Virus record (IMG/VR): IMGVR_UViG_3300045526_000297
Location: 1-58,017 of that record
DNA length: 58,017 nt
DNA from: a virus
Lineage: Duplodnaviria > Caudoviricetes
Reading direction: 5' to 3' (one strand)
Shown here: positions 1 through 58,017 of the stretch, in pieces
Position numbering within the stretch: the first letter of the stretch is position 1
How the letters are laid out: each line of letters starts with the position of its first letter
Made by a program: the position numbers and the translations under genes
The notes under the pieces: generated by a model
The model's database searches: none
Told to the model about the DNA's origin: nothing
What the model saw: the letters and a program-made list of their open reading frames with translations, nothing else

Positions 1-474
1 AAAAATCCTCATTTTGCAAATAGGGCAAAACAAACTTCTACTAAATTCTATTTCTGTTTGGATGGTGAAAGCAACCCAGCAAAAAGACCTGAAATAAAGG
101 AAAAAATAAGACAAGGAAAACTCGGGGAAAATAATCCAGCAAAAAAATCAGAAGTTAGGGAAAAAATATCAGTAGCAGCAAAAAATAGAAAGGCATCTGA
201 AGAAACAAGAAAAAAAATGAGTCAAATGCGTAAAGGAAGACCTTCTCCAAAAGGAATGTTAGGTAAAAAACTTACAGAGGATCAAAGGCAAAAAATAAGA
301 GAGAAAAAGGTGGCAAGAGATAACAAGACTTGGATAATAAAAGATCCTGAGGGTAAAATACACACTACAAATAATTTGAAATATTTTTGTGAGTTAAATA
401 ATTTAACAGATTCGGCAATTCATCACGTAATTTCTGGAAAAAGAAACCACCACAAAGGATGGACGAGGGCTTGA
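1..474 (+). CDS. 5'-truncated free-standing homing endonuclease with NUMOD3-like repeats
   Basis: Frame is open from base 1 (KNPHFANRAKQTSTKF...). It has repeated 'GENNPAK..E.REKIS' and 'SEETRKKMS...KG' motifs and a C-terminal 'FC..NNL...HHKGW' HTH-like tail. It sits directly upstream of gp32. Confidence 0.7.
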   Translation, partial: KNPHFANRAKQTSTKFYFCLDGESNPAKRPEIKEKIRQGKLGENNPAKKSEVREKISVAAKNRKASEETRKKMSQMRKGRPSPKGMLGKKLTEDQRQKIREKKVARDNKTWIIKDPEGKIHTTNNLKYFCELNNLTDSAIHHVISGKRNHHKGWTRA

Positions 475-499
475 CATCCCTTTATGGGTCTCCTATAAT
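471..499 (+). promoter_or_regulatory. sigma70-type promoter for gp32
   Basis: TTGACA (471-476), 17-bp spacer, TATAAT (494-499); perfect consensus. Confidence 0.85.
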
Positions 500-551
500 A
501 AAGTTGTCGAAAAACAAAACCCGACAAATCCAATTTATCCAAAAAACCTAA

Positions 552-1475
552 ATGTCATTCGAAAATCTTAAGAAGCAATCCAAACTCGGAAGTCTTACTG
601 CCAAACTGGTAAAAGAAGTTGAAAAAATGAATACTTCCGGTTCGTCTACAGATGACCGATTCTGGTCTTTGACAGTAGACAAAGCACAAAATGGTTATGC
701 TGTAATTCGTTTTCTTCCTGCTCCTGCCGACGAAGATCTACCATTTGTAAAAATTTATAGTCACGCATTCCAAGGTAACTCCGGATGGTTGATCGATACG
801 TGCCTCACCACACTTAATCAAAAGTGTCCGGTTTGTGAACATAATTCTGGTCTGTGGAATAATGGGACAGATGCCGGAAAAGAAGTTGCACGTAAGCAGA
901 AGCGTAAATTGACTTATGTTAGCAACATTTACATTGTAAAGGATCCGGCAAATCCGGAAAACGAAGGTAAAGTTTTTCTCTTTAAGTATGGTAAGAAAAT
1001 TTTTGATAAAATTACCGAAGCCATGCAACCTGAGTTTGAGGATGAGACTCCAATCGATCCCTTTGATTTCTGGCAGGGCGCAAACTTTAAACTGAAGGCA
1101 AAGAATGTTGCTGGTTATCGTAACTATGATTCTAGTGAATTTGCCTCTCAAGGAGCTCTTTTAGATGATGATGATGCTCTGGAAGCAATCTGGAAAAAAC
1201 AGTATTCTCTTCAAGAATTTGTGGCTCCGGATCAGTTCAAAACTTATGATGAACTGAAAAAGCGTCTGGATTCTGTTCTTGGATCTAAAACCTCCACTCA
1301 TATTGATGAAGAAGTTGAAAATGAAGAAAATTATCGTGGGCCTATCAAAGAACTTGATGATGATCTTCGTATTGAACTAACTAGTCTCAAGACTACTCGT
1401 AGTTCTCCCGATCCTATTGATGATGAAGAAGATGATGCTCTTAGTTATTTCTCTAAATTGGCATCCGAAGACTGA
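552..1475 (+). CDS. gp32: single-stranded DNA-binding protein (T4 gp32 family)
   Basis: DDRFW, NGYAVIRFLPAP, Zn ligands H..C(LTT)..CPVCE, NPENEGKVFLFKYGKKIFDKI, acidic C-terminus. Confidence 0.97.
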   Translation: MSFENLKKQSKLGSLTAKLVKEVEKMNTSGSSTDDRFWSLTVDKAQNGYAVIRFLPAPADEDLPFVKIYSHAFQGNSGWLIDTCLTTLNQKCPVCEHNSGLWNNGTDAGKEVARKQKRKLTYVSNIYIVKDPANPENEGKVFLFKYGKKIFDKITEAMQPEFEDETPIDPFDFWQGANFKLKAKNVAGYRNYDSSEFASQGALLDDDDALEAIWKKQYSLQEFVAPDQFKTYDELKKRLDSVLGSKTSTHIDEEVENEENYRGPIKELDDDLRIELTSLKTTRSSPDPIDDEEDDALSYFSKLASED

Positions 1476-1476
1476 T

Positions 1477-2166
1477 TTATCTGGACAGAATTGCTCTTGT
1501 ATTTTCTGTTTTAATTAATTTATCATTAACATAAAGCGATGATTCACTATAAGTCATCGCTTTTTTTGTATCCATTAGAACCTGTTGTAAATAAATTGGT
1601 TTAAGTACATAAATTGTTCTTTTTTTATCATTTTCACTTACTTCGTATTCATAATTAGTAATTCCAACTGTGGGATTGGAAATGTTAACAATGTGTGGTT
1701 CTATAATAGATTCATTTGTATATGTTTTACCACTATCTTGATAAGAAAGTTTAAAATTTTGATCTACAATTTTACCTGCAGGTAAAATTAATCTATCTTG
1801 AGAATCTCTAATTTCAATAGTCTCATAATGATGTATGGCATTTAAGTTTTCACCATAACGTTGTTCGGCATACTCATATACTTCCATATCAGAAAGAGGC
1901 CATTGATCTCTAATTCTTGTAATACCTGATGATATTAATACAACCCAATCATATTGAGAACTTCCATATAGTTCCTCTGCAACTAATTCTGGTCTGGATC
2001 CATCAAGTATTTGATACTTATCAAAGACAGTAAAGACATTTTGCAAATCATCACGAAGTTTAACTCTACGGAATAAATTTTTGACAATTAGATAATCATC
2101 AATCGATGATTTATCTGAAAGAAAAGATTGATATTCTAGGTTTGGTAGTTCTCTAAAATATGTCAT
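1477..2166 (-). CDS. gp53: baseplate wedge subunit (gp53, LysM-like)
   Basis: YFRELPNLEY, KNLFRR, RPELVAEELYGSSQYDWVVL, IHHYET, NYEYE. Confidence 0.9.
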   Translation of the reverse strand: MTYFRELPNLEYQSFLSDKSSIDDYLIVKNLFRRVKLRDDLQNVFTVFDKYQILDGSRPELVAEELYGSSQYDWVVLISSGITRIRDQWPLSDMEVYEYAEQRYGENLNAIHHYETIEIRDSQDRLILPAGKIVDQNFKLSYQDSGKTYTNESIIEPHIVNISNPTVGITNYEYEVSENDKKRTIYVLKPIYLQQVLMDTKKAMTYSESSLYVNDKLIKTENTRAILSR

Positions 2167-3080
2167 TAGTAACCGGTTCCTACTCGTTTAAAATTGTTAG
2201 CGTTATCAACATAATCTTCTCTATAAATTGGAGATAACTCTTGAAACTGTAAAGACAATTGCATGTGAACTGGAGTAGCATCTGGATATGTTGCATATTG
2301 TGCGGATCCGTTGTAGTTCACACTCATTTGGGTCAATGCACATGGTTTAAATTGGTGTAAAAATGGATGAGGTTTTCCTCCACTCATATACTCCAACTTA
2401 AACACATTAGGAGCTTTCACAAAAAGACCTCCACCATTCGTTGATGGATTTCCTTTTTGTGGAGTCATATTTACTTTAAACGTGCGAATGATTTTTTTAA
2501 TCATTTCAGATTCTTTTTGAGATCTTGGAACCATATCAAAATTGAAACTGAATGCCGGTCTCATAGATACGCCATTAAATAATAATTCAACATTTTGATT
2601 AAATACTTGTCCTGTTGCTCTTGAGATGATTTGATTAATATCTCCTTGCCCTAACAACGATCCTAAAGCAGCGGCTGCTGTTCCTGCAGATGCAGCCTTT
2701 TGTCCCTCTCCAGTTGACAATGCGCTCGTCAAATTTTGTCCGAATTTACTAATTGACTCTGCTAAAGATCCAACAGGATTTCCACTTTGTACTGCAGATG
2801 ATGCAGCATTTGTGAGAGTTCCTTGAATTGGATTCATTGTTCCACTCACCCAATCTGCTGCATTGTTGTCCTGAATATTTGCAGGCATTGGAAGAATAAT
2901 TGTTGCCAAAGATTTTTTAATGTTTCCTGATTGTTGAAGTGCTTCTTCAGTAGTTCTTAATGCAAATCCTCCTGTTAAATTAAGACCAGGTGCTTTATAT
3001 TCTATAACATCAATTTTGAAATAGTCATCTTGAGGACCAATATTTTTAATTGGATATCTCAAAAGGGTGGGTTTGGACAT
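2166..3080 (-). CDS. gp48: baseplate tail-tube cap (gp48)
   Basis: LRYP, ILPMP, NQNVELLFNG, FSFNFDMVPRS..ES, KPCALTQMSVNY, LQFQELSPIY; adjacent to gp53. Confidence 0.88.
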   Translation of the reverse strand: MSKPTLLRYPIKNIGPQDDYFKIDVIEYKAPGLNLTGGFALRTTEEALQQSGNIKKSLATIILPMPANIQDNNAADWVSGTMNPIQGTLTNAASSAVQSGNPVGSLAESISKFGQNLTSALSTGEGQKAASAGTAAAALGSLLGQGDINQIISRATGQVFNQNVELLFNGVSMRPAFSFNFDMVPRSQKESEMIKKIIRTFKVNMTPQKGNPSTNGGGLFVKAPNVFKLEYMSGGKPHPFLHQFKPCALTQMSVNYNGSAQYATYPDATPVHMQLSLQFQELSPIYREDYVDNANNFKRVGTGY

Positions 3081-3105
3081 TTATGTTCTTTTTAGTTATT
3101 TATTT

Positions 3106-3681
3106 CTAATTTTGTATTAATTTTCCATAAGGAACGGATTTCAATATTTCAAATTCTTGTCTACTTATTTCAAATAACCCACTTACAAGTCTATCACCAT
3201 CTACTGTATTATATTGTCGTATTTTTCCAAGATGAAAATTAAATCCTCTAAATCCTCTAGGTAATGTATCTCCTGCTATGATTAGTGGATGGCGATCATA
3301 AATGATTTTAGGAGTTGCCGCATAGTAAATGTAAGTATAATATTTTTTCGAAATCGTAAAATCTCTTTTTGTGTCTTCAATTCTGGTTAATATTTCGTCC
3401 ATCATTTCTTCTGCAGTTTCTGTTCCTAATAAAGACTCTCTAAAACCTTTTAGACGATTTGCATTTAATGTTGGGGATTTAGGTTTATTTGGGTTGGCAT
3501 TTTTATAATCAGGATCATTTTTAATAATGCTAATTAGTTGCTCTTTTGTTAATCGGTTGTAACCATCAGTTTTTCCCTTTCCTGATGCAGTTTTGTAGTA
3601 AATGCTATAAGATTGGGCAATTTTAACAAGATCTAATTTAGTGTAGTCTTTGAGACTTTTTTCGTAACCCGTGAGTTCCAT
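3106..3681 (-). CDS. putative DNA end protector (gp2-like) with N-terminal small helical repeats
   Basis: C-terminal 'YTYIYYA.TP...YDRHPLI...GFRGFNFH' resembles gp2-like proteins; lies next to gp4. Confidence 0.5.
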   Translation of the reverse strand: MELTGYEKSLKDYTKLDLVKIAQSYSIYYKTASGKGKTDGYNRLTKEQLISIIKNDPDYKNANPNKPKSPTLNANRLKGFRESLLGTETAEEMMDEILTRIEDTKRDFTISKKYYTYIYYAATPKIIYDRHPLIIAGDTLPRGFRGFNFHLGKIRQYNTVDGDRLVSGLFEISRQEFEILKSVPYGKLIQN

Positions 3682-3685
3682 TTAA

Positions 3686-4123
3686 TTATTTAATATTAAG
3701 GTCTTCTTCTGTTAAAATTTTAAATTGATATCCTCTGTCCTCACACCATTCTTTAGCAACTTCCCATTTAGATTGATTTTTTGCATATTCCATTACTTCA
3801 TAAATATACCCTTTTGTTTTTCTTTTTGGTTCTTTCGGAAGAATAGTTTGTTTTTTTGGTTTAATCTCTACAAGATATTTTTTTATACTTCCATCACTAG
3901 TCATTTCTTTTACAAAAAAATCAGGAAAATATCTATGAAGGCGATTATCGATTGGAGATTTATACCAAAGAAATATTTCCTCACTTGACCATTCGAGTAT
4001 ATGTTCACTTGTATCTAGATATTTCATGTATTTTCTTTCCCACAGTGATCTCCAAATTACGTTTGTTGGATCTCCCTTATATTTTTTGGGGTTTTTAAGT
4101 TTATATTTTCCCTTATAAGACAT
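3686..4123 (-). CDS. gp4: head completion nuclease (gp4, TnsA-like PD-(D/E)XK)
   Basis: YKGKY...NPKKYKGDPTNVIWRSLWE, WSSEE, HRYFPDF, VEIKP, KW..A..WC. Confidence 0.95.
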   Translation of the reverse strand: MSYKGKYKLKNPKKYKGDPTNVIWRSLWERKYMKYLDTSEHILEWSSEEIFLWYKSPIDNRLHRYFPDFFVKEMTSDGSIKKYLVEIKPKKQTILPKEPKRKTKGYIYEVMEYAKNQSKWEVAKEWCEDRGYQFKILTEEDLNIK

Positions 4124-4161
4124 CTAAATACTTATACTATAAACCATACAATAGGTATTTA
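4124..4161. promoter_or_regulatory. divergent late promoters between gp4 and the tail-tube-like gene
   Basis: CTAAATA on the + strand (~4124) and TATTTAG (CTAAATA on the - strand, ~4156); variants of the T4 late promoter TATAAATA. Confidence 0.6.
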
Positions 4162-4165
4162 GAGA

Positions 4166-4978
4166 GTGGCAAAACCACGCAAAATATCAGACATTAAACC
4201 GTTATTTACTAATCTTGCTCAAACTTCTCATTATGAAGTTAAATTTGGGGGATTACCATCTCAATTAATTTCATATTTACTTAAAAGAGGTATAACTTCA
4301 AGATTTATCGCAGAAGATGCAGGTCTTTTGTGTTTTAATGCAATTCTTCCAACATCCCAAATTGCTACCACAGACATTGCTGGAAATTATATTGGAATAA
4401 CCGAAACTTTTGCTCACCGTAGGATATATCAAGATATATCTCTCGAATTTTATGTTGATAAGAACTACAATACTTTAAAATTTCTAGAGCACTGGATGGA
4501 ATTCATTGCAAGTGGTTCTCATAATCCAATTGATGGTACTTTAGGAACAATTAATCAAAATGTTGATGAGGGATATTTCATAAGAATGCAGTATCCAGAA
4601 TATTATAAATCAAATAGAACTAGAATAATTAAATTTGATAGAGATTATCAGAGAGAACTTGAATATACTTTCATAGGACTATATCCATATAGCATTGCAT
4701 CAATTCCTGTATCATATTCTCAATCTGATATTTTAAAGATGCAAGTTACATTTAAGATTGATAGGTATGTAATTGGTAAATCATTTAGTTATGATATTGC
4801 TCTTAAACGTGATAATAACAAACTTCCAGATTCTCCTCAACAACCATCACCTTCTCAGGTAAGGGATAGAAGAAATCTATTAATTCCTAGATCTCCAGGA
4901 TCAATTCCTTCAAATGGAGTTCAACTTTTTCCATCTAATCAAACTTTATATGAATCATTATACGGAAAAAGGCAATAA
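4166..4978 (+). CDS. tail tube/tube-initiator family protein (gp19/gp54-like)
   Basis: GTG start; LAQTSHYEV, LLC..A.LP, FAHRRIY, LEFYVD, FLEHWMEFI, YTFIGLYP..I.SIPVSY. Confidence 0.75.
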   Translation: MAKPRKISDIKPLFTNLAQTSHYEVKFGGLPSQLISYLLKRGITSRFIAEDAGLLCFNAILPTSQIATTDIAGNYIGITETFAHRRIYQDISLEFYVDKNYNTLKFLEHWMEFIASGSHNPIDGTLGTINQNVDEGYFIRMQYPEYYKSNRTRIIKFDRDYQRELEYTFIGLYPYSIASIPVSYSQSDILKMQVTFKIDRYVIGKSFSYDIALKRDNNKLPDSPQQPSPSQVRDRRNLLIPRSPGSIPSNGVQLFPSNQTLYESLYGKRQ

Positions 4979-4999
4979 ATAAATTTAATCATATAATTA

Positions 5000-5725
5000 T
5001 TGAACATGCCTTTACCAAAAATTGCGACTCCTTCATATAATTTGGAAATTCCATCTACTAAAAAAGAAATTAAATTCAGACCATTTCTTGTAAAAGAAGA
5101 AAAGATTTTAATTATTGCAATGGAAAGTGAGGATCCAAAACAGATCACTGATGCAGTTAAAACTATTCTTGAAAATTGCATTCTTACCAAGGGAATTAAT
5201 ATTAATCAATTAGCAACATTTGATATTGAATATTTGTTTTTAAATATTCGTGGAAAATCTGTTGGAGAAAATGTTGATGTATTAATTACTTGTCCGGATG
5301 ATGGAAAAACTCAAGTTCCGGTGAGTATAAGTTTAGATGACATTAAAGTTAATTTTAATAAAGATCATTCTAAAGACATTAAGTTGGATGATAATTTAAT
5401 TTTACGAATGAGATATCCTTCTTTGAAGGAATTTATAAAAACAAACTTTACCAATAATTTCAATATAAGTGTTGATGAAACTTTTGACCTAATTGTTTCT
5501 TGTATTGATCAAGTTTATAATGAAGAAGAATCTTGGTCTTCCAGTGATTGTACAAGTAAAGAACTTTCTGAATTTATGGATCAATTAACTTCCTTACAAT
5601 TTAAAGAGGTTGAAAAGTTTTTCCAAACAATGCCAAAACTTTCTCATACACTGAAAATTAAAAATCCAAATACAAAAGTGGAAAGTGAGGTAGTATTGGA
5701 GGGTCTATCAAGTTTTTTCGCCTAG
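5000..5725 (+). CDS. gp26: baseplate hub subunit/chaperone gp26
   Basis: MPLPKIATP.Y.L, FRPFLVKEEKIL, FDIEYLFLNIRGKSVGE, CPDD, FF.TMPKL, LEGL.SFF. Likely start is ATG 5006. Confidence 0.93.
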   Translation: MNMPLPKIATPSYNLEIPSTKKEIKFRPFLVKEEKILIIAMESEDPKQITDAVKTILENCILTKGININQLATFDIEYLFLNIRGKSVGENVDVLITCPDDGKTQVPVSISLDDIKVNFNKDHSKDIKLDDNLILRMRYPSLKEFIKTNFTNNFNISVDETFDLIVSCIDQVYNEEESWSSSDCTSKELSEFMDQLTSLQFKEVEKFFQTMPKLSHTLKIKNPNTKVESEVVLEGLSSFFA

Positions 5726-5727
5726 CA

Positions 5728-5904
5728 ATGGCTCATGAAAGTCTTGAGTCATACTACAAAACTAATTTTTCTTTAATTCATCATCACAGGTATTCTCTCA
5801 CTGAAATAGAGAACATGATTCCGTGGGAGAGGGAAATTTACATTGCTCTTATCAAACAACATATTGAAGAAGAAAATTTAAAGAATCAACAGGTATCCTC
5901 TTAG
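5728..5904 (+). CDS. gp51: baseplate hub assembly protein gp51-like (58 aa; absent from the ORF track)
   Basis: Manual translation: MAHESLESYYKTNFSLIHHHRYSLTEIENMIPWEREIYIALIKQHIEEENLKNQQVSS. Confidence 0.85.
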   Translation: MAHESLESYYKTNFSLIHHHRYSLTEIENMIPWEREIYIALIKQHIEEENLKNQQVSS

Positions 5905-5951
5905 GTAAATAAATAGTTTATAACGATAAAAAAATAAATAGAAGATCAATA

Positions 5952-7694
5952 ATGGCTGAGATAGATTCTGGGACATCAGGACAATCTGGTAACAATACTA
6001 CATCAGGATCTATTTTATCTAAAGACGTTAGAAATGCTGTTTTAAAAAATAATGCAATAGATTCTTCCATTTTTAGAAATGATTTATTAGCATCCGAAAA
6101 TAGAAGAAGACAAATAGATCTTGAAAATAGTGCGGTAATTAGAGAACAAGAAAAAGCTCTTATTGGATTTAATTCAAGTATTCAGTCACTTAGATCTGAT
6201 ATTGGAAGATTAGGGGTAGGACTTGAAAATATTGCACTACTTCTTCGTCAAGATGGCGCGGAAGAACAGAATAGAATTAGACAAGATCAGGAAAAAGAAA
6301 GAAGATTAGCGGAACAACAGATAAGAATAGGAAAAGAAAATCAATTAGAACAAAAGATACAAAATGCAGTTACGGAACCTGTAGAAAGGTTGGTTCCCAA
6401 AGTAAATGATATTTTTGGAAGAATAGGTGCGGCACTTTCTATTCTATTTGGTGGTTGGTTAACTAATCAGGTTGTTCAGGCGATAAGAGCATCTGAAGAA
6501 AAAAATACGAAATTATTTAATGATATTAAATTTAATATTGTTAAAAATTTAGCTATTGTTGGTGGAGGATTATTTGCAATTAGAGCAGGATTTTCTTTGG
6601 TTAAAAGATCCATTTCCGGAATCGCTTCTGGATTGACCAAGTTGTTAATTGCAAAACCACTTGCAGCTGCTGCATCATTGATACCTGGCATGGGTAGAAG
6701 AACTACCAGTTCGGGGGGAGGTGGTGGAATAAAACCCGGAGGTGGTAGAAGAACTACCAGTTCGGGGGGAGGTGGTGGAATAAAACCCGGAGGTGGTAGA
6801 AGTGGTCTTAATGTACGTGGTAATCTTGCAATAGGATCTTTAATGACGGGGATTGATATTGCTTCTGGAGAAAATCCAGGAAGAGCTATTGCCGGAGCTG
6901 TAGGAGGAATGTTTACATCAGCGACTGCCTTTGGTTTGGCATCTTTATTACCAATTCCGATGTCTGGAGTTATTTCCAGTGCTTTGGCATACAGTCCAGG
7001 ACAAAATTTTACAAAAGATATTTATGATAAATTTTTTGGCAACTCTAATAAAAATTCTGGAATGAATTCTAGCGGTGCTCCAACATCTTCATCAAAACCA
7101 ATGTCTATGGGGGAACCATCTTCTACACAATCAACACCCCCAACAACACAATTGTCAGTACCAACCACACAATCAACACCTCCCATGGTGCAACCACAAA
7201 CTCCAATGATGGGAGAAAAACCAACTTCATCTCCACCATCTCCGGATATGGTTTCAAAATTTGAACAGGCATGGCAATATAGAAATAATCCTATGACTAG
7301 AAGAAAAATTGAAGGTGCTTGGAATCAAATGACTCCTGATCAAAAACAGCAGGCAAAAGATTGGGCAGCATCAAAGGGTTATGATTGGAGGGAAATGAAA
7401 TTACAAGAATCTCCTAGTATGGCGGATTTTAAACAAGAACCACCTAAACAAATAGATGAATCTAAACCAGCACAGGCAGAAATTTCCCCCACACCTAAAC
7501 CATCTCAAGAAGTTGGTCAATTGCCAGAACCAAAACCAACATTGACAATGATTAAAACATCTACACAACAAATGCAACAACCCGAAGTTCCATTAACCAG
7601 TGGTGCATTGAGTGATGTCCCATTAATAAATTCTGCAAATCCAGATAATTTTTATATTTTATATTCTCAATTAAATTATAACGTGGTAATCTAA
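5952..7694 (+). CDS. putative virion/tape-measure-like protein (coiled coil, Gly-rich hydrophobic middle, Pro/Ser-rich tail)
   Basis: Composition and position after gp26/gp51; upstream TAAATAAATA late-promoter motif near 5906. Confidence 0.5.
   Translation: MAEIDSGTSGQSGNNTTSGSILSKDVRNAVLKNNAIDSSIFRNDLLASENRRRQIDLENSAVIREQEKALIGFNSSIQSLRSDIGRLGVGLENIALLLRQDGAEEQNRIRQDQEKERRLAEQQIRIGKENQLEQKIQNAVTEPVERLVPKVNDIFGRIGAALSILFGGWLTNQVVQAIRASEEKNTKLFNDIKFNIVKNLAIVGGGLFAIRAGFSLVKRSISGIASGLTKLLIAKPLAAAASLIPGMGRRTTSSGGGGGIKPGGGRRTTSSGGGGGIKPGGGRSGLNVRGNLAIGSLMTGIDIASGENPGRAIAGAVGGMFTSATAFGLASLLPIPMSGVISSALAYSPGQNFTKDIYDKFFGNSNKNSGMNSSGAPTSSSKPMSMGEPSSTQSTPPTTQLSVPTTQSTPPMVQPQTPMMGEKPTSSPPSPDMVSKFEQAWQYRNNPMTRRKIEGAWNQMTPDQKQQAKDWAASKGYDWREMKLQESPSMADFKQEPPKQIDESKPAQAEISPTPKPSQEVGQLPEPKPTLTMIKTSTQQMQQPEVPLTSGALSDVPLINSANPDNFYILYSQLNYNVVI
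6693..6802 (+). repeat. exact 51-bp in-frame tandem duplication (GRRTTSSGGGGGIKPGG x2)
   Basis: Unit starts at 6693 and 6744, with a partial third copy at 6795. Confidence 0.95.
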
Positions 7695-7695
7695 A

Positions 7696-9657
7696 ATGGC
7701 AGTTGTAGAATCATTAAAAAAATCCACCATAAACATTGAGAGTATTTCTAAATCTTTATCATCTACTAAAAAAACTGTTTTATCAACATCAAAATCTGTT
7801 GATAATATTTCTAAAATTATTTCAAATAATACAAGAGTAAAGAGAGAATTATTTGCAAGATCTGAAGTTTTAGATTCAAGAAGAAAAGAAGCATCAAAAA
7901 GACAAGAAATTGAAGATCAAATAGAATCTTCAAGAGTTTCTTCTCAACCATCAAGAGGTCTTAGTTTTGTTGGAAAAAGTGATAAAAGTCCTCTTGGTAG
8001 AATATTAGGATTTTTGGGATTTACCTTTGCTGGTTGGATTGTGGAAAATCTACCAACATGGATTTTCATGGGAAAAGAATTTATTTCAAGAATTCAATCA
8101 TTTGGTAGATCTATGTATGATATGGTGGATAATATGAAATTAATCATTGAATCTTTTGGGTCAGTCTTAAAAAATTCATTTGATTCAATAGTAAGACTTG
8201 ATTTTAATGAATTTAGTGAAGGGAGCGTTACACAATCTTTTGATGAACTAACCAGTGCAATTCAGGGTCTTGGAAATGAAATTACAGAAACATTTAAACT
8301 TTTTACAACACCATTAACTGAATCTGTCGAAACTGGTGAGCAAGCACCCGGACTTGCTGAGGATAGACCAGAAACAATGTTTCCTTCTCCGACTGAGGGT
8401 GGCACTGGTGGAGGTGAAAATCAAACTAAAGCATCATATGGAACTAAAGAGCAAAGAGCAATGCTTGATGCTATTGCTTGGGCAGAGGGTGGTGTTTCAT
8501 ATAGAACCATGTTTGGTGGAGGTCAGTTTGACACATCTAAGGGATGGAAACATCCAGATAAAGTAATTCGTAGTGGAGGTTATGCAAGTGCTGCTGCAGG
8601 AAGATATCAATTTATGCCCTTTACTTGGGAAAGAGCAGCAAAGGCACTAGGATTAAAAGATTTTTCACCAATTAACCAAGATAAGGCAGCTATTTGGTTA
8701 ATGGATAAAAGACTTGGTGGAAACTCTGCTGATATATTGAAAAAAGAAGGTGTAAGTAATAGAGTTTTAAACGCTTTTGCTGGAGAATGGGCTGCTGTTC
8801 CCGTGGCAGGTGGTGGAAGTTTTTATGGGCAACCATCAAGAAAAGTCAAGGATTTTAGAGATAAGTATCAATCTTTATTAAAAACAACTCCAGAACAAGT
8901 TCCATCGACACCATCAACACAACAACCTAGATCCATACCCTCTCAAACTAGTTTACCTCCTTTGCCACGAACAAATACTCTTGCGAATCAGTATTATGGT
9001 GCTCCTAGAGATGGAGGAAAAAGAAAACACGCTGGAGTTGATTTTGACATTAGTGGCCCTAATGCAAAATTTTATAGTAGAATTGGTGGAGTAGTTGTTG
9101 GAAGTCCTTTTAGATTTGGTGAAGATGGATGGGCAACAGATATTTACAATAAAGAACTTGGTGTCTATGAAAGAATTGCTGAAGCTGCAAAAATACTTGT
9201 AAAACCTGGTCAAGTTCTCAAACCTGGAGATTTAGTTGCTCAAGGAGAAAGTAGAACTGGAGTTATTCATTATGAAATTAGAACAAAAATAGAAGGTGGA
9301 TTCCAAAATAGTTTAGATCCAATAGCTTTTCTCAGAAGTCCTAAAGTTCAGTCCCAATCTCAATCAAGTATCGCATCTGCAGCAACACCATCATCACAAA
9401 TTAGTCCAACACCTCCAAGTTCCGCATTACCATCAGCACAAATTAGTCCAATACCTCCAAGTTCTACACCAGGATCTAATATAACTCCAGAAAGAAAAGG
9501 TTCTCAAATTTTAGTTATTGATGACAGTCAACCACAAGCACCTCAAGTATCTTATCCTTCCTCTCAACCACAGTCTGCAGCTCCAGAAATTAGTGAATTT
9601 AAGTTGTTAAATAATTTTATCAAGAATAAACTTTTACTCGATTTAGCGTACCTATAA
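7696..9657 (+). CDS. virion protein with lambda-type lysozyme/lytic transglycosylase and M23 peptidase-like domains
   Basis: AMLDAIAWAEG, SAAAGRYQF..TW, DFSP.NQDKAA, EWAA (lambda R-like); YGAPRDGG.RKHAGVDFD and IHYEIR...DP (M23-like). Confidence 0.85.
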   Translation: MAVVESLKKSTINIESISKSLSSTKKTVLSTSKSVDNISKIISNNTRVKRELFARSEVLDSRRKEASKRQEIEDQIESSRVSSQPSRGLSFVGKSDKSPLGRILGFLGFTFAGWIVENLPTWIFMGKEFISRIQSFGRSMYDMVDNMKLIIESFGSVLKNSFDSIVRLDFNEFSEGSVTQSFDELTSAIQGLGNEITETFKLFTTPLTESVETGEQAPGLAEDRPETMFPSPTEGGTGGGENQTKASYGTKEQRAMLDAIAWAEGGVSYRTMFGGGQFDTSKGWKHPDKVIRSGGYASAAAGRYQFMPFTWERAAKALGLKDFSPINQDKAAIWLMDKRLGGNSADILKKEGVSNRVLNAFAGEWAAVPVAGGGSFYGQPSRKVKDFRDKYQSLLKTTPEQVPSTPSTQQPRSIPSQTSLPPLPRTNTLANQYYGAPRDGGKRKHAGVDFDISGPNAKFYSRIGGVVVGSPFRFGEDGWATDIYNKELGVYERIAEAAKILVKPGQVLKPGDLVAQGESRTGVIHYEIRTKIEGGFQNSLDPIAFLRSPKVQSQSQSSIASAATPSSQISPTPPSSALPSAQISPIPPSSTPGSNITPERKGSQILVIDDSQPQAPQVSYPSSQPQSAAPEISEFKLLNNFIKNKLLLDLAYL

Positions 9658-10997
9658 TGTCAAATAAAAAGTCCATATATGAAGAATTAATCTTGGAATC
9701 AAACGATAGGTCAAGATCAATTGATCTTATAAATGGAGCTATTTCATTTGAATATTTTGAAGATATTTTTTCTCCAACAATTACGGCAAAAATTAAAGTC
9801 GTGGATAATGGAAATGTAATTGCCCCATCAGACAATTCTGATGGGGATAAACAATCCATATATCATGGTTTACCTTTAAGGGGTGGTGAAAGAATATCTC
9901 TAAAAATTGCCGGCAATTCATCAACAAATCCCGGATTAGATTTTTCAAAAAAATCTGATGATTATTTTTATGTCTCTAGTATTACTGATGTAATATCAGA
10001 AACAAATAGAGAAAGTTTTACTTTGCATTTAGTTTCAAGAGAAGCAATTACAAATGAAACGGTGCGTGTATCTAAAAAATTTCCTACGTCATTGAAGATT
10101 AGTGATTCTGTCGATAAGATATTAAAAGATTATTTAAAAACAAAAAAAATAGGAAAAATTGATAGTTCATCAAACAAGTATGGTTTTATTGGAAATCTTA
10201 GAAAACCATTTACTGTTTTAATTTGGTTAGCATCAAAGGCAGTTCCGGAAAGTTCTGGTAGTGCAACTGCCGGATTTTTATTTTATCAAACACAAGATGG
10301 ATTTCAATTTAGATCTCTTGATGATTTAATGTCACAAGAACCAAAAGCAACTTATACTTATACAGAATCTCAGGAATCCTATGATGATAACGAAAAAAAA
10401 GTCAATAATGATTTTAAAATTCTGAACTATTACACGGATAAGAATCAAAATTTGATTGAAAAACTTCGTTTGGGAACTTATGCAAGTCATCGAATGTTTT
10501 TTAATCCCTTAGATTTTTCTTTTTCAAATCCAGAAGAGGGATTATTCAGACAGAATGATTATGTTGGAAAAACAAATAATCTTGGAGGAAAATTTAAACT
10601 TCCTTCTTTATCCGAAGGATCGGATAAAAATTTAGGTGATGTTCCAACCAGAATTATTACGGCAGTTCTTGATATAGGTACAATGGAAAAGGATGCATCT
10701 ACAGATTTAAATTCAGATCCAAAATTATATCAGTCTCAGGCACTCATGAGATATAATACATTATTCACACAATCCGTAAATATGATAGTTCCTTCAAATA
10801 CGAATTTGAAAGCAGGAGATGTTATAGAATGTAATTTTCCAAAAATTACTCAATCTGATGCGAAAGAATTTGATAAAGAACAAAGTGGTCTATATATGAT
10901 AAAAGAACTGTGTCATCATTTTGATACTGAAAATTCTTATACCTCCTTGAAATTGATTAGAGATACTTTTGGGGTTAATACAGAGGCAAGGAAATAA
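9657..10997 (+). CDS. baseplate hub protein (gp27-like)
   Basis: YFEDIFSPTITA, GFLFYQTQDGFQFRS.D, GD.IEC.FP, SGLYMIKELCHHF; immediately upstream of gp5. Confidence 0.65.
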   Translation: MSNKKSIYEELILESNDRSRSIDLINGAISFEYFEDIFSPTITAKIKVVDNGNVIAPSDNSDGDKQSIYHGLPLRGGERISLKIAGNSSTNPGLDFSKKSDDYFYVSSITDVISETNRESFTLHLVSREAITNETVRVSKKFPTSLKISDSVDKILKDYLKTKKIGKIDSSSNKYGFIGNLRKPFTVLIWLASKAVPESSGSATAGFLFYQTQDGFQFRSLDDLMSQEPKATYTYTESQESYDDNEKKVNNDFKILNYYTDKNQNLIEKLRLGTYASHRMFFNPLDFSFSNPEEGLFRQNDYVGKTNNLGGKFKLPSLSEGSDKNLGDVPTRIITAVLDIGTMEKDASTDLNSDPKLYQSQALMRYNTLFTQSVNMIVPSNTNLKAGDVIECNFPKITQSDAKEFDKEQSGLYMIKELCHHFDTENSYTSLKLIRDTFGVNTEARK

Positions 10998-11000
10998 TTT

Positions 11001-13286
11001 ATGTTAGATCAATCTTTACTTCAAAGTCATTTTATAGGAAGAGATGGGTTTAGATGGTGGATAGGACAAATTCCACCCGCATCCACAATGGGAAAACAAG
11101 TTACTGGTGAAGGATGGGGAAACCGTTTTAAAGTCAGAATACTTGGGTATCATCCATATAGTGAAGCGGAACTTCCAAATGAAGATTTACCTTGGGCACA
11201 GTGTTTGGTTCCGACTACTGCAGGAACTGGTGCTGCCAATTGTTCAACCGGAGTCCAATTGCAACCTGGTGATGTTGTACTTGGATTTTTTCTGGATGGT
11301 GATAATGCACAAATACCTGTTATTCTTGCAGCTTTTGGAAGAAGTTCATCAGTTCCATCAACGACATACAAATCTCCATTTGAGGCATTTACCGGATATG
11401 ATTCCTCAATTAATAAAGTAAATATAGGAACTCAAAAAAATGAATCAAATGAACAAACTGCTCAACCAACACCAAGAGATTTATCTCCGGAACAGGTAAA
11501 ACAAATTAATCCGGAAGAAAAATCAGTTAGTGATGCTTTAGGTAGTAAAATAATTCTTGCCGATCCAGTTGGAAATACAAGAACTGCCGCAATTAAATCT
11601 GAAATTTCAAATCTACTGGATAAAATAAGAAAATTCCAAAACAATGTCTCAAGAATCAGAGAAGAAATAAAGCGAGTAGTTGATACTATTTCAGCAATCT
11701 CTAATGATTTTGTTGGAGTTGGATTTAATTATCTTTTCAATGCAATGATTCCTATTTTACAAAGAGGATTGAAATTGCTTTATGATAAGGTTTTTGCCGC
11801 AGTTTTAGCTGCAACAGGTAATCCGGCAGCTGCTCATCTTGCCGGAGTTGCGGCACAAACAGCAATGGTTCAACCGATAAAGTTTTTAGAAGAAAATATA
11901 TCTGAACTAGCAAATAAAATTGTTAAAGATGAGGTAACAGGTATAGTCACAGATCTACTCAATTCCACTATTGGAAATATTGACAAATTTACTTCTTCAG
12001 TTGAGGAACAATTTTCTTCAACGTTATTGAATACTGTAATTGATACAATTGAAATTGGATTAGACGATCCTCTTAAAGGAATCGATAAACTACTTCAATT
12101 TTTTCCAAACTTCACCGTTGGTAATACACTCAGAAGTGCCATTGGTGCAATTCAATCTATTGGTGCAGTTTTTGACAAAAATCAATCTAAAGAAAGTATG
12201 CAAGGACTTATAACAGAATGGATGATTGGGGCAAATCCAGTCGATGTTACTAGAAGTTCTTTTAAGAAAATCTTAGATACCATGAATGTTCAGAAGTCTG
12301 GATCTAAAACTACAAAACCAATAAATGTTGTAAATTCCGAGGGCATAAATCTTGGAAATTTATATACTATAGTAACATTAAATCTAACAGTATCTAAAAA
12401 AGATAAAGTTTTTAACATTAATACCACTGAAAATTTAATTGATGAAAGTATTATGAGTCCAGTGTCAGAATCATCTGATGAATTGATTAAAATCAAATCA
12501 ATTAATAGAAAGAAAAATGAAATTGTCGTTAAAAGACAACTAGCCGGAATTTCAACTGATTATTCTTTTGGACAAAGATTTTATGTTTTTAGTGACAAGT
12601 CTGATTCATCCATATCCAGAAATACATTTGTTTCTGATGAAAACTTAATATTAGATTATGCAAATACAATCAGTTCATTTAACACAAAAAAACCCAAATA
12701 TGCTCCACCTCCAAAGGTAAAAATATTTGGAGGTGGAAGAGGTAAAAATGCAGAGGCAATTCCTCTAATGGGTAATTTTGTTGAAGATCCTAATGGATTT
12801 GTCACCGGAAGTATTATTGGATTTGAAATTACAAATCCAGGATCTGATTATACAATACCACCATTTGTTGAAGTAATAGATGATGTTGATAATCCACAAG
12901 GATATGGTCTTGTTGCAAGGTCTGTAATTCAAGATGGTAAAGTTACAGCAATATATCCAATTTCTGAAGGAGAAAATTATACCAAAAATGAAAATAAAGA
13001 ATATTCTGTTGTTGAAATTGTAATTGAAAATCCAGGAGAAAATTATCCAGAATCTAATCAAATTACTATTAGTGATCAATTCGGCAATAACTATCCAGTT
13101 CAAACTTTTGAGGGAAGAATTATTTCTGTTAAGATTGATCCTCTAAATAATACAGTTACTGATAAACCAATATTAACAATTAATTCTGTATCTGGTTCTG
13201 GTGCAGTGCTTAGAGCTCTTGTAGGAACAAATACTCTGAAATTTGAAGCGACTAAACCACAAAAATCCGTAGATTGTCCGATATAA
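11001..13286 (+). CDS. gp5: baseplate central spike gp5-like protein (N-terminal OB-fold)
   Basis: GRDGFRWWIGQ, RFKVRILGYHP, LPWA, GDVVLGFFLDGDNAQIPVI. Confidence 0.85.
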   Translation: MLDQSLLQSHFIGRDGFRWWIGQIPPASTMGKQVTGEGWGNRFKVRILGYHPYSEAELPNEDLPWAQCLVPTTAGTGAANCSTGVQLQPGDVVLGFFLDGDNAQIPVILAAFGRSSSVPSTTYKSPFEAFTGYDSSINKVNIGTQKNESNEQTAQPTPRDLSPEQVKQINPEEKSVSDALGSKIILADPVGNTRTAAIKSEISNLLDKIRKFQNNVSRIREEIKRVVDTISAISNDFVGVGFNYLFNAMIPILQRGLKLLYDKVFAAVLAATGNPAAAHLAGVAAQTAMVQPIKFLEENISELANKIVKDEVTGIVTDLLNSTIGNIDKFTSSVEEQFSSTLLNTVIDTIEIGLDDPLKGIDKLLQFFPNFTVGNTLRSAIGAIQSIGAVFDKNQSKESMQGLITEWMIGANPVDVTRSSFKKILDTMNVQKSGSKTTKPINVVNSEGINLGNLYTIVTLNLTVSKKDKVFNINTTENLIDESIMSPVSESSDELIKIKSINRKKNEIVVKRQLAGISTDYSFGQRFYVFSDKSDSSISRNTFVSDENLILDYANTISSFNTKKPKYAPPPKVKIFGGGRGKNAEAIPLMGNFVEDPNGFVTGSIIGFEITNPGSDYTIPPFVEVIDDVDNPQGYGLVARSVIQDGKVTAIYPISEGENYTKNENKEYSVVEIVIENPGENYPESNQITISDQFGNNYPVQTFEGRIISVKIDPLNNTVTDKPILTINSVSGSGAVLRALVGTNTLKFEATKPQKSVDCPI

Positions 13287-13287
13287 A

Positions 13288-13863
13288 ATGGCAGAAAGAC
13301 CAAATAAAAATAAAAACATTTTAGCAAGACAACTTGTTAGTTATAGTCCAAATTTTAGAATTGACACAGTTAATCCTCAAATGGGATTAAGTGGTACAGA
13401 TGTGTATAAAATTTATGGAGTAACTGATGATGGAATTCAATCTTCAATTTCTTTAAGTAGTGGAGGATTATTTTCAATTAAAAATGATAATAGTTTTGAA
13501 GTTATTGCTGGAGAAAAAAATCAGGGACAAAGTGTAGATATTATCATAGTCGGTAAAAATGGAGACATTGCCCTAACCGCAGAAAAAACGGGTATGGTTA
13601 GAATAAGGGCAAATAATATAGTTTTAGATGCAAATGAAGATATAACTTTAAAGGCAGGAAGAAATATAAATCAAGAGTCTGGATCCGGAAGAATACTACA
13701 AAAGGCAAATAAAATAGATGTTAGTGCCTTAACAGGAAATGTGATTGCGAGTCTTGGACTAAGTTTTGGTATGAAAGTATTTGAAGGTAGTTTTGTTGGA
13801 GGGGATATTTTAACAAATGTTTTTGGTACTGCTGTAGATACAATTATAGATACGGTTCTCTAA
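13288..13863 (+). CDS. gp5 C-terminal beta-helix-like spike protein
   Basis: Short alternating beta repeats (GKNGDIALTAE..GMVRIRANNIVLDA.EDITLKAGRNI); follows gp5. Confidence 0.55.
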   Translation: MAERPNKNKNILARQLVSYSPNFRIDTVNPQMGLSGTDVYKIYGVTDDGIQSSISLSSGGLFSIKNDNSFEVIAGEKNQGQSVDIIIVGKNGDIALTAEKTGMVRIRANNIVLDANEDITLKAGRNINQESGSGRILQKANKIDVSALTGNVIASLGLSFGMKVFEGSFVGGDILTNVFGTAVDTIIDTVL

Positions 13864-13864
13864 C

Positions 13865-16834
13865 ATGGCAGATATTACGGTTACCGGAAATCAGGCATAT
13901 TTTAACGAAGATGCTAAATTCTTCAAAGACGTTTATATTTACGGAACCTTATTTTATGATTTTCCTACCGGAGTATCTGCATCACAATTGTCTGGGGATT
14001 CTGCAAGTGTAAAAAATTTAGATGTTTTTGAGAACGCTAACTTTTTTGGATCTGCTAATTTTTATGAGAATGTCTATTTTGAAAAAGGTATTAATGTTGG
14101 AATATTAACTGTAAGACAGCGATTAGATGTTGGTATTGGTGGAACCACATTAAGAGCAGATGCAGATATTGGCAAAGTTGGTATAGCAACAACTTCACCG
14201 AGACAGGAATTAGATGTAGTTGGTATCGCAATTATCAGCAATAAAGTTGGTATTGGAAGTACTATACCTGAACAAAAACTTGATGTTGCCGGTAGTGTTA
14301 AAATAGATGAATTTATCTATGATTCGGCAAATTCTCCAGGAATAAATGGATATTATTTAAATATGGATTCCTCGGGAATTCGCTGGATTTCAGCGACCCC
14401 AAATTTTAGTGAAGGAATTTATGTTCAAGATGAAGGAACTTATATTCCCACAGCGGGAATTGCTCAGTCATTCACAGTTTTAAATTTTAAGCAAATTAAT
14501 AGTCTTGGATTAGGAACAGATACAATTGTACCAATTCCCAATCCAAGTAATCCAACATTTATTGCCGATATTCAGTCCAAAGATCTTTGGGGACATAATA
14601 TAAACGGTGATATTTATAGAATGACTAAAGTTGGAGTACAAACTAGTAATCCAATAACAACTTTAGATATAACTGGAACAGTTCATGCCACTGGTGCCGT
14701 TGATTTTGATTCAACTTTAGATGTTGATGGTGCTACAACACTTAATAATACTCTAGATGTTGATGGTGCTACAACACTTAATAATACTCTAGATGTTGAT
14801 GGTGCTACAACACTTAATAATACTCTAGATGTCGATGGTGTTACCACACTCAATGATTCTTTAGATGTTGATGGTGCTACAACACTTAATAATACTCTAG
14901 ATGTTGATGGTGCTACAACACTTAATAATACTCTAGATGTTGATGGTGCTACAACACTTAATAATACTCTAGATGTTGATGGTGCTACAACACTTAATAA
15001 TACTCTAGATGTAACTGGTGCTGTTGATTTTGATTCAACCTTAAATGTCGATGGTGCTTCAGTATTTCAAAGTACTGTAGAACTTAATTCATCTTTAATT
15101 GATGTAAACAATAGCACGGCAACTGGAAAGTTTGATTATCGTCTTTCTTCTGTTGGAACCGGAGTATCTTGGAGACCTCCTGGCGTTCAGACGCAAAATG
15201 CCATTTGGGTAACCATGGATGGAAATGATTCTAATAGTGGTTATTTGGAAGGAGATGCAAAAAGAACCATTGGAGCAGCGGCATCAATTGCAGAACCAGG
15301 AGATACAATTTTTGTTCGTTCCGGAGTTTATTTTGAAAATAATCCAATTGGGTTAAGAACGGATGTTTCTGTTTCTGGACAAGACCTAAGACTTGTGACT
15401 ATCATTCCAAATAATCCAATCAAAGATGTTTTTCATGTAAGAAGAGGATGTCTGGTTGAAAATATAAGTTTTGCCGGAAACAGTGTTTCTATCGCACATA
15501 CTGGTGCCGGGGCAGTGGCATTTCCGCCAACAATTGCGGATATAAATGCAGGAATATCTCATGCTGCAGTATCCGGATATTTAGATCCAGGCCCTGCAAC
15601 AGAAGGCCCAACAGGAAGATGGAAGTCTCCTTATATAAGAAACTGCACTAATTTCATGACCAAAAGTATTGGTATGAAAATTAATGGAAATCATGCGACA
15701 GCATCATCTATTGGTGCAGATTTAAAATCAATGGTCTGTGATTCATTTACTCAATATAATGAAAATGGTATTGGCGTTTCAATTACAAATAACGGATATG
15801 CACAGTTAGTTTCTATTTTCACAATTAATTGTGATATTGGAATTTTTGCATCAAGTGGTGGATCTTGTGATCTTACAAACTCTAATTCTTCATTTGGTAA
15901 TTATGGTCTTTATGCCGTTGGATTAGGTGCAACAGAATTTACCGGAATTGTTGGAACTTATCCTCCAACAAGAACTCAACCAGGTGTTGATGCCGGATCA
16001 GATGTTGTGACTTTTGAGAATATGAAAGATGATTCTAATGGTGGTATTGGAACTGTTAGGAGACCTTATGATGGACAGGCACTATTCTTTAAAATTGATT
16101 TAAGTAAATATTCAGATACTGTAATCACGGGATTATCAACCACAATTCTTCAAGAACCTATGGTTCAGATTGAATCTATTAAGATTACAAATGGAGGATC
16201 TGGATATAGTCCGGTTACTCCACCAACAGTATTTGTCTATGATTATAATGATAATTCTCAACAACCTAAAGGGCCTCAGGGAATTATTGCAGAATTGAGT
16301 CCAACAATTGATGAGGTAACGGGAGCAATAACTGCAATCGATGTTGCAAACAGTGGAAGAAATTATTTACCAACTCAAGATTTAAGAGTTTTTATTGATG
16401 GTGGAGCGGCAACGGCAGAAGTTATTACTCAACCAATTTATTATACCGTTGATGTTGCCACACAACCTACACCAGTTACAGGAATTACTACCGTAACTTT
16501 TAATGAATTTATTCCTTATGAATTATTTGGTGGTGAAGAAGTTTCACTTAAGAGAATTAGTCGTATTCTTACAAGTTCACATTCGTTCGAGTATATTGGT
16601 ACCGGCGTAGATATAAATACTTCGACACCATTTAAGGGTGCCGTTCCCATTAAAGAAAATGAAATTGTTGCATTGGATGGGGCACAAATTCCATTTACAA
16701 GTACAGATCAAAAAGGAAATTTTGATATTGGTGAGGGATTTCAGATTAATCAACCAACGGCGACAATTAGAGGAAGAGATTTTAGTAAGGCAATACAGGC
16801 AGAAGTTACACCACTCATACTTGCACTGAGATAA
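13865..16834 (+). CDS. virion structural/tail fibre protein with tandem repeats and a beta-helix (pectin-lyase-like) domain
   Basis: KVGIGST motifs, LDVDGATTLNNT repeats, WV..DGNDSNSG...AKRTIGAA, SPYIRNCT, SHSFEYIGTG. Confidence 0.8.
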   Translation: MADITVTGNQAYFNEDAKFFKDVYIYGTLFYDFPTGVSASQLSGDSASVKNLDVFENANFFGSANFYENVYFEKGINVGILTVRQRLDVGIGGTTLRADADIGKVGIATTSPRQELDVVGIAIISNKVGIGSTIPEQKLDVAGSVKIDEFIYDSANSPGINGYYLNMDSSGIRWISATPNFSEGIYVQDEGTYIPTAGIAQSFTVLNFKQINSLGLGTDTIVPIPNPSNPTFIADIQSKDLWGHNINGDIYRMTKVGVQTSNPITTLDITGTVHATGAVDFDSTLDVDGATTLNNTLDVDGATTLNNTLDVDGATTLNNTLDVDGVTTLNDSLDVDGATTLNNTLDVDGATTLNNTLDVDGATTLNNTLDVDGATTLNNTLDVTGAVDFDSTLNVDGASVFQSTVELNSSLIDVNNSTATGKFDYRLSSVGTGVSWRPPGVQTQNAIWVTMDGNDSNSGYLEGDAKRTIGAAASIAEPGDTIFVRSGVYFENNPIGLRTDVSVSGQDLRLVTIIPNNPIKDVFHVRRGCLVENISFAGNSVSIAHTGAGAVAFPPTIADINAGISHAAVSGYLDPGPATEGPTGRWKSPYIRNCTNFMTKSIGMKINGNHATASSIGADLKSMVCDSFTQYNENGIGVSITNNGYAQLVSIFTINCDIGIFASSGGSCDLTNSNSSFGNYGLYAVGLGATEFTGIVGTYPPTRTQPGVDAGSDVVTFENMKDDSNGGIGTVRRPYDGQALFFKIDLSKYSDTVITGLSTTILQEPMVQIESIKITNGGSGYSPVTPPTVFVYDYNDNSQQPKGPQGIIAELSPTIDEVTGAITAIDVANSGRNYLPTQDLRVFIDGGAATAEVITQPIYYTVDVATQPTPVTGITTVTFNEFIPYELFGGEEVSLKRISRILTSSHSFEYIGTGVDINTSTPFKGAVPIKENEIVALDGAQIPFTSTDQKGNFDIGEGFQINQPTATIRGRDFSKAIQAEVTPLILALR
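14716..15056 (+). repeat. 36-bp in-frame tandem repeat, about 9 copies (LDVDGATTLNNT)
   Basis: ctagatgttgatggtgctacaacacttaataatact repeated near-identically. Confidence 0.95.
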
Positions 16835-16837
16835 GAT

Positions 16838-17506
16838 ATGGCAGTTGCACCACTTAATAAGTTTTTAACCATTGCAGTTCCGGTTGCTCCAGGAGAACAG
16901 ACAGTTTATACGACACCTGTCGGAGTATCAGCAATTGTTCTTTATGCTCAGGTTGCAAATGTTGGAGTGAATACATATCCCACAATAACTTTCACTCATC
17001 GTAGAAAAAGTACATCTGCAAGAACTAGTGGAAATACAAGAAATATAAGAGTTATAAAACAGGCAGAAATTCCACCAAATGATTCTTTAATCATTATTGA
17101 TGGTAGATTGGTTTTAGAAAGAACCGCAATAATTACGGACTCTATCGTAATTGAAGGAACTCAAACTGGAATTGTTACTGTCACAAACTGCGTTTATGAT
17201 AACACCACGGGAGTTACTACGGTTACAACATCCACTGCTCATAATTTCGTTACCGGTGATGAGGTTACCATGAGTGGATTGGCATTTACTTGTAGTGGAT
17301 CATTTGGATTAACCACATCAATTTTTCCATCACCTCAACAATCTTTTACCGTTAATTCTATAATTGGAGATGTTGGAACGTCAAAAACTTTTGTGACTAA
17401 TTCTGGAGTTGTTGTTGGAATTGCTCATACCTATGTCAGTGGGGGATTGGTTGCGCCACTTCAAATGGAATTTATATGCAGTATTCTAGAAAATAGTACC
17501 ACATAA
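16838..17506 (+). CDS. virion structural protein
   Basis: MAVAPLNKF N-terminus, 'YDNTTGVTTVTTSTAHNF..GD.V..SGL' motif; in the fibre operon. Confidence 0.65.
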   Translation: MAVAPLNKFLTIAVPVAPGEQTVYTTPVGVSAIVLYAQVANVGVNTYPTITFTHRRKSTSARTSGNTRNIRVIKQAEIPPNDSLIIIDGRLVLERTAIITDSIVIEGTQTGIVTVTNCVYDNTTGVTTVTTSTAHNFVTGDEVTMSGLAFTCSGSFGLTTSIFPSPQQSFTVNSIIGDVGTSKTFVTNSGVVVGIAHTYVSGGLVAPLQMEFICSILENSTT

Positions 17507-17508
17507 TT

Positions 17509-20500
17509 ATGGCAAAGTATTTATCAGGACGCTCTAAAAGAACACCACAATCGGCACTATCCGATGAGAGGTATAGATATCTGTCGGTTGGTGATGCAGA
17601 ACCTAATTTTGGAGATCCTATTTTTCCCGGTGAGTTTCCTCCATTCGGACAACAATACCAAATTGTTTCTGTTGAAGGATATCCTGGAGAACGATATTGG
17701 GTTCCAATTGGTGGTGGATTAATTCCAGGTTCAATTTCCGTTTTTGATGAGGGTAATCTTGTTGGTGGACTAAGTAGTACCACCCAGGTAAATTTTGTTG
17801 GTGCGGCGATTACTGTAATTGGAATAAGTGGCCCTCCACCGGGAGTTGGAGTGACCGTTACCGTATTTGCACCCGGAAATAATTCTGAAATTTTATTTAA
17901 TACTTCTAATGAATTTTCAACATCACCAAAATTAAAATTTGATACTTCTACTGGATCATTAATTGCCGGAGACAGGATTATTGTTGGTACCGGTGGAACC
18001 GTAATTACAACAACTGGTGTTGGATCTGTTGGAATTGGAACAACCGATCCAACCCAAGAACTACATCTCCAAGGAGATTTTAGAATTACCGGAACAATCT
18101 ATGATTATTTCAATTCTCCAGGATCTCCAACACAATTAATTGCAAAAAATAATTTCGGCGGAATTACCTGGGTAGATCAAGGAACAATTAGATCTGCTGC
18201 TGGTGGAACTGTTGGAAATGTTCAATATCATAATAGTGTTGGATTAGTTGATGGCGCACCAAATTTTGTTTTTGATGAATTTAATAATCGAATTGGTATC
18301 GGAAGTACAATTCCAACGGTTTTATTGGATGTACTTGGATATTCTAAGTTTACCGGACAAACAGAAATTGATAATCTTTATGTAACGGGAATAACAACTC
18401 TAAAAAATCTTGGAGTTCTTGGTCTTACCACGACCAAAAATCTTGAAGTTACTGGAGTTGCCACCATTGGATTTTTAACCGGAAATAATGCATATTTTAC
18501 CGGTATCGTAACTGCGGATCAGGGATTTGTTGGTTCAATTGATATTACTCAGTTAAACGTAACGGGATTTGCATCAATTAAGGATCTTGGTGTTTCTGGA
18601 CTTACCACAACAAGAGATCTTCAGGTTTATGAATCTACACTACTAAACCGTTTAAAAGTTAGTGGAATTTCAACATTTGATTCTCAGGTTATCATTAATA
18701 ATTTAAATGTGACCGGAGTGGGTACATTTGATAATATAAAATTAGATACAAATACGGTTTCAACAAATATTGGAAATTTAATCATAGATTCGAGTGGTGG
18801 AACCACACAAATTAATGACATTGTTTATATTAATGATTATACTCAATCAATAGATTCAAATACCGGAGCACTTGTAGTTGAGGGTGGAGTTGGTATTGGT
18901 AGTCGGTTAAATGTTGATGGTGCCGTAAAATTAGCAACTCTTGGAGGAATTACTACAACCGGTGGTGATCTTTATGTTGCCGGTAATTTATTTGTAAATA
19001 ATGATATTTTTTATGATGAACTTTTTGCAAGAAATGGATACTTTACTGGAATTGTATCAACCAAAGATCTTTTGGTTACCGGAGTTGCCACAATTGCAAC
19101 ATTAGGAGTTTCTGGATTAACCACAACCAGAACTTTAAGAGTAACCGGAATTAGTACTTTTGATGACTTTATTGATGCAAATGGTGGAGCATATATTGAT
19201 AATATTCAAATTGGAATAACAGATAACAATGAGATTGATACTAGTTCGGGAAATTTAACAATTGATTCTGCCGGTGGATTAACCACAATTGATGATAGAT
19301 TATTCGTCACTGGAATATCAACCTTTAATGCAAACACCGTTTTTAATGCTAATGTAACATTAGGAAATAATGTTGGCGGTGATACTGTCAGTTTTGGTTC
19401 TTCAGTAAATACTAATATCATCCCTCAAGCAACTGACACTTATGATTTGGGACAAAGTGATAGTCTTAGATGGAGAACAATATATGCCCAAACATTTAGT
19501 GGAAAATTTATAGGAAATGCAGATACGGCATCTCAAATTGCTACCGCAACAACCACGGGTATTTCGTCTTATTTTCTAACTTTTGTTGACAGTAATAATT
19601 CTCCGGCGTCTTATGAAACATTATATACGGATTCTGGAATTACATATACTCCTAGTAATGATTTGCTGACAGTTGGTAAACTTGTTGTAACTGGAATATC
19701 AACATTTGAGGGTACTTCTACTTTTAATGGAATAACAACATTTACCAATAATGTATTCATAGGAAATTCTAATACTGATAAAGTTTCTTTTGCCGCAACC
19801 GTTGATAGTAATATTATCCCAAGTGGAACCAGGGATTTAGGTTCAATAACCAATAGGTGGGATAAATTTTATGTTAATGAAATTGTTGGAACCGTAACTG
19901 GTACTATTTCAAGTGTAAGTATTACTAATGATTCTTCAACAAATGCAATCAGATTCATTAGTTTTGCATCTACGGTTAGTGGATCCAGTAGCATTTATGG
20001 TGATACTAATTTAACATTTAATCCTAGTAATGATACTGTTTCTATTGGGGGATCTCTTGGTATAGGTAATGCAAATCCAGGAACAAGATTAGATGTAACA
20101 GGCAATGTAAGACTTTCAGGATCCGTTCCAGAAATTGAACTTAATACTGGAGGGCCAAGATTCAGAGTTCCATCATCAAATACACTAACTGTTCATACTG
20201 GTGGAGGATTATCTTCAGGTACAAACGAAGTAATAAGAATTAATGCCACTGGAGTAGGGATAGAAACTTCAACTCCAAGATATAAACTTCATGTCATTGG
20301 CGATACTAACATAACGGGATTAACTTCACTTGGAGGTAATTTAGTACCAACAGGAGATGGAACTCAAGATATTGGCCTTCCGGAAAGAAAATGGAACAAA
20401 TTCTATGTAAATGAACTTGTAGGAACCATAACAGGTACCATTTCAAGTGTAAGTATTACTGATGATACTAATAATGCAGCTAATCCGGTCAGATTTATTA

Positions 20501-22479
20501 GTTTTGCATCTACTACTAGTGGATCTAGTAGCGTTTATGGAGACACTTCTTTAACATTTAATCCTACTTCTAATAGTCTAGGAATTGGTATAGCAAATCC
20601 GCAAAATGTCTTACATCTTAGTGGAAATCCAGGAACAATTTTGAGAATTGATGGGGGATCTGGTGGTACTGGAACAAGAGATATTTTTATTAGCGAATTT
20701 AATACAACTGCTTATGGTGGTATTATAAGATATGATTCAATTGCAGATTTATTTACATTTGGTACTGTAGAAAATTCGGTTGTACAAAATGCAATTAACG
20801 TTGCGAGAACATCTGCAAATGTTGGTATTGGTAGCACAATTCCAACTCAAAAACTTCAGGTTGCCGGTAATGTGGCACCTGATGAAACTGGAACCAGGGA
20901 TTTAGGAACATCTACTCTTAAATGGAACACAGTTTATGCCAATACATTTAATGGGCAATTTATAGGAAATGCCGATACTGCTTCTAAATTAGCAACACCA
21001 AGAATTATTGCTGCAACTAATGATATTTCTTGGTCGGTTTCTTTTGATGGATCCGCAAATGTATCTTCTGCGGCAACTTTATCAAACACCGGAGTAATCG
21101 CAGGAACTTATGGTTCTTCAACACAGGTTGGTGTGATAACCGTAGATGCAAAGGGTAGAATTACTTCAGCATCTAATGTTTCAATTGCCTTCACTAATGC
21201 AACCGTAGCCAGAGCAGGATATGCGGACAGTGCAGGTATAGCAACTAATCTTAGAGGTGGTACTGCATATCAAATTCCATATCAATCTGCAGTAAACACA
21301 ACTGCATTTATAGCAAATGGTACTGTTACTGGACAATTACTCCAATATAATAGTTCGGCAGCACCATCTTGGGTAAACCCTTCTGGTTTAACTGTATCTA
21401 GAGCGGGATATGCAGACACTGCAGGTATAGCAACTAATCTTAGAGGCGGTTCTCCTGGTTCAATTCCTTATCAATCTTCTTCCAATGTAACAACTTTTCT
21501 AAATGATCCTAATGTAAATGGAGCTATTTTAACCTGGAATGATTCAAGTTCACAACCATCCTGGACTTCCCCATCTAATTTATCAGTTAGTAAAGCATCT
21601 TATGCAGACAAAGCAGGATTATCAACTGATGTAGAACTTAATGGATCAGGACAACTTCTTTATCAACCAGGAAACAATAATACCGAATTATTATCATTTG
21701 GTTCTGTTGGGCAAATACTTCAATCTAATGGTACGGGATCAGCTCCTAGTTGGGTTAATATAAGTGGATTAACTGCCGGATTTGCATCCTATGCTACTAA
21801 AGCGGGATTAGCAACTGATGTAGAGATTAATGGAACTAATCAACTTCTTTATCAAGCTTCTAATAATAACACGGTAGCACTTTCAACAGGAACATCAGGA
21901 CAAATACTTCAATCTAATGGTACAGGATCAGCTCCTAGTTGGGTTAATATAAGTGGATTAACTGCCGGATTTGCATCCTATGCCACTAAAGCAGGATTAG
22001 CAACTGATGTAGAACTTAATGGATCAGGACAACTTCTTTATCAACCAGGAAACAATAATACCGAATTATTATCATTTGGTTCTGTTGGACAAATACTTCA
22101 ATCTAATGGTGCAAATCAAGCACCTTCTTGGATAACTTTAGGATCTTCTGTAGGTGCCGCAATTAGTGGACTTACGATTAGGGATGAGGGAACTATAACT
22201 CCTTCAGGTGGTGTGGGTGTCATTACCACTATTAATTTTGTTGGTTATGGAGTTACGGTTGTTGGTAGTTTTTCTGGTGTTGCCACCGTAACAGTTTCAA
22301 CAAATCAAATAGAAGGGCCACTTACGGTAGAAGGACTACCATTTATTAAAAATCGTAAAACCGTTGCAACTTCTTATACTGTTAGTGCAGATTTCAATGA
22401 GATGAGTATTGGCCCAATAACTATAAATAATGGTGTTACCGTTACTGTCAGTAGTGGCGGAAATTGGACAATTATTTAA
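17509..22479 (+). CDS. long tail fibre protein (1656 aa)
   Basis: Many VGIGT/VTGISTF motifs, DLG...RW blocks, AGTYGS..VDAKGRITSA, C-terminal GPITINNGVTVTVSSGGNWTII. Confidence 0.85.
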   Translation: MAKYLSGRSKRTPQSALSDERYRYLSVGDAEPNFGDPIFPGEFPPFGQQYQIVSVEGYPGERYWVPIGGGLIPGSISVFDEGNLVGGLSSTTQVNFVGAAITVIGISGPPPGVGVTVTVFAPGNNSEILFNTSNEFSTSPKLKFDTSTGSLIAGDRIIVGTGGTVITTTGVGSVGIGTTDPTQELHLQGDFRITGTIYDYFNSPGSPTQLIAKNNFGGITWVDQGTIRSAAGGTVGNVQYHNSVGLVDGAPNFVFDEFNNRIGIGSTIPTVLLDVLGYSKFTGQTEIDNLYVTGITTLKNLGVLGLTTTKNLEVTGVATIGFLTGNNAYFTGIVTADQGFVGSIDITQLNVTGFASIKDLGVSGLTTTRDLQVYESTLLNRLKVSGISTFDSQVIINNLNVTGVGTFDNIKLDTNTVSTNIGNLIIDSSGGTTQINDIVYINDYTQSIDSNTGALVVEGGVGIGSRLNVDGAVKLATLGGITTTGGDLYVAGNLFVNNDIFYDELFARNGYFTGIVSTKDLLVTGVATIATLGVSGLTTTRTLRVTGISTFDDFIDANGGAYIDNIQIGITDNNEIDTSSGNLTIDSAGGLTTIDDRLFVTGISTFNANTVFNANVTLGNNVGGDTVSFGSSVNTNIIPQATDTYDLGQSDSLRWRTIYAQTFSGKFIGNADTASQIATATTTGISSYFLTFVDSNNSPASYETLYTDSGITYTPSNDLLTVGKLVVTGISTFEGTSTFNGITTFTNNVFIGNSNTDKVSFAATVDSNIIPSGTRDLGSITNRWDKFYVNEIVGTVTGTISSVSITNDSSTNAIRFISFASTVSGSSSIYGDTNLTFNPSNDTVSIGGSLGIGNANPGTRLDVTGNVRLSGSVPEIELNTGGPRFRVPSSNTLTVHTGGGLSSGTNEVIRINATGVGIETSTPRYKLHVIGDTNITGLTSLGGNLVPTGDGTQDIGLPERKWNKFYVNELVGTITGTISSVSITDDTNNAANPVRFISFASTTSGSSSVYGDTSLTFNPTSNSLGIGIANPQNVLHLSGNPGTILRIDGGSGGTGTRDIFISEFNTTAYGGIIRYDSIADLFTFGTVENSVVQNAINVARTSANVGIGSTIPTQKLQVAGNVAPDETGTRDLGTSTLKWNTVYANTFNGQFIGNADTASKLATPRIIAATNDISWSVSFDGSANVSSAATLSNTGVIAGTYGSSTQVGVITVDAKGRITSASNVSIAFTNATVARAGYADSAGIATNLRGGTAYQIPYQSAVNTTAFIANGTVTGQLLQYNSSAAPSWVNPSGLTVSRAGYADTAGIATNLRGGSPGSIPYQSSSNVTTFLNDPNVNGAILTWNDSSSQPSWTSPSNLSVSKASYADKAGLSTDVELNGSGQLLYQPGNNNTELLSFGSVGQILQSNGTGSAPSWVNISGLTAGFASYATKAGLATDVEINGTNQLLYQASNNNTVALSTGTSGQILQSNGTGSAPSWVNISGLTAGFASYATKAGLATDVELNGSGQLLYQPGNNNTELLSFGSVGQILQSNGANQAPSWITLGSSVGAAISGLTIRDEGTITPSGGVGVITTINFVGYGVTVVGSFSGVATVTVSTNQIEGPLTVEGLPFIKNRKTVATSYTVSADFNEMSIGPITINNGVTVTVSSGGNWTII
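21610..22110 (+). repeat. 189-bp (63-aa) internal repeat units in the tail fibre gene, A-B-A arrangement
   Basis: KAGL(S/A)TDVE...GQILQSNG occurs three times; first and third copies are near-identical in DNA. Confidence 0.9.
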
Positions 22480-22485
22480 TTATCT

Positions 22486-22695
22486 ATGGCCGATTATAAT
22501 TTTTCAAGTAAAGTAGTTATTTTTCCAAATAATGATGGTGGAGTGAGTATTCTGGTTCCGGCACCCGACTGTGGATTATCTTTGGAACAAATTATAGGAA
22601 AAGATGTTCCACAAGATCGACCACATGAGGTTTTGGAAGTAACCGATCTTCCGAATGATGGAACCTACAGAGATGCATGGACTTTTGAAAATTAA
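22486..22695 (+). CDS. small tail-fibre-associated protein
   Basis: GGVSILVP.PDCGLSLEQI..KDVP...DLP.D.TYRDAW; directly follows the fibre gene. Confidence 0.65.
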   Translation: MADYNFSSKVVIFPNNDGGVSILVPAPDCGLSLEQIIGKDVPQDRPHEVLEVTDLPNDGTYRDAWTFEN

Positions 22696-22706
22696 GGAGG
22701 TATAAA

Positions 22707-22991
22707 ATGCCAATTGGAATTGATTTAGAAAAAGCAAAAGAAATTCATAAAAATAAAATTCGTCAAGTAAGAAATCCTCTTCTTCAACAAAAAGATGTTG
22801 AATATATGAGAGCACTTGAGGCGGGAGATTCTGAAAAAGTTTCTCAAGTTGTTGCCGAAAAACAAGCTCTTAGAGATGTTACTACAATTGTGAACGATGT
22901 TGAAATTTCATCAACATCCGTTAGTGAAGTTACCGAACAATTAAAACAAGTTTGGGACGAATCCGTATTAGGAACTAATCCACTGCTATGA
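22707..22991 (+). CDS. putative tail fibre assembly chaperone
   Basis: IDLEKAKEIHK..IR..R.PLL...DVEYMRALE, KQALRD; strong AAGGAGG RBS. Confidence 0.65.
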   Translation: MPIGIDLEKAKEIHKNKIRQVRNPLLQQKDVEYMRALEAGDSEKVSQVVAEKQALRDVTTIVNDVEISSTSVSEVTEQLKQVWDESVLGTNPLL

Positions 22992-23431
22992 GCACTCTTA
23001 AGGTTACAAATATTCAAAGTAACGGTTCTGGATTTAATGATGTTGTTTCATTTCAAAATTCTACAGGAACTCAGAATGGAACATTATGCAGAGCATGGGT
23101 GAATTTTAATGGAGCTCTTGCCGGAACCAAACCATTTACTTCCTCAGGTGGTATTCGTGCCTCTTTTAATGTAAGTAGCATTACTTATAACTCTAATGGA
23201 ACTTATACCATAAATTTTCAATCATCAATGCCGGACATTAGTTATTGTTCTTGTGGAAATTTTGGATTAGAAGATCCAACTAGAACATATGCAGAACGTC
23301 CTGGTGGCATTCAAATAACTTCAATGACTACTAATAGTATTAGATTAACTCCTCTTGTATGTAGCACATCCTCCAATACAGATCCACAGGTTTACGCAGC
23401 TCCTTACATACACGTTTCAATTTTTAGATAA
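22988..23431 (+). CDS. small fibre-tip/virion protein (AWVNF.G family)
   Basis: MSTLKVTNIQ, CRAWVNFNG, IRASFNVSSIT, YTINF...MPD..Y. Confidence 0.7.
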   Translation: MSTLKVTNIQSNGSGFNDVVSFQNSTGTQNGTLCRAWVNFNGALAGTKPFTSSGGIRASFNVSSITYNSNGTYTINFQSSMPDISYCSCGNFGLEDPTRTYAERPGGIQITSMTTNSIRLTPLVCSTSSNTDPQVYAAPYIHVSIFR

Positions 23432-23433
23432 CC

Positions 23434-23955
23434 ATGACTTTAACACTCTCAGGTTCGGGAAATCCGGTTACAATTGATGGTACTGATTCGGGGTTGACCC
23501 TTGTTAGAGAAACCGCAAAATCTGCCACAGGAACAAGCGTTGACTTTACCGGAATCCCAAGTTGGGTTAAAAGGGTTACGTTGATGTTTAACACAATAAG
23601 TGGAAGCGGAAATTCACAATTTTTAGTTAAACTCGGAACAAGTAGCGGATTTGTGTCAACTGGATATAACTCATATGCAAGTACCACAAATGGATCAATT
23701 ACCACCAACACCACTGGGTTTTTAGCATCGGCAAGCGGACATAGCTCGGCAAACACTTTTCTTGGACAAATGACTATTGTAAGTTTTGGTGGCACTGCTT
23801 GGAGTTCTTCTGGAATACTGGTACAATCATCCACAAATGGTGGTATTGTTGGTGGGTATGTTGATCTTGGTGGTACACTAACCCAAATTCGTATCACCAC
23901 CGTCAACGGGACAGATACTTTCGACGCAGGAACCATAAACATAATGTACGAATAA
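23434..23955 (+). CDS. small fibre-associated virion protein
   Basis: GTSVDFTGIPSWVKRVT, LTQIRITTVNGTDTFDAGTINIMYE. Confidence 0.7.
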   Translation: MTLTLSGSGNPVTIDGTDSGLTLVRETAKSATGTSVDFTGIPSWVKRVTLMFNTISGSGNSQFLVKLGTSSGFVSTGYNSYASTTNGSITTNTTGFLASASGHSSANTFLGQMTIVSFGGTAWSSSGILVQSSTNGGIVGGYVDLGGTLTQIRITTVNGTDTFDAGTINIMYE

Positions 23956-23960
23956 AAATT

Positions 23961-24365
23961 ATGAGTACTTTAAAAGTAACAAATATTCAAGATACTTCGG
24001 GCGGAAATTCTGCCACGACAGAACAAATTTATAAAGGAATTGCAAAAGCATGGGTAAATTTTGATGGAACTCTTGCCGGAACAAGACCATTTACTTCTTC
24101 TGGAGGAATTCGATCATCTTTTAATGTGAGTAGTATTACTTATAATGGTGACGGAGACCATACAATTAATTTTATCAATGCTATGCCAAATGCAAATTAT
24201 TGTTGTTTAGTTACCGGTAGCACCATAAATTATGGATCTGTCAACAGAGTTACATCAGTTTATGAAACTTTTCCTCCAACTTCTTCATCAGTTAGAATAC
24301 TCTCAGCGGTAAGTAATGGAAATGACACGGATCCAATTTATGTTAATGTCTCTATTTTTACATAA
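23961..24365 (+). CDS. small fibre-tip/virion protein, paralog of 22988-23431
   Basis: MSTLKVTNIQ, AKAWVNFDG, PFTSSGGIRSSFNVSSITYN. Confidence 0.7.
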   Translation: MSTLKVTNIQDTSGGNSATTEQIYKGIAKAWVNFDGTLAGTRPFTSSGGIRSSFNVSSITYNGDGDHTINFINAMPNANYCCLVTGSTINYGSVNRVTSVYETFPPTSSSVRILSAVSNGNDTDPIYVNVSIFT

Positions 24366-24496
24366 TAGTTACTGTAATATTTTACATGTACTGGAAGTTT
24401 TAATATAGATTCTCTTGTTTATATGGATCCTTATATACATATTTCAATTGTTGTAGTGATAGTATTTTATTAAGATCAACCTCACCTCCCACCCCC

Positions 24497-24525
24497 TTGA
24501 CAACCGACCCATGACCCTCTATAAT
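24497..24525 (+). promoter_or_regulatory. sigma70-type promoter
   Basis: TTGACA (24497-24502), 17-bp spacer, TATAAT (24520-24525). Confidence 0.85.
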
Positions 24526-24551
24526 ATGGGGGTAATCAACGGAACGACTGG

Positions 24552-24749
24552 ATGAGTCATGAAAATCAAGAACTTTTGAGTAGGTGTGTTGTAGATACTC
24601 TTTATCGTAAGTTTTATCTGTATTCTAATCTTGGTAATGAAAAAGTTGTTGAATGTGATACAATTGATCAATTTCTAGATGTTTTGGAATATGTAAGATC
24701 ACAACCACAACTTGATGATAGTGTTCTAGTTTATTCCGAACCCTTCTAA
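24552..24749 (+). CDS. hypothetical protein
   Basis: 65-aa ORF directly behind a consensus promoter. Confidence 0.7.
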   Translation: MSHENQELLSRCVVDTLYRKFYLYSNLGNEKVVECDTIDQFLDVLEYVRSQPQLDDSVLVYSEPF

Positions 24750-24761
24750 TATTAAATAAGA

Positions 24762-24935
24762 ATGGAAGTTTTTACAGTGAAAGAATTTCAAGAAAGATTT
24801 GATGAACTCGTTCTACGAGTTGAAAATGGCGAACACATTGGAATTATGAACGAAAATGGACAGGCTTCCGTAATGATACCTGTCGATGATGAAATTGTGC
24901 GAATACACACAGAATTAAACAACGAAGCATCTTGA
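24762..24935 (+). CDS. Phd/YefM-antitoxin-like small protein (57 aa; absent from the ORF track)
   Basis: MEVFTVKEFQERFDELVLRVENGEHIGIMNENGQASVMIPVDDEIVRIHTELNNEAS; follows a TAAATA motif. Confidence 0.55.
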   Translation: MEVFTVKEFQERFDELVLRVENGEHIGIMNENGQASVMIPVDDEIVRIHTELNNEAS

Positions 24936-24960
24936 CAAGCAGTTCCAAATCCTGTATAAT
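24932..24960 (+). promoter_or_regulatory. sigma70-type promoter of the tRNA cluster
   Basis: TTGACA (24932-24937), 17-bp spacer, TATAAT (24955-24960). Confidence 0.85.
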
Positions 24961-24974
24961 TGATTTGGATTTAT

Positions 24975-25062
24975 GGTCGTCAGAACAGGTGTTCAGAGGG
25001 GTCTTATAAACCCTTTGCCCCAGATTAGGGCCTTTGGCAGGGTTCGATACCCTGGGCGACTA
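24975..25062 (+). tRNA. tRNA-Ile (anticodon TAT), long variable arm, no encoded CCA
   Basis: Acceptor GGTCGTC/GGCGACT-A; short D arm GAAC-AGGT-GTTC; anticodon GGGGT-CTTATAA-ACCCT; variable stem GCCC/GGGC; T arm CAGGG-TTCGATA-CCCTG. Confidence 0.75.
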
Positions 25063-25065
25063 TCT

Positions 25066-25137
25066 GCTCGTTTATCTATCTAGGAAAGCATCGATCTAAT
25101 AAATCGACATAGGTCGGGGCAGAGCCGACAACGAGCA
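25066..25137 (+). tRNA. tRNA-Ile-like gene (anticodon AAT) with non-canonical D and T loops
   Basis: Acceptor GCTCGTT/AACGAGC-A; anticodon TCGAT-CTAATAA-ATCGA; T arm GTCGG-GGCAGAG-CCGAC (no TTC). Confidence 0.65.
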
Positions 25138-25141
25138 CTTA

Positions 25142-25170
25142 ACCATTATAACTCAAAGAGTTATAATGGT
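25142..25170. repeat. perfect 13-bp inverted repeat between tRNAs
   Basis: ACCATTATAACTC-aaa-GAGTTATAATGGT. Confidence 0.9.
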
Positions 25171-25177
25171 CTCACAA

Positions 25178-25261
25178 GCGAGTATGGTGGAATCGGTAGA
25201 CACACCAGACTTAAAATCTGTTGGGGGCAACCCCGTGCCAGTTCGACCCTGGATACTCGCA
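25178..25261 (+). tRNA. tRNA-Leu (anticodon TAA)
   Basis: GCGAGTA/TACTCGC-A acceptor; TGGTGGAATCGGTAGACAC D arm; CAGA-CTTAAAA-TCTG; variable stem GGGG-CAA-CCCC; GTTCGA T loop. Confidence 0.92.
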
Positions 25262-25295
25262 CTTAAAATAAATATAAGATATCGGACAAACTCGA

Positions 25296-25601
25296 ATGTC
25301 TTATAAAATTGATAAAGCATATTGTTGGTACAATAACGGAACTCAAATTGTTCTTATGTACTTTATCAATCATATTCCATTCACTTTTGATGAATTACCT
25401 GATGGTCACTTATATGATCAAGACCTTTGTAAATTAGCTGATAGGGAAAGGTCATTTGAACCAGAAGATTTGTATAAAAATTCAATATACTTAATAGAAG
25501 AAGAGGCTCATCCTTGTTTTTTTCTAATAGATTTAGAAAATCCAGAAGACATGCCAGATGATCTTGAGTATTTTTATGATGAGGAGGATTTGACTTCATA
25601 A
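25296..25601 (+). CDS. hypothetical acidic protein
   Basis: 101-aa ORF after an ATAAATA late motif (~25268). Confidence 0.75.
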   Translation: MSYKIDKAYCWYNNGTQIVLMYFINHIPFTFDELPDGHLYDQDLCKLADRERSFEPEDLYKNSIYLIEEEAHPCFFLIDLENPEDMPDDLEYFYDEEDLTS

Positions 25602-25636
25602 ATAAATTATAGAAATCGTTTAGAAGTCATAAACCG

Positions 25637-28600
25637 ATGGGTCTTAACAAATTAGATAATTTTATTAAGAACACTGAAGGACGCATATTATATGTAAACC
25701 CCAATGATCTTGATTCTACTGATAGTATTGAAAATCAAGGAAACTCTCTTGCAAGTCCTTTTAAGACAATTCAAAGAGCACTCTTAGAAGCGGCAAGATT
25801 TTCATATCTAAAGGGAAATAATAACGACATCGTAGAAAAAACAACAATTCTTTTATTTCCAGGTGAACATTTAGTTGATAACAGACCCGGATATGCAATT
25901 TATGACAATGGAGGATCCGCCTATGCGGTTTCTAGATCTGGTGGAGCAGGAGTTTTAGCATCTTCTGTTTTATCTTTGGGATTTGATTCCGTTTTTGATT
26001 TAACACAAGAAGATAATATTCTTTACAAGTTTAATAGTTTTTATGGTGGTGTTGTTGTCCCAAGAGGAACTTCAATTGTTGGTCTAGATTTAAGAAAAAC
26101 AAAAATTAGACCAAAATATGTTCCTAACCCAACAGATCCTGCGGTAAATAAATCCGCGATTTTTAGAATTACCGGTGCATGTTATTTTTGGCAATTTTCA
26201 ATTTTTGATGCTGACGGTTCTTCTCTGGTTTATACAAATCCCGATAATTTTAGTTCGATATATCAATCAACCCCTAATTTTTCTCACCACAAATTAACTT
26301 GTTTCGAATTTTGTGATGGAGTAAACACCATAGGATCATATGGTCTTACTGATCTTGATATGTATTATAGTAAGGTTTCTAATGCATATAATGCCTATAG
26401 AGAAATTGATCAGAAGTTTCCATCTAGTCCAGGAGGATTTGCCAAAAGAAATCCAGAATGGGAAATTGTCGGCGCATTTGCATCTGATCCCATTAGTATT
26501 TCAAATATCATTTCAGGTAATGGAAGTGTCGCATCTTCTGTCATTACCGTAACAACATCAGAAAATCATGGACTAAATGTTGGAACTCCAATTAAAATTA
26601 AAGGAGTATCGGGATCCGGTATTGTTTTCCCATATAATATTTCAACAACCGTACAGAATGTTATAAACGCAACAACATTTACATATTTACTTCCTTCATT
26701 TAATTCTTATCCAACTCTGAATGCAAATCCAAGTAGTGCCGGGGCAACTGTTACGGTAGAAACAGATACGGTATCCGGAGCATCTCCATATATCTTCAAC
26801 TGTTCATTGAGATCAGTATGGGGAATGAATGGACTTCATGCCGATGGTAGTAAGGCATCAGGATTTAGAAGTACCGTGGTTGCACAATTTACTGCCGTAT
26901 CCCTACAAAAAGACGATAGGGCATTTGTAAAGTATAATAAATCATCACGAACTTATGAATCTGTAAATTACAGTACAGTATATGGATCAAGTTTGCCAGA
27001 TGGAGCATCACAAACCAATTCGGAAAAAGTATATCACTTAGATCCAAATGCGATTTACCGTAAAGGATGGGAATCTAGTCATATTAAATTGTCAAATGAT
27101 GCCTTTATTCAGATTGTTTCTGTTTTTGCGATTGGATTTAATAAACATTTTGATGCAGAGAGTGGTGGAGACGCATCAATCACAAACTCAAACTCAAACT
27201 TTGGTCAAATTTCATTAAATTCATCCGGATTTAAGAAAGAGGCATTTGAAAAGGATGATAGAGCATTTATTACATCAATTATACCACCAAGATCTATAGT
27301 ACAAGAAGAAGAAAATATTGAATGGTTGTCACTTGATGTTGGATTAACAACATCTGTTGGAATTTCAAGTCATTTATATCTTTATGGATTTAATTCTGTT
27401 AATTCAGTTCCATCATCTCTTACACAGGGATATCGAATTGGTGCAAAATTGAATGATAAATTATTTACAACTATTGGTGGTACCGAAAGAGAATCATCAA
27501 TTTACATGTGTGATAATATTATCAGTACTACAGGGTTAACAACCGCACTTGGAACAACAAGTTCGGTAAAGTCTTATGATGTTTCTTCTGGCCCATCATC
27601 AAACTCTTTCACCATTGGTGCAAACAATCTTATAACAGGTGAAAAAGTTCTAATTATCAGTGATGATGGTGATCTGCCAGAAAATATCAATGAGCACGAA
27701 GTTTATTATGTGATTAATAATGGTGATAATAATACGATTAAGTTGGCATCCTCATTTACAAATGCAACTCAATCGGAGGCGATCACCGTTTATGGTGGAA
27801 CTAATTTACATATTTTGAGTAGAGTATCAGACAAAAATTCAGGGGAACTTGGATCACCAATTCAGTTTGATGCTCAAAATAATAATTGGTTTATTCATGT
27901 TAACTCAAATAATCAAATTTATAATACACTGTTATCCGGAGGAGTTTCAACTTATGGAGAAACTACCGATCTTGCCTATGTGAAAAGAGTATCAGACGAA
28001 AGAAGTCTGGATGAAAAAATTTATAAGTTTAGAGTTGTAATTCCAAAAGAAACCGTAAATGCAAAAGATCCTGAAGTTGGATTTGTAATTCAGGAATCAA
28101 GTACGACTGGATTGAGAAATAATTCTGATTTCACAAAAACTTCAATTACAAGTTCAGATTATGGATATTTAAGAAATCCAAGATTTATTTCTACATGCAC
28201 TCAAAGTTCTGGAACAGTTACGGTTTTCAGTGATTTACCACATAATTTACAAATTGGTAATATTGTTAATATTAAAAATGTTACGAGCACAACAAATACC
28301 AGTGGAACCTTTAATCTTGGATACAACGGAACTTTTGAAGTTAGTTCTATTGTAGACGCACATACATTCCAATATTCAACCACAGATGTAAATGGTATTC
28401 AACACAATACCGGAACATTTACAAATGATGTATTTACTCGAAACACAAATCTTCCAAGATTTGAAAGAAATGACCTAAAGGCAAATCTGTTCATTTATCG
28501 AAATGAGGTTATTTCACCATACATTGAAGGTCAACAAGATGGAATCTATCATTTATATGTTTTAAATTCTGGAAATGCAATTACAAATGAATTTACGGAT

Positions 28601-31186
28601 CTTAAGTATGGACAATTACCAACTGATCTGTATCCTCAACTTGATCGTGACAACTATAATTCAAATCCTCCGGCATCAAAAACATTTGCAAAAAGATCTC
28701 CCATCGGGGCTGTTGTTACAAACGATCTGAAGAAAAGTATTACAAGAGAAACCGCCGATCTTACATTAAAACACATCGGTATTGGACTTACAATTTCATC
28801 GGTTTCTTCCTCATCAACATCCGCAACTATTTCATTTTCAAGATTCCATGGTCTTGCCGGAATTGTTACGGGAACACTTACTGCAGGAGCAGCATACAAT
28901 ACCGGGAATTATCAAAATGTTAAACTTCTGAATGGATCTCAGACAGGAACCTGGAATGGAGCAACCGCAAGAGTTGTTATTTCTGGCGGAGGTAATGTCT
29001 CTGCAGAAATTGTATCTCCAGGATCTGGATACAGTGCCGGAGATTTATTTTTTGATCAATCTCAGATTGGTGCAGGGAATGGAAATGCAAGATATACTCT
29101 TACAACTGCAGGAATTTCAACCAATATTGGGGATGTTGTTCAAATTACCGGAGATGGAACTAAATCTGATCAATATTATAGAATTACTTCAATTCCATCT
29201 TCAACATCAATTTCAATCGCCAAAACATCGGGCGACCCAACAATCACAAATACTCAATATGTGTTTGTAACCGGATCGTCTTCAATAATTAGTGGAACTC
29301 CAAGTTATAATTCTTCTACCGGAACTTCTACATTTGTTACCTCTTCGGCACATGGACTGTTAGTTGGTAATAGTTTTAGAGTTATTGATTCAAGTAATAA
29401 CAATCTTGGCGACTATGTTGTAAAAACAAGAATTAGTACAACATCATTTACGGCAGTTACCAATAAATCACTCTCTGCGGCAAATGGATATATTCTAAAA
29501 CATGGTCTTTCATCTAATGAAGGAGTTTCTGATGCCGGAGAAGAAAACTTTGGATCTCGCAATGTTTCCTTCTATGACAATGAAACCTTTATTCTTAATT
29601 CTTCATTAACTTCAGGAACAACTATCAATTTCTCTTCTTCTGGAATTGGAACTGCCCAGAGGTTGCCACTCGGATCTTATATTCAAATTGATAATGAGAT
29701 CATGAGAGTTACGAGTAGTAATAATGTCACAACTGCATCTGTAATTCGCGGTGTTTTTGGAACCAATCAAGAAAATCATGATGCAAATTCCTTAATTCGT
29801 AAGATTAGTCCTATTCCAATTGAGTTCCGTAGACCATCAATCATTCGTGCATCCGGTCATACATTTGAATATCTTGGATATGGCCCAGGAAATTATTCTA
29901 CGGGACTACCACAAGTTCAGGTAAAAACTCTTAATGATCAGGAAAATTTCCTGGCAAACTCACAAGAGCGTTCTTGTGGTATTGTGGTTTATACCGGAAT
30001 GAATAATAATGGTGATTTTTATAGTGGAAATACAAAAACTTCATCTACAAGTGGTGAGGTAATTTCTTATGATATTCCAAGACCAACAGTAACCGGAGAA
30101 GATCCTAATAAACTCAGTGTTGTATTTGATGAAGTTACCATTAAGGAAAGACTCCTTGTTGAGGGTGGATCATCCGGTGCGGTTCTTTCACAGTTTGACG
30201 GGCCAGTTACTTTTAACAAAGAAGTAAGATTAAAGGGTCAATCAGTTTTTGGTGGAAAAGTAAGAATTACTAGCACCGCTTCAGATTCTTTAAATGTAAC
30301 GGGTGGATCTATTTTAAATGGTGAAGTTGTTTTAAACACAGGAATTGTTCCCGATTCTGATGAGGGTGCATATCTTGGAACGGCATCTAAACCATTCAGT
30401 GATGCTCACATTGGTGAGGTTAGAATTGCACAAACCGATGATAATACCATCGACACTGCCACTGGTAATTTAAACATAAGTGCCACAACAGGAAGTTCAG
30501 TCGCAATTCAAACAAATACAACAATCAGTGGCAATTTAGATCTTACAGGTTCCCCATCGGGTAGTGGTCGAATTAGTGCCAATTATCTTGATGTTCCGAA
30601 CGTAACACCTGTTGGAGGTATTGTAATGTGGCCTGGAGGATTAAACTCTTGGCCTACGGATAATTGGTCTTTATGCAATGGGCAGGCAATTTCTAGAACA
30701 GAATATTCAGAATTGTTTGCTTTGATCGGAACAACTTATGGTTCTGGTGATGGTGTGAATACATTTAATTTACCCGACTTAAGAGACAGATTTGCGATTG
30801 GATCAGGAAACCTTTATACAAGAGGTGATACCGGTGGATCCAAGGATGCCACGGTAGTTTCTCATACTCATACTGGATCTACAAATACTTCCGGTTCTCA
30901 TGAACATTTACTTGTAAATAGTGCAGATGTTACGGGAGAAGAAAGATTAACTTATATGGTCGATGCTTCAACTAGACCATATATTGCAAGAGGTGGCATA
31001 CCGCAAGATTCAAATGAAAATCACAGATATACTTTAAGAGGAATAAACAGTTCTCCAGATGTTGCACTAAGTTCAGTTAATGGATCACATACTCATAATG
31101 TAACAACAAATTCTACCGGAAGTTCTGCCGAAAATGCAAATCTGCCTCCATACCTTGGATTATATTATATCATAAGAATTGTTTGA
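25637..31186 (+). CDS. large virion structural/fibre protein with C-terminal tail-collar domain (1849 aa)
   Basis: MGLNKLDNF, PFKTIQRALLEAARFSY, SPYIFNCSLRS, SGHTFEYLGYGPGNYSTGLP; collar motif PVGGIVMW...LCNGQAISRTEYSELFALIGTTYGSGDG..TFNLPDLR and ANLPPY. Confidence 0.88.
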   Translation: MGLNKLDNFIKNTEGRILYVNPNDLDSTDSIENQGNSLASPFKTIQRALLEAARFSYLKGNNNDIVEKTTILLFPGEHLVDNRPGYAIYDNGGSAYAVSRSGGAGVLASSVLSLGFDSVFDLTQEDNILYKFNSFYGGVVVPRGTSIVGLDLRKTKIRPKYVPNPTDPAVNKSAIFRITGACYFWQFSIFDADGSSLVYTNPDNFSSIYQSTPNFSHHKLTCFEFCDGVNTIGSYGLTDLDMYYSKVSNAYNAYREIDQKFPSSPGGFAKRNPEWEIVGAFASDPISISNIISGNGSVASSVITVTTSENHGLNVGTPIKIKGVSGSGIVFPYNISTTVQNVINATTFTYLLPSFNSYPTLNANPSSAGATVTVETDTVSGASPYIFNCSLRSVWGMNGLHADGSKASGFRSTVVAQFTAVSLQKDDRAFVKYNKSSRTYESVNYSTVYGSSLPDGASQTNSEKVYHLDPNAIYRKGWESSHIKLSNDAFIQIVSVFAIGFNKHFDAESGGDASITNSNSNFGQISLNSSGFKKEAFEKDDRAFITSIIPPRSIVQEEENIEWLSLDVGLTTSVGISSHLYLYGFNSVNSVPSSLTQGYRIGAKLNDKLFTTIGGTERESSIYMCDNIISTTGLTTALGTTSSVKSYDVSSGPSSNSFTIGANNLITGEKVLIISDDGDLPENINEHEVYYVINNGDNNTIKLASSFTNATQSEAITVYGGTNLHILSRVSDKNSGELGSPIQFDAQNNNWFIHVNSNNQIYNTLLSGGVSTYGETTDLAYVKRVSDERSLDEKIYKFRVVIPKETVNAKDPEVGFVIQESSTTGLRNNSDFTKTSITSSDYGYLRNPRFISTCTQSSGTVTVFSDLPHNLQIGNIVNIKNVTSTTNTSGTFNLGYNGTFEVSSIVDAHTFQYSTTDVNGIQHNTGTFTNDVFTRNTNLPRFERNDLKANLFIYRNEVISPYIEGQQDGIYHLYVLNSGNAITNEFTDLKYGQLPTDLYPQLDRDNYNSNPPASKTFAKRSPIGAVVTNDLKKSITRETADLTLKHIGIGLTISSVSSSSTSATISFSRFHGLAGIVTGTLTAGAAYNTGNYQNVKLLNGSQTGTWNGATARVVISGGGNVSAEIVSPGSGYSAGDLFFDQSQIGAGNGNARYTLTTAGISTNIGDVVQITGDGTKSDQYYRITSIPSSTSISIAKTSGDPTITNTQYVFVTGSSSIISGTPSYNSSTGTSTFVTSSAHGLLVGNSFRVIDSSNNNLGDYVVKTRISTTSFTAVTNKSLSAANGYILKHGLSSNEGVSDAGEENFGSRNVSFYDNETFILNSSLTSGTTINFSSSGIGTAQRLPLGSYIQIDNEIMRVTSSNNVTTASVIRGVFGTNQENHDANSLIRKISPIPIEFRRPSIIRASGHTFEYLGYGPGNYSTGLPQVQVKTLNDQENFLANSQERSCGIVVYTGMNNNGDFYSGNTKTSSTSGEVISYDIPRPTVTGEDPNKLSVVFDEVTIKERLLVEGGSSGAVLSQFDGPVTFNKEVRLKGQSVFGGKVRITSTASDSLNVTGGSILNGEVVLNTGIVPDSDEGAYLGTASKPFSDAHIGEVRIAQTDDNTIDTATGNLNISATTGSSVAIQTNTTISGNLDLTGSPSGSGRISANYLDVPNVTPVGGIVMWPGGLNSWPTDNWSLCNGQAISRTEYSELFALIGTTYGSGDGVNTFNLPDLRDRFAIGSGNLYTRGDTGGSKDATVVSHTHTGSTNTSGSHEHLLVNSADVTGEERLTYMVDASTRPYIARGGIPQDSNENHRYTLRGINSSPDVALSSVNGSHTHNVTTNSTGSSAENANLPPYLGLYYIIRIV

Positions 31187-31214
31187 TCATAATAAATAGT
31201 TAAAAACCGTAAAG

Positions 31215-32792
31215 ATGGCAAATTATAGAAAGTCATTTAATCTTAGGAATGGTGTTCAAGTTGATGATGATAATTTTGTTGTAAATGCAAATGGTCTTGT
31301 TGGAATTGGAACATCAGTACCGACTGAATTTTTAGATGTTCGTGGAAATGCTAAGATAGTTGGACATACAACATCTAATACACTTTATGCCGGTATTGCA
31401 ACTATTGGAAATTTAAGAATAAATCAGGGAATAAATGCCTCCGGAGTTATAACCGCATCATCCTTTTCTGGAAGTGCATCAGGATTAACTGGAATTTATG
31501 CAATTGCAGTGGATGGATGGATTGTAAATAGTTCTAATTCTTCTATCACAACTTCATTTAAAGTTGGAATAGGAACAACAAATCCACAATATTCTTTACA
31601 AATAGGACAAAATCCTTTTGGTGGAAATGGAATTTCCTTAGAAACTTCGGGAAATATTAGAACCACTGGTATTATAACTGCTTCATCTTTTAATGGATCT
31701 GTAAATGGATCAAATATAACAAGTACAATTAATAATTCTGTATTACCCTCAAATATAAGTGTTGGAATTGTAACTGCATCTTCTGGATTTTATGGAAGTT
31801 TAATTGGAACTGCATCTACTGCTAATTCTATCACAAATACCGCAAATATTCAAGTTATATCGATTAATAGTGGATTTTCAACATCCGGAATTTCAACGAT
31901 TCATACAACACTTCATGTTTTAGGAAATATTGGTGTTGGGACATTAAATCCAAATGCACAGATTCATCTTCGTAAATCTGGAATATCATCAATTCAATTG
32001 ACAAGTGATGGATCTAATTCATCGATTATAACATTTGGTAGAAGTGTAACCTTAAGTTCAAATAATGCCCAATTAAGATTTGGAAATACCAGTGGAACGT
32101 TCCCAGATAGTACGCAACAATCTTTCGATGTTATTAACTATGATACCGGCAATTTAAACTTTTATCTAAATCCAGGTGGAGCGGGAACAGGATCATTTAA
32201 TTGGTTTAAACCAAATCTGACTAAATCAATGGTTCTGACTAGTTCGGGAAATCTTGGAATTAATTCAGATTCGCCAACAAGTAGATTGTCCATTATTGGA
32301 AATGCAAATATTGTTGGAATTGTAACTGCTTCTTCATTTTCGGGTAGTGGTATTGTTCCCATTGGTGGAATTATTATGTGGTCTGGAAGTATTGCAACTA
32401 TTCCATCCGGATGGTCTTTATGTAATGGTAGCAATGGAACTCCAGACCTGAGAGATAAATTTGTCATTGGATCTTCCATAGACGTTTCGGGAATAACAAG
32501 TACCACAGTTACCGGAACAGGAACAAAAACGGGTGGAAACAAAGATTTAGTTGTTCCATATCACAATCATAACCTTGATGATCCTGGTCATACACATACA
32601 TTCACAGCAACTCTTCGTGATGGAACTGCTCAATCTGGTAGTGGAGTAGAAGAAGTTACCGAAAATCAAACTCTTACAACAAATTCACAAGTTACTGGGA
32701 TTACCATTGATCCTGCCGGAACAAGTGGTAATGAAGTTAATGCAAATTTACCACCGTATTATGCACTTGCTTTTATTATGAGAATTTCATAA
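31215..32792 (+). CDS. tail fibre protein with tail-collar domain
   Basis: VGIGT motifs; PIGGIIMWSGS...PSGWSLCNGSNGTPDLRDKF; ANLPPYYALAFIMR; upstream ATAAATA. Confidence 0.85.
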   Translation: MANYRKSFNLRNGVQVDDDNFVVNANGLVGIGTSVPTEFLDVRGNAKIVGHTTSNTLYAGIATIGNLRINQGINASGVITASSFSGSASGLTGIYAIAVDGWIVNSSNSSITTSFKVGIGTTNPQYSLQIGQNPFGGNGISLETSGNIRTTGIITASSFNGSVNGSNITSTINNSVLPSNISVGIVTASSGFYGSLIGTASTANSITNTANIQVISINSGFSTSGISTIHTTLHVLGNIGVGTLNPNAQIHLRKSGISSIQLTSDGSNSSIITFGRSVTLSSNNAQLRFGNTSGTFPDSTQQSFDVINYDTGNLNFYLNPGGAGTGSFNWFKPNLTKSMVLTSSGNLGINSDSPTSRLSIIGNANIVGIVTASSFSGSGIVPIGGIIMWSGSIATIPSGWSLCNGSNGTPDLRDKFVIGSSIDVSGITSTTVTGTGTKTGGNKDLVVPYHNHNLDDPGHTHTFTATLRDGTAQSGSGVEEVTENQTLTTNSQVTGITIDPAGTSGNEVNANLPPYYALAFIMRIS

Positions 32793-32797
32793 TAGCC

Positions 32798-32826
32798 TTG
32801 ACACAATGCTCAAATATCGCTAGACT
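32798..32826 (+). promoter_or_regulatory. sigma70-type promoter at the late/early boundary
   Basis: TTGACA (32798-32803), 17-bp spacer, TAGACT (32821-32826). Confidence 0.6.
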
Positions 32827-32867
32827 ACCTTTGTCTGGTTTGGAGATGAGAATTTAGCTTCCTTTAA

Positions 32868-32930
32868 GCCAGTTTAAGAACTGTCACACTAGGATCCACA
32901 GGGATCCTTTTTTATTGCTATAATATTCAA
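32868..32930 (+). promoter_or_regulatory. early promoter/stem-loop repeat, copy 1
   Basis: GCCAGTTTAAGAACTGTCACA, AGGATCC/GGATCCT hairpin, TATAAT (32919). Confidence 0.75.
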
Positions 32931-32937
32931 ATACATC

Positions 32938-34176
32938 ATGAGACCTATGATTCATCTCCGTCCTCATCAGGAACATGCTCTTAAGATGATGTCCAACTAT
33001 TCCAAGGGAATTATCTGTGCCGTAACTGGTGCAGGTAAGACTTTGATTGGAATTTTTGATACCGTTCGTCAGTTTGAAAATCATGTCGATCAAACTGTTG
33101 TTGTGGTTGCTCCTCGTCTGATGTTGGCGAATCAATTGTCTTCCGAATATTTGGAATTCATTACGAATGCCTCTGTATTTCATTGCCACAGTGGCGATAC
33201 CGTTCATGAGTCTTCGACAAATCCAAATAAGATTCGTAAGTGGGTTGAGAACACTTCTGGACATAAACTAATTTTTACAACATATCATTCTCTTCATCGT
33301 TTGGTTGAATCTGAAATCAAGATTCATACCGTTCATATGGATGAGGCGCACAATTCAGTTCGTAAGGACTTTTTTCCACATGTTCAGAAACTCTCCGAAC
33401 AGTCTGATCGCTTTTATTCCTATACCGCAACTCCAAAGTATTCCGTACAATTTAACAAACCAGGAATGAATTGGAGTGAAGTATATGGACAGATGATTGT
33501 CAATATTTCTGCTCCAGAAATGATTTCTGGTGGATTTATTGTTCCTCCTTCTGTTCAAGCACAAAAAATTAATGCCACCAGAGATAAAGAATTTTCTTCA
33601 GAGCGTGATTGCATGACTCTTCTGGATACTATTTTGAATGAGGACAACATGGAAAAGGTTCTTGTTGCGGCACCGAATACTAAAGTATTGATTCGGATGC
33701 TTGCCGAAACTGATTTCCTGACCGAGGTTCAATCTCATGGTTATGAGGTTTTGTGGGTGACGGCAAAGTATGGTGCATTCATTAACAATCAAAAAGTTAC
33801 CAGAGAGGTATTTTTCAATACTCTAAAATCTTATGGTAAAGATCCTTCAAAAAAGTTTATCATTCTTCATTACAGCATTCTTTCAGAAGGAATTGATTGT
33901 CCCGGATTGACCTCCTGCATCCTCATGAGGAACCTTGACTACATCGCAATGGCACAGACCATCGGGCGTGTTATTCGACTGCACCCAGACGATTCTAGGC
34001 GCCTCTCAGAGGGCACTCTGGTTCCTGGCAAAACCGAAGAATATGTAAAGTCCTTTGGATTTGTGCATGTTCCTGTTTATGATAACACCGGGATTGCAAC
34101 TGTGAGGCGACTCGAAAGTGTTGCCGAAACCATTTTTGTAAAAGGTCAACCTGTTATTTCTACGATTCAAAAGTGA
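32938..34176 (+). CDS. superfamily 2 DEAH-box helicase (type III restriction Res-like)
   Basis: LRPHQ (Q motif), TGAGKT (Walker A), VVVAPR, MDEAH, YTATPK, ILSEGIDCP, QTIGRVIR. Confidence 0.92.
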   Translation: MRPMIHLRPHQEHALKMMSNYSKGIICAVTGAGKTLIGIFDTVRQFENHVDQTVVVVAPRLMLANQLSSEYLEFITNASVFHCHSGDTVHESSTNPNKIRKWVENTSGHKLIFTTYHSLHRLVESEIKIHTVHMDEAHNSVRKDFFPHVQKLSEQSDRFYSYTATPKYSVQFNKPGMNWSEVYGQMIVNISAPEMISGGFIVPPSVQAQKINATRDKEFSSERDCMTLLDTILNEDNMEKVLVAAPNTKVLIRMLAETDFLTEVQSHGYEVLWVTAKYGAFINNQKVTREVFFNTLKSYGKDPSKKFIILHYSILSEGIDCPGLTSCILMRNLDYIAMAQTIGRVIRLHPDDSRRLSEGTLVPGKTEEYVKSFGFVHVPVYDNTGIATVRRLESVAETIFVKGQPVISTIQK

Positions 34177-34186
34177 GGTTTTAATT

Positions 34187-34324
34187 ATGAAACATCGTGT
34201 AACTTGCATGGTTAGTGGTAAAATGTTCTATGTGGAATGTTATGCACGCGATCGTCAGGAGGCGATTCATGTGGTTCGTTCTCAATATCCAAATGCCAGA
34301 ATAATGTCATCTACAATTGTATAG
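34187..34324 (+). CDS. small conserved-type hypothetical protein (45 aa)
   Basis: GAGG RBS; MKHRVTCMVSGKMFYVECYARDRQEAIHVVRSQYPNARIMSSTIV. Confidence 0.7.
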   Translation: MKHRVTCMVSGKMFYVECYARDRQEAIHVVRSQYPNARIMSSTIV

Positions 34325-34326
34325 TC

Positions 34327-35946
34327 ATGAACATTCAAAATGAAACTCTTCTCAATCCTAAACCAGGAAATCCAAATGGTTATATAAGTAAAAATATGGA
34401 ATGGGCTGCCGTTCCATGTGGTAAAAAGTTTATTATTCTTCATTCTGGATGTCAGGTAGAAATCTGTAAAAATTATAAGGATGCAAAATCCTATATTGAT
34501 GGACAAATTAAAAATTCCAAAAAGAAATCATCAATTACTCTTGATCAATTTTTATGATTACGTTTTCTCAAACTTCGAATGAACCCTATGATCGTCATGA
34601 CTATGAAATTGTTTTAAAAACCGGAAAAACCGTAACCTATGATAATTGGGAGCAAACTTTGGAATATTGGTTTGTACACTGCCAAATTCCGGACTTTTTG
34701 GATCATGTAATGATTAAAGATAAAAAGAAAGTAAAGAGTAAAGGTTTTGGTAAATAAATATCAGAAACCTGCAAGAGTCCAATGGGAACTCTGTTACTTA
34801 CAACAGTATTAACATGTAATCAACTTTTATTGATTGCAAAAAGAGTAATCAATACTGAAATGTTAAATTCCAAACAAAAAACAGAGATTATGCAGGAGTT
34901 TCAAAAAGCAATACCTTCTTGTCCTTTAATTATCAAACCTAATGACCCAAAAAGAACTTCAGGCACTTGATTTAATGCTGGAGGATTTACAAACACAACA
35001 TCCAGAAATTCGTACAACGGCAAAACGATTAAATTGTGAAAAAGAACTTGAACAACTGAAAGTTAATATTATTGAATATCTTTATGACCTAAAAGCATTT
35101 CATAATCCATGAACTCAAATTACATATATTTTATTATATTTTTCTGTATTGCATATTTGATACTTACTGATCAATCGGCAGCAAGAGGGTTTTATATGCT
35201 CACACAACTTGCAAGAGTGCAATACGAAAAAACAAAGTGGTGGATTTTGCATAATCCCGCAAATCCTCTTGTAAAATATTTGATGTGGAGACGAGCATAT
35301 AAACTTTCTGAAGAATTGCAAAAAGAACTTGCAAATAAATCAAAAGACGTATAAAATAGTATGTGTGATTGAGGATTCAATTATGTCTAGAACCTATCGC
35401 AACATTGATTACATTGGTAAGAGTGCTCTTCGCCATCCTAAAACATCAAACGAACGAAAGCATCTGATTGGAATTCTTCAGGATAGTTATGTAGAGGACT
35501 ATCAAATCTCTGGTCTAAATCATATGCATCACCGTCTTTCCAAGTGTCCGACTGCAAACTACGATAAAGTTGTAAGTGGTTACTATCAGGAAGATTATAA
35601 AATCGCATAACTAAATACACTATATCTGGATATTCATATGCTTTCATCAAACTATCGTGTTCGTTTAGAAAATATTTGTGAGAAAATCGTAAAGGGTGAA
35701 ACTGTAGAACTAAACGACATCATTTGGGCGGAAAAACTATCCCAACATAATCGTTCTGCGGCATCAATTTTACGTCAGGCACGAAGAAAATCACTAAACC
35801 CAGATATGACAGAAGATAGTTTGGATGGATTTCTAAATGCTCTTGACCTGGGAGACCCAGACCCCAGCAATCATCGTAGTCGTTTTAATGGTGCAGATGA
35901 CATTGCAGATTTCTTCCGTAATGATGATGAAATGAGAAGAGATTAA
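34327..35946 (+). other. run of small hypothetical CDSs (34327-34557, 34554-34757, 34782-34970, 35109-35354, 35383-35610, 35638-35946)
   Basis: Co-oriented, tightly packed ORFs; late motifs at ~34751 and ~35611; TTGCAA-17-TAAAAT at 35329-35357. Confidence 0.7.
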
Positions 35947-36010
35947 ACCATTTTCCAAACTGTCACACGGCACCTTGACTTTGTAGTTGAGGTGCTTTAT
36001 AGTATGAGCA
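35947..36010 (+). promoter_or_regulatory. early promoter/stem-loop repeat, copy 2
   Basis: ACCATTTTCCAAACTGTCACA; hairpin GCACCTTGACT/AGTTGAGGTGC covering TTGACT-17-TATAGT. Confidence 0.75.
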
Positions 36011-36025
36011 TACAAATCAAGAACA

Positions 36026-36637
36026 ATGTACAAAGCAACTCTGAAAGTTCATTTTGATACTGAATGGACTCCTACTTATGGAGGTTCTGGAGTCTATGAT
36101 GATGAAATGCTCCCAGAGGAGCATTATACCTTTGAGATTCCTACGCACGACATCAATACCATTCAACTGTTCCGTTTCTTTGGAACTGTTGCCCGCACGA
36201 TGGGACATGATGAGGTTGGTATTATGAAAGGTGCCTGTTCTCTTGCCTTCAACGATATGCGTAGTGAAGAAGATATGCGTAAGGTTGCTGATGAGTATGA
36301 CCTCAAACTTTCCGAAGATTATCGTGATGAAGTCTGTAAGTTGGAAGCAGAGGTTCGTAACCTGAAAGCAAAACTCTCCCGTTATCAGCAACCCGATAAT
36401 CCTAATTATACAGATGAAGAAATAGAAGCAATGACTGCTGAAAATGAAGTCACTGCAGACACTCTCAAGAACGCACAAGTGATTTGTTTTGATTGTGGAA
36501 AGAAGTATGGCGAATATCATAATGGAGTGTCGTCAGTGTGGGAAGGAAAATGTAATGTTTGTGGAGAGACCAAAGGAATTACAGAGGTGAGAGATTTTAA
36601 ATATCTTATGAAGGGTATTAAGGAGTTGAGTGAATGA
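36026..36637 (+). CDS. hypothetical protein with coiled coil and C-terminal CxxC..CxxC zinc ribbon
   Basis: CFDCG...CNVCG; first gene after the promoter repeat. Confidence 0.7.
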   Translation: MYKATLKVHFDTEWTPTYGGSGVYDDEMLPEEHYTFEIPTHDINTIQLFRFFGTVARTMGHDEVGIMKGACSLAFNDMRSEEDMRKVADEYDLKLSEDYRDEVCKLEAEVRNLKAKLSRYQQPDNPNYTDEEIEAMTAENEVTADTLKNAQVICFDCGKKYGEYHNGVSSVWEGKCNVCGETKGITEVRDFKYLMKGIKELSE

Positions 36638-37557
36638 CGGAAAGAGCACAAGAGTTTATGAATTCAGTATGGGAACACCGAAATAATGGTGCTGATACTG
36701 AAGAGAAGTTAGTTGCTGTAATTCTTCGTCTTGCTGCGGAGAATGTAAGGTCTTATACTGCACAGAATGATTTGATTGTACTTGATAAAAATGATATGCT
36801 ACAACTTGCGGAGGAACTAAACCAATGAAACTACTTAAATTTGGCGTAAGAGACGACTATGGTAAAGAATTTTACTTAGCACTCTTTATTACAAAACGTT
36901 ATTCACTTCTTCAAGTTGAATTTGATATTGGCGAATATAGTTCTTGGTTTGAGTCTCCTTATCTGCAAATCTCTATGGGACAAGGTAGGTTATTCTCATT
37001 TCTCTTCACTATTAGTAAGGTGGGATTTAGTTTTGATGTTGCTAGTAGAAACTGGCGTAATGAACTGTTTTATGACTCCGGAAGTAAAGTAGCATAATGA
37101 ATAAAAATTATATACCTGACGACGATACAATTGAAGAAATGATTGGTGAGAAACTTACTGATGAGAAAAAGAAAGAACTTGAAAGAATGCGATTAGCAAA
37201 TAAAACCTTTGAAGAACTCACCAAAGATGAAAAGATACAACTTGCATTAGAAGAACTTGCGGCAATTGTAATGGGAGGTCAAGACGGAGAGGAATACTAT
37301 AATTCAATCAAGTTTATCAAAGATGTATTAGAGAGTTTTCGATGACTACCCGAGCACAAACAATCTGGAAAGCATTTTGTGGAGAACTTACACAAGAACC
37401 CACAGATGATATGCGTGAAGCACTTGCGACTGCTTTGCGTGAGGTAATCAATCTATCTAACGAATGGATTGAGTTTGGTGGAGATAGTTGGGATACTAGA
37501 AATGTAGTCTATGTTAGTGATATGCTGGAGATTGCTGATGAACTGGAGACACTCTGA
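36634..37557 (+). other. four small hypothetical CDSs (36634-36828, 36825-37097, 37097-37345, 37342-37557)
   Basis: ATGA/TAATG-coupled ORFs; two belong to an 'MT.RAQ...A.EL' paralog family. Confidence 0.7.
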
Positions 37558-38447
37558 TGCCTAAAATTCAGAAACCACTTCTTGCAGGAAACTTTGATCC
37601 CACAAAGGCAAAGTTTCCTTATATTGCAAGTCCAAAAATTGATGGAATTCGTTTTCTAATGATTGATGGGGTAGCAGTATCAAGAACCTTCAAACCAATT
37701 CGCAACAAACACATTCAATCTCTTCTTTCACAGTATCTCCCTGATGGTGTGGACGGTGAACTTACCTCTGGAGATACTTTCCAATCATCCACTTCTGCTG
37801 TGATGACGATTGAAGGAGAACCAGAGTTTAAGGTATGGATTTTTGATTATGTAAATCCAGAATGGACTGAAATCTTTCCTTTTAAGTATAGACTGACTTT
37901 TTTATCTCACGAACTCATTAATTATAACTTTGAGACACCATTTCAAGTTAGATTTCTTGGTGGAAATATACTCCATAATATGGATGATTTGTTGAAATAT
38001 GAGACTTATTGTTTGAATGAAGGTTTTGAGGGTGTAATGCTCCGTGATCCAAATGGAACCTATAAGTTCGGTCGTTCTACCGTGAATGATAACATTCTTC
38101 TCAAGGTGAAAAGGTTTGAGGATGATGAGGCAGAACTGATTGCGATTGAAGAAAAGATGAGTAATCAAAATGTTGCAGAGAAAGATGCTTTTGGTTATGT
38201 AAAACGATCTGCTTCTTTGGATGGTATGGTTCCGATGAATACTGCTGGAACTTTGATTGTGAGAAATAAGGATGGGTTAGAGTTTGGTATTGGTAGTGGA
38301 TTGGATGATAAGACACGGGAAGAACTGTGGAACAATAAAGAAAAATATATTGGCAAGTTAGTTAAATACAAATACTTTCCTCAAGGTGTAAAAGAACTAC
38401 CAAGACATCCAGTATTTCTTGGATTTCGTGATGAGGAGGACACTTGA
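37557..38447 (+). CDS. minimal ATP-dependent DNA ligase (296 aa)
   Basis: Motif I SPKIDGIR, motif III DGEL, IIIa FDYV, IV EGVMLR, V LLKVKRFEDDEA, VI PRHPVFLGFR. Confidence 0.93.
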   Translation: MPKIQKPLLAGNFDPTKAKFPYIASPKIDGIRFLMIDGVAVSRTFKPIRNKHIQSLLSQYLPDGVDGELTSGDTFQSSTSAVMTIEGEPEFKVWIFDYVNPEWTEIFPFKYRLTFLSHELINYNFETPFQVRFLGGNILHNMDDLLKYETYCLNEGFEGVMLRDPNGTYKFGRSTVNDNILLKVKRFEDDEAELIAIEEKMSNQNVAEKDAFGYVKRSASLDGMVPMNTAGTLIVRNKDGLEFGIGSGLDDKTREELWNNKEKYIGKLVKYKYFPQGVKELPRHPVFLGFRDEEDT

Positions 38448-38510
38448 ATAACTGGTACACCACTTCCCACAAGGAGGTGGTTTTGCCTTATAATACTCTC
38501 ATACACACAA
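38438..38510 (+). promoter_or_regulatory. early promoter/stem-loop repeat, copy 3
   Basis: GGACACTTGAATAACTGGTACA, ACCACTTCC/GGAGGTGGT hairpin, TATAAT (38489), then ACTCTCATACAC. Confidence 0.85.
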
Positions 38511-38517
38511 ACGACTG

Positions 38518-41500
38518 ATGACTTCGGAAAACAAAAAATTTACTTTGGGTATTTTTGAATATCTCACCATCATCTTTATTGTTCTCAAACTTACAGGATT
38601 GGTAGATTTTACTTGGTGGCAAGTATTTTCTCCTAAAATTATTGGTGTATCTATTGCTCTTATTGAAGGTATTATTGAAGGTTTTATTGAAGCATATCAA
38701 AAGGACAAGGAGAATCTGAAATGACTGAAACCACTTTTAATCTGACCGAAAATCACATCAAACTTCTGAGGAATATGTATGTTTATTGGAATGGTTGTGA
38801 ATATGGAGCACCAGCAATTAACCCAAAACGACCTTATGGAAATAGTTCGGTTGAGTGTGATATTCATCGTATCCTAACTGGTGAAGAACCAGATGAATTG
38901 TCCGATGAACTTGATGAAGAATACTATAGACTACATCGGGAGACCCAGACTGCACTTCAAATTGTTCTTACGACTGGTAAATTTGAAGTTGGTGTTTATG
39001 AACGTAGCAAATGGTATCTAATGGATTGGAAACTGAAATGACTAACCTTAACTACCTTTGTTTCGTTGATGGACTGTTAGAGTTTGCCAGCACCGACCCT
39101 GCTTCTTTCGCACACTATCAGTTAGTGTATGCCGAAGAACACAGGGATGCTGACGTTCAGTATCTTACTCTGACTGATGAAGAGTATGATGAAATGTTCC
39201 CTTATGAAGAGGATGAGGAATGACTGACATTTCCAACCTTTCTTACAAAGAACTTCAACAACTTGAAAAACAAATTGAAGAACGAAAGGAGTTTCTAAAA
39301 CAATCAAAAGAATGTGCTGTTGGTTATAAGGTGACTTTCTGTGTGAAGTTCAATCCTTATGCTCACAGGAACGATGAACTGAATAATCCAGATGATTTTG
39401 GAGATTGGTTGGTGAATGACCCCACAGATTTAATCATCAAATACTTTGGTCTTTCACTACCTCGCGAAGATGTAAGTGGATTTGAGGTTGTAGAAATGAC
39501 TGATGTGGATAAATTGGAATGGAAAGCATTTTGGGAGGGTGAAGAATGAGGTTTTGTAATGAAACTTGAATTCAACTTTGTGAAACCAGGAGTATTCAAT
39601 CTTCCTGAAATTGACTGGTGGGGATTTGACCCTAACGACCACATAGAAATCCAACCACACTGGACGATGGCACACATCGCAGTAGAAATGGAATTGTTCC
39701 CATCAGTCGGTCAAGCAAAAAAGAATGGATGGGACAAACCTATTCCACAAGGATTTACCGAACAACGACGCATCGGTAAAATGAAAAAGAGTATGTTTAT
39801 TCACAATCCATCTGACAACTTTATCAACGATTCTAACTGGGGGAAAGACTAATGACTTTCATTGAAACCATTAATCATTTCATTCAAGACACAGAAGGTA
39901 ATCTTCAATGTTATGAATGGGACATTCGTGATGAACTAAACAGAGAAGAACCAGATATTACTTGGTATACTGAGCAGTATGATCTGTGTAAAAAACGTAT
40001 AGAAGACCTTGAGGCAATCAAATCTGAACTTGCTCGTCTTCAACGATATGATGAAGAACTTTCCAGTGTAATGCCTAAAGATTACAAGGATTGGTGGCAG
40101 AATAGTCCAGAGGAATGGCCTTTGGTTGCCAAATACTCTATTGAAAGTTTGAGAGAACGTGAAGAACTTGCTTGGAAGCACCTTGAACGTGCTACAATGA
40201 ACGAACCTACTGGATTGATTGGAGACCCACAATGAGCGGCGGACACTTTAACGACTGTGGTTACGATTACTACAAGGTAGCACAGTTTGCTGATGAACTT
40301 GAAGAAGAGATTTGGAACAATGACAAAGAAGATGAGTTTGGTTGGAAACCTAACCACGAACCTGAAGTGCTTGAGTATCTCAAAGAACAGATCCCCAAGA
40401 TGAGGAAGATGGCAGAGATTATGAGGCACATTGACTATTTGTATAGTGGTGATCACGGAGACGACAGTTTTATAGATCGTGTAATGGAAGTGGAGGCAAA
40501 GTATAATGACTGACGAACAGAAACTCACATATCTTCTAAAAGTTCTCAAAAATTACGCAGAACAACCAACTTGTTATAATCTAAATCCACATTATTCTCC
40601 TGTATTCAATGGTAGTTATGATGATGCCTTTGAAGATGGTTCTGATTATGGTGAGATTACTTTTGCCCGCACACTTTTAGAATGTATTGAGGTAGATTAT
40701 GTGTATCCTTGGAATGATGGTAAATGACTGAAATCAGCATCCGTGATTATACAGCAGAAGGTTCATTAGCATATTATACTATTGAGAAAGGTGAATGGAT
40801 TTATGATGGTTATGCTTCCACACTTGATGGTGCTTTTGAAATGATTAAGCACAATCTTGAATATGATTACTATAAGGACAACCAAAATGACTAAAGAAGA
40901 ACAAGAACAACTAATCCGAGTAAGAATTATCCCACAACTCAATACTCTTACAAATAACTTGTGGGATAATGGAAATTATACTCAAGGTCGTAAATTAGAT
41001 AGTATTATTGACGAACTAACCAACATTTTGAATGGGGTTGAGGATTGATTATGACTAAACGAAACATCAAAAAGGAAATCAACCATTCATACTATCCTGA
41101 TTATGAAAATGGAACCGATATTGAAACCATTTGCTATCCTTCCCTTATCTGTATTCTTACAGAACTGATTGATAGGGTAGAACAACTGGAACGAAGATTG
41201 GATAAAGAAGAAGAATACCAACAGGAACAAAATGACTGAAAGAGCACAAAGGATTATGAAGGCATACGAAGCAGAGGATACTTACAACTTTCCAAAAGAT
41301 GGAGTTGCTGCTGCTATTCGTGAGATTGCTAATTGTTTTGAATGGGGTAGTTATGGTCTTGCCGCATTGAATGCTGATGATTTTATTAAACTTGCTGATG
41401 AACTGAAGGAACTCAAATGAGTAAATTTTGTAAGGATTGCTTTTATTCGGAAACAAAGGAAATAATTGACCCTGTTACTAATGCTTTTGGAAATATTGTA

Positions 41501-42691
41501 AGTAACGATAATAAAGAACTTATGAGAAATGTAGGTCTTTCACATCCAGCAAAAGTAATCAAATGCCATTATGCAGGAAAACCTCAAATAGTAGATGGAA
41601 ATACTGATTGGTGTTATCAATGGAAACCTAATCGTGAGGAAGTAAAATGACCGATAAACCAACCACCGCACAAGAACTTGAAGAACTCTTTGGTAATGTA
41701 GATTTGGAACAACTCATCAAAGATGCAGTTTACAAAGAATTCAAAGAAGGTGCAGAAGAAATGCAAAGACAACACTACCATCATCTAATGACTACTTTGT
41801 ATGGTAGTAGTTTTGCTGATATGGTTATGATAGAAGAAAAGGTATTCTACAAGAAAATCAAACGCAGGATTTTTTATGAAGTGATTTGGTGGGGTGCTGA
41901 AAGTAGGCATACAAAATGTTTTTATAGTGTGAAGAAGATGAGGAAGTTTGTGAATGAACTTCATTCGTGGTATAATGACTATATTGAGATTGAGAAAAAT
42001 TGGTGTTATAGAGAATATTCACCAAGGCACAAGTGGTATTATATTTCCTTTGAACCAAATCATTTCCTTTGTGTAGAAAAATGGTAAAATACAATCGACC
42101 GATGAATGTCTTTGAGAAACTCCAAGCAGGTTGGTATTGGTTTGGTGAATGTTTTGATGAATGGTGCTGGACTATGACACACGAAGATGGAGAGTTGTTT
42201 AACTATCTTCAAAGTGATTATGTTGCTTATGAGGAGGATATGTATTATGAATAAACTTCACAATATTCGGTATGGATTTATGAAGTTTTCTTGGACATTT
42301 CAACAGTGGCAGGCACTTATGTTTTCTCATATTCCTTGTGAAGGAGAAACCTATGAGGATTGTGATATGGAAAATCTTAGATTGTGTTTCTTTCAATACT
42401 TAAATAACTGTGAGGGAGATTATGAATAACCTTCTACAAAAATATAAAACCTACACTCAAAAACAAAACAGCAAATATTATAGTGAATATGCTGAATGGT
42501 TCCAACCTTATTTTGCTTGGAACCCTTTTGATGATAGGAATGATTGGCAACCAGAATGGTTGAGAGAGTATATGTATGGATGGAGTGGAGTTGGTTATGC
42601 TTGGGAGTGTTGGAGTTATTTGATGAGAGATAAAAAGTATTCTTATCAACTACCAAATGCTTTTTGGTTGGAACTGAATGGGAGTAGGTAA
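38518..42691 (+). other. cassette of about 19 small hypothetical CDSs
   Basis: Continuous + strand ORFs, mostly ATGA overlaps and many starting ATGACT; 38518-38724 is membrane-like. Confidence 0.7.
39559..39852 (+). CDS. hypothetical protein with an S4-like RNA-binding motif
   Basis: MAHIAVEMELFPSVGQAKKNGW...IGKMKK resembles the S4/TyrRS C-terminal pattern. Confidence 0.4.
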   Translation: MKLEFNFVKPGVFNLPEIDWWGFDPNDHIEIQPHWTMAHIAVEMELFPSVGQAKKNGWDKPIPQGFTEQRRIGKMKKSMFIHNPSDNFINDSNWGKD

Positions 42692-42692
42692 A

Positions 42693-42765
42693 GGACACTT
42701 TCAAAACTGGAACAGGGGCACTTGAAAATGGGTGCCCTTTCTGGTATGATACTCTCATACACAAA
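42693..42765 (+). promoter_or_regulatory. early promoter/stem-loop repeat, copy 4
   Basis: GGACACTTTCAAAACTGGAACA, GGGCAC/GTGCCC hairpin over TTGAAA-17-TATGAT. Confidence 0.85.
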
Positions 42766-42773
42766 GAACCAAA

Positions 42774-45430
42774 ATGAAAGTCAAAGAAGTGATGAGTGTT
42801 CGCACTTATTATGTTACGATGGAAACTGTGAATGGTGATTTTCAGTATAGAACTGATTGGACTGGTAATTGGGAGTTTCTTAATGGTTCATTTTGGGAAA
42901 CTATTGATGATACAGAAATACTCCAAAAAACACTTACTGAATATTGGGAAACGAAAAAAGAAGGTTAGGACGATGACATTCCTTCATAAACTTATACTCA
43001 CCAACAAGTATCTCCGTTACACTCCATTCTGGTGGTGGTGGAGGTTAATGTCTCACGAAGGTTTTCGTTTTGATGATTATTATGTGTGGGGAGAGTTCTG
43101 GCACTCTCTCAACGCAGGGTATTTGGATATGAACTACAAATGGGAGTTTGAGAAGTTCTGGGGTAAAGGAGCACAAGCAGAGAAGATTGTTCTACCACAA
43201 AAGGACTTTGATGCTCTGGTAGATAGATTGAATGAACCACCAGAGTATAATGAAAAGATTGCTAAACTATTACAAAGGAAAGCACCTTGGGACGACGAAT
43301 GAAACCTCTTCCAGATAAACTACAACTTGATATTATGTGGAGTGTTGCCACCAGTTCCGCAATAGAAACAAGACAAAAACCACATCTTATTTTTGCTAAA
43401 CTTCTTTATGACGAACTCAACGACATTCAACCACTTGTGAAACTGGGAGATAAAAATGACTGACGAACAAAAACTCACACTTCTTCTCAAAGTTCTCAAA
43501 GAATACGCAGAGACACCACACTGCTATGATAAGTATTGTGATGATTTCAATCCAAATGATTATACTAATGGTGAGGATGCCTTTGGGGATGGTATTGATT
43601 GTGGTGAGATTATGTTTGCCCGCACACTTTTAGAACAGATTGGTGTAGAATTTGAGTATCCTGTGATGAAAGAAAATGACTGACTTAATTGAAGCACTTC
43701 AAATTCTTTTGAAGTATGGAAATCCCGAAGCACCTACTTTTTTCGGTGATAATTATGGTTTATGTATCACTCCCGAAATTTCTCCATCAAATGTAACGGA
43801 AGAAGACAAAGCAAAACTTGAAAAACTTTCGTTCTTTGTAACGACAGATTGTGGTTATGAATTATTTTGTTCGCATAAATTTGCTTCTTGCTAATGACTG
43901 AAACAATCAAAGAAACTCTCATCAAAATCAAAGAAGTAGCAGACAAAATTCTTAAAACTCATAAGAACTCCACAGAAACATTTGGAGGAGTGAATTATGG
44001 TGATTTGAGAGTTGTGGATGTTTCTTACAATCTTCACTTGGATGGTGAGGAGAATTATAGTGTGTTTATTGAGGAATGTTCTCCAACTGCTTATGAGTTT
44101 CAGGAGTTTATGCTAGAATGTCTCAAAGACAAACTTGGTTTTTTTGTAAATGTGGTGTGTGAGTGGTGAATTATGAAACTAAATGAAGGTGCCTTTTTTG
44201 CTATTGTAGTTGTTGCCCTCACTATTATTTGTGCTGGTTCTATTTTACTTGATTATTGGAATGCCAATCAAATCCGTATGACTTATCAACAAGCATACTC
44301 AAAAAATCAAGATTGTAGGATTGCCTCACAGCAGAGTGGTTTTACAAACTCTATTGAGAAGATTTGTGGTAAAGTTCCTGTGTTTGAGGATTATAAGAAT
44401 GAGTGAAATTTTTGCAGGTCTTACTATTATTGTGCTTACCTTCTTTGGTGGATATAATTGGGGTAAGTTTGATGGTAGAAATCAAGGAGAAGATGAAACG
44501 AGAAACAGAGTGGTTCTTTATTGTATTGAGAAACCACAACTCTGTAAGGAGGAGTATAATAATATCAAGACACAACAAAAACTTTACAAGTATCAAAAAC
44601 CTGAAATCAAATGACTAAACAATCCCTAACAACACTTGACCTTTACATTCTCACAGATACTGTTCTACACTCTATAAGTCATGGTGATTATTGGACTGGT
44701 TCTGCTACAAAAGAAGGAAGAGAACAGGTGCTCAAAAAACTTCAAATGATTATGAATGAAATGAATGTGGAACTGACTGTGGAGAAAACTGATGACTGAA
44801 GAACAAATCCTTGAACTTGCTAAATCCTGTGGGTTTTTGAGATACACAAATGATGATGGAACACCCTCCGATTACTTTGATTGTTATGCGGAACAACTCT
44901 TGAAGTTTGCCCAAGCAATCTATGATGAAGGATATGAACAACATAGAAAAGACATTCTTGGAGAGGAACTTTATTATGGATGAACTTTATGCTGGTGGTC
45001 TAATATTTGGTTTTTTTGCTACTGTGGTCGCAGCTTTTATGAGTGGAGTTAGTATAGGAAGATATGACGGCAAATCTGCTGGTGAGAACGAAATGAGAAA
45101 CAGAGTGGTTCTTTATTGTATTGAGAAACCACAACTCTGTAAGGAAGAGTATAATAGTATCAAGACACAACAAAAACTTTACAAGTATCAAAAACCGGAA
45201 ATCAAATGACTGACCTTAAACTCTGTAAGGATTGTAAGTGGTATAAGAAAGATTGGTTTGAACACCTTACTGGTGGTGGAGACCGATTTGACTTATGCTA
45301 CAATCCAGTATTGAGTGAAAATCTGGTGACTGGAAAAGTCAAAGGTGGTCGTTATTGTACTTTTATGAGAATGTATGGTGGTGGATGTAAGGAAGAAGGT
45401 AAGTATTTTGAACCAAAAAGAACCTCATAA
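42774..45430 (+). other. cassette of about 12 small hypothetical CDSs, including duplicated membrane-anchored ORFs 44399-44614 and 44976-45209
   Basis: Coupled ORFs; duplicated C-terminus RNRVVLYCIEKPQLCKEEYN.IKTQQKLYKYQKPEIK. Confidence 0.7.
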
Positions 45431-45495
45431 ATACTAATGTCTGTTGGTACGGCAATACTCTACGGACAGATTAGGTGCTCTTTGGGGCACCTTTT
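45427..45495 (+). ncRNA. putative late small RNA (promoter ATAAATA, hairpin, intrinsic terminator)
   Basis: ATAAATA 45427-45433; CTAATGTCTGT...ACAGATTAG stem; terminator AGGTGCTC/GGGCACCT-TTT; 20-nt segment complementary to the downstream leader. Confidence 0.5.
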
Positions 45496-45499
45496 CTAT

Positions 45500-45507
45500 T
45501 ATAAATA
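45500..45507 (+). promoter_or_regulatory. T4-type late promoter TATAAATA
   Basis: Exact consensus 25 bp upstream of the endonuclease ATG. Confidence 0.8.
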
Positions 45508-45532
45508 GTAATGCCGTACCAATAGAATAGAA

Positions 45533-46204
45533 ATGACTTCACAAAGTCCAAGAATATACACATATAAAATTACTTTTGAAGAAGTACCTTATTATTACTA
45601 TGGGGTTCATAAGGAAAAATATTTCAATCAAGAGTATTTTGGTTCTCCATACACTCATAAGTGGTGTTGGGAACTTTATACTCCAAAAAAACAAATATTA
45701 GAAATATTTGACTTTACTGATGAAGGTTGGGTAGAAGCACAAGAAGTTGAAAAAAGATTAATTAAACCATTTTATAATGAGGATAAATGGTGTTTGAATG
45801 AAAATTGTGGTGGTAGATTTTCTATAAATCAACAAATAAGAGCAGGAAGTATTGGTGCAAATAAGTGTAAAGAACTTGGGACAGGTATTTACGCACTTAC
45901 TTTAGAACAAAAAGGTGAAAACGGTAAAAAAGCAAAAGAACTTGGTGTTGGGGTTCATTCATTATCAAAAGAACAATTGAGTGAAAATGGAAAACGAGGT
46001 GGTAGTATTGGTGGTAAAAAATCAAAAGAACTTGGATTAGGTATCCACGCACTTACCACAGAACAAAGAAGGGAAAATGGTAAAAAAGTTGCTTCACAAC
46101 GATGGGAATGTCTTGAAACTGGATTTACAACTAACGCAGGAAATCTTACTCAATATCAAAGAGCAAAAGGTATAGACACTTCTAAAAGGATAAAATTAGA
46201 TTGA
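45533..46204 (+). CDS. free-standing homing endonuclease-like protein (GIY-YIG/Seg-like)
   Basis: RIYTYKITF...YYYGVH...YFGS, EA..VEKRLI, CLNENCGG; repeated 'KELG.GI.ALT.EQ..ENGKK' DNA-binding-like repeats. Confidence 0.7.
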   Translation: MTSQSPRIYTYKITFEEVPYYYYGVHKEKYFNQEYFGSPYTHKWCWELYTPKKQILEIFDFTDEGWVEAQEVEKRLIKPFYNEDKWCLNENCGGRFSINQQIRAGSIGANKCKELGTGIYALTLEQKGENGKKAKELGVGVHSLSKEQLSENGKRGGSIGGKKSKELGLGIHALTTEQRRENGKKVASQRWECLETGFTTNAGNLTQYQRAKGIDTSKRIKLD

Positions 46205-46275
46205 GGACACTTGACGAACTGGAACAAGGGCACTTGAAAACAGGTGCCCTTTCTGGTATGATACTCTCATAAACA
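46205..46275 (+). promoter_or_regulatory. early promoter/stem-loop repeat, copy 5
   Basis: GGACACTTGACGAACTGGAACA, AGGGCAC/GTGCCCT hairpin, TATGAT (46257). Confidence 0.85.
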
Positions 46276-46284
46276 ACCAAACCG

Positions 46285-49200
46285 ATGACTGACGAGTATT
46301 ACTGCGATTATCCAAAAGAACCTATAGGTGGTCGTAATCCTTATTATCGTTGTTCTTATTGTAAAATTAGTGACCCACAAATCAACGGACAACTAAAAAA
46401 TCACGCAGAATGGTGTGAGTATCGTATAAAAATGGAGGCACGATAATGTATAATGACGACGATAGCACACCATTATTTTTTATTCTTATTGCTATCACTG
46501 CTATATTCTTTGTGGGTTATGGTATTGGATTTACTAAGGGAGAACAATTCTCACAACAAGAAACAATCAATTTTTGTGTAGAAAAACCTGCTGATTGTAA
46601 AACCAAGTATAATTACTACAAGTTGGAGAACCAAAAATGACTGCACGTAATCTCTATAAAGTTAAAATCACCTACGAAGTGATGGTTGTTGCCGAAGATA
46701 AAGATGATGCTTATTTTGTGACAAAGAAAAACGTAAGAGATATGGATGAACCATTCTCTGACATTGAAGTTGTTGAAACTATTGAGAGTGTGGATCAACT
46801 TCCTGCTGATTGGATTGGTGCCCTTCCTTATGGAGATAATCCTTATGAACTCTTTTGCGATCAAATTCTTAAACTACGGAAATGACTGAAAAAATACAAT
46901 ATTATAAAAGGTTAGTTCCAGAAGTTCGTGAAAAAACTGGTGCTGGGTATTTGGAGTGTTTGAAAGGTCTTTATATGTGTGAGGGGAATATTGAAAAGGC
47001 AGTTGAATGGGTAAAAAACCATCGTAGTTTTTATAATACTTATATTTGAGGCACGGAAATGACTAACAAACAACTTTACACCCTTTGTGGTGTCATAACA
47101 CTTTCTGCAGCGGCAATTGTAAACTCCCCATTTATGGCAATATCTGCTTTATTTTGGTTTCTCGCTTCACTGTGCGAGGCAAAATGAAAAAACAAGAACT
47201 CAAAGAACTTCTCACACCAGAGTTTCTTTCCACACTTCATACTGCTGTGGAATGTTGTAACTGGGATACTGATATGGTTGTGACGATGCAATTTTGTGAT
47301 TGGTGCTATAGAGTAGCAGGACAACCAGAACCAGAGTATAATATGGGTTTTGAGTTGGAGGATGAGGAATGATTTACCTTTCCTTTGGACTTTCAAATCC
47401 ATTCTCAAACCGAAAATTTACTTCAGTTTATGAGAATTCTGGAAAAACCTGGATGCCTCATAAGTTCTGGGACTTGACTATCTGTAAAAATAATTCTATA
47501 ATTCGTTTCACCTTTGATTTTACAATAAGAGAAGACCACGCAGGTTTTGGTTTTGATTTTGACCTTTTGGGTTATGGTATTGATTTTAGGTTTTATGACC
47601 ATCGGCACTGGGACTATGAAAACAATTGTTGGGAGGTTTATGAATGAGTACCTTTATTTCGTGCTATAATCAGGAAACAAGAGAACTGGAACACTATAAG
47701 GTTCCTTACGATGTTTCTGTGTATATCCAACAACTGGAATGTGAAATCAAGTATGGTTCTGGTGGTGTGAAACGACTTTATCCTTTTAGATTTGGAGAGA
47801 AGAATGAAAGTTTATCTTGTAGTTGAAGATTATGATAGTGGTCCAGGAATTGCGAGTTTAAATATTTGTAATATCTTTTCAACAGAAGAACGGGCAATTG
47901 AAAAGATGAATAAACTCATAGATGAAGAAAAAAGTTTTTGTGATGAGGAGTATCTTAATAGTCCATTTTATCAAAACTATTACCGTGTAGAAGAATGGGA
48001 AGTAGAAGAATGAGAGTTTATGATTACCGAATTGTAGAGAAACTTAATGTGGATACTATGAAACCTTATTTCATAATTCAAAAATATAATCTTATTACAC
48101 AAGAATATAACCTTTACTCAACTGCCCGCATCCAAACACTTGAAGAAGCACAAGAAGCAATACGACTAATTAGAAAATACAAAGAACCTGTGTATCATTA
48201 TGTTGAATAACCATCCATCATACTGCTGTCCCAAATGTGGAGAACAAATCGGTTGGTTGGGACGATTTTTTAACTTCTTTATTCCAAATTATCATAGGTG
48301 TGTGAAATGAATAAACCTTATTTGCTGATTGCTGGAGAAAATTATTACCCTTCTGCTGATACTGGTGATTGGAAAGGATGTTATTCTACAGTAGAAGAAG
48401 CAAAAGAACAAATTGAATATATTGACCATCCTGAATTTTTCACCACAGGTAAGATGAAAGGGCAACTAAAAAGTAATAATATTACCTATAAAATTGGGAA
48501 TAGTGTATTTGATTGGTATGAGATTGTAGACCTTCGTGAATGGACTGAAAAATGATTGAAATGAGAATTGTTGAAATTGGTGATGGTTACCGTCCAGAGT
48601 TTCAGTATCGGTATAAACTACCAGAAAATGAACAGTGGTTGGATTTTAAAGGTGATTTGGTTGAATGGAGTTATTGGGAAACTGCTCCTTATGTAAATTT
48701 GATGGAGATTGAAAATGATTGAAACACTCAAAAGTTACAAAATTGAATTCACAGAGCAACAAGCAAAAGAACTCTATACACTTCTATTATATACAAAAGA
48801 TACTGGTGATCTAAAACATGATGGAAGATATGTTGAACTACGACCACTTTATGAAGAACTGAAACAACTTTTTGATAATGGGATACGATGACTAAACAAT
48901 TTTTTGATAAAATAGTTTGTGATGAGACAAATAATACCAAACAAGATGTTGATAATGGGGTTGTAAATGCAGATATCTATGGTTTCGTAGTTGATAAAGT
49001 TGATATAGTTGATATTACCATTGAATTAAATGTGGAGAAAAAGAATGACTAAACCAGAACTGAAATGTTTTAGGGAGGATTGTAAAACTTATATTACGAA
49101 TATTACTCTTTATAATCCAATAAAACCCCCCACTTGTATTCTTGAATGTTCCACTTGTAGCAAAAAATGGAAAGGAACATATGAAAATGGTGTAACGATT

Positions 49201-51057
49201 TATAATGAACTGAAACAACTTTTTGATAATGGGATACGATGACTGAACCAACAGACACAGAAATCCTTGAGTTTCTACTCAATCAGTTCAAACCACATTC
49301 TCTCAAAATGAATGGTGAGAGTGATTGGGTGTTTATAAATACTGGATTTCCTATGAATAAAGCAAAAGGTAAAAGTGCCCGTGATGCTGTGATTGCTGCT
49401 ATGGAGGCAAAATGACTGACGAACAATTACTTGAAGAATACAACAAAGAAATTTACAAACAATACGCAAAGCAGGGTGAAATGACTGTTGCCCGACTAAT
49501 TGAAAGTCATAGACATCTGCGACAACTAAACATAGAATGGAATGGGGCATTTGATGAGGCGCGGAAAGAAGGATATAAGCACGGTTATGAATGGGGAATA
49601 AAAAATGTAGAAGAAAATACAATTCAATATGAAGACCTCCGTAAAATGACTATTCAAGAACTCGCAAATCTTATTGGAACTGATGATGACTAACGATTAT
49701 CCAAAGTGGGAAGAGATTTACAACAACGAACTTACTCTTCAAGCACTCTTTGAGAAACTTATTGATGTTGAGAACCGAATGAAAGATGAGATTTTTATGC
49801 TTGAAGATAGAATAGATAAACTTGAATGGGAACTCAAAGATAATATAAATCGTATTGAGAATAAATTAAATTATATGATTGAATACACCGATAATGACTA
49901 AACCACAAAGAGATTGAAAAACTATGACGGAATGGAAACCTGAAAAGAATATCTCATCTCCGTGGGATGTTGATGTGCGTGAGATAAATGTGGGACAACC
50001 AATAAAACCATCAGGGGATAATTTACCATATCCTTATACATCTACCTACATTCATAATCCAGAAGTGATTTGTGAGTGCGACTTGTTCGGGCAAAAACAA
50101 GTGGTAATCTCATTTTATAGAAGTGGTAGTTTTCCAGTTCCAAACAGATGGATTAGATTTTGGACTAAAGTGTTCTTCAATAGCAAATGGAATTTCAAGA
50201 AATGACTAAACCTGTAATCAAAATACGAAAAACCCCAAAAGCATACAAACTAAATCCCGAGAAACTCAAAGGAGCATCTCAAAGTATTCTTCCTTATCTG
50301 TTTGGTAGTCATCTTTATTATTCAGAAGATTATGAGTATTTTGATAAAATAAAATATTATCTTGATATTCCTGAACCCAGAAAGAGTATTGAAGAACTTC
50401 AACAAGAACTTGATGAGAAGATTGATGCTCTTATAAAGACAACAAAAGAAAAGTTTGAGTGTTCTAACTATTTTGCTGGAAAAAGATATAACGAAAAGTT
50501 TGATAGGATTATTCAGGACTTTGAGTATGCGAAAGAGCACGGACAGTTTCCACTAAAATACACTATTGGAACTCTTAGTGGTTCTTATTTGATTTCTAAT
50601 GGTACTGAAGTAAAATGGACACAATCCTTTGTAATCAAACAGGGGAAAACACACGAAGGTTATTATACTTTTGGAAACCGTAAATATTTCAAGTATTATA
50701 TGCCTGATAAACCGAATGTGATTGTGAGGTTCTTTATGAGAACTTGTCTTGGGTTCGTGTGGGTGGATGAGAAGAATGACTAACCCACTCCTACAAAAAT
50801 ATGAAGAACTCTACGGAAAGAAAGAAGAACCAAAACCACAAAAGACACACATAGAAAAACTGAAAGAACTTCGGGATACTTCTACCATTCCAATCACAAA
50901 ATTCACAACTCACGATATTGATAGTATTAACGATAGTTTCTTACAGATTGCCGAAAAGGTAAAAAACAAAGAGGCACAAGTAACTTCTATGAATATGGAT
51001 TATGAACATCAAACTCGCACACAAAGAATTACTTTTGAGGTCTTTACCAATTTTTGA
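46285..51057 (+). other. cassette of about 22 small hypothetical CDSs
   Basis: Continuous coupled + strand ORFs, several with CxxC motifs (46285-46446, ~48203, ~49045). Confidence 0.7.
46882..47049 (+). CDS. stand-alone EF-Ts N-terminal (UBA-like) domain protein (55 aa; absent from the ORF track)
   Basis: MTEKIQYYKRLVPEVREKTGAGYLECLKGLYMCEGNIEKAVEWVKNHRSFYNTYI compared with the EF-Ts consensus [20 protein letters not shown]....GDIEKAIEWLR. Confidence 0.75.
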   Translation: MTEKIQYYKRLVPEVREKTGAGYLECLKGLYMCEGNIEKAVEWVKNHRSFYNTYI

Positions 51058-51120
51058 ACTGGCACACCACTTCCCACAAGGAGGTGGTTTTGCCCTATAA
51101 TACACTCATAAGCAACCAAA
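51046..51120 (+). promoter_or_regulatory. early promoter/stem-loop repeat, copy 6
   Basis: GAACTGGCACACCACTTCCCACAAGGAGGTGGTTTTGCCCTATAAT. Confidence 0.85.
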
Positions 51121-51123
51121 CCG

Positions 51124-51525
51124 ATGACTTTAAGAACCAAAACCAAAACAGTTAATGTCATAACAGTAAGTGATTGGGATGATTTTGTGATGCTCACCTA
51201 TGGAAAGCATTATAATTTTCAACAACAAGATGGGTGTAAATCAAGAGGAACTTTTTACTTTACTCCAAATCCCTATGATGCCGAAGAGTTTGATTATGAG
51301 GCAACTGAAATTCCATTTGAAGTTAATGGTGAAGAAATGGGTGTGAGTTTTGAAACTTGGTTGAATACTGATTTTGATGATACTCGCAAACATTTTGAAT
51401 CTGATTTTGATAATCAGTTGTTTTGGGAAAGGAATTTCTACCCAGATGTAAATACGATTGTTTGGGACTTATATAAACGAGGATTGATTGAAGAATGTGA
51501 GTATATGATTGATATTGATTGGTGA
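51124..51525 (+). CDS. hypothetical acidic protein (single-gene cassette)
   Basis: 133-aa ORF between repeat copies 6 and 7. Confidence 0.8.
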   Translation: MTLRTKTKTVNVITVSDWDDFVMLTYGKHYNFQQQDGCKSRGTFYFTPNPYDAEEFDYEATEIPFEVNGEEMGVSFETWLNTDFDDTRKHFESDFDNQLFWERNFYPDVNTIVWDLYKRGLIEECEYMIDIDW

Positions 51526-51530
51526 GATTG

Positions 51531-51600
51531 GGACACCTGAAGAACTGGCACACCACTTCCCACAAGGAGGTGGTTTTGCCTTATAATACTCTCATACACA
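51531..51600 (+). promoter_or_regulatory. early promoter/stem-loop repeat, copy 7
   Basis: GGACACCTGAAGAACTGGCACACCACTTCCCACAAGGAGGTGGTTTTGCCTTATAAT. Confidence 0.85.
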
Positions 51601-51612
51601 CAGAAACCTTTT

Positions 51613-52105
51613 ATGGATTTACCAAAAAACTTCCCAGATGTAAATAGGATTGAAGTAATTTCAAGTGAAGGTGAAGAGTATTTTTGGGATGTTTATGATG
51701 AATGTTCTAATGTTCGGGTAAATATTCTTAACGAAGGGAAGACACTTAAAGTATTTTTAGTAAAAGGAAACTGAAATGATTACTGCAACTGAACTACTGG
51801 ACTTTCTCACCAAAGCACAAAGAGTTTCTGGTGTTGGAGCGACTTTTCTTCAAAATGATGAGGGTTATTACATCACTTTGTATTGTGATTGGCACGATGA
51901 TGCTATTTACAGCAAACAAAATGTTTTCATCAACAACGAAAATGAATCCACTTGGGAGAAAGGAGATTATGATTTTGACACGATGAATAACATTTTAGAT
52001 GAGATGATTGAAAGAGAAAAACAGAAAGAAATCAAAGCACAAAAACGAAAAGAACTGATTGCTCGTTTGACTGATGAAGAGAAAGAGTTGCTAAACCTCA
52101 AGTGA
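51613..52105 (+). other. two hypothetical CDSs (~51613-51774 and 51776-52105)
   Basis: ORFs between repeat copies 7 and 8. Confidence 0.7.
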
Positions 52106-52175
52106 CACTTGACGAACTGGCACAGGGACACTCCAAATGCCCCTGTGATGCCTTATAATAGTCTCATACACAACC
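52102..52175 (+). promoter_or_regulatory. early promoter/stem-loop repeat, copy 8
   Basis: GTGACACTTGACGAACTGGCACAGGG...CCCTGTGATGCCTTATAAT. Confidence 0.85.
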
Positions 52176-52180
52176 AAACA

Positions 52181-53154
52181 AATGGCACTCACTAAAAAAC
52201 AACTGATTGATGCTCTCCTCAACCTTGATGTTCCCGACGACACTATTGTAGTCAAAGCATCTGGTATTGGTTTTGAGGACATTTATGATGTGAATACTCA
52301 AAACATCGTAAGTTCTTCTTTCAAGGATAACGAAGAGTTCCCCGCAATTGTTTTGGACTGATACCTTATAATACTCTCATACACACAAAGGACTTATGAC
52401 CATCGAAACTACCACACGAATCAGTATCTGTCCAGACGAGGAATGGTTCTATACAGTTGAAGATCAGAACATTGCAACCAGTATGGATGGATGCACCATT
52501 TCTTATTGGGACAGTTGCGATAAACGATCAATGTATATCACTATGGAACCCGAAGAAGCACTTGCTATTGCTGATGCCATCTACAAACTCTTCAAGAAGA
52601 ACTGAAATGAAACCTCAAATGCTTGATGCCTACACAGATTATCCTATTGAGGGACTTGGTGATACTGAATTTGAAAAAGCACCCATCCGTAAATGCACCA
52701 TTCTCACTTGGGATAGGAACAAGTATTGTGATGTCCTTGTATATTTTGTAGATGAGGATGGGGATTTACGAGGACACCTTACCAACTTCAAGCAGTGGTA
52801 TTTGTATAAGAACGAAGCACGACTTGATGATGGAGTTCAATTTACTGATGATGAACTGAAAACTCTTTCTTGGACTTACTAATGGACTACGAAACTGAAA
52901 TCATAGATGGACGCAAAGCAATCGTTCGTCATTTCTTCAAAGCACACGAAATCCAAGTTGGTTCTCGTTGGGCACGGGCAGATGGTTCTAAAGGTTATGT
53001 GACTGTTGAAGGTCTCAATACTTATGGGAGCAATCCAACAGACCCTTGGATTGAAGTTGTGTATTCTTGGGAAAAAGATGGTGAGAAATTCACTCACGAA
53101 AAGGATACTTTTGCTTTCCAGTGTCGTTATTGTTTGATTGTTGAGGACACCTGA
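52181..53154 (+). other. four hypothetical CDSs (52181-52361, 52396-52605, ~52607-52882, 52882-53154)
   Basis: Coupled + strand ORFs. Confidence 0.7.
52362..52390 (+). promoter_or_regulatory. truncated repeat copy (only -10 and leader)
   Basis: CCTTATAATACTCTCATACACACAAA without the upstream GGACAC/hairpin portion. Confidence 0.7.
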
Positions 53155-53220
53155 AGAACTGGCACAAGGACACTCCAAATGCCCTGAGAATGCCTTATAA
53201 TACTCTCATAAGCAACCAAA
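53145..53220 (+). promoter_or_regulatory. early promoter/stem-loop repeat, copy 9
   Basis: GGACACCTGAAGAACTGGCACAAGGACACTCCAAATGCCCTGAGAATGCCTTATAAT. Confidence 0.85.
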
Positions 53221-53222
53221 CT

Positions 53223-54910
53223 GATGGACTACGAAACTTACATAGACATCAAGCAGTATTCTTCTGATGGAACTTTTCATTTCACTCTTAAAGTGACTGA
53301 TGTAATGAATATGGATTACTATTATGATGGTAGTGCTCCTACTCTTGAAGATGTTATGGGTTGTATCAAAATCTTTCTGAAAAATCACCAGAACTGAAAT
53401 GACTGACGAACAAATCCTTGAACTTGCTAAAACCTGTGGGTTTGGAACATACACAAATGATGATGGGACACCATCCGATTACTTTGATTGTTATTCGGAA
53501 CAACTCTTGAAGTTTGCCTGGGAAATCTATGGTATTGCTGCTGATGAAACCCTCCAAGATTATGAATCTAAATTTTGATTATGACTGACGAACAAGTGTT
53601 TGAACTTATTAGAAAGTATCTCCCAAAAAATCTTGCTTATAGGCAAGATGGTGGATTGCTTGACCCGTGTAAAATAGAAGGAACTCTTGGAGATGTTCTT
53701 GATTTTGTTAAAGCAATCTACACAGAAGGTTTCAAAGTGGGTTATGATGAGGGTTGGGAAAGTGCTAATGTAAGCACCAAAATGAATACTTGGAGTTCTG
53801 ATGATGACTAAACTATCTCCAAAAGCAGACGCAATTATGGAAGCATATTACGATATTGATACGACAGAAGAAGAGGGTATTGTTGCCCTTCTCCGTGAGG
53901 TAGTCAATCAACTTCAATACTACAACTTTGGTGAGGGAGAAGATATGATTGTAGATGCCCGTGCTATACTTGATATTGCTGATGAGTTGGAGGAGCACTT
54001 TAAATGACTAAACAAAACATTAGAGAAGTCCAATCATGTTATTTGGAAGGAAAAATTGATGATATGATTTATCAACTTACAAAATGGAAAAATGAAGGAT
54101 GGGAAGTAGTTTCTGATGATATTTTTATTGAACTTTATAAAACTCGATTAGAGACCGATGAGGAATATAATCACCGAATGAGTAATGAAAAAATTATGAA
54201 AGAACGTGCCGAAGCACAACGACGCAAACAGTATGAGAAACTCCGTGAGGAATTTGGTAATGACTGAAACTATTCAAACCCTCAAAGAGGATATTGCTGT
54301 TCTCCAAGAGAAACTACAAAAACTTGAAGAACAAGACCCTGAAATGCTACTATTGCGTCAAGGTAAAGTAGATATTGTTGATTATAATCATAGAACTCAT
54401 TATAGAATTGAATACACAGATAGTTTTTCTGGTGTTTATAAGTGGTTTGTGCGAAAATTGGGAGAAATTCCTTTTCTTGAAGAAGTTAGGGATGTAAATG
54501 TTTATGCTCTTCTTGAAGAACTTTACCAGAAAGAAGTAGTGAAACAAAAAGACGATTATCCTTATAAAAAATATACACCAGAAGAAACAGAACAATCTCT
54601 GAAAGAAGCATTTAGAGAAGCAGTCAAGCAGGGAATTGTTCACGAGGTTGATAAAGTTAGTGATGTTTTTATGAATGAAATGGTTGAGAAACTCAAAGGG
54701 CAAACTCTTTATGATGTGATTGCTGACTGGTGGAATGACGTATTTGCAAATGAAATGGATGATGGTAGTTGTATTGATGTTCTGGTGAGTAGAATTGATA
54801 AGTGGTTGCCGAAATATCAATCTGCTGAAGGTTCTCAAAATGCTTATGTTGAAAGTGCCGTAGAAGGTTTTAATGATGCAATTAAACAAATCAAGTCCAA
54901 GTTGAGGTAA
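53223..54910 (+). other. six hypothetical CDSs (including 53399-53578, a paralog of 44792-44983, and ~54260-54910)
   Basis: Coupled + strand ORFs. Confidence 0.7.
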
Positions 54911-54976
54911 GGACACTTCCCAAACCGGCACAAGGGCACTTGAACTTGCTTCCCTGATGCCATATAATACATTCGT
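54911..54976 (+). promoter_or_regulatory. early promoter repeat, copy 10
   Basis: GGACACTTCCCAAACCGGCACAAGGGCAC, TTGAAC-17-TATAAT. Confidence 0.85.
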
Positions 54977-54988
54977 CCTGTGAATCCA

Positions 54989-55336
54989 ATGAAAGTCAAC
55001 GGTTACGAAATCAAACCCTTTGCTAACCTTTATTGTGCTGACTTTAAGGGTGCTAATCTTGAGGGTGCTAACCTTAGGGGTGCTATCCTTTGGGGTGCTT
55101 ACCTTAATGGTGCTAACCTTGAGTATGCTTACCTTAGGTATGCTAACCTTAAGGGTGCTGACCTTGAGGGTGCTAACCTTAATGGTGCTAACCTTGAGGG
55201 TGCTAATGTAAAAGGAACCATTCTTGAGAAGAAAGAAGAACCTCAAGATGATACTTCACTGTCCCAAAAGGTCAAAGAACTTGAGGAAGAGAATAAGAAA
55301 CTCAAAGATACACTCAAGGCACTTCTGGACACTTGA
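54989..55336 (+). CDS. pentapeptide-repeat protein with C-terminal coiled coil
   Basis: A(N/D/Y)LxG repeats; [13 protein letters not shown]-terminus; [12 protein letters not shown] tail. Confidence 0.9.
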   Translation: MKVNGYEIKPFANLYCADFKGANLEGANLRGAILWGAYLNGANLEYAYLRYANLKGADLEGANLNGANLEGANVKGTILEKKEEPQDDTSLSQKVKELEEENKKLKDTLKALLDT

Positions 55337-55392
55337 AGAACCGGCACAAGGGCACTTGAACTTGCTTCCCTGATGCCCTATAATACATTCGT
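55327..55392 (+). promoter_or_regulatory. early promoter repeat, copy 11
   Basis: GGACACTTGAAGAACCGGCACAAGGGCAC, TTGAAC-17-TATAAT; overlaps the stop of the upstream gene. Confidence 0.85.
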
Positions 55393-55424
55393 AAATCAAA
55401 CAAACCCAAACGACTTACAAAACT

Positions 55425-55772
55425 ATGATTACTACTACTGCTACTGCTTCTCTTTCCACCATCGAAATCAACGGCATCACTTATGCCCCTGTTGGTTCTG
55501 GTTCTAACACTCTTCCCACTGGCAATCGTCACGTTGTTGTGATTGACCGTGGTTGGATTGTTGCAGGTGATGTGAGTACCGATGAGGTTACAAACGAACT
55601 TGTCGTGAGCAATGCCATTCACGTTTTCCGTTGGGAAAGCATCGGTTTCGCTGGTGTTCTCAAGAATCCTAAGGACTCTAAAGTGACTCTGATGGAACTT
55701 GCTTATCCCGTGAAAGTCCCTCAAGGTTCTGTTATCTTCACCATTCCCGTTCCCGAAACCTGGGGTAAGTGA
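55425..55772 (+). CDS. hypothetical small beta-barrel (Sm/SH3-like) protein heading the Gly-rich peptide cassette
   Basis: HVVVIDRGWIVAG...LVVSNAIHVFRW...GFAG...VKVP..SVIFTIPV pattern; fold call is by eye. Confidence 0.6.
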   Translation: MITTTATASLSTIEINGITYAPVGSGSNTLPTGNRHVVVIDRGWIVAGDVSTDEVTNELVVSNAIHVFRWESIGFAGVLKNPKDSKVTLMELAYPVKVPQGSVIFTIPVPETWGK

Positions 55773-55786
55773 TTCACGTCTCTTGG

Positions 55787-55822
55787 GAGGGTAGTGAGAA
55801 ATCATTACCCTCTTTTTTTTTT
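55787..55822 (+). terminator. intrinsic terminator
   Basis: 11-bp stem GAGGGTAGTGA/TCATTACCCTC, GAAA tetraloop, followed by T10. Confidence 0.9.
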
Positions 55823-55837
55823 ATCAGGAGGTCTTAA

Positions 55838-56053
55838 ATGACAGACTACTTTTATCCCGTAGGTAACGGTTACGGTGACGGTTACGGTAACGGTTACGGT
55901 GACGGTTCCGGTTCCGGTTACGGTTACGGTTACGGTGACGGTGACGGTTACGGTTACGGTGACGGTGACGGTTACGGTTACGGTGACGGTTACGGTAACG
56001 GTTACGGTGACGGTTACGATTCCATTTCCACAAGAACCCGTAGGAGGTCTTAA
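55838..56053 (+). CDS. Gly/Tyr-rich peptide 1 (71 aa)
   Basis: AGGAGGT RBS; MTDYFYPVG-(GX)n-SISTRTRRRS. Confidence 0.8.
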   Translation: MTDYFYPVGNGYGDGYGNGYGDGSGSGYGYGYGDGDGYGYGDGDGYGYGDGYGNGYGDGYDSISTRTRRRS

Positions 56054-56054
56054 A

Positions 56055-56180
56055 ATGACAGAATACTTTTATCCTGTAGGTTCCGGTGACGGTGACGGTC
56101 ACGGTTACGGTGACGGTTACGGTTTCGGTTACGGTTTCGGTCACGGTTCCATTTCCACAAGAACCCGTAGGAGGTCTTAA
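56055..56180 (+). CDS. Gly/Tyr-rich peptide 2 (41 aa)
   Basis: MTEYFYPVGSGDGDGHGYGDGYGFGYGFGHGSISTRTRRRS; RBS inside the previous RRRS codons. Confidence 0.8.
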   Translation: MTEYFYPVGSGDGDGHGYGDGYGFGYGFGHGSISTRTRRRS

Positions 56181-56181
56181 A

Positions 56182-56439
56182 ATGGCAGAATACTTTTATC
56201 CTGTAGGTTCCGGTGACGGTTACGGTCACGGTGACGGTTTCGGTGACGGTTACGGTTACGGTAACGGTTACAGTTCTGGTTCCGGTTCCGGTTACGGTTT
56301 CGGTGACGGTTTCGGTTACGGTGACGGTTTCGGTGACGGTTACGGTTACGGTAACGGTTACAGTTCTGGTTCCGGTTACGGTTACGGTTTCGGTAACGGT
56401 AACGGTTCCATTTCCACAAGAACCCGCAGGAGGTCTTAA
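56182..56439 (+). CDS. Gly/Tyr-rich peptide 3 (85 aa)
   Basis: MAEYFYPVG-(GX)n-SISTRTRRRS. Confidence 0.8.
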   Translation: MAEYFYPVGSGDGYGHGDGFGDGYGYGNGYSSGSGSGYGFGDGFGYGDGFGDGYGYGNGYSSGSGYGYGFGNGNGSISTRTRRRS

Positions 56440-56440
56440 A

Positions 56441-56536
56441 ATGACAGAATACTTTTATCCCGTAGGTAACGGTTACGGTGACGGTTACGGTTACGGTCAC
56501 GATTCCATTTCCACAAGAACCCGCAGGAGGTCTTAA
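56441..56536 (+). CDS. Gly/Tyr-rich peptide 4 (31 aa)
   Basis: MTEYFYPVGNGYGDGYGYGHDSISTRTRRRS. Confidence 0.8.
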   Translation: MTEYFYPVGNGYGDGYGYGHDSISTRTRRRS

Positions 56537-56537
56537 A

Positions 56538-56735
56538 ATGACAGAATACTTTTATCCTGTAGGTAACGGTTACGGTAGCGGTTACGGTGACGGTTACGGT
56601 TACGGTTACGGTTACGGTGACGGTGACGGTTACGGTTACGGTGACGGTTCCGGTTACGGTAACGGTTTCGGTTACGGTTCCGGTTACGGTAGCGGTTACG
56701 GTTCCATTTCCACAAGAACCCGCAGGAGGTCTTAA
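56538..56735 (+). CDS. Gly/Tyr-rich peptide 5 (65 aa)
   Basis: MTEYFYPVG-(GX)n-SISTRTRRRS. Confidence 0.8.
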   Translation: MTEYFYPVGNGYGSGYGDGYGYGYGYGDGDGYGYGDGSGYGNGFGYGSGYGSGYGSISTRTRRRS

Positions 56736-56736
56736 A

Positions 56737-56994
56737 ATGGCAGAATACTTTTATCCCGTAGGTAACGGTTACGGTGACGGTTCCGGTTACGGTTACGGTG
56801 ACGGTTACGGTTACGGTAACGGTTACGGTAACGGTTACGGTTTCGGTTACGGTTTCGGTTACAGTTCCGGTAACGGTTTCGGTAACGGTTACGGTTACGG
56901 TGACGGTTACGGTTCCGGTTACGGTTTCGGTGACGGTTCCGGTTCCGGTTACGGTTACGATTCCATTTCCACAAGAACCCGCAGGAGGTCTTAA
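56737..56994 (+). CDS. Gly/Tyr-rich peptide 6 (85 aa)
   Basis: MAEYFYPVG-(GX)n-SISTRTRRRS. Confidence 0.8.
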   Translation: MAEYFYPVGNGYGDGSGYGYGDGYGYGNGYGNGYGFGYGFGYSSGNGFGNGYGYGDGYGSGYGFGDGSGSGYGYDSISTRTRRRS

Positions 56995-57056
56995 ATGTCG
57001 CCTCTTTACCAAGAAACAAGAAAAAAATCACACTGAACTTGTGAGAGTATTGAAAC

Positions 57057-57130
57057 GGACACTTCCCAAACCGGCACAAGGGCACTTGAAAGCAGGTGCT
57101 CTTTCTGGTATGATATTCTCATACACAAAG
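57057..57130 (+). promoter_or_regulatory. early promoter/stem-loop repeat, copy 12
   Basis: GGACACTTCCCAAACCGGCACAAGGGCAC, TTGAAA-17-TATGAT. Confidence 0.85.
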
Positions 57131-57137
57131 AACTCTA

Positions 57138-57455
57138 ATGAAAGTCAACGGTTACGAAATCAAACCCTTTGCTGACCTTGTGGGTGCTAACCTTGAGGGT
57201 GCTAACCTTGAGGGTGCTGACCTTGTGGATGCTAACCTTTTTGGTGCTTACCTTAGGGGTGCTAACCTTGCGTATGCTGACCTTAGGGATGCTGACCTTT
57301 ATGTTGCTGACCTTGAGGGTGCTAATGTAAAAGGAACCATTCTTGAGAATAAAGAAGAATCTCAAGAGGAAACATCGCTCTCTCAAAAAGTCAAAGAACT
57401 TGAAGAAGAACTGAAGAAATATAAAAATACACTCAGGGCACTTTTGAATGAATAA
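57138..57455 (+). CDS. pentapeptide-repeat protein, paralog of 54989-55336
   Basis: Identical [12 protein letters not shown] start, ANLEG repeats, [22 protein letters not shown]. Confidence 0.9.
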
Positions 57456-57460
57456 AACCT

Positions 57461-57799
57461 ATGAACATCCTTGAATACTACATTACACACGTCTTTCCAA
57501 CAGGATGGCAAACTGTAGCATCAGCATTTCGTATCTGGAAAGACCTGATGATTGGGAACTATCAGGACTATGCTCTGATGCCTGATGATGACCCAGAGCA
57601 AGAATGTATAGAATGGTTCTGGGCAACCTTAGGGGATGATGATGTTCTTCCTAAGGAGTTTCTTGAATACTTGTATCAACTATCAGAAGATGTAGAAACT
57701 GGTAAGGTAAAGACTTATCCACTAACAGAGAATATGTTTGATGAACTCAGAGACCTTGGAGTTGATTTAATAGAGGAGAAAGATGATGGGGCTCTTTGA
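57461..57799 (+). CDS. hypothetical acidic protein
   Basis: 112-aa ORF coupled to the upstream gene. Confidence 0.75.
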   Translation: MNILEYYITHVFPTGWQTVASAFRIWKDLMIGNYQDYALMPDDDPEQECIEWFWATLGDDDVLPKEFLEYLYQLSEDVETGKVKTYPLTENMFDELRDLGVDLIEEKDDGAL

Positions 57800-58017
57800 T
57801 TATGTAAGGTCTTCATATGATTTAGGACCTGACTTCACAAATGTAGAACTACAAACCAAGGGTCTTGATTGTTCTATGACAAGATATTGGATTGCTACGG
57901 ATGGTTGTCTATATGAACTGACGTATCGGGACACTCACGACTTTGTGGAGATTGGTGAGGATGATGATCGTTATGACCCAAACAGAAGATTTCTAAACTT
58001 TGAGTGGGTACCAACAG
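57786..58017 (+). CDS. 3'-truncated hypothetical protein
   Basis: MGLFDYVRSSYDLGPDFTNVELQTKGLDCSMTRYWI... is open to the window end. Confidence 0.7.
   Translation, partial: MGLFDYVRSSYDLGPDFTNVELQTKGLDCSMTRYWIATDGCLYELTYRDTHDFVEIGEDDDRYDPNRRFLNFEWVPT

Follow-up and report, generated by a model that had tools for sequence, protein, structure and literature searches.

The closest described counterpart of the locus studied here is a pair of genes in the cultured Rheinheimera phage vB_RspM_Barba1A (MK719701.1), gp018 and gp017, both annotated only as hypothetical proteins. The first encodes a 104-aa protein and is followed 3 nt later by the second, which encodes a 69-aa (Gly-X)n peptide with X = Y/N/D; the two Barba papers mention neither gp017, gp018 nor glycine in their main text, while per-gene expression for Barba is listed in a supplement of PMC9305737, which may bear on when the pair is expressed. 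Other systems resemble these peptides only in how they may work or are built. Synthetic "prion-inspired" binary heptapeptides (GYGYGYG, NYNYNYN, SYSYSYS) share the binary X-Tyr pattern with Gly, Asn and Ser, and are reported to self-assemble into fibrils modelled as polar zippers, "corroborated by experimental observations" (PMC8163036). Prion-like low-complexity domains of FUS-type proteins and glycine-rich RNA-binding proteins are rich in Gly, Tyr, Ser and Asn, with function attributed to Tyr (and Arg) stickers and not to sequence order, although these are domains of large eukaryotic proteins attached to RNA-binding folds. In the C9orf72 poly-GA/GR proteins and the Gly-Ala repeat of EBNA1, the latter also viral, a 6-nt DNA repeat is read as a Gly-X dipeptide repeat. 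Finally, RiPP precursor arrays (radical-SAM-associated Gly-rich repeat peptides, Tyr-Gly spliceotides, cyanobactins) and microcin B17 with its pentapeptide-repeat immunity protein combine small tandem genes with a leader, a Gly-rich core and a follower.

We analyzed a 58,017-nt freshwater cyanophage fragment (IMG/VR record IMGVR_UViG_3300045526_000297, positions 1 to 58,017; hereafter the window), in which a first-pass annotation made from the sequence alone had pointed to a tandem array of six mini-genes with a fixed leader, a variable (Gly-X)n core and a fixed Arg-rich tail. This observation is correct. The features of the array and its upstream region are as follows.

55341..55384 (+), early-type promoter: a conserved motif, CCGGCACAAGGGCACTTGA, overlapping a TTGAAC-17-TATAAT sigma-70-like promoter upstream of the partner gene
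55425..55772 (+), partner gene: a 115-aa protein of an uncatalogued family, with conserved DRGWIxAG and VFRWESIGF motifs
55785..55824 (+), terminator-like hairpin (13 pairs) followed by T10, between the partner gene and unit 1
55826..55832 (+), Shine-Dalgarno sequence AGGAGGT of unit 1
55838..56053 (+), unit 1, 71 aa, net charge -6
56055..56180 (+), unit 2, 41 aa, net charge 0
56182..56439 (+), unit 3, 85 aa, with an internal duplication in the core
56441..56536 (+), unit 4, 31 aa, the shortest, net charge +1
56538..56735 (+), unit 5, 65 aa
56737..56994 (+), unit 6, 85 aa
56995..57036 (+), 13-aa ORF whose ATG directly abuts the TAA of unit 6, behind the same AGGAGGT; probably incidental re-initiation, and not claimed as a gene

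All six units read M[TA][DE]YFYPVG-(G-X)n-SISTRTRRRS, start with ATG and end in TAA, with 1 nt separating each stop from the next ATG. AGGAGGT ends 6 nt before every ATG, and for units 2-6 it lies inside the Arg-Arg-Ser codons of the unit before. Lengths including the stop are 216, 126, 258, 96, 198 and 258 nt, and therefore differ by multiples of 6. Among the 132 core hexamers, X is Y in 57, D in 26, S in 18, N in 15, F in 12 and H in 4. Tandem Repeats Finder reports a period-6 array at 55862-56959 with 177 copies, and the five 61-nt junctions between units differ at only 3 positions. The first-pass annotation had further stated that automated ORF callers mis-start these genes in the (Val-Thr)n frame; GTG-started ORFs in that frame that run into the next unit do exist, which shows the presence of such ORFs only. 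Two of its arguments carry no weight: considering that GGT-NNC hexamers cannot make a stop codon, and that slippage of a hexamer cannot shift the frame, the lack of stops or frameshifts and the length differences in multiples of 6 follow from the repeat itself.

To find out which frame is used, we compared the units with those of related loci. The six ORFs are very probably translated in the Gly-X frame, a conclusion drawn from sequence alone: units in one related locus (L008) use TAT, GGA, GGG, GAT and AAT, and those in another (L011) use GGC and GGT, yet they give the same leader, composition and tail. Over 159 distinct runs from 86 loci, Gly codons are GGC 2311, GGT 1020, GGA 128 and GGG 12, and X is Y in a fraction of 0.44, D in 0.20, N in 0.15 and S in 0.09. 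In contrast, the product of the +2 frame changes with the codon used, being (Ala-Thr)n, (Val-Thr)n or Asp-Met. His (0.013) and Cys (0.012) are rare although each is one transition away from TAC, which indicates selection on the amino acid read in the Gly-X frame. Relatives with irregular cores still reach the conserved tail in frame, and 74 of 95 peptides have a leader ending in P-[VIA]-G while 83 of 95 have a tail with at least 2 Arg/Lys. The Arg tail is not only a by-product of the Shine-Dalgarno sequence, as single-copy relatives keep it with codons that lack AGGAGG. Some observations point the other way. Within the window, the only variable hexamer positions are 4 and 5, position 3 being T in 132 of 132 hexamers and position 6 being C in 130 of 132, so that the commonest changes are silent in the +2 (Val-Thr)n frame, which is also open (only 3 of the 159 runs carry a stop in it). 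Frameshifted cores in relatives had been named beforehand as a finding that would count against the peptides, and one of 39 complete units found in the close clade (the first unit of locus L036) is indeed frameshifted in its core. The antisense (Arg-Asn)n reading was rejected, as it has no start codon and one antisense frame carries stops in 155 of 159 runs. Codon usage in the array is the reverse of that of the genome and favours C-ending codons: TAC makes up 9% of Tyr codons in 17 large ORFs but 63 of 69 in the array, and GGT makes up 35% of Gly codons in those ORFs but 132 of 132 in the array.

The main new result comes from the genomic context. The 115-aa partner has 469 metagenomic homologues and 356 IMG/VR loci, and its family gives 299 clusters at 50% identity. 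In 79 of the 80 best IMG/VR loci, a (Gly-X)n peptide gene sits directly beside it: 76 have a Gly-X ORF starting between -40 and +800 nt of the partner's stop, 59 of which overlap the stop (start-to-stop gaps of -1 in 44, -13 in 11 and -4 in 4), three have the ORF just upstream, and the one remaining locus has only 64 nt of downstream sequence. The same holds for 14 of 15 loci from bacterial genome bins, and a fused form (P0214) exists. Both features by which we define the module, a homologue of the ~105-aa DRGWIxAG/VFRWE protein directly beside a (Gly-X)n ORF on the same strand, and a core of about 50% Gly with X dominated by Tyr and then Asp, Asn and Ser, are thus present in the window and in the wider family. 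No third gene is conserved: when 96 loci were clustered by neighbouring genes, the partner cluster was found in 92, the next cluster, in 9 loci, was an alternative-frame artefact inside the partner gene, and the next real one was in 7. So the array is a local tandem expansion of one half of a widespread, undescribed two-gene phage module. The first-pass annotation had suggested handling by the adjacent protein as one possibility, and this link is much stronger than could be known from the window.

The Barba pair is a true homologue of this module, with a 104-aa partner that shows 46% identity to a relative of the window's partner over 67% of the query. It differs in being single copy, in using GGC as its Gly codon, in having neither a P-V-G leader nor a basic tail, and in its gammaproteobacterial host. 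Among 50,697 phage records, the window's partner, two other partner homologues and unit 6 found nothing, and only a fourth homologue found Barba phages (115 records, all Barba). The nearest cultured relative of the window, S-SRM01, has no partner match and no Gly-Tyr repeat by pattern, while the Barba control gave 7 matches.

Repeat turnover is fast. Four Barba isolates with identical partner genes (0 of 315 nt differ) carry 4 different alleles of the peptide gene, with the repeat length varying among isolates, a relative with 93-97% identical flanks has 2 units instead of 6, and independent assemblies have arrays of 3, 5 and 7 units, with every unit 1 nt from the next in the 5- and 7-unit arrays, as here. 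The order of X is near random: there is no periodicity at lags 2-8, apart from one Asn outlier at lag 7 (about +3.4 sd), while neighbouring Tyr-Tyr is slightly depleted (0.935 against 1.015 ± 0.021 in shuffles). Composition is thus conserved, order is not, and the aromatic residues are evenly spread, as in prion-like, sticker-spacer low-complexity domains, a functional class to which these free-standing phage micro-proteins of strict period 2 show no homology. The RTX/beta-roll type of calcium-binding repeat, which has a nine-residue period with a hydrophobic position, does not fit, given the strict period 2, the lack of higher periodicity and the near absence of hydrophobic residues from X.

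We next considered how the module may be expressed. The promoter upstream of the partner gene has 10 of 12 consensus matches, and its motif occurs 5 times in the window, against 0 expected in 100 shuffles. A GC-rich hairpin plus T-run, of differing sequence, is present between partner and peptide gene in the window and in loci L033, L034, L036, L037 and L038, and argues against high transcription of the array. Contigs of a metatranscriptome library cover the partner gene and pieces of the array with 0-2 differences, which shows presence in an RNA library only, considering that these contigs do not bridge partner and array, that DNA can contaminate RNA libraries, and that contigs cannot show starts, ends or expression levels; parts of the stretch without RNA cover and five small-share runs (X16-X20) were not used as evidence.

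Taken together, the interpretation in the first-pass annotation is partly supported. The Gly-X frame, the absence of the system from the catalogues searched and the link to the adjacent protein hold. The proposal of a diversifying library is weakened, as the variation is what hexamer slippage plus a constraint on composition would give. The proposal of a high dose is set against the hairpin, although the codon usage of the array speaks against that objection, and the leader-core-follower proposal lacks a conserved maturase-like gene nearby. The idea of condensates or amyloid stays plausible as a hypothesis.

In our best explanation, the six ORFs are paralogues of a single peptide gene that, in hundreds of environmental phages, sits directly beside a ~105-aa protein, and partner and peptide(s) would form one early transcription unit. 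In most phages the ATG of the peptide overlaps the stop codon of the partner; in this cyanomyovirus clade, the hairpin separates the two, and in this view the peptide gene has multiplied by unequal recombination across the 61-nt junction, with core lengths drifting by slippage of the 6-nt repeat and selection acting on composition, length and the two end motifs rather than on the order of X. We further propose that the peptides act through bulk properties, with Tyr residues as multivalent stickers, Gly as spacer, Asp/Asn/Ser as solubilisers and the Arg tail as a second sticker or nucleic-acid binder, and that they would self-associate into a gel, condensate or polar-zipper fibril together with the partner early in infection. 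The anatomy, the sequence evidence for the frame, the linkage, the lack of a third conserved gene, the repeat turnover, the order of X, the codon usage, the promoter and the RNA-library contigs are what our analysis shows; translation itself, binding to the partner, assembly and any function in infection are inferred. We have high confidence that these are a translated gene family and part of this module and moderate confidence in the explanation as a whole, while the assembly mechanism remains tentative. The designed fibril-forming peptides are only 7 residues long, whereas the phage peptides are 31-158 aa, contain about 20% Asp and have end motifs and a partner, and the Arg-sticker part of the model cannot hold for the whole family, as the Barba peptide lacks a basic tail.

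More speculatively, phages of many bacterial phyla may carry an unrecognized class of stand-alone (Gly-Tyr/Asp/Asn)n dipeptide-repeat micro-proteins that, nucleated or anchored by a dedicated ~105-aa partner, build a Tyr-driven condensate, gel or polar-zipper fibril in the infected cell. This would be a viral "prion-like domain supplied in trans", its dose and length tuned by tandem duplication and hexamer slippage, and this cyanophage would be the most amplified case examined here apart from one 7-unit relative; the evidence does not exclude this, but we consider it rather unlikely. The module would add a new kind of phage gene product, namely free-standing low-complexity repeat peptides kept under selection for composition and strictly paired with one small folded protein, in hundreds of environmental phage contigs associated with very different bacteria. 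It has probably been overlooked systematically, as it is absent from Pfam, NCBIfam, PHROGs and PADLOC, as low-complexity filters hide it from BLAST (the search with unit 6 found nothing although Barba carries such a peptide), and as its repeats coincide with contig ends; our literature searches likewise found no description of it. Because a cultured, harmless phage-host pair (Barba and Rheinheimera sp. BAL341) carries the module, it is accessible to knock-outs, proteomics and imaging. The array is also a clean natural example of codon choice opposite to the bias of the genome, and of fast repeat-length evolution inside a coding gene.

Of the alternatives, one that survives best, though unlikely, is that the peptides act singly on a universal host machine, as a slippery Gly-rich substrate that stalls AAA+ proteases, a Tyr-cluster decoy for tyrosine kinases or phosphatases, or an acidic-aromatic mimic of single-stranded nucleic acid, with the partner as adaptor or chaperone. 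The module occurs in phage contigs binned with very different bacteria and in a Novosphingobium prophage, so any host target would have to be universal. It lies among early and replication-recombination genes, beside DNA polymerase and an exonuclease in Barba and near YqaJ-like and MazG-like ORFs (named from our reading of their sequences alone) in other loci, and a function that depends on composition rather than sequence fits a decoy as well as a scaffold. However, there is no homology to any known inhibitor and no PADLOC match, nothing points to a particular target, and the strict pairing with one partner is not required by a simple decoy. Equally unlikely is that the gene family is real but the count of six units, or their order, is a short-read assembly artefact (collapse, expansion or a strain chimera). 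The junctions are nearly identical, related arrays (G002, G005) lie at contig ends, no short-read contig in the DNA run spans the array, and one RNA contig joins 56956 back to 56079. On the other hand, both edges and unit-specific internal pieces are found with 0 differences in the contigs of an independent run, and other assemblies give arrays of 2, 3, 5 and 7 units.

More doubtful still is that these are RiPP-like precursors, with leader and follower as recognition sites and Tyr-Gly-X motifs modified or cross-linked by the partner or by host enzymes into a bioactive product. The conserved end motifs fit, tandem precursor genes are typical of RiPP loci, and Tyr-Gly and aromatic-X-X motifs are substrates of radical-SAM maturases. 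However, no radical-SAM, YcaO, P450, protease or transporter gene is conserved near the module in the loci clustered, and none of the neighbouring clusters looks like a maturase. The invariant residues of the partner include no Cys or His, it matches no enzyme family, and core sequence and length are free to drift, which is unusual for a defined natural product. NCBIfam holds a model for radical-SAM-associated Gly-rich repeat precursors, but a scan of three units gave only a chance serine-rich hit (E 0.005-0.05, 11-14 bits against a cut-off of 650). A microcin B17-type system, with a Ser/Cys-rich core for azole formation and a McbBCD-type synthetase, does not fit either, as Cys makes up only 1.2% of X and there is no synthetase nearby. 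Pentapeptide-repeat genes flank the module in the window, but in the loci compared with it they turned up only in the contig of the near relative (L009/L016), and were therefore rejected as part of the system. The weakest alternative, a hexanucleotide microsatellite with incidental ORFs or a true product in the +2 (Val/Ala-Thr)n frame, finds some support in hexamer position 4 taking all four bases while positions 3 and 6 hardly ever vary and in that frame being open in 156 of 159 runs, but is very unlikely because the +2 frame has no ATG or Shine-Dalgarno sequence, its product is not conserved where Gly is GGA and Tyr is TAT, leader, tail, stop codon and overlap with the partner's stop are conserved only in the Gly-X frame, His and Cys are depleted, and the peptide gene is kept beside the partner across phages of widely different hosts.

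Searches for known families assigned neither the peptides nor the partner. The partner has no Pfam, NCBIfam, PHROG, PADLOC or PDB match. For the peptides, Pfam gave only compositional hits to TrAA12 and keratin-associated families, below their cut-offs for the three window units searched; PHROGs and PADLOC gave nothing for the window's peptide, while two other metagenome Gly-X proteins gave weak hits to PHROGs of unknown function (E about 0.001-0.002). PDB sequence searches with the partner profile and with unit 6 gave nothing meaningful, the only matches being weak ones that included a GR20 peptide (E = 0.14); unlike the hexanucleotide-derived dipeptide repeats, the phage peptides start at ordinary ATG/Shine-Dalgarno sites, have Tyr/Asp/Asn as X and show no homology to them. 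Rfam gave only sub-threshold repeat artefacts. For the partner, a protein Atlas listed clusters in which 13-49% of members carry DUF6948 (PF22253), but hmmscan found this family in 0 of 68 members of our partner alignment (A1) at E <= 0.01 and in 0 of 10 further homologues at E <= 1, and searches of the window's own record, 5 viral/phage records and 5 genomes with the model found no partner match. A cold-shock domain was rejected as well, as hhalign of A1 against a 12-sequence CSD alignment gave a probability of 0.14%. Longer fused forms of the partner look like gene-calling fusions with no informative domain.

DGR-type targeted mutagenesis was considered because of the NNC codons, but slippage is enough to explain the data. 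Lastly, Y, D, N and H are the four queuosine-decoded amino acids, although F, S, C, A and V also occur as X.

The window, a whole IMG/VR record of 58,017 bp that is estimated to be 24% complete, has baseplate genes that are 75.7% identical to those of the freshwater Synechococcus myovirus S-SRM01, and all 66 matching phage records are cyanophages or marine viruses. At 55838-56994, a scripted search finds exactly 6 ORFs of 71, 41, 85, 31, 65 and 85 aa, each of which reads M[TA][DE]YFYPVG, followed by (Gly-X)n and then SISTRTRRRS. Each ORF ends in TAA, lies 1 nt from the next ATG, and is preceded by AGGAGGT. The 5 junctions are 61 nt long and differ at 3 positions, and Tandem Repeats Finder detects a period-6 array of 177 copies. 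The first-pass annotation had described this array, and its observation is confirmed, while its interpretation was partly supported. Two of its arguments carry no weight: it had pointed to the absence of stops and frameshifts in the cores and to unit lengths that differ by multiples of 6 nt, but GGT-NNC cannot encode a stop, and slippage of a hexamer cannot shift the frame.

We next asked which reading frame is under selection. Within the window itself, the evidence is ambiguous: over 132 core hexamers, positions 1-3 are GGT (with three AGT), position 6 is C in 130, and only positions 4 (T 85, G 26, A 17, C 4) and 5 vary. Most of this variation is silent in the +2 frame, which reads (Val-Thr)n and is also open. 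Because the spacer is 1 nt, the +2 frame of each unit is moreover in frame with the Gly-X frame of the next unit, so that a +1 slip in a core would give a Gly-X/Val-Thr/Gly-X fusion. Relatives settle the question. A scan of IMG/VR with the leader pattern gave 22 stretches, of which 9, from 8 contigs, hold homologous units, while the other 13 are chance matches in unrelated ORFs. The units in one related locus (L008) are built from TAT, GGA, GGG, GAT and AAT, and those in another (L011) from GGC and GGT, yet they encode the same leader, composition and tail. Over 159 distinct runs from 86 loci, the Gly codons are GGC 2311, GGT 1020, GGA 128 and GGG 12, while X stays Y 0.44, D 0.20, N 0.15 and S 0.09; the +2 product, in contrast, switches between Ala-Thr, Val-Thr and Asp-Met. 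His and Cys, each one transition away from TAC, make up only 0.013 and 0.012 of X, which indicates selection on the residue read in the Gly-X frame, and irregular cores still reach the tail in frame. Against this, 1 of 39 complete units in the close clade is frameshifted in its core: the first unit of a three-unit array in the related locus L036 (4408-4719) shifts in mid-core into the +2 frame and lacks the tail, and is either a decayed copy or an assembly error.

The genomic context of the array was unexpected. The elements concerned are the following:
54980-55336, pentapeptide-repeat gene
55425-55772, ORF of 115 aa, here called the partner gene
55838-56994, array of 6 (Gly-X)n ORFs
57138-57455, second pentapeptide-repeat gene, paralogous to the first

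The 115-aa partner ORF matches nothing in Pfam, NCBIfam, PHROGs, PADLOC or the PDB sequences, yet it has 469 metagenomic homologues, 299 clusters at 50% identity and 356 IMG/VR loci. Of the best 80 of these loci, 76 have a Gly-X ORF starting between -40 and +800 nt of the stop of the homologue, and in 59 of these the ATG overlaps the stop (start-to-stop gaps of -1, -13 and -4). Three further loci have the peptide gene just upstream instead, and 1 has only 64 nt of downstream sequence. In bacterial genome bins of many phyla and one Novosphingobium isolate, 14 of 15 loci show the same pairing, and one fused protein (P0214) carries a P-V-G-(Gly-X)n stretch in front of the domain. No third gene is conserved: when the neighborhoods of 96 loci were submitted to clustering, the partner cluster was found in 92, the next cluster (9 loci) is an alternative-frame artefact inside the partner gene, and the next real one is in 7. 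In one relative (L031, G005), a 202-aa ORF at 524-1132 on the minus strand, which by eye looks like an HNH-type homing endonuclease, is inserted between the partner gene and the peptide array. The module also has a cultured example, as gp018 (104 aa) of Rheinheimera phage Barba1A is followed 3 nt later by gp017, a 69-aa (Gly-Y/N/D)n peptide, with both genes annotated as hypothetical. The nearest cultured relative of the window, S-SRM01, has neither gene, so the module is accessory. In the literature searched, no description of the module was found.

Additional observations bear on the surroundings and origin of the module. The 2 pentapeptide-repeat genes that flank it each lie behind a copy of the same promoter motif, and contigs from an RNA library join 55253 to 57387/57397, as if some relatives have a single pentapeptide-repeat gene and lack the whole module; considering that the joined sides are short (23-30 nt), this evidence is weak. 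The G+C content rises to 0.40-0.455 at 54000-58017, against about 0.35 elsewhere in the window, which may point to acquisition of the region from a G+C-richer phage. In this clade, the N-terminal stretch of the partner (55467-55500), ITYAPVGSGS, resembles the peptide leader YFYPVGSG, a resemblance that other clades lack. Finally, many other small metagenome proteins (within the set P0001-P0059) carry (Gly-Tyr/Asp/Asn)n runs fused to at least 2 other uncharacterized small domains, one C-terminal with an I-G-C-Q motif and the other N-terminal with a G-A-C motif, and one protein matches DUF7666. The repeat looks like a portable module.

To examine how the array changes over time, we compared closely related sequences. 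Four Barba isolates whose partner genes are identical (0 of 315 nt differ) carry 4 alleles of the peptide gene: the reference allele, a Gly-Tyr insertion at either of 2 different sites, and an Asn-to-Tyr change. A contig with 93-97% identical flanks has 2 units where the window has 6, and other assemblies show 3, 5 and 7 units; in the 5- and 7-unit arrays, every unit is 1 nt from the next, as here. Related arrays sit at contig ends. The array therefore grows and shrinks by recombination across the junction, and cores change by hexamer slippage, which accounts for the appearance of a library of variants, as the first-pass annotation had put it, without invoking diversifying selection. The order of X is close to random, with no periodicity at lags 2-8 apart from one Asn outlier at lag 7, and Tyr-Tyr neighbors are slightly depleted (0.935 against 1.015 ± 0.021). 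Across 95 distinct peptides with a median length of 92 aa, 74 have a leader ending in P-[VIA]-G and 83 have a tail with at least 2 Arg/Lys, while the Barba peptide has neither end motif.

For signals of expression, we found that a sigma-70-like promoter with a conserved upstream motif precedes the partner gene, and that the next such promoter follows the array. The motif, C[CT]GG[CA]ACA[AG]GGGCACTTGA, is 19 nt long and overlaps the -35 hexamer of sigma-70-like promoters. It occurs 5 times in the window, against 0 expected in 100 shuffles, and is probably the early-promoter signature of this phage:
42707, + strand, promoter motif
46219, + strand, promoter motif
54925, + strand, promoter motif
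55341, + strand, promoter motif
57071, + strand, promoter motif

Between the partner gene and the first unit lies a 13-pair hairpin followed by T10, and a GC-rich hairpin with a T-run is kept at that place, with different sequences, in 6 members of the clade. Transcription into the array may therefore depend on read-through. Codon usage in the array is the reverse of that of the genome: in 17 large ORFs, TAC is 9%, GAC 11%, AAC 15% and GGT 35% of their codon families, while in the array the counts are TAC 63 of 69, GAC 27 of 30, AAC 15 of 15 and GGT 132 of 132. We infer from this selection for smoothly decoded codons in a highly repetitive message, although founder effects of the repeat could contribute. 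The fragment carries 2 tRNA genes at 24974-25262, for Ile (anticodon tat) and Leu (taa), and no tRNA-Gly or tRNA-Tyr. Contigs of one metatranscriptome library cover the partner gene (55431-55822, 1 difference) and pieces of units with 0-2 differences, which shows presence in an RNA library only.

Conserved composition with free order, strict pairing with one small protein, an early-type promoter and a broad host range together suggest bulk-property peptides that act with the partner. In this reading, Tyr would provide multivalent contacts, Gly flexibility, and Asp/Asn/Ser solubility, and in this clade an Arg tail would add a second sticker or nucleic-acid contact. Synthetic GYGYGYG-type peptides are described as forming polar-zipper fibrils (PMC8163036). 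While the sequence comparisons themselves establish the anatomy of the array, its pairing with the partner gene and its variation among relatives, and we are highly confident that these are a gene family within a module, the mode of action, including any assembly of the peptides and any binding to the partner, is inferred, and we regard the assembly mechanism as no more than a tentative possibility. Among the alternatives, a role as decoy or jamming agent is unlikely but survives best, together with the equally unlikely possibility that the number of units is wrong due to assembly. It is more doubtful still that the peptides are RiPP precursors, as no maturase is found nearby, no Cys or His is conserved in the partner, and the cores drift. 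A non-coding or +2-frame reading is very improbable.

Elsewhere in the window, in-frame tandem repeats lie inside large ORFs that are probably tail-fiber or baseplate genes:
14714-15012, repeat of 36 nt, 8.3 copies
21595-22110, repeat of 189 nt, 2.7 copies
6693-6802, repeat of 51 nt, 2.2 perfect copies
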